Shown here: piece by piece, positions 1 through 7,923 of the stretch
Numbering within the stretch: the first letter of the stretch is position 1
Layout: the number at the start of each line of letters is the position of its first letter
IMG/VR virus record: IMGVR_UViG_2651869724_000001
Location: 1 to 7,923 of that record
Length of the DNA stretch: 7,923 nucleotides
Direction: 5' to 3' (one strand)
Source of the DNA: a virus
Taxonomy: Monodnaviria; Loebvirae; Hofneiviricota; Faserviricetes; Tubulavirales; Inoviridae
Program-made: the position numbers and the translations under genes
Notes under the pieces: generated by a model
Database searches by the model: none
Told to the model about the DNA's origin: nothing
What the model saw: the letters and a program-made list of their open reading frames with translations, nothing else

Positions 1-1062
<1,062 letters not shown>

Positions 1063-1070
1063 TCACCCTC

Positions 1071-1361
<291 letters not shown>

Positions 1362-1375
1362 TCACCACCTGATTA

Positions 1376-3025
<1,650 letters not shown>

Positions 3026-3029
3026 TTCA

Positions 3030-3200
3030 TCACCAGTAAAAACTAAATGGTTTTACAATTCGACGGAAATCCTGATCGGCTTTTTCAAGAATAACTGAAA
3101 CAACATATTCTTCAATGGTTGTATTTTTATTGTAAATAATTCTTTCTATCTGCTCGATAGTGTATTCTGGCAATTTAACTTTAAATTCTTGAGTAGACAT
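3030..3200 (-). CDS. 56-aa hypothetical protein, possible ribbon-helix-helix fold; absent from the ORF track (below its length cutoff)
   Basis: Minus-strand ATG at 3200-3198 is 5 nt after GAGGT. Translation: [56 protein letters not shown]. Its TGA at 3032-3030 lies 4 nt before the pIII ATG (TGATGAAATG). The strand-helix-helix spacing is my reading of the sequence, not a search result. Confidence 0.35.
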
Positions 3201-3292
3201 AAAACCTCACAAATTAGATTTAAAGCCAATGACGCAACATAACCCACAAAGGGAACCAAACATCATAAAAATAAAATCAAACATAAATATCC

Positions 3293-3316
3293 AAAAAAAG
3301 GGCGGAATATCCGCCC
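3293..3316 (-). terminator. Rho-independent terminator after the major coat gene
   Basis: Perfect 7-bp stem gggcgga (3300-3306) / tccgccc (3310-3316) with a 3-nt loop. On the minus-strand transcript it is followed by a 7-U tract (plus-strand A run 3293-3299). Sits 19 nt past the pVIII stop, as in Ff phages. Confidence 0.55.
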
Positions 3317-3334
3317 TTCCTCATAAAAAACAAC

Positions 3335-3583
3335 TCAGATACTTCTGATGGCTCCCCATACTTTACGAACGCCAGCAAAAGTCAGATAAACTGTAACTCC
3401 TGCAACACCGATAGAAAGAATAACAGCAGAAACAGAAGACATATCAATGCTGTTAGTCAATGATGAAAAATCGACTGTACCAGCAAAAGACGGAGATACA
3501 GCAAGAGCAGAAGCAGCGGAAAAAGATAAAGCTGCAACTTTCTTATCAACACCCTTAAAAAAATTGGTCATTTTTGCAAACAT
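3335..3583 (-). CDS. Major coat protein (pVIII-like) precursor, 82 aa
   Basis: AAGGAG lies 8 nt upstream of the ATG at 3583-3581. Signal-like N-terminus MFAKMTNFFKGVDKKVAALSFSAASALAVSPSFA, then a short mature part with a hydrophobic core and basic C-terminus (RKVWGAIRSI). The listed 102-aa ORF (to 3643) extends upstream with no RBS. Confidence 0.6.
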   Translation of the reverse strand: MFAKMTNFFKGVDKKVAALSFSAASALAVSPSFAGTVDFSSLTNSIDMSSVSAVILSIGVAGVTVYLTFAGVRKVWGAIRSI

Positions 3584-3585
3584 AA

Positions 3586-3759
3586 TTAAAGTCTCCTTAT
3601 TAAACTCCAAATTGTGGAAATAATCATGCCAAGAAAAAAACAAAATACTGGCAGTGAAAATCCCGTTAAAAACGCCGAGGAATAAATCCCCGACACATCA
3701 GGTATCCCCACGCAAATAGCATTAATTTGCGTGGAAACTGAATCCGAATTAACAGACAT
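3586..3759 (-). CDS. 57-aa small hydrophobic protein in the pVII/pIX slot (candidate minor coat protein)
   Basis: ATG at 3759-3757 follows 4 nt after the TAG of the upstream gene. Translation MSVNSDSVSTQINAICVGIPDVSGIYSSAFLTGFSLPVFCFFLGMIISTIWSLIRRL has a hydrophobic C-terminal half and basic end. Its TAA (3588-3586) lies inside the pVIII RBS region. Below the ORF-track cutoff. Confidence 0.35.
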   Translation of the reverse strand: MSVNSDSVSTQINAICVGIPDVSGIYSSAFLTGFSLPVFCFFLGMIISTIWSLIRRL

Positions 3760-3763
3760 AAAA

Positions 3764-5600
<1,837 letters not shown>

Positions 5601-5636
5601 TAATCACCTTCTATTGAAAGGACATAGAGGTAAATT

Positions 5637-5852
5637 TTGATGAAAAAAGAAACAAAGCGCGGAGACACAACCGTAAGGATTAACGAAAACAGAAAACTGG
5701 AGCTAAAACGAAGAGTGCTGGAAATCGGTAATAAAACAGGTGAGCTACTAAAACCATCAGAGATAGTAAACCACTTAATAGACAACTACTTAGATGATGC
5801 GGTGAAAGATCTAATAAGCAAAGAAGAACTTAAGAAAAAAAAGGCAATGTGA
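5637..5852 (+). CDS. Ribbon-helix-helix-like DNA-binding regulator (71 aa), candidate phage repressor
   Basis: Listed ORF with AGAGG 8-10 nt upstream. TTVRINENRKLELKRRVLEIG...KPSEIVNHLIDNYL reads as strand-helix-helix. Divergent from the phage operon, the position taken by repressors such as RstR in CTXphi-type phages. Confidence 0.45.
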   Translation: MMKKETKRGDTTVRINENRKLELKRRVLEIGNKTGELLKPSEIVNHLIDNYLDDAVKDLISKEELKKKKAM

Positions 5853-5908
5853 TCCCTTTTCCTGCATTCAGCAGACTACCCGCGAAGGATCGAAAGGATA
5901 CGGTTTAA

Positions 5909-6142
<234 letters not shown>

Positions 6143-6193
6143 TAAAGGAATGTAGAGTCCCGACAGGATTAACAACATCAGCTCAGAAAAACC

Positions 6194-6334
6194 ATGCACG
6201 ACATGATTCTGGATTTACTAATGAAATACCTGATTGCCGGTAGTCTGTTCGGCATGTTTTTGTTCAGCGTCATAACAATAGTGTTGCCAATCGTCCTGAG
6301 GGCACACAATAAAATCAACAGAAGCAACGACTGA
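6194..6334 (+). CDS. 46-aa hypothetical small membrane protein
   Basis: ATG at 6194, TGA at 6332-6334. MHDMILDLLMKYLIAGSLFGMFLFSVITIVLPIVLRAHNKINRSND has one predicted transmembrane helix and a basic tail. No clear Shine-Dalgarno; below the ORF-track cutoff. Confidence 0.25.
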   Translation: MHDMILDLLMKYLIAGSLFGMFLFSVITIVLPIVLRAHNKINRSND

Positions 6335-6343
6335 ATACACAAC

Positions 6344-6371
6344 AGTGCGCACAATGGCGTTATGTATAAAA
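6344..6371. other. dif-like candidate XerC/XerD recombination site (possible prophage attachment junction)
   Basis: AGTGCGCACAA-TGGCGT-TATGTATAAAA compared with E. coli dif GGTGCGCATAA-TGTATA-TTATGTTAAAT. XerC-arm-like half matches 9/11. XerD-arm-like half matches 8/11 only if the central region is 5 bp, and 5/11 with canonical 11-6-11 spacing. Confidence 0.3.
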
Positions 6372-6410
6372 AGGCCGCTGCGGTGGAAAGTATCGCAGCG
6401 GCCTTTTCAA
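6366..6410. terminator. Bidirectional rho-independent terminator
   Basis: Perfect 12-bp stem aaggccgctgcg (6371-6382) / cgcagcggcctt (6394-6405) with 11-nt loop, flanked by an A run (6366-6372) and a T run (6404-6407). Confidence 0.5.
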
Positions 6411-6517
6411 CATAACGCGTGTCACATTATGTGCACCAATATTGTAACAGCAAAGTTGTAATGTCCGCCTTGGGCTAAGTTAAGATGTCCGGCGTGTATA
6501 ATCAAGTAAGGATTACC

Positions 6518-7048
6518 ATGACGGCTCTCGCAGCGGAGTTTTTCACTTTGGATGAAGTTAACCGACTCAAGATTATTCAGGACGTCATCGACCGGCGTCT
6601 GACAACACAGATGGCAGCGCAGCGGCTTGGTATCTCCGACCGCCAGTGCCGTCGTCTGCTTGCGCGTTATCGTGAAGATGGTCCGCTTGGCATGACCAGC
6701 CGCCGTCGTGGTAAATCCAGCAATAATCAGCTGCCTCAGGGACTGGCCGCATACGCGCTGAATATTATTCGCGAACGCTATAACGATTTCGGTCCGACTC
6801 TGGCCTGTGAAAAACTGGCTGAGGTTCACGGCGTTCATATTTCCAAAGAAACGGTTCGTAAGTTGATGACTCAGGCCAGTCTTTGGGTTCCACGTAAGCA
6901 ACGTGCACCAAAAATCCAGCAGCCGCGTTACCGACGTGCCTGTGCCGGTGAACTCATACAAATTGACGGCTGCGACCATCACTGGTTTGAAAACCGGGGA
7001 CCCAAGTGTAAGCACTGGTTTACGTTGATGACGCCACCAGTCGTCTGA
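6518..7048 (+). CDS. Transposase N-terminal segment (HTH DNA-binding region), ending at a frameshift
   Basis: ATG at 6518 (MTALAAEFF...) lies 5 nt after AAGGAT; the listed ORF starts at 6485. HTH-like TTQMAAQRLGISDRQCRRLLARYREDG. The frame ends ...IQIDGCDHHWFENRGPKCKHWFTLMTPPVV, while the -1 frame opens at 7012 and reads ALVYVDDATSRL. Confidence 0.55.
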   Translation: MTALAAEFFTLDEVNRLKIIQDVIDRRLTTQMAAQRLGISDRQCRRLLARYREDGPLGMTSRRRGKSSNNQLPQGLAAYALNIIRERYNDFGPTLACEKLAEVHGVHISKETVRKLMTQASLWVPRKQRAPKIQQPRYRRACAGELIQIDGCDHHWFENRGPKCKHWFTLMTPPVV

Positions 7049-7923
7049 TGCAGCTTCGTTTCGTAAAATCTGAATCGACTTTCACCTATTTTGAAGCGAC
7101 ACGGGGCTATATTGAAATGCATGGTAAGCCACTGGCGCTCTATAGCGACAAAGCCAGTGTCTTCAGGATCAACAATAAAAATGCCACTGGCGGCGAAGGC
7201 GAAACGCAGTTTGGACGTGCGATGCACGAACTGAACATTCAAACCATCTGTGCAGAAACCAGCGCAGCAAAAGGTCGTGTTGAGCGGGCGCATCTAACCC
7301 TTCAGGACAGACTGGTCAAGGAACTCAGGCTTCAGGGCATCAGCACAATGGAATCTGCTAACGCATTTGCCGAAGAGTTCATGAACGATTACAACCGACG
7401 TTTTTCAAAAGCGCCTCGCCAGGAGTTCGATGTTCATCGGGAACTGGATGTCGATGATGATCTTGATATGGTGTTTACTTGGCGTGAAGCCCGCCGCGTG
7501 TCGAAATCACTCACTGTGCAGTACGACAAAGTGCTTTACCTCATTGAAGACAATGAGTTCAGTCGTCGGGCGATTGGTAAATACATTGATGTCTGGCATT
7601 ACCCTGACGGACATAAAGAGCTCCGGCTTAATGGCGTATCACTTCCCTACTCCACCTATGACAAACTGTCTGAAATCGATCAGGGTGCCATTGTGGACAA
7701 TAAACGTCTTGGCCGTGCGCTGGAGATGGCGCAACTTGTGCAGGCCGAACGGGATAATAACCGGTCACAATCAGTGCCATCCGGTGACGGCCCTTCACGC
7801 AGGCGCAAAGCCCCTACGACGAAGAAATCCCAGCGTTCTTTGGACCAGGACGATATGTTCAATGCACTTGTAAAACTTCAGACACGAGCTGAGGAGATTT
7901 TTGGTGAACGCAACCAAAAATGA
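7048..7923 (+). CDS. Transposase catalytic-core segment (rve/DDE integrase fold); reading frame is open from 7012
   Basis: DDE-like motifs: LVYVDDATSRL (encoded 7015-7047, upstream of the listed ATG), LYSDKASVF, and AETSAAKGRVERAHLTLQ. The TGA falls at 7921-7923, the window end. Confidence 0.55.
   Translation: MQLRFVKSESTFTYFEATRGYIEMHGKPLALYSDKASVFRINNKNATGGEGETQFGRAMHELNIQTICAETSAAKGRVERAHLTLQDRLVKELRLQGISTMESANAFAEEFMNDYNRRFSKAPRQEFDVHRELDVDDDLDMVFTWREARRVSKSLTVQYDKVLYLIEDNEFSRRAIGKYIDVWHYPDGHKELRLNGVSLPYSTYDKLSEIDQGAIVDNKRLGRALEMAQLVQAERDNNRSQSVPSGDGPSRRRKAPTTKKSQRSLDQDDMFNALVKLQTRAEEIFGERNQK

What the first reader, a model, noticed from the sequence alone, without database searches (positions are those of the whole stretch)
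3030..3200. Unlisted 56-aa ORF inserted between the coat-gene terminator and pIII
Ff phages have no gene between the gene VIII terminator and gene III. Here a 56-aa ORF with a strong RBS sits in that position, and its stop is 4 nt from the pIII start. Its sequence alternates in a way that fits a small strand-helix-helix DNA-binding fold. It could be a second regulator or a pIII-associated factor.
Basis: inference. Interest (0 to 1): 0.55.

Follow-up and report, generated by a model that had tools for sequence, protein, structure and literature searches.

The report
Small ribbon-helix-helix gene before phage gIII
A 56-codon gene in front of the tip-protein gene (gIII) of an E. coli filamentous prophage is real, kept by selection and predicted to fold like small ribbon-helix-helix DNA-binding regulators, but what it controls is unknown and it looks like an ordinary lineage-specific accessory gene.

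Summary
Window 3030-3200 (minus strand) is a 56-aa ORF with a GTGAGG Shine-Dalgarno. Its TGA lies 4 nt before the ATG of the pIII-like gene, downstream of a strong terminator after the coat gene. RefSeq already annotates it as a hypothetical protein (WP_000107046.1).

It is a real gene. Homologues occur only in E. coli filamentous prophages, in two clades about 46% identical. They always sit in the same slot, whichever replication module the phage carries. dN/dS is 0.1-0.3, and rare disrupted alleles exist.

New points:
- An unannotated, very strongly constrained 25-aa hydrophobic gene (3207-3284) lies between the terminator and this ORF.
- More distant relatives keep that gene and lack the RHH gene.
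- orf25, the RHH gene and the pIII N-terminal domains form one anciently diverged cassette inside 90-98% identical flanks.
- The RHH protein is acidic and has a near-invariant C-terminal peptide, DxDFRxIVKPFSF.

The most likely role is a dimeric DNA-binding regulator co-expressed with pIII. Its target is unknown. It is a new member of a known kind, of modest interest.

The parts
3030..3200 (-). 56-aa gene for a predicted ribbon-helix-helix protein (the finding). Residues about 3-11 form the extended strand, 12-25 helix A and 29-49 helix B. The conserved tail D42-F54 is DxDFRxIVKPFSF.
   Evidence: ORF. RefSeq CDS WP_000107046.1. Homologues. dN/dS 0.1-0.3. AF2 pLDDT 81. RHH fold hits.
3205..3210 (-). 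GTGAGG Shine-Dalgarno of the 56-aa gene, 4 nt before the ATG. It contains the TGA stop of orf25.
   Evidence: Read directly from the sequence. GTGAG is conserved in clade B.
3207..3284 (-). orf25, an unannotated 25-aa hydrophobic gene (MFDFIFMMFGSLCGLCCVIGFKSNL). It is probably a small membrane or minor-virion protein and is the conserved upstream neighbour of gIII in this phage group.
   Evidence: dN/dS about 0.06 between clades; no non-synonymous change at pS 0.26-0.34 within clade B.
3291..3320 (-). Intrinsic terminator after the major-coat gene: 9-bp stem AAGGGCGGA/TCCGCCCTT, 3-nt loop, T7 tract.
   Evidence: inverted repeat I4; fold, z = -4.1; conserved in clade B.
3335..3583 (-). 82-aa major coat protein gene (pVIII-like).
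   Evidence: phrog_2186 virion structural protein, E = 2.9e-14; Pfam Phage_Coat_B weak.
3029..3034 (-). GGTGAT Shine-Dalgarno of the pIII-like gene. It overlaps the stop codon of the 56-aa gene, an arrangement that allows translational coupling.
   Evidence: Sequence. In clade B the stop lies 2-3 nt before, overlaps, or lies up to 14 nt inside the gIII start.
1376..3025 (-). 549-aa pIII-like gene with a signal peptide, N-terminal domains, an 18-nt (GSGTGT-type) repeat linker at 1747-1984 and a conserved C-terminal anchor. The N-terminal part (about 2000-3025) belongs to the same diverged cassette as orf25 and the RHH gene.
   Evidence: Synteny with DUF2523/pVI, Zot/pI and secretin/pIV. Identity profile. 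dS about 2 in pIII-N against 0.18-0.26 in pIII-C. Repeats.

Best explanation
The 56-aa ORF is a real, selectively maintained accessory gene of the morphogenesis module of a group of E. coli filamentous (inovirus-like) prophages that lie beside hipBA.

It encodes a small, acidic cytoplasmic protein with a ribbon-helix-helix fold. I infer that it forms an intertwined dimer, reads DNA through its N-terminal beta-ribbon (E5, K/R7, K/Q9) and the invariant N26-x-T28 cap of helix B, and uses its near-invariant C-terminal peptide (DxDFRxIVKPFSF) to contact a conserved partner.

It lies after the coat-gene terminator. Its expression is therefore expected to be low, on the same transcripts as orf25 and gIII, with ribosomes passing directly from its stop codon to the gIII start.

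The most likely job is a transcriptional regulator, probably a repressor, acting on a phage or host target that is not tied to the replication module. The target is not identified.

Shown: the gene is real, its position is fixed, it is under purifying selection, and the RHH fold is predicted. Inferred: dimerisation, DNA binding, regulatory role and coupling.
For: - Gene reality. The identical protein is on 700 contigs. A second clade at about 46% identity sits in the same slot. NG86 dN/dS is 0.10-0.30 within clade B at dS 0.2-0.35. Between clades pS is about 0.7 (saturated) against pN about 0.35. A GTG start replaces ATG in two loci with the frame kept.
- Module membership. The gene stays with coat-orf25-pIII-pVI-pI-pIV while the replication module changes: Rep_trans, G2P_X_C, Phage_GPA, and a differently annotated one in strain S21EC.
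- Tail. 11 of 13 residues are identical between clades, against 15 of 41 in the RHH part (hypergeometric P = 0.003). Synonymous sites in the tail differ at almost every codon, including AGT/TCT Ser, so the constraint is on the peptide, not the DNA.
Against: - No curated RHH family matches at sequence level. The best Pfam hits are HTH_40 (E 0.026) and RelB-like (E 0.15).
- All Foldseek E-values are above 0.05, and the alignment behind the model is shallow (Neff 1.5). The five AF2 models range from pLDDT 58 to 81.
- The protein is acidic (pI 5.3 and 4.85). The presumed repressor of the same phage has pI 9.6.
- No promoter-like site and no conserved inverted or direct repeat that could serve as an operator was found between the terminator and the gene.
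- Closely related phages do without the gene, so it is not essential for morphogenesis.
- There are no expression data.
Confidence: 0.5

Rival explanations
1. Antitoxin-like adaptor. The RHH domain serves mainly as a dimer scaffold, and the function lies in the conserved C-terminal peptide. That peptide would bind and restrain or deliver a protein partner: a conserved phage assembly protein such as the pI/Zot ATPase, pIII before export, or a host factor. Any DNA binding would be secondary.
For: - The best structural matches are type II antitoxins: TacA1/2/3, KacA, MazE6, ParD, RelB, AtaR.
- The protein is acidic like antitoxins.
- The tail is the most conserved part of the protein and is constrained at the protein level.
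- The gene precedes its neighbour with the stop/start overlap typical of antitoxin-toxin pairs.
Against: - No toxin-like gene is adjacent; the downstream gene is an exported virion protein.
- The tail is only 8-15 residues, whereas the toxin-binding region of TacA/KacA/AtaR is, from my own knowledge, a much longer C-terminal segment (about 40 residues).
- There is no PADLOC or Pfam antitoxin family hit.
- pIII-N diverges between clades while the tail does not, so the N-terminal domains of pIII are an unlikely tail partner.
Confidence: 0.22
2. Host-directed lysogenic-conversion regulator (a moron). The RHH protein represses or activates host genes, for example the receptor used by its own pIII type, which would give type-specific superinfection exclusion.
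For: - The gene is a lineage-specific insertion, absent from close relatives.
- It lies in one anciently diverged cassette with the pIII N-terminal (receptor-binding) domains.
- The presumed DNA-reading residues differ between clades (K7/K9 against R/K7 and Q9).
- It is independent of the replication/regulation module.
Against: Co-divergence can be simple linkage to a recombination block. No target site is known. The receptor of these phages is unknown. There are no expression data from lysogens.
Confidence: 0.15
3. Mere translational leader. The ORF exists to bring ribosomes to the gIII start, and its peptide has no function of its own.
For: The stop lies within a few nt of, or overlaps, the gIII start in every variant, and the gIII Shine-Dalgarno is inside the ORF.
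Against: - dN/dS is 0.1-0.3 and the peptide motif stays invariant over saturated synonymous sites.
- The predicted fold is confident.
- Relatives express gIII directly after orf25 without it.
- No RNA structure sequesters the gIII start.
Confidence: 0.05
4. Chance ORF, not a gene.
For: An ORF of this length arises in 4.6% of shuffles of the interval. There is no family hit.
Against: Frame and position are conserved at 46% identity, the gene is under purifying selection, and the fold is predicted.
Confidence: 0.01

Closest known systems
Arc/Mnt (phage P22) and CopG (pMV158) ribbon-helix-helix repressors
   Same: - Size of 45-56 aa.
- Strand-helix-helix order, with alternating hydrophobic residues in the strand followed by Pro.
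- A polar-x-Ser/Thr cap at helix B (here N26-x-T28).
- In-register weak profile matches and structural matches.
- From my own knowledge of pMV158, copG is likewise the first, tightly linked gene ahead of the gene it controls (repB).
   Different: - No significant sequence similarity.
- The protein is acidic rather than basic.
- Helix B is longer and there is an extra conserved C-terminal peptide.
- No promoter or operator is recognisable upstream.
- It lies in a virion-morphogenesis module, not a regulatory or replication module.
RHH type II antitoxins (TacA/KacA/AtaR DUF1778 family; ParD, RelB, MazE6)
   Same: - Acidic.
- N-terminal RHH followed by a conserved C-terminal segment.
- Upstream gene of a translationally coupled pair.
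   Different: - No toxin partner gene.
- The tail is far too short for the known toxin-binding regions.
- No DUF1778, RelB or ParD family hit reaches threshold, and there is no PADLOC hit.
Ff (M13/fd/f1) gene order and other dif-integrating enterobacterial inoviruses (YpfPhi, CUS-1)
   Same: - Same module order: replication, ssDNA-binding, small hydrophobic protein, coat, terminator, gIII, gVI, gI, gIV.
- Prophage copies in tandem beside hipBA. From my own knowledge the E. coli dif site lies in that region, as for the dif-integrating YpfPhi and CUS-1 (PMC4266046), but no dif match was found in the window.
   Different: - Ff has nothing between the gVIII terminator and gIII (established gene map).
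- This lineage has orf25 there, and one sub-lineage additionally has the RHH gene.
- There is no DNA or protein match of the coat, pIII or the 56-aa protein to any of 50,697 deposited phage records.

Membership tests
Ribbon-helix-helix (Arc/MetJ/CopG) superfamily | N-terminal beta-strand with alternating hydrophobic residues, followed by two alpha-helices in a domain of about 45 residues | tested here: met
   The AF2 model (pLDDT 81) has an extended 1-11 and helices at 12-25 and 29-49. F/I6, V/L8 and L/I10 alternate, and P11 is nearly invariant. This is a prediction, not a solved structure.
Ribbon-helix-helix (Arc/MetJ/CopG) superfamily | Structural similarity to solved RHH proteins above background | tested here: met
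   [not shown]
Ribbon-helix-helix (Arc/MetJ/CopG) superfamily | Significant sequence match to a curated RHH family model | tested here: not met
   Pfam, NCBIfam and PHROGs give nothing below E = 0.01; RelB-like reaches E = 0.15 in 4 of 21 members. In PDB sequences, Arc has E = 0.72 and KacA E = 0.91. hhalign to Arc gives P = 0.007 but probability 5%.
Ribbon-helix-helix (Arc/MetJ/CopG) superfamily | Gly-x-Ser/Thr-type turn at the N-terminus of helix B that anchors the DNA backbone | tested here: inconclusive
   N26 and T28 are invariant in all 21 sequences and align with G30-R-S32 of Arc. Asn replaces Gly, and no contact with DNA was tested.
Ribbon-helix-helix (Arc/MetJ/CopG) superfamily | Intertwined homodimer and sequence-specific DNA binding through the two-stranded sheet | not testable with these tools
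   Only monomer prediction was available. No operator candidate was found.
Type II antitoxin of the TacA/KacA/AtaR (DUF1778) kind | Cognate toxin gene (GNAT acetyltransferase) immediately downstream | tested here: not met
   The downstream gene is the 549-aa pIII-like virion protein in every locus.
Type II antitoxin of the TacA/KacA/AtaR (DUF1778) kind | Long C-terminal toxin-neutralising region and a DUF1778 family match | tested here: not met
   Only 8-15 residues follow helix B. There is no DUF1778 hit and no PADLOC hit.
CopG-type operon-first autorepressor | Own promoter with a repeat operator directly upstream of the RHH gene | tested here: not met
   There is no promoter-like site on the phage strand between the terminator and the gene. 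Only non-conserved AT-rich repeats are present. The interval is filled by orf25.
Core inovirus virion/assembly genes (pVII/pIX-like small proteins) | Hydrophobic membrane-spanning segment and presence across related phages | tested here: not met
   The protein is hydrophilic (GRAVY -0.38) and acidic, with no hydrophobic stretch. It is absent from L010, L023, L033 and L034, which keep the other genes. orf25, not this ORF, fits that description.

The most novel reading that the evidence does not exclude
The RHH protein is a type-specific factor that co-evolves with the receptor-binding half of pIII. Its variable beta-ribbon would recognise a cassette-specific DNA target. Its invariant C-terminal peptide would dock on a conserved machine, for example the pI/Zot assembly ATPase or a host protein. 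That would make it either a DNA-to-assembly adaptor, comparable with ParG/omega-type centromere binders working with Walker ATPases, or a regulator giving pIII-type-specific superinfection exclusion. Neither role is described for filamentous phages.
Probability: 0.1. Interest if true: 0.65.

Novelty: new member of a known kind. Interest (0 to 1): 0.35.

Why it matters
If the protein binds DNA, this would be a regulator placed inside the morphogenesis module of a filamentous phage and coupled to the tip protein. That is not part of the textbook Ff or CTXphi layout, and it could explain how temperate E. coli inoviruses dose pIII or exclude rivals. These prophages sit in human E. coli isolates, including serotype O166:H15 strains, so any host-directed regulation would bear on lysogenic conversion. 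The practical gain today is smaller. It gives a fold-level annotation for a 'hypothetical protein' seen on about 700 contigs. It recognises a missed 25-aa core gene. It also maps a swappable orf25-RHH-pIII(N) cassette.

Tried and rejected
- Family searches with Pfam, PHROGs, NCBIfam and PADLOC gave nothing significant.
- tblastn and blastn of the ORF, coat and pIII against deposited phages found no match.
- Two genome-contig scans (RHH alignment, pVI alignment) returned no confirmed locus.
- A full HMMER scan of 1.84 billion representatives found only the two E. coli clades, plus one dubious match to a 1840-aa protein at E = 7e-4, which I did not pursue.
- The single-sequence AF2 model was poor (pLDDT 60) and was replaced by the alignment-based model.
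- The promoter scan and repeat search for an operator found nothing conserved.
- RNA folding of the RHH/gIII junction, looking for a structure that would enforce coupling, gave folds no better than shuffles.
- Similarity to the phage's own 71-aa putative repressor: none.
- Context of the weak pIII hit P0039 turned out to be a contractile-injection-system locus matched through repeats, and is irrelevant.
- A dif site search in the window found no match.
- Literature: no paper mentions WP_000107046. The RHH proteins reported in inoviruses lie in other modules.
- I considered orf25 plus RHH as a toxin-antitoxin pair and rejected it, because orf25 is conserved without the RHH gene in relatives.

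Full report
**What the window is**

The minus strand carries a filamentous (inovirus-like) prophage. In phage order the genes are:
- a 65-aa ORF (5305-5502, phrog_3104)
- a Rep_trans initiator (4109-5335)
- a 111-aa protein (3764-4099, phrog_14411), a candidate ssDNA-binding protein by position only
- a 57-aa hydrophobic ORF (3586-3759)
- an 82-aa major coat protein (3335-3583; phrog_2186 E = 2.9e-14)
- a terminator
- the region in question
- a 549-aa pIII-like protein (1376-3025)
- a DUF2523/pVI-like protein (1071-1358)
- Zot/pI (1-1059)

A basic 71-aa protein is transcribed divergently (5637-5852). An ISNCY element occupies 6485-7923.

The same prophage occurs at 98.5-99.9% identity in 15 complete E. 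coli genomes, for example O166:H15 strains from humans. There it continues into a secretin/pIV gene and often sits in tandem copies.

**The observation**

- The ATG is at 3200, there are 56 codons, and the TGA is at 3032-3030, followed by a second in-frame TGA.
- Four bases separate the stop from the pIII ATG at 3025.
- GTGAGG lies 4 nt upstream of the start.
- The GGTGAT Shine-Dalgarno of pIII lies inside the ORF's end.
- The terminator after the coat gene has a perfect 9-bp stem, a 3-nt loop and a T7 tract. It folds at -22 kcal/mol with z = -4.1.

An ORF this long appears in 4.6% of shuffles of the 309-nt interval, so length alone proves little.

PGAP already annotates the ORF as hypothetical protein WP_000107046.1. 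No paper in the library mentions that accession.

**Is it a gene?**

Word-indexed and exhaustive HMMER searches find relatives only in E. coli. The identical or near-identical 56-aa protein is on about 700 contigs. A second clade of 58-64 aa is about 46% identical.

In every locus fetched, the homologue lies between the 83-aa coat gene and the pIII homologue. Its stop lies 2-3 nt before the gIII start, overlaps it (GTGA), or lies up to 14 nt inside it. In clade B a poly-G tract of variable length, which doubles as the gIII Shine-Dalgarno, changes the last few residues. The conserved protein therefore ends at ...KPFSF(D/Y)(F/W).

Nei-Gojobori estimates give dN/dS of 0.10-0.30 within clade B at dS 0.2-0.35. 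Between clades, synonymous sites are saturated (pS about 0.7) against pN about 0.35. Two loci use GTG instead of ATG and keep the frame. Two disrupted alleles exist, each on a single contig (P0003 and P0004), as expected in decaying prophages. The protein is real and under purifying selection.

**Where it belongs**

The gene travels with the structural module. The same coat-...-pIII-pVI-pI-pIV block, RHH gene included, is joined to several replication modules:
- Rep_trans (the window)
- G2P_X_C with a Phage_DNA_bind protein (L017, L018)
- Phage_GPA (L011, L020, L022)
- a differently annotated replication protein in strain S21EC

A target, if the protein has one, should therefore lie in the structural module or in the host, not in the replication/immunity module.

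More distant relatives have no such gene:
- L010, in an E. coli host, with pIII 46% identical
- L033 and L034, with pVI 60-63% identical
- a Salmonella prophage, L023

L010, L033 and L034 do keep a 27-29-aa hydrophobic ORF directly before gIII (for example MSQSIFDVVIFIFGALCGFSAVLGFMFSR). Its counterpart in the window is an unannotated 25-aa ORF at 3207-3284 (MFDFIFMMFGSLCGLCCVIGFKSNL), whose TGA overlaps the Shine-Dalgarno of the 56-aa gene.

That small ORF is extremely constrained. It shows no non-synonymous change at pS 0.26-0.34 within clade B, and dN/dS of about 0.06 between clades. So the 56-aa gene is a lineage-specific insertion between a conserved small core gene and gIII.

**A diverged cassette**

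Sliding identity between the window phage and clade-B phages is as follows:

| Region | DNA identity |
|---|---|
| 57-aa ORF, coat gene, terminator | 90-100% |
| pIII C-terminus, pVI, pI | 90-100% |
| Window about 3260 to about 2000 | 45-77% |

Codon analysis sharpens this:

| Region | Synonymous divergence | Non-synonymous divergence (dN) |
|---|---|---|
| Flanks | dS 0.08-0.26 | not compared here |
| orf25 | saturated | about 0.15 |
| RHH gene | saturated | about 0.48 |
| pIII N-terminal domains | dS about 2 | about 0.29 |

All three cassette genes have dN/dS of 0.23 or less. They therefore form one anciently diverged, exchangeable cassette, and the RHH protein is its fastest-evolving member. 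This may reflect co-adaptation with the receptor-binding half of pIII, or only linkage.

**Fold**

The single-sequence AF2 model was poor (pLDDT 60). With the 21-sequence alignment the best model reaches pLDDT 81 (the five models range from 58 to 81). It has an extended N-terminus (1-11) and helices at 12-25 and 29-49.

- Foldseek against PDB: almost only RHH proteins, including StnY, KacA, Arc, TacA1, AmrZ, CopG, PutA, ORF56, AtaR and NikA. TM is 0.65-0.75, but E-values are 0.1-1.
- BFVD: Arc/CopG/repressor-type phage proteins, none identifiable as from an inovirus.

Independently, the family profile finds Arc (E 0.72) and KacA (E 0.91) among the top five PDB sequences. Both align in register over the strand and both helices. 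hhalign gives P = 0.007 to Arc and 0.025 to CopG.

The sequence shows the RHH hallmarks. Hydrophobic residues alternate in the strand (F/I6, V/L8, L/I10). P11 aligns with Arc P15. An invariant N26-x-T28 sits where Arc has G-R-S.

No curated family reaches significance. I put the RHH fold at about 0.8.

**Features that bear on function**

- The protein is acidic, with pI 5.3 and 4.85, against 9.6 for the divergently transcribed 71-aa protein.
- The C-terminal 13 residues (DxDFRxIVKPFSF) are 11/13 identical between clades, against 15/41 in the RHH part (P = 0.003). The codons differ at nearly every synonymous site. This is a peptide-level constraint that points to a conserved partner.
- The presumed DNA-facing strand residues are E5 (invariant), K or R at position 7, and K or Q at position 9.
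- No promoter-like site or conserved repeat lies between the terminator and the gene.
- No RNA structure occludes the gIII start.

Expression should therefore come from terminator read-through or upstream promoters, at the low level expected for gIII, and ribosomes can pass from the ORF to gIII.

**Explanation and rivals**

The best-supported reading is a small dimeric RHH protein, an accessory regulator made together with pIII. It would bind DNA through the ribbon and use its tail to contact a conserved partner. The target is unknown. My estimates are: gene 0.95 or higher, fold about 0.8, DNA-binding regulator about 0.5.

The rivals are:
- An antitoxin-like adaptor, in which the tail-partner interaction is the real function (0.22). 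The antitoxin-rich hit list, the acidity and the tail favour it. No toxin gene is present and the tail is short.
- A host-directed moron or type-specific exclusion factor (0.15). This overlaps the main model in mechanism but not in target.
- A mere coupling leader (0.05), contradicted by the selection on the peptide.
- A chance ORF (0.01).

**Comparison with known systems and novelty**

Functionally it most resembles Arc/CopG-type repressors and RHH antitoxins. It cannot be filed in any curated family, it lacks the toxin partner of antitoxins, and it lacks a recognisable operator.

Ff has no gene in this position. RHH proteins reported in inoviruses lie outside the structural genes, for example the omega-like ORF13 of PMBT54 (PMC10534721). 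YpfPhi and CUS-1 are described without such a gene (PMC4266046).

It is a new, sequence-orphan member of a very common fold class in an unusual genomic slot: a new member of a known kind. Interest is modest (0.35). It would rise if the cassette co-variation or the conserved tail proved to reflect a link to pIII type or to the assembly machine.

Noticed in passing
window 3207-3284 (-); L008 662-739; L010 about 7855-7943; L033 3355-3444; L034 2606-2689: An unannotated 25-29-aa hydrophobic ORF lies directly after the coat-gene terminator. It is conserved across all relatives examined, including those without the 56-aa gene. Within clade B it has no non-synonymous change at pS 0.26-0.34, and dN/dS between clades is about 0.06. 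It is probably a missed core gene: a small membrane or minor-virion protein, or a PfsE-like factor.
   Followed up: partly
window 956 (codon 35 of the Zot/pI gene, 1-1059, minus strand): A single T (G in strain JNE21-003) creates a TAA stop in the pI/Zot assembly ATPase gene. This copy of the prophage is therefore probably unable to assemble virions.
   Followed up: yes
window about 2000-3284 compared with L008, L011, L014 and L017: orf25, the RHH gene and the pIII N-terminal domains form an anciently diverged cassette (synonymous sites saturated) inside flanks with dS 0.08-0.26. The right-hand boundary falls in the Gly/Ser/Thr repeat linker of pIII.
   Followed up: yes
window 1747-1984: An 18-nt tandem repeat, 13.2 copies at 96% match, encodes the (GSGTGT)n linker of the pIII-like protein. 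Copy number varies among loci, giving pIII lengths of 501-569 aa.
   Followed up: partly
L008 about 905-925 and the equivalent positions in L011, L014, L017 and L020: A poly-G tract of variable length (3-7 G) at the RHH/gIII junction of clade B serves as the gIII Shine-Dalgarno. It shifts the RHH stop codon, giving 58-64-aa variants with different tails.
   Followed up: partly
L001, L002, L011-L013, L017, L018, L020-L022: The same structural module is joined to at least three unrelated replication modules: Rep_trans, G2P_X_C and Phage_GPA. The prophages lie next to hipBA and often occur in tandem copies, as expected for Xer/dif-integrating inoviruses.
   Followed up: partly
window 6485-7048 and 7048-7923 (+): An ISNCY-family transposase is split into two reading frames (model positions 1-148 and 161-367). 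This is a frameshifted or two-ORF IS abutting the prophage's regulatory end.
   Followed up: no
window 5637-5852 (+): A divergently transcribed 71-aa basic protein (pI 9.6, phrog_2503) has a strand-helix-helix-like pattern by eye. It is the likely primary repressor of this replication module. hhalign shows no similarity to the 56-aa protein.
   Followed up: partly
window about 5990-6110 and 6194-6400: A GC-rich stretch unlike the AT-rich phage is followed by a 46-aa hydrophobic ORF (6194-6334) and, by eye, a GC-rich inverted repeat with a T run at about 6372-6400 (terminator-like), between the prophage and the IS. Its origin was not examined.
   Followed up: no

Follow-up and report, generated by a model that had tools for sequence, protein, structure and literature searches.

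A probable CTXphi-type, two-site attachment region at the dif-integrated end of a filamentous prophage of Escherichia coli

One of the filamentous phages exploiting the Xer recombinases of their hosts is CTXphi of Vibrio cholerae, whose attachment region consists of two inverted sites 90 bp apart, attP1 with a 12-bp central region and attP2 with one of 5-7 bp (PMC4246890). Neither of these sites works as a duplex; the plus single strand of the phage folds into a structure called attP(+) (PMC4246890, reviewing Val et al. 2005). In this reaction XerC alone performs one strand exchange, the specificity of which comes from the bases beside the XerC arm, and integration is completed by replication and is irreversible (PMC4246890). 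Ypfphi, a phage of Yersinia pestis, and CUS-1phi, from E. coli O18:K1:H7, have been listed as phages of the CTX type (PMC4246890). For Ypfphi an inverted pair of sites binding XerC and XerD, a regenerated dif and tandem arrays have been described, and this phage and CUS-1 are 99% identical over 7.1 kb (PMC4266046).

The DNA considered here, called the window below, is a stretch of 7,923 nucleotides from a virus record of the Inoviridae (IMGVR_UViG_2651869724_000001). A first-pass annotation had described a dif-like site at 6344-6371, at the apparent prophage boundary, and had suggested integration by XerCD next to dif. It is now considered that positions 6344-6437 very probably make up the whole attachment region of a filamentous phage that exploits Xer in the manner of CTXphi, in its integrated form. 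This region is made of two dif-like sites, site A (the one flagged earlier, 6344-6370) and site B, with a stem-loop between them. The features concerned are as follows.

1-6426, minus strand: right-hand 6.4 kb of a 7.95-kb filamentous prophage, recognised by gene content and genome comparison
6344-6354, plus strand: XerC-like arm of site A, AGTGCGCACAA, 9/11 against the dif XerC arm GGTGCGCATAA
6355-6359, plus strand: spacer of site A, TGGCG, 5 nt, set by dif-arm scoring
6360-6370, plus strand: XerD-like arm of site A, TTATGTATAAA, 8/11 against the dif XerD arm TTATGTTAAAT, pairing with 6405-6415
6373-6403, either strand: GC-rich stem-loop, GGCCGCTGCG, an 11-nt loop and CGCAGCGGCC, seen in the sequence, the folds and the relatives
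6405-6415, minus strand: XerD arm of site B, TTATGTTGAAA, phage-derived, 9/11 against the dif XerD arm, invariant in 15 relatives
6416-6426, minus strand: spacer of site B, TGTGACACGCG, 11 nt, phage-derived, with TGACAC bulged in the fold
6427-6437, minus strand: XerC arm of site B, GGTGCACATAA, the host dif arm left at the prophage end, with the crossover at or within it by junction comparison
6438-6442, either strand: AATAT, host dif flank (K-12: ...GCGCACC AATAT AAACC) and target duplication of the IS
6443-7923, plus strand: left inverted repeat TGTAACAGCAAAGTTGTAATGTCCG and transposase of an IS1202-family element (ISAba32 subgroup), assigned from contig L036 (see below), PMC10132070 and bioRxiv 10.1101/2022.12.17.520857

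The minus strand of the prophage carries a partial Zot/pI-like gene, a DUF2523 gene, a gene for a 549-aa adsorption-protein candidate, small coat-like ORFs and a Rep_trans gene, and the regulatory side is found on the plus strand. The full 7.95-kb unit comprises secretin, Zot, DUF2523 and Rep_trans genes with small ORFs, and no integrase or other element-encoded recombinase was found in it; the window itself ends inside the IS. By megablast against complete E. coli genomes the phage part, from 1 to about 6440, is matched at 99-99.9% in about ten genomes, and in none of the complete E. coli genomes does the match at that place pass 6446. E. coli O166:H15 JNE21-003 and RIVM_C039227 contain the 7,952-bp phage unit in tandem, adjoining hipA, and the JNE21-003 phage is 99.9% identical to that of the window. 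Contig JZXK01000052.1 (L036), reached through the exact sequence of the 549-aa protein, is 99.975% identical to the whole window, the phage/IS junction included. A megablast of the whole window against a phage collection gave no match, the phage being known only as a prophage in the collections searched, and a literature search for this specific prophage (E24377A and the hipA/dif setting included) found nothing relevant.

The phage is a mosaic. Its morphogenesis module is common to a prophage of S21EC, a tandem lysogen, having a different Rep, an SSB and an HTH regulator, its replication module is common to a prophage of E24377A, and the two-site attP is retained in all of them, across different replication modules. 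The block from the 549-aa protein to the secretin occurs with three replication modules when the loci L005, L008 and L037 are compared with the window: Rep_trans, a phage/plasmid replication protein with SSB and HTH, and Phage_GPA beside an IS110-family transposase. Directly upstream of site A there is an unannotated hydrophobic ORF of 46 aa (6194-6334, plus strand, MHDMILDLLMKYLIAGSLFGMFLFSVITIVLPIVLRAHNKINRSND), absent from the S21EC variant and with a weakly similar ORF at the same position in E24377A; it may be a cargo gene for a small membrane protein. The segment 5900-6145 looks non-coding and contains two short perfect hairpins, GGAAAC..GTTTCC and CCCCGT..ACGGGG, followed by a GC-rich tract, partly conserved in the S21EC variant; this segment is a candidate replication origin or packaging signal.

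Integration at dif can be read directly from the junctions. In K-12 the site adjoining hipA is empty and reads ...gacatg ATTTAACATAA TATACA TTATGCGCACC aatataaacc, which is dif with its XerC arm toward hipA. In JNE21-003 the same phage is inserted there; in the window orientation, with a slash for the boundary, the array end away from hipA reads ATTTAACATAATATACATTATGCGCAC/Tgttatcaggactg (Tgttatcagg), the phage-phage tandem junction reads ...TTTCAACATAA CGCGTGTCACA TTATGCGCAC/Tgttatcaggactg (Tgttatcagg) and the hipA-side end reads ...TTTCAACATAA CGCGTGTCACA TTATGCGCAC/Caacataaacc. Judged by these alignments, strands were exchanged with dif inside the XerC arm that both have in common (6427-6437 of site B) or at its edge. 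At the far prophage end of JNE21-003 dif has been rebuilt at 27 of 28 positions, and toward hipA the dif XerC arm remains, joined to the 11-nt spacer and the XerD arm of the phage, beside an intact site A. When cleavage by XerC of the minus strand and of the dif top strand is worked through, both observed ends are reproduced exactly. The L036 prophage is a single copy with a regenerated dif (27/28, AGTGCGCATAATGTATATTATGTTAAAT) just past the secretin gene, which is the second dif-like site that was to be looked for beyond position 1, and its flanks are hipBA, tam, yneE and uxaB, as in E. coli. With near-identical copies sitting at dif beside hipA, with junctions of XerC-side recombination and with an empty counterpart in K-12, the suggestion of XerCD-mediated integration at dif has become near-certain. 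Two observations on the L036 flanks can be added: hipA is called there (3565-4347) as a truncated gene of only 260 aa in the lineage of the window, and on the XerD side of the regenerated dif, at 14703-20890, four large genes (507, 554, 845 and 167 aa) have no Pfam match and are also present in L037.

The same junctions shift the boundary. The dif-like site at 6344-6371 is real, but the prophage does not end there; the junction falls within 6427-6437, some 56-66 bp further right. It could be argued that 6344-6371 is itself a recombined junction, an attL or attR ending the prophage, for it matches dif at 17 of 22 arm positions and is near the prophage end. This is hardly credible, since the phage sequence continues unchanged through site A to 6426 in the tandem junctions and in all integrated copies, and it is not until the outermost base of the XerC arm of site B that phage and host sequence part. 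The sequence of site A is the same in tandem copies, equivalent to the circular form, and in terminal integrated copies, and consequently site A is uncut. Its counterpart in CTXphi is attP2; it is an inverted partner left uncut, and neither a recombined junction nor the attachment core.

To score such sites, every position of both strands was scanned with both arms of the reference E. coli dif (GGTGCGCATAA TGTATA TTATGTTAAAT) and spacers of 4-13 nt, and the scores were compared with 300 dinucleotide-preserving shuffles. Site A, with 17/22 arm positions, is the second-best match in the window. Its XerC-like arm agrees with the dif arm at 9 of 11 positions, with the very bases described before. 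The XerD-like half is weaker, as had been noticed, at 8/11 with a 5-nt spacer; the spacer had been called ambiguous, yet the half falls to 5/11 at 6 nt, and the spacer is therefore 5 nt. A score of at least 17/22 was reached in 38 of the 300 shuffled windows (13%), so that site A taken alone is within chance and not significant. This is the point for a chance resemblance, in which the palindromic GTGCGCAC happens to stand beside an AT-rich stretch with no link to Xer, as the first-pass annotation had warned. Such an explanation has become very improbable. Site A is real because it has an inverted partner scoring 19/22, which no shuffle of the 300 attained, because both sites join in one hairpin (z = -7.8 to -10.6), and because the pair is conserved across eight genera of Enterobacterales; it also lies directly at the dif junction.

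The partner is the best dif-like match in the window, located at 6405-6437 on the minus strand and reading GGTGCACATAA TGTGACACGCG TTATGTTGAAA with an 11-nt spacer. The true crossover site is thus one that was missing from the earlier list. Sites A and B are inverted with respect to each other, 33-34 nt apart with the GC-rich stem-loop between, and both are present in the tandem, circular-equivalent junction. From the junctions the own site B of the phage is AGTGCGCATAA-TGTGACACGCG-TTATGTTGAAA. Its spacer opens with the same three bases, TGT, as the dif central region TGTATA and is otherwise unrelated to it. Position 6432 is T (A in the arm, for G), the one change of the host-derived XerC arm against E. 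coli dif. The variant is found in L036 too, and the resulting arm GGTGCACATAA is the same as at the Y. pestis host junction (L034); the change is probably neutral, in a site which no longer serves dimer resolution. A Yersinia origin of the window, suggested by this common arm, was dismissed, since hipBA-tam-yneE-uxaB in the L036 flanks is the E. coli arrangement and the 5-bp flank agrees with K-12. A plasmid Xer site as the origin of the T at 6432 and of the AATAT flank was considered because of plasmid matches starting at 6427, and was ruled out, the plasmid site being different (TTATATGTACC AAGTC) and the BLAST alignment having been extended through mismatches.

What lies between the sites had been described as a terminator followed immediately by an IS. 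A GC hairpin does follow site A, at 6373-6403, whereas the IS begins only at 6443, past site B and a 5-bp duplication. Nor does the hairpin appear to be a plain terminator, for it sits between the two sites and is predicted to form the top of the attP stem. It has T-runs on the flanks of both strands, and its stem pairs are kept in 14-15 of 15 relatives. A simple terminator scan left it uncalled because its 11-nt loop is beyond the limit of the scan, the sole call being a weak site at 6235-6254. In the double-stranded (replicative or tandem) form the stem-loop is probably a bidirectional terminator as well, separating the secretin operon from the regulatory ORFs of the plus strand that converge on it, and such a role is compatible with its part in attP.

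The predicted folding of this region gives the attachment site a defined shape. The minus strand of the circular or tandem form folds as DNA at -42.9 kcal/mol, with shuffles at -14.3 +/- 2.7 (z = -10.6), and the window copy at -33.4 kcal/mol (z = -7.8); both folds are a single hairpin with a 6-nt bulge, in which site A, the stem-loop and site B form one stem. In the circular form the base is an 11-bp XerC-arm stem with one T/G mismatch, the middle is a central region of 2 + 3 bp around the 6-nt bulge TGACAC, and the upper part is the XerD-arm stem followed by a 10-bp GC stem and the 11-nt loop. The XerC-like arm of site A pairs at 10 of 11 positions with the phage XerC arm AGTGCGCATAA of the tandem junction and is the bottom strand of the XerC-arm duplex once the strand folds; the folded minus strand has both the XerC and the XerD arm rebuilt as duplex. 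The window copy folds alike although it carries the host-derived arm with T at 6432. In total the attP region takes 94 nt and is almost fully paired. Filamentous phages package the strand on which their genes are sense. The strand bearing the cleavable XerC-arm^TGT is the sense strand for the rep, coat and zot/assembly genes, and from this gene polarity the packaged strand would be the minus strand of the window. Since a single-strand mechanism requires XerC-arm^TGT on the gene-sense strand, the observed polarity counts in its favour.

The arrangement is widely conserved. A 126-nt attP query against 5,426 complete E. coli genomes found related sequences in 929 of them (about 17%), mostly at 80-90% identity, and the chromosomal relatives adjoin hipA in the examples inspected. 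The CUS-1-like prophage of ST131 has the same layout, GGTTCGCACAA TGACG TTATGCTAAAG, hairpin, TTTCAACATAA CGAGTCGTACA TTATGCGCACC, and dif has been regenerated at the far end of that prophage. When both strands of species-representative genomes (596 Gb) were scanned for an exact 18-mer, for which about 17 matches are expected by chance, 20 loci were returned, eight of them in unrelated taxa and lacking the rest of the site. The same structure was recognised in Yersinia pestis (a Ypfphi tandem with host junctions), Lelliottia, Phytobacter, Photorhabdus, Kluyvera, Pectobacterium and Erwinia, making with Escherichia eight genera of Enterobacterales; Kosakonia and Serratia have truncated attP remnants only.

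Fifteen distinct sequences from Escherichia, Yersinia, Lelliottia, Photorhabdus, Pectobacterium, Erwinia and Kluyvera were aligned, the Phytobacter copy being the same as an E. coli one. The order of arm, 5 nt, arm, hairpin, arm, 10-11 nt and arm is common to all 15. The short spacer is always 5 nt (TGACG or TAACG in the relatives), and the long one is 11 nt (10 in one relative) and begins with TGT in 15/15. Across the alignment 94.2% of cells are paired, against 29-52% with slid partners, a figure to be read with the facts that G-T, a mismatch in DNA, was scored as a pair and that the family, 89% identical on average per column, is too uniform for strong covariation statistics. Three stem pairs show a compensatory change, with both sides changed. 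One of the three is arm position 4, where the window-type phage has G:C and Pectobacterium T:A, while CUS-1/Ypfphi have a G/A mismatch. A covariation between the site-A arm and the phage XerC arm in the CUS-1-like prophage of ST131 was considered and rejected: the phage arm there is GGTGCGCATAA, and the G/A mismatch is real and uncompensated.

Relatives of this attP were also met outside chromosomes. On plasmids of ColV/IncF type there is a CUS-1-like remnant, at 6001-6069 of locus L007 (pAPEC-O2-211A-ColV) and at about 480 other plasmid places, in which site A and the hairpin are kept together with a portion of the XerD arm of site B; the remnant adjoins genes of the ECs_2282 family and is ended by nested ends of an IS annotated as ISNCY-family. 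The same plasmid has a separate Xer-type site at 3073-3105 of L007, with an ISNCY-annotated IS 5 bp away. A contig labelled as a Candidatus Nanosynbacter MAG (L023, JARKOR010000214.1) shows a CUS-1-like attP and, next to it, the flank found on the hipA side in E. coli; most likely the contig belongs to E. coli and was misbinned.

From the structure, its conservation and the analogy with CTXphi, integration through a single-strand hairpin is likely, at a confidence close to that given to the attachment region itself. In the packaged single strand sites A and B would pair into one long hairpin with duplex XerC and XerD arms and a partly bulged centre, and host XerC and XerD, as in CTXphi, would bind the folded site. 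XerC would then cut the site-B strand between GGTGCGCATAA and TGT and exchange it with the top strand of chromosomal dif. Since homology with the dif central region TGTATA is limited to TGT, XerD would be unable to complete the reaction; catalysis would be by XerC only and the junction would be resolved by replication. One product would be a non-functional hybrid (dif XerC arm, phage 11-nt spacer and phage XerD arm) with an intact site A on the hipA side, the arrangement seen in the window, and the other a regenerated dif at the opposite end. The single-stranded substrate, the XerC-only catalysis and the resolution by replication are here transferred from CTXphi; to our knowledge the single-strand integration pathway has been demonstrated for CTXphi only.

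Several observations speak against the folded single strand. The same junctions are expected if site B recombined as double-stranded DNA, the XerC-arm stem of CUS-1-like copies has a G/A mismatch with the E. coli-type arm, the loop between the sites is 33 nt as opposed to about 90 nt in CTXphi, and the central region is partly paired (5 bp and a 6-nt bulge). The folded attP of CTXphi has a more open bubble in its central region. In addition, the lineage of the window has a single prophage copy, and hence CTXphi-style rolling-circle production from tandem copies could not operate there.

The main rival is accordingly a VGJphi-like integration in which site B recombines alone as double-stranded DNA and site A merely flanks a bidirectional terminator. 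The junctions fit a double-stranded exchange on the XerC side equally well, and a GC hairpin with T-runs on both sides resembles an ordinary terminator between convergent transcription units. This alternative is nevertheless improbable. In every relative site B has a spacer of 10-11 bp, and the 12-bp spacer of CTXphi attP1 is unusable as a duplex, while attP regions of the VGJ type are single sites (PMC4246890). By the blocking effect described for CTXphi (PMC4246890), spacers of 11 nt (10 in one relative) and 5 nt would leave neither site usable as a duplex. Moreover, the dif-like arms of site A, its 5-nt spacer and its complementarity to site B are kept across eight genera and across replication modules, and the flank of a terminator has no reason for such conservation. 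Recombination at site B alone leaves both the inverted partner and the 11-nt spacer unexplained, and the single-strand hairpin is preferred.

The IS next to the attachment region belongs with a group having its own relation to Xer sites. The ISAba32 subgroup of the IS1202 family has been named "dif-site hunters", its members having the left inverted repeat 5-6 bp from an XerC arm, a fixed orientation and a direct repeat of 5-6 bp (PMC10132070; bioRxiv 10.1101/2022.12.17.520857). The element of the window starts at 6443, 5 bp past the XerC arm ending at 6437, in the orientation of the subgroup and with the 5-bp repeat AATAT. In L036 (minus strand, about 4425-6583) it is 2,158 bp long, ends with ...GCTTTGACA and has AATAT as a direct repeat on both sides, this repeat being the native dif flank; it also carries a truncated DUF3800-like passenger. 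The transposase is split into two ORFs, 6518-7048 (176 aa) and 7048-7923 (291 aa), overlapping in TGATG at 7045-7048, and a 99.5% identical plasmid copy of the IS has a single ORF of 468 aa; the same split in L036 marks a frameshift of the lineage and not a read error of the window. On large plasmids the same IS lies 5 bp from the Xer-type site ATTTAACATAA TCCTCG TTATATGTACC, and other IS, annotated as ISNCY-family, have the same 5-bp distance to an XerC arm in RIVM_C039227 and also on a ColV plasmid. Targeting of an IS beside the XerC arm was seen at three other Xer-type sites (L002, L007 and L015). The element resembles the subgroup in its transposase of about 468 aa with an N-terminal HTH and in its passenger, some members such as ISKpn21 having passenger genes; it differs in that the Xer site beside it is a hybrid of phage and dif whose spacer measures 11 bp, and in that the transposase is frameshifted in the lineage of the window. 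The IS may have been inserted beside an intact dif before the phage arrived.

The design of this attP is of an already known type, and nothing conceptually new is contained in it. It explains how a prophage comes to lie at the replication terminus without an integrase, and the regeneration of dif at the far end explains why chromosome dimer resolution survives. The boundary annotation is corrected as well, the junction being the second inverted site and the "terminator" belonging to the attachment structure. It can be said that one attP design is common to filamentous phages differing in replication and morphogenesis genes in at least eight enterobacterial genera. A joint reading, in which this phage group is a natural E. 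coli counterpart of the single-strand pathway of CTXphi tuned to E. coli dif and in which the IS targeted the dead hybrid, is tentative and rather doubtful. Were it true, IS1202-family "dif hunters" would need only an XerC arm or bound XerC and not a functional Xer site, the restored G:C of the site-A arm (G/A in CUS-1/Ypfphi) would be the basis of the tuning, and the compact, almost fully paired attP of 94 nt would be a convenient model and tool for E. coli.

CTXphi is among the closest of the described systems. Common to both are two inverted sites, one with a long spacer (12 bp in CTXphi, 11 here) and one with a short (5-7 and 5), a plus-sense single strand predicted to fold into a hairpin with rebuilt arms, homology to dif only beside the XerC arm, an integrated form in which one end has the dead hybrid and the intact partner while dif is regenerated at the opposite one, the lack of an integrase, and tandem arrays, found here in relatives of the window prophage. 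The differences are that the host is E. coli with a single dif, that the sites are 33 nt apart and not about 90, the interval being itself a perfect 10-bp GC stem, that most of the central region is paired, around a 6-nt bulge, that the phage encodes its own secretin, and that the single-strand pathway is here deduced from the sequence and a predicted fold.

Ypfphi and CUS-1 are likewise among the closest systems, and the comparison made with them at the outset was right in kind, the attP being of the same family. Site A, hairpin and site B align at about 82-86% with the window in the same architecture, integration is at dif, which is regenerated, and the gene order is the same, including Zot, DUF2523 and secretin. 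In contrast, the proteins are distant: Zot is 33%, DUF2523 49% and the 102-aa ORF 34% identical, no counterpart of the 549-aa or Rep protein of the window was found in the comparison with Ypfphi/CUS-1, and the Rep_trans annotation here stands against a II/X-family one in the CUS-1-like prophage. The site-A XerC-like arm of the window has C where CUS-1/Ypfphi have A, giving G:C with the E. coli-type arm and not a G/A mismatch, and the spacer sequences differ. On these alignments the phage stands outside the CUS-1/Ypfphi lineage, with only the attP region related (82-86%).

VGJphi and TLCphi likewise use host XerCD and dif, and VGJphi also relies on catalysis by XerC (PMC4246890). VGJphi integrates reversibly through one double-stranded attP (PMC4246890), whereas two inverted sites are present here. 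A phage of the VGJphi type would show a single duplex attP with a centre of about 7 bp and two competent flanking sites; the spacers found are of 5 and 11 nt, and the hipA-side hybrid retains the 11-nt one. In TLCphi the first strand exchange is made by XerD (PMC4246890), while the crossover of the window phage is on the XerC side, and both of its sites have XerD-like arms (8/11 and 9/11).

Follow-up and report, generated by a model that had tools for sequence, protein, structure and literature searches.

A one-base deletion in the transposase gene of a defective IS1202-family insertion sequence next to dif in Escherichia coli

The prophage, the Xer site and the ends of the element

The window (the whole stretch of 7,923 nucleotides analyzed here) is occupied over positions 1–6409 by an inovirus-type filamentous prophage that is integrated at dif and adjoins an insertion sequence (IS). 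Its recognizable genes encode a Zot-domain protein cut by the window start (1–843), a DUF2523 protein (1071–1358), a pIII-like protein of 549 aa (1376–3025, minus strand), and a Rep_trans replication initiator (4109–5305). At about 1700–2100, within the pIII-like ORF, (Gly-Ser-Gly-Thr)n / (Gly-Thr)n repeats extend over a very long tract that is likely a length-variable linker; matches in several pieces reveal that prophage copies differ in length at this tract. Human isolates, E. coli O166:H15 among them, have the same prophage next to hipA, there without the IS.

A dif-like Xer site (6410–6437), read directly from the sequence, forms the prophage–chromosome junction, with the XerC arm ttatgtgcacc at 6427–6437. 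In the IS-free strain JNE21-003 (L002) the arm of this site reads ttatgcgcacc and hipA-side DNA comes next, and other carriers have the canonical dif sequence ATTTAACATAATATACATTATGCGCACC at the same place. Immediately after the arm comes AATAT (6438–6442), the left copy of a 5-bp target site duplication (TSD) and the only one inside the window; the right AATAT follows ...TTTGACA in full-length loci. This duplication is present on both sides of the element in nine loci, it reads AATTT in the Klebsiella pneumoniae plasmid pS161-2.2, and the empty site of JNE21-003 has AACAT once. In the full-length loci the element starts with TGTAACAGCAAAGTTGTAATGTCC (window position 6443) and ends with ...GAACTTAGCTTTGACA. 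The left terminal inverted repeat, with its 5'-TGT, extends over 6443–6495 on the plus strand, and its pairs I1 and I2 match the right end in locus L006. The motif GCWAAGTTNWRATGTCC occurs twice within it (6450–6466 and 6474–6490, plus strand), and comparison of the ends in L006 and pS161-2.2 (L013) revealed two copies at each end. These motifs are likely transposase binding sites, and a two-motif end layout has been described for ISAjo2 (PMC10132070). A preliminary description of this DNA had looked to the sequence beyond 7923 for the inverted repeats and the duplication, and reading past the window indeed provides TGT...ACA ends and a 5-bp AATAT duplication.

The insertion in the window lies between chromosomal dif and hipA, with the left end of the element exactly 5 bp from the XerC arm (6427–6443) of the prophage–chromosome hybrid site at 6410–6437. 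The same 5-bp spacing recurs at the canonical E. coli dif in most carriers of the element (L003–L012, see below), at the canonical dif of E. coli PSS-13 (L020), and at the dif-like sites of the plasmids pSY3626 (L001), pS161-2.2, and pD610-HI2 (L014). The IS in the window sits beside a filamentous prophage that likewise uses dif, and at least three different integrated elements are found to the left of dif in L003–L012. On the other side, the hipA toxin gene downstream of the element varies among these carriers (440, 337, or 260 aa), which suggests repeated hipA truncation in carrier lineages.

A transposase gene split at codon 165

The sequence and its translation agree that the transposase frame opened at ATG 6518 ends at TGA 7046–7048 (ORF A, 6518–7048, plus strand). 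Our mechanical ORF list starts this upstream frame at ATG 6485; ATG 6518 is the annotated start in intact copies and is preceded by AAGGA. ORF A is translated into 164 native residues followed by 12 out-of-frame ones, its C-terminal part reading ...GPKC-KHWFTLMTPPVV before the TGA. In the −1 frame, a TAA at 7009–7011 is followed by a reading frame that opens at 7012 as ALVYVDDATSRL-MQLRF..., overlaps ORF A by 36 nt, and ends at TGA 7921–7923, the very end of the window. The frame ending at 7046–7048 and the one opening at 7012 had both been located in the preliminary description at these same coordinates. The first part of the −1 frame, corresponding to codons 166–177 (ALVYVDDATSRL, 7012–7047, plus strand), has no start codon and is translated in neither ORF. 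The second ORF proper (ORF B, 7048–7923, plus strand) begins with an ATG that overlaps the ORF A stop codon (TGATG) and encodes residues M178–K468, including D211, E256, Q263, and the C-terminal domains, as deduced from its translation and from the NCBIfam profile NF033594 (ISNCY family transposase); it is identical to residues 178–468 of the intact protein.

Profile searches show how these pieces belong together. NF033594 matches ORF A over profile positions 1–148 (E 1e-57, 196 bits) and ORF B over positions 161–367 (E 4e-81, 273 bits), and it matches the intact 468-aa protein over positions 1–367 without interruption (512 bits, cut-off 250). Since the two ORFs match consecutive segments that form a single stretch in the intact homolog, they are the halves of one gene; a pairing by chance is ruled out and the split is real. 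ORF A contains two helix-turn-helix (HTH) domains and the first strand of the catalytic fold. Four Pfam HTH families (HTH_32, HTH_28, HTH_23, and HTH_29) were detected in ORF A, and no Pfam family of any kind in ORF B. Even at E values up to 10, Pfam yields no catalytic-domain family; the NCBIfam profile does match.

Pairwise alignment with the intact copy on pSY3626 places a single gap at the join (window GTGTA-AGCAC, intact GTGTACAGCAC); apart from this gap and one synonymous substitution, the window is otherwise 99.9% identical to the pSY3626 gene. In intact copies at 99.5% identity, TGT-ACA-GCA stands where the window has TGT-A-AGCA. The missing base, located between 7010 and 7011 on the plus strand, is the C that separates two A's in TGT ACA GCA (Cys164-Thr165-Ala166), that is, the C of the ACA codon of Thr165. 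The intact sequence around it, GTACAGC, contains no homopolymer, and the deletion allele reads TGTAAGCA within 7000–7020. The split had already been attributed to a 1-bp deletion, and intact copies do differ at the join by exactly one base; however, the lost base is this C and not, as first proposed, an A from an AAA codon.

To locate the break relative to the catalytic residues, the intact protein was aligned (alignment A3) with two 441-aa Acinetobacter transposases (L018 and L019, which replaced the pseudogene L015), with which it shares 48–49% identity. The catalytic triad of TnpAjo2, D142/D203/E247 (PMC10132070), aligns with D150 (in IQID), D211 (in YSDK), and E256 (in GRVER). The D150 codon (6965–6967) is in ORF A, upstream of the break, and those of D211 (7147–7149) and E256 (7282–7284) are both downstream. 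The first catalytic Asp had been expected in the ALVYVDDATSRL region, but the alignment puts it at D150, in ORF A. That region is nonetheless rich in invariant columns (L167, V168, D171, D172, A173, T174, and L177), and Q263, seven residues past the catalytic E, is also invariant in A3. The invariant DD171-172, encoded at 7027–7032 within the VDD motif, are the additional conserved Asp pair that, in the description by Siguier et al. (2022, bioRxiv 10.1101/2022.12.17.520857), lies after the first catalytic residue and before the second.

With one C lost from codon 165 (ACA) of a single 468-aa transposase gene, translation ends after 164 native residues plus the 12-residue out-of-frame tail. The break falls inside the RNase-H-like catalytic fold, D150 being kept in the N-terminal fragment, and residues 165–177, with the invariant DD171-172, are lost from native-frame translation, the first downstream start being Met178 (7048). 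No single polypeptide carries the full DDE triad. From the division of the triad between the two ORFs we infer that this copy is probably unable to transpose autonomously, which upholds the main reading of the preliminary description, namely that the IS is probably inactive. Some ORF B could be produced by re-initiation at the TGATG overlap and might contribute to a two-piece enzyme, though residues 165–177 would still be missing from it. A single-sequence AlphaFold model had a mean pLDDT of 40, too low to be of use, and the intact protein had no hits among PDB sequences at E values up to 10.

Relatives, distribution and decay of the element

The element belongs to the IS1202 family and, within it, to the ISAba32/ISAjo2 (5-bp TSD) subgroup, an assignment based on its TGT...ACA ends, its 5-bp TSD, and the position of its left inverted repeat (IRL) 5 bp from the XerC arm; the window copy is a defective derivative of a member of this subgroup. 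Dif-proximal insertion, TGT...ACA ends, and a 5-bp TSD are the properties that define ISAjo2/ISAba32 (Harmer et al. 2023, PMC10132070; Siguier et al. 2022, bioRxiv 10.1101/2022.12.17.520857). The element shares with them a homologous transposase with N-terminal HTH and DDE domains, an aligned triad, the extra DD pair, and the Q seven residues past E, as well as imperfect TGT...ACA repeats with an internal second binding motif, the 5-bp TSD, a left end on the XerC side of dif at the characteristic spacing, and a fixed orientation. It differs in that the Acinetobacter IS are about 1.5 kb long, whereas the full element here has 3.6 kb and two passenger genes, and in that the window copy is frameshifted and internally deleted. 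tISKpn21 from K. pneumoniae (2,278 bp, Tnp of 467 aa, 5-bp TSD, dif-targeting) is also an enterobacterial transporter IS of the same subgroup that carries a passenger gene and lies 5 bp from the XerC arm, but its cargo and length are different. The intact version of the window transposase shares only 74.8% amino acid identity with proteins that bear the annotation ISKpn21 transposase, and on this ground we rejected an identification as ISKpn21; the two elements are related but distinct. Tn7 (TnsB) and phage Mu (MuA), whose transposases the published TnpAjo2 model resembles (PMC10132070), likewise have 5'-TGT ends and several end-binding sites; no TnsA, TnsC, TnsD, or TnsE partners accompany the element. 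In the same hosts, IncHI1, IncHI2, and further plasmids carry intact relatives.

A megablast search of 5,426 complete E. coli genomes retrieved 72 records that cover the region, the best match being the plasmid pSY3626_190k_tetX with a single 468-aa ISNCY family transposase (WP_000125669.1). When a 100-base query spanning the join was used, all 57 near-identical E. coli records among these genomes aligned over 101 bases at 99.0% identity, and the best of 144 matches to plasmids likewise spanned 101 bases. As the window has only 100 bases over this span, the intact copies carry an extra base; alignment to intact copies of the same IS, the comparison on which the preliminary description had made its deletion depend, therefore gives exactly one base fewer in the window. 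A 40-mer centered on the deletion had no match in the 5,426 complete E. coli genomes, nor did an exact 37-mer of the deletion allele in the GTDB species-representative genomes. By exact look-up, the 176-aa truncated product was found on 98 contigs (152 index blocks); the 291-aa ORF B product occurs on 85 contigs, and the intact 468-aa protein is recorded on at least 1,000. GenBank annotation of E. coli already includes the 176-aa and 291-aa products (CTS84437.1 and CTS84402.1). We read ten carrier loci (L003–L012) from SRA, ENA, and DDBJ runs, a metagenome, and three GenBank assemblies (SRR30894221, SRR29091400, ERR134537, DRR223769, SRR31034855, SRR16896037, ERZ28661716, GCA_001265975.1, GCA_001266445.1, and GCA_017117135.1), and the deletion recurs in all ten at one and the same chromosomal position. 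Over its full length, the window itself matches JHSM01000038.1 at 99.96% identity.

The window contains the left 1.48 kb of a defective transporter IS. The complete element, known from pS161-2.2, measures 3,598 bp and carries as passengers a DUF3800 protein gene and a pentapeptide-repeat protein gene. Past position 7923, the window copy has lost 1,439 bp of the passenger region of that element; with this internal deletion, whose junction is at L006 11653/11654, the DUF3800 gene is mostly gone and the pentapeptide-repeat gene is partly gone, and L003 and L004 have undergone further deletions. A 22-nt near-repeat (86%) links window 7028–7049 (transposase, DDATSRL) with L006 11555–11576 (DUF3800, DDASRL), maybe by chance.

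The deletion junction is the same in 10/10 loci and the TSD in 9/9 of those in which the right end survives. Among loci the element itself varies by 0–1 nt (apart from L003, with its further deletion), and the right-flank chromosome by up to 2%. The shared frameshift and junction imply that the defective copy has one origin and reached diverged lineages. Judging from these comparisons, simple vertical decay would not predict an element differing by 0–1 nt within flanks that have diverged by 2%, and its spread needs either homologous recombination or mobilization in trans. That the TSD is shared was rejected as evidence for one insertion event, since the target position is fixed, and it cannot decide between these two routes: E. 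coli PSS-13 and B19374 possess, at the same position and with the same AATAT, a variant that has other cargo and whose 467-aa transposase is intact. The sister element of PSS-13 (L020 3983–7554), located at dif–hipA and resembled by L021, has as cargo the genes of a hypothetical protein and of an S-4TM family putative pore-forming effector, which may make up a defense module.

Origin of the split and significance of the defective copy

The arrangement of an upstream HTH-encoding ORF, a downstream catalytic ORF in the −1 frame, and a 36-nt overlap superficially recalls the IS3 and IS1 families, and might suggest a fusion of the two ORFs through programmed −1 ribosomal frameshifting or through transcriptional slippage. 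Yet ORF A contains no X-XXY-YYZ heptamer in frame, as the preliminary description had noticed, and 6950–7100 is free of runs of five or more identical bases. A slip anywhere in 7012–7046 would replace conserved residues of the β2 strand, and the split is inside the catalytic fold and not between domains. All relatives examined, including those at 96%, 75%, and 48–49% protein identity, are single ORFs: between 48% and 100% identity, intact proteins have 441–468 aa encoded in one frame, in agreement with the single transposase ORF reported for the IS1202 family (Siguier et al. 2022, bioRxiv 10.1101/2022.12.17.520857). A two-ORF structure in intact homologs would have spoken for a programmed event, and every intact relative examined proved to be single-ORF; the initial reading against frameshifting holds. 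The single-frame transposase of 400–500 aa is found in the intact 468-aa copies and not in the window copy, split at codon 165. Other split relatives break elsewhere: the K. pneumoniae allele P0003, present on 61 contigs, is truncated at residue 191, and an E. coli IncFIB/IncI plasmid copy (L016) is broken at about aa 286–291. On the strength of the single-ORF relatives, the lack of a slippery heptamer or base run, and these different breaks, programmed frameshifting is very unlikely, with a probability close to nil, and the likeness to the IS3/IS1 two-ORF layout is accidental. NCBIfam models of IS3 and IS481 match weakly, a sign of distant DDE homology. Pseudogenization recurs among related transposases, the A. 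johnsonii copy (L015) being likewise a pseudogene, and never at the same site.

An error of sequencing or assembly, such that the genome truly has the C and an intact gene, deserves attention because single-base indels are frequent assembly artifacts and the allele is found in 0/5,426 complete E. coli genomes. It is nevertheless highly improbable: the intact sequence at the site, GTACAGC, is not a homopolymer, the ten loci with the identical deletion come from independent runs and submitters, and the exact truncated protein is on 98 contigs. The homopolymer or sequencing error entertained in the preliminary description is refuted by this non-homopolymer context and by the recurrence of one allele in many independent assemblies. 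The deletion is real and heritable, an allele of one chromosomal copy that many E. coli isolates share. By analogy with IS1 InsA, IS911 OrfA, and the Tn5 inhibitor, truncated ORF A might have been retained as a DNA-binding inhibitor that would act at the ends of related elements or at the dif-proximal target and, in the same way, would limit further insertions beside dif. The start, the ribosome-binding site, and every HTH domain of ORF A are preserved, the defective element is conserved to 0–1 nt among lineages with up to 2% divergence in their flanks, and the same hosts harbor intact relatives on IncHI1, IncHI2, and other plasmids. An inhibitor that protects dif from these plasmid-borne relatives would, if true, explain the presence of an identical copy in 2%-diverged lineages. 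Both parts of this proposal seem to us very unlikely, however, as selection is not evidenced (the copies are too alike for dN/dS), the element is otherwise decaying in these strains, a consensus scan upstream found no promoter, and an allele missing from all 5,426 complete E. coli genomes is not widespread.

We consider it highly probable that the window copy is an ordinary decaying relic, in which a real, inherited 1-bp deletion has inactivated the transposase of a known dif-targeting IS, with no expression mechanism involved. The type of element and its targeting of dif were already known and the finding is, in this respect, ordinary. For annotation, it means that two "putative transposase" CDSs should become one pseudogene, belonging to a defective IS1202-family member. 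The locus also offers a clear enterobacterial (E. coli) chromosomal example of the published Xer-site targeting by the IS1202 family and shows that such copies decay in place. In view of the sister element of different cargo at the same position, transporter IS of the ISAba32/ISAjo2 subgroup may shuttle varied cargo into the dif region.
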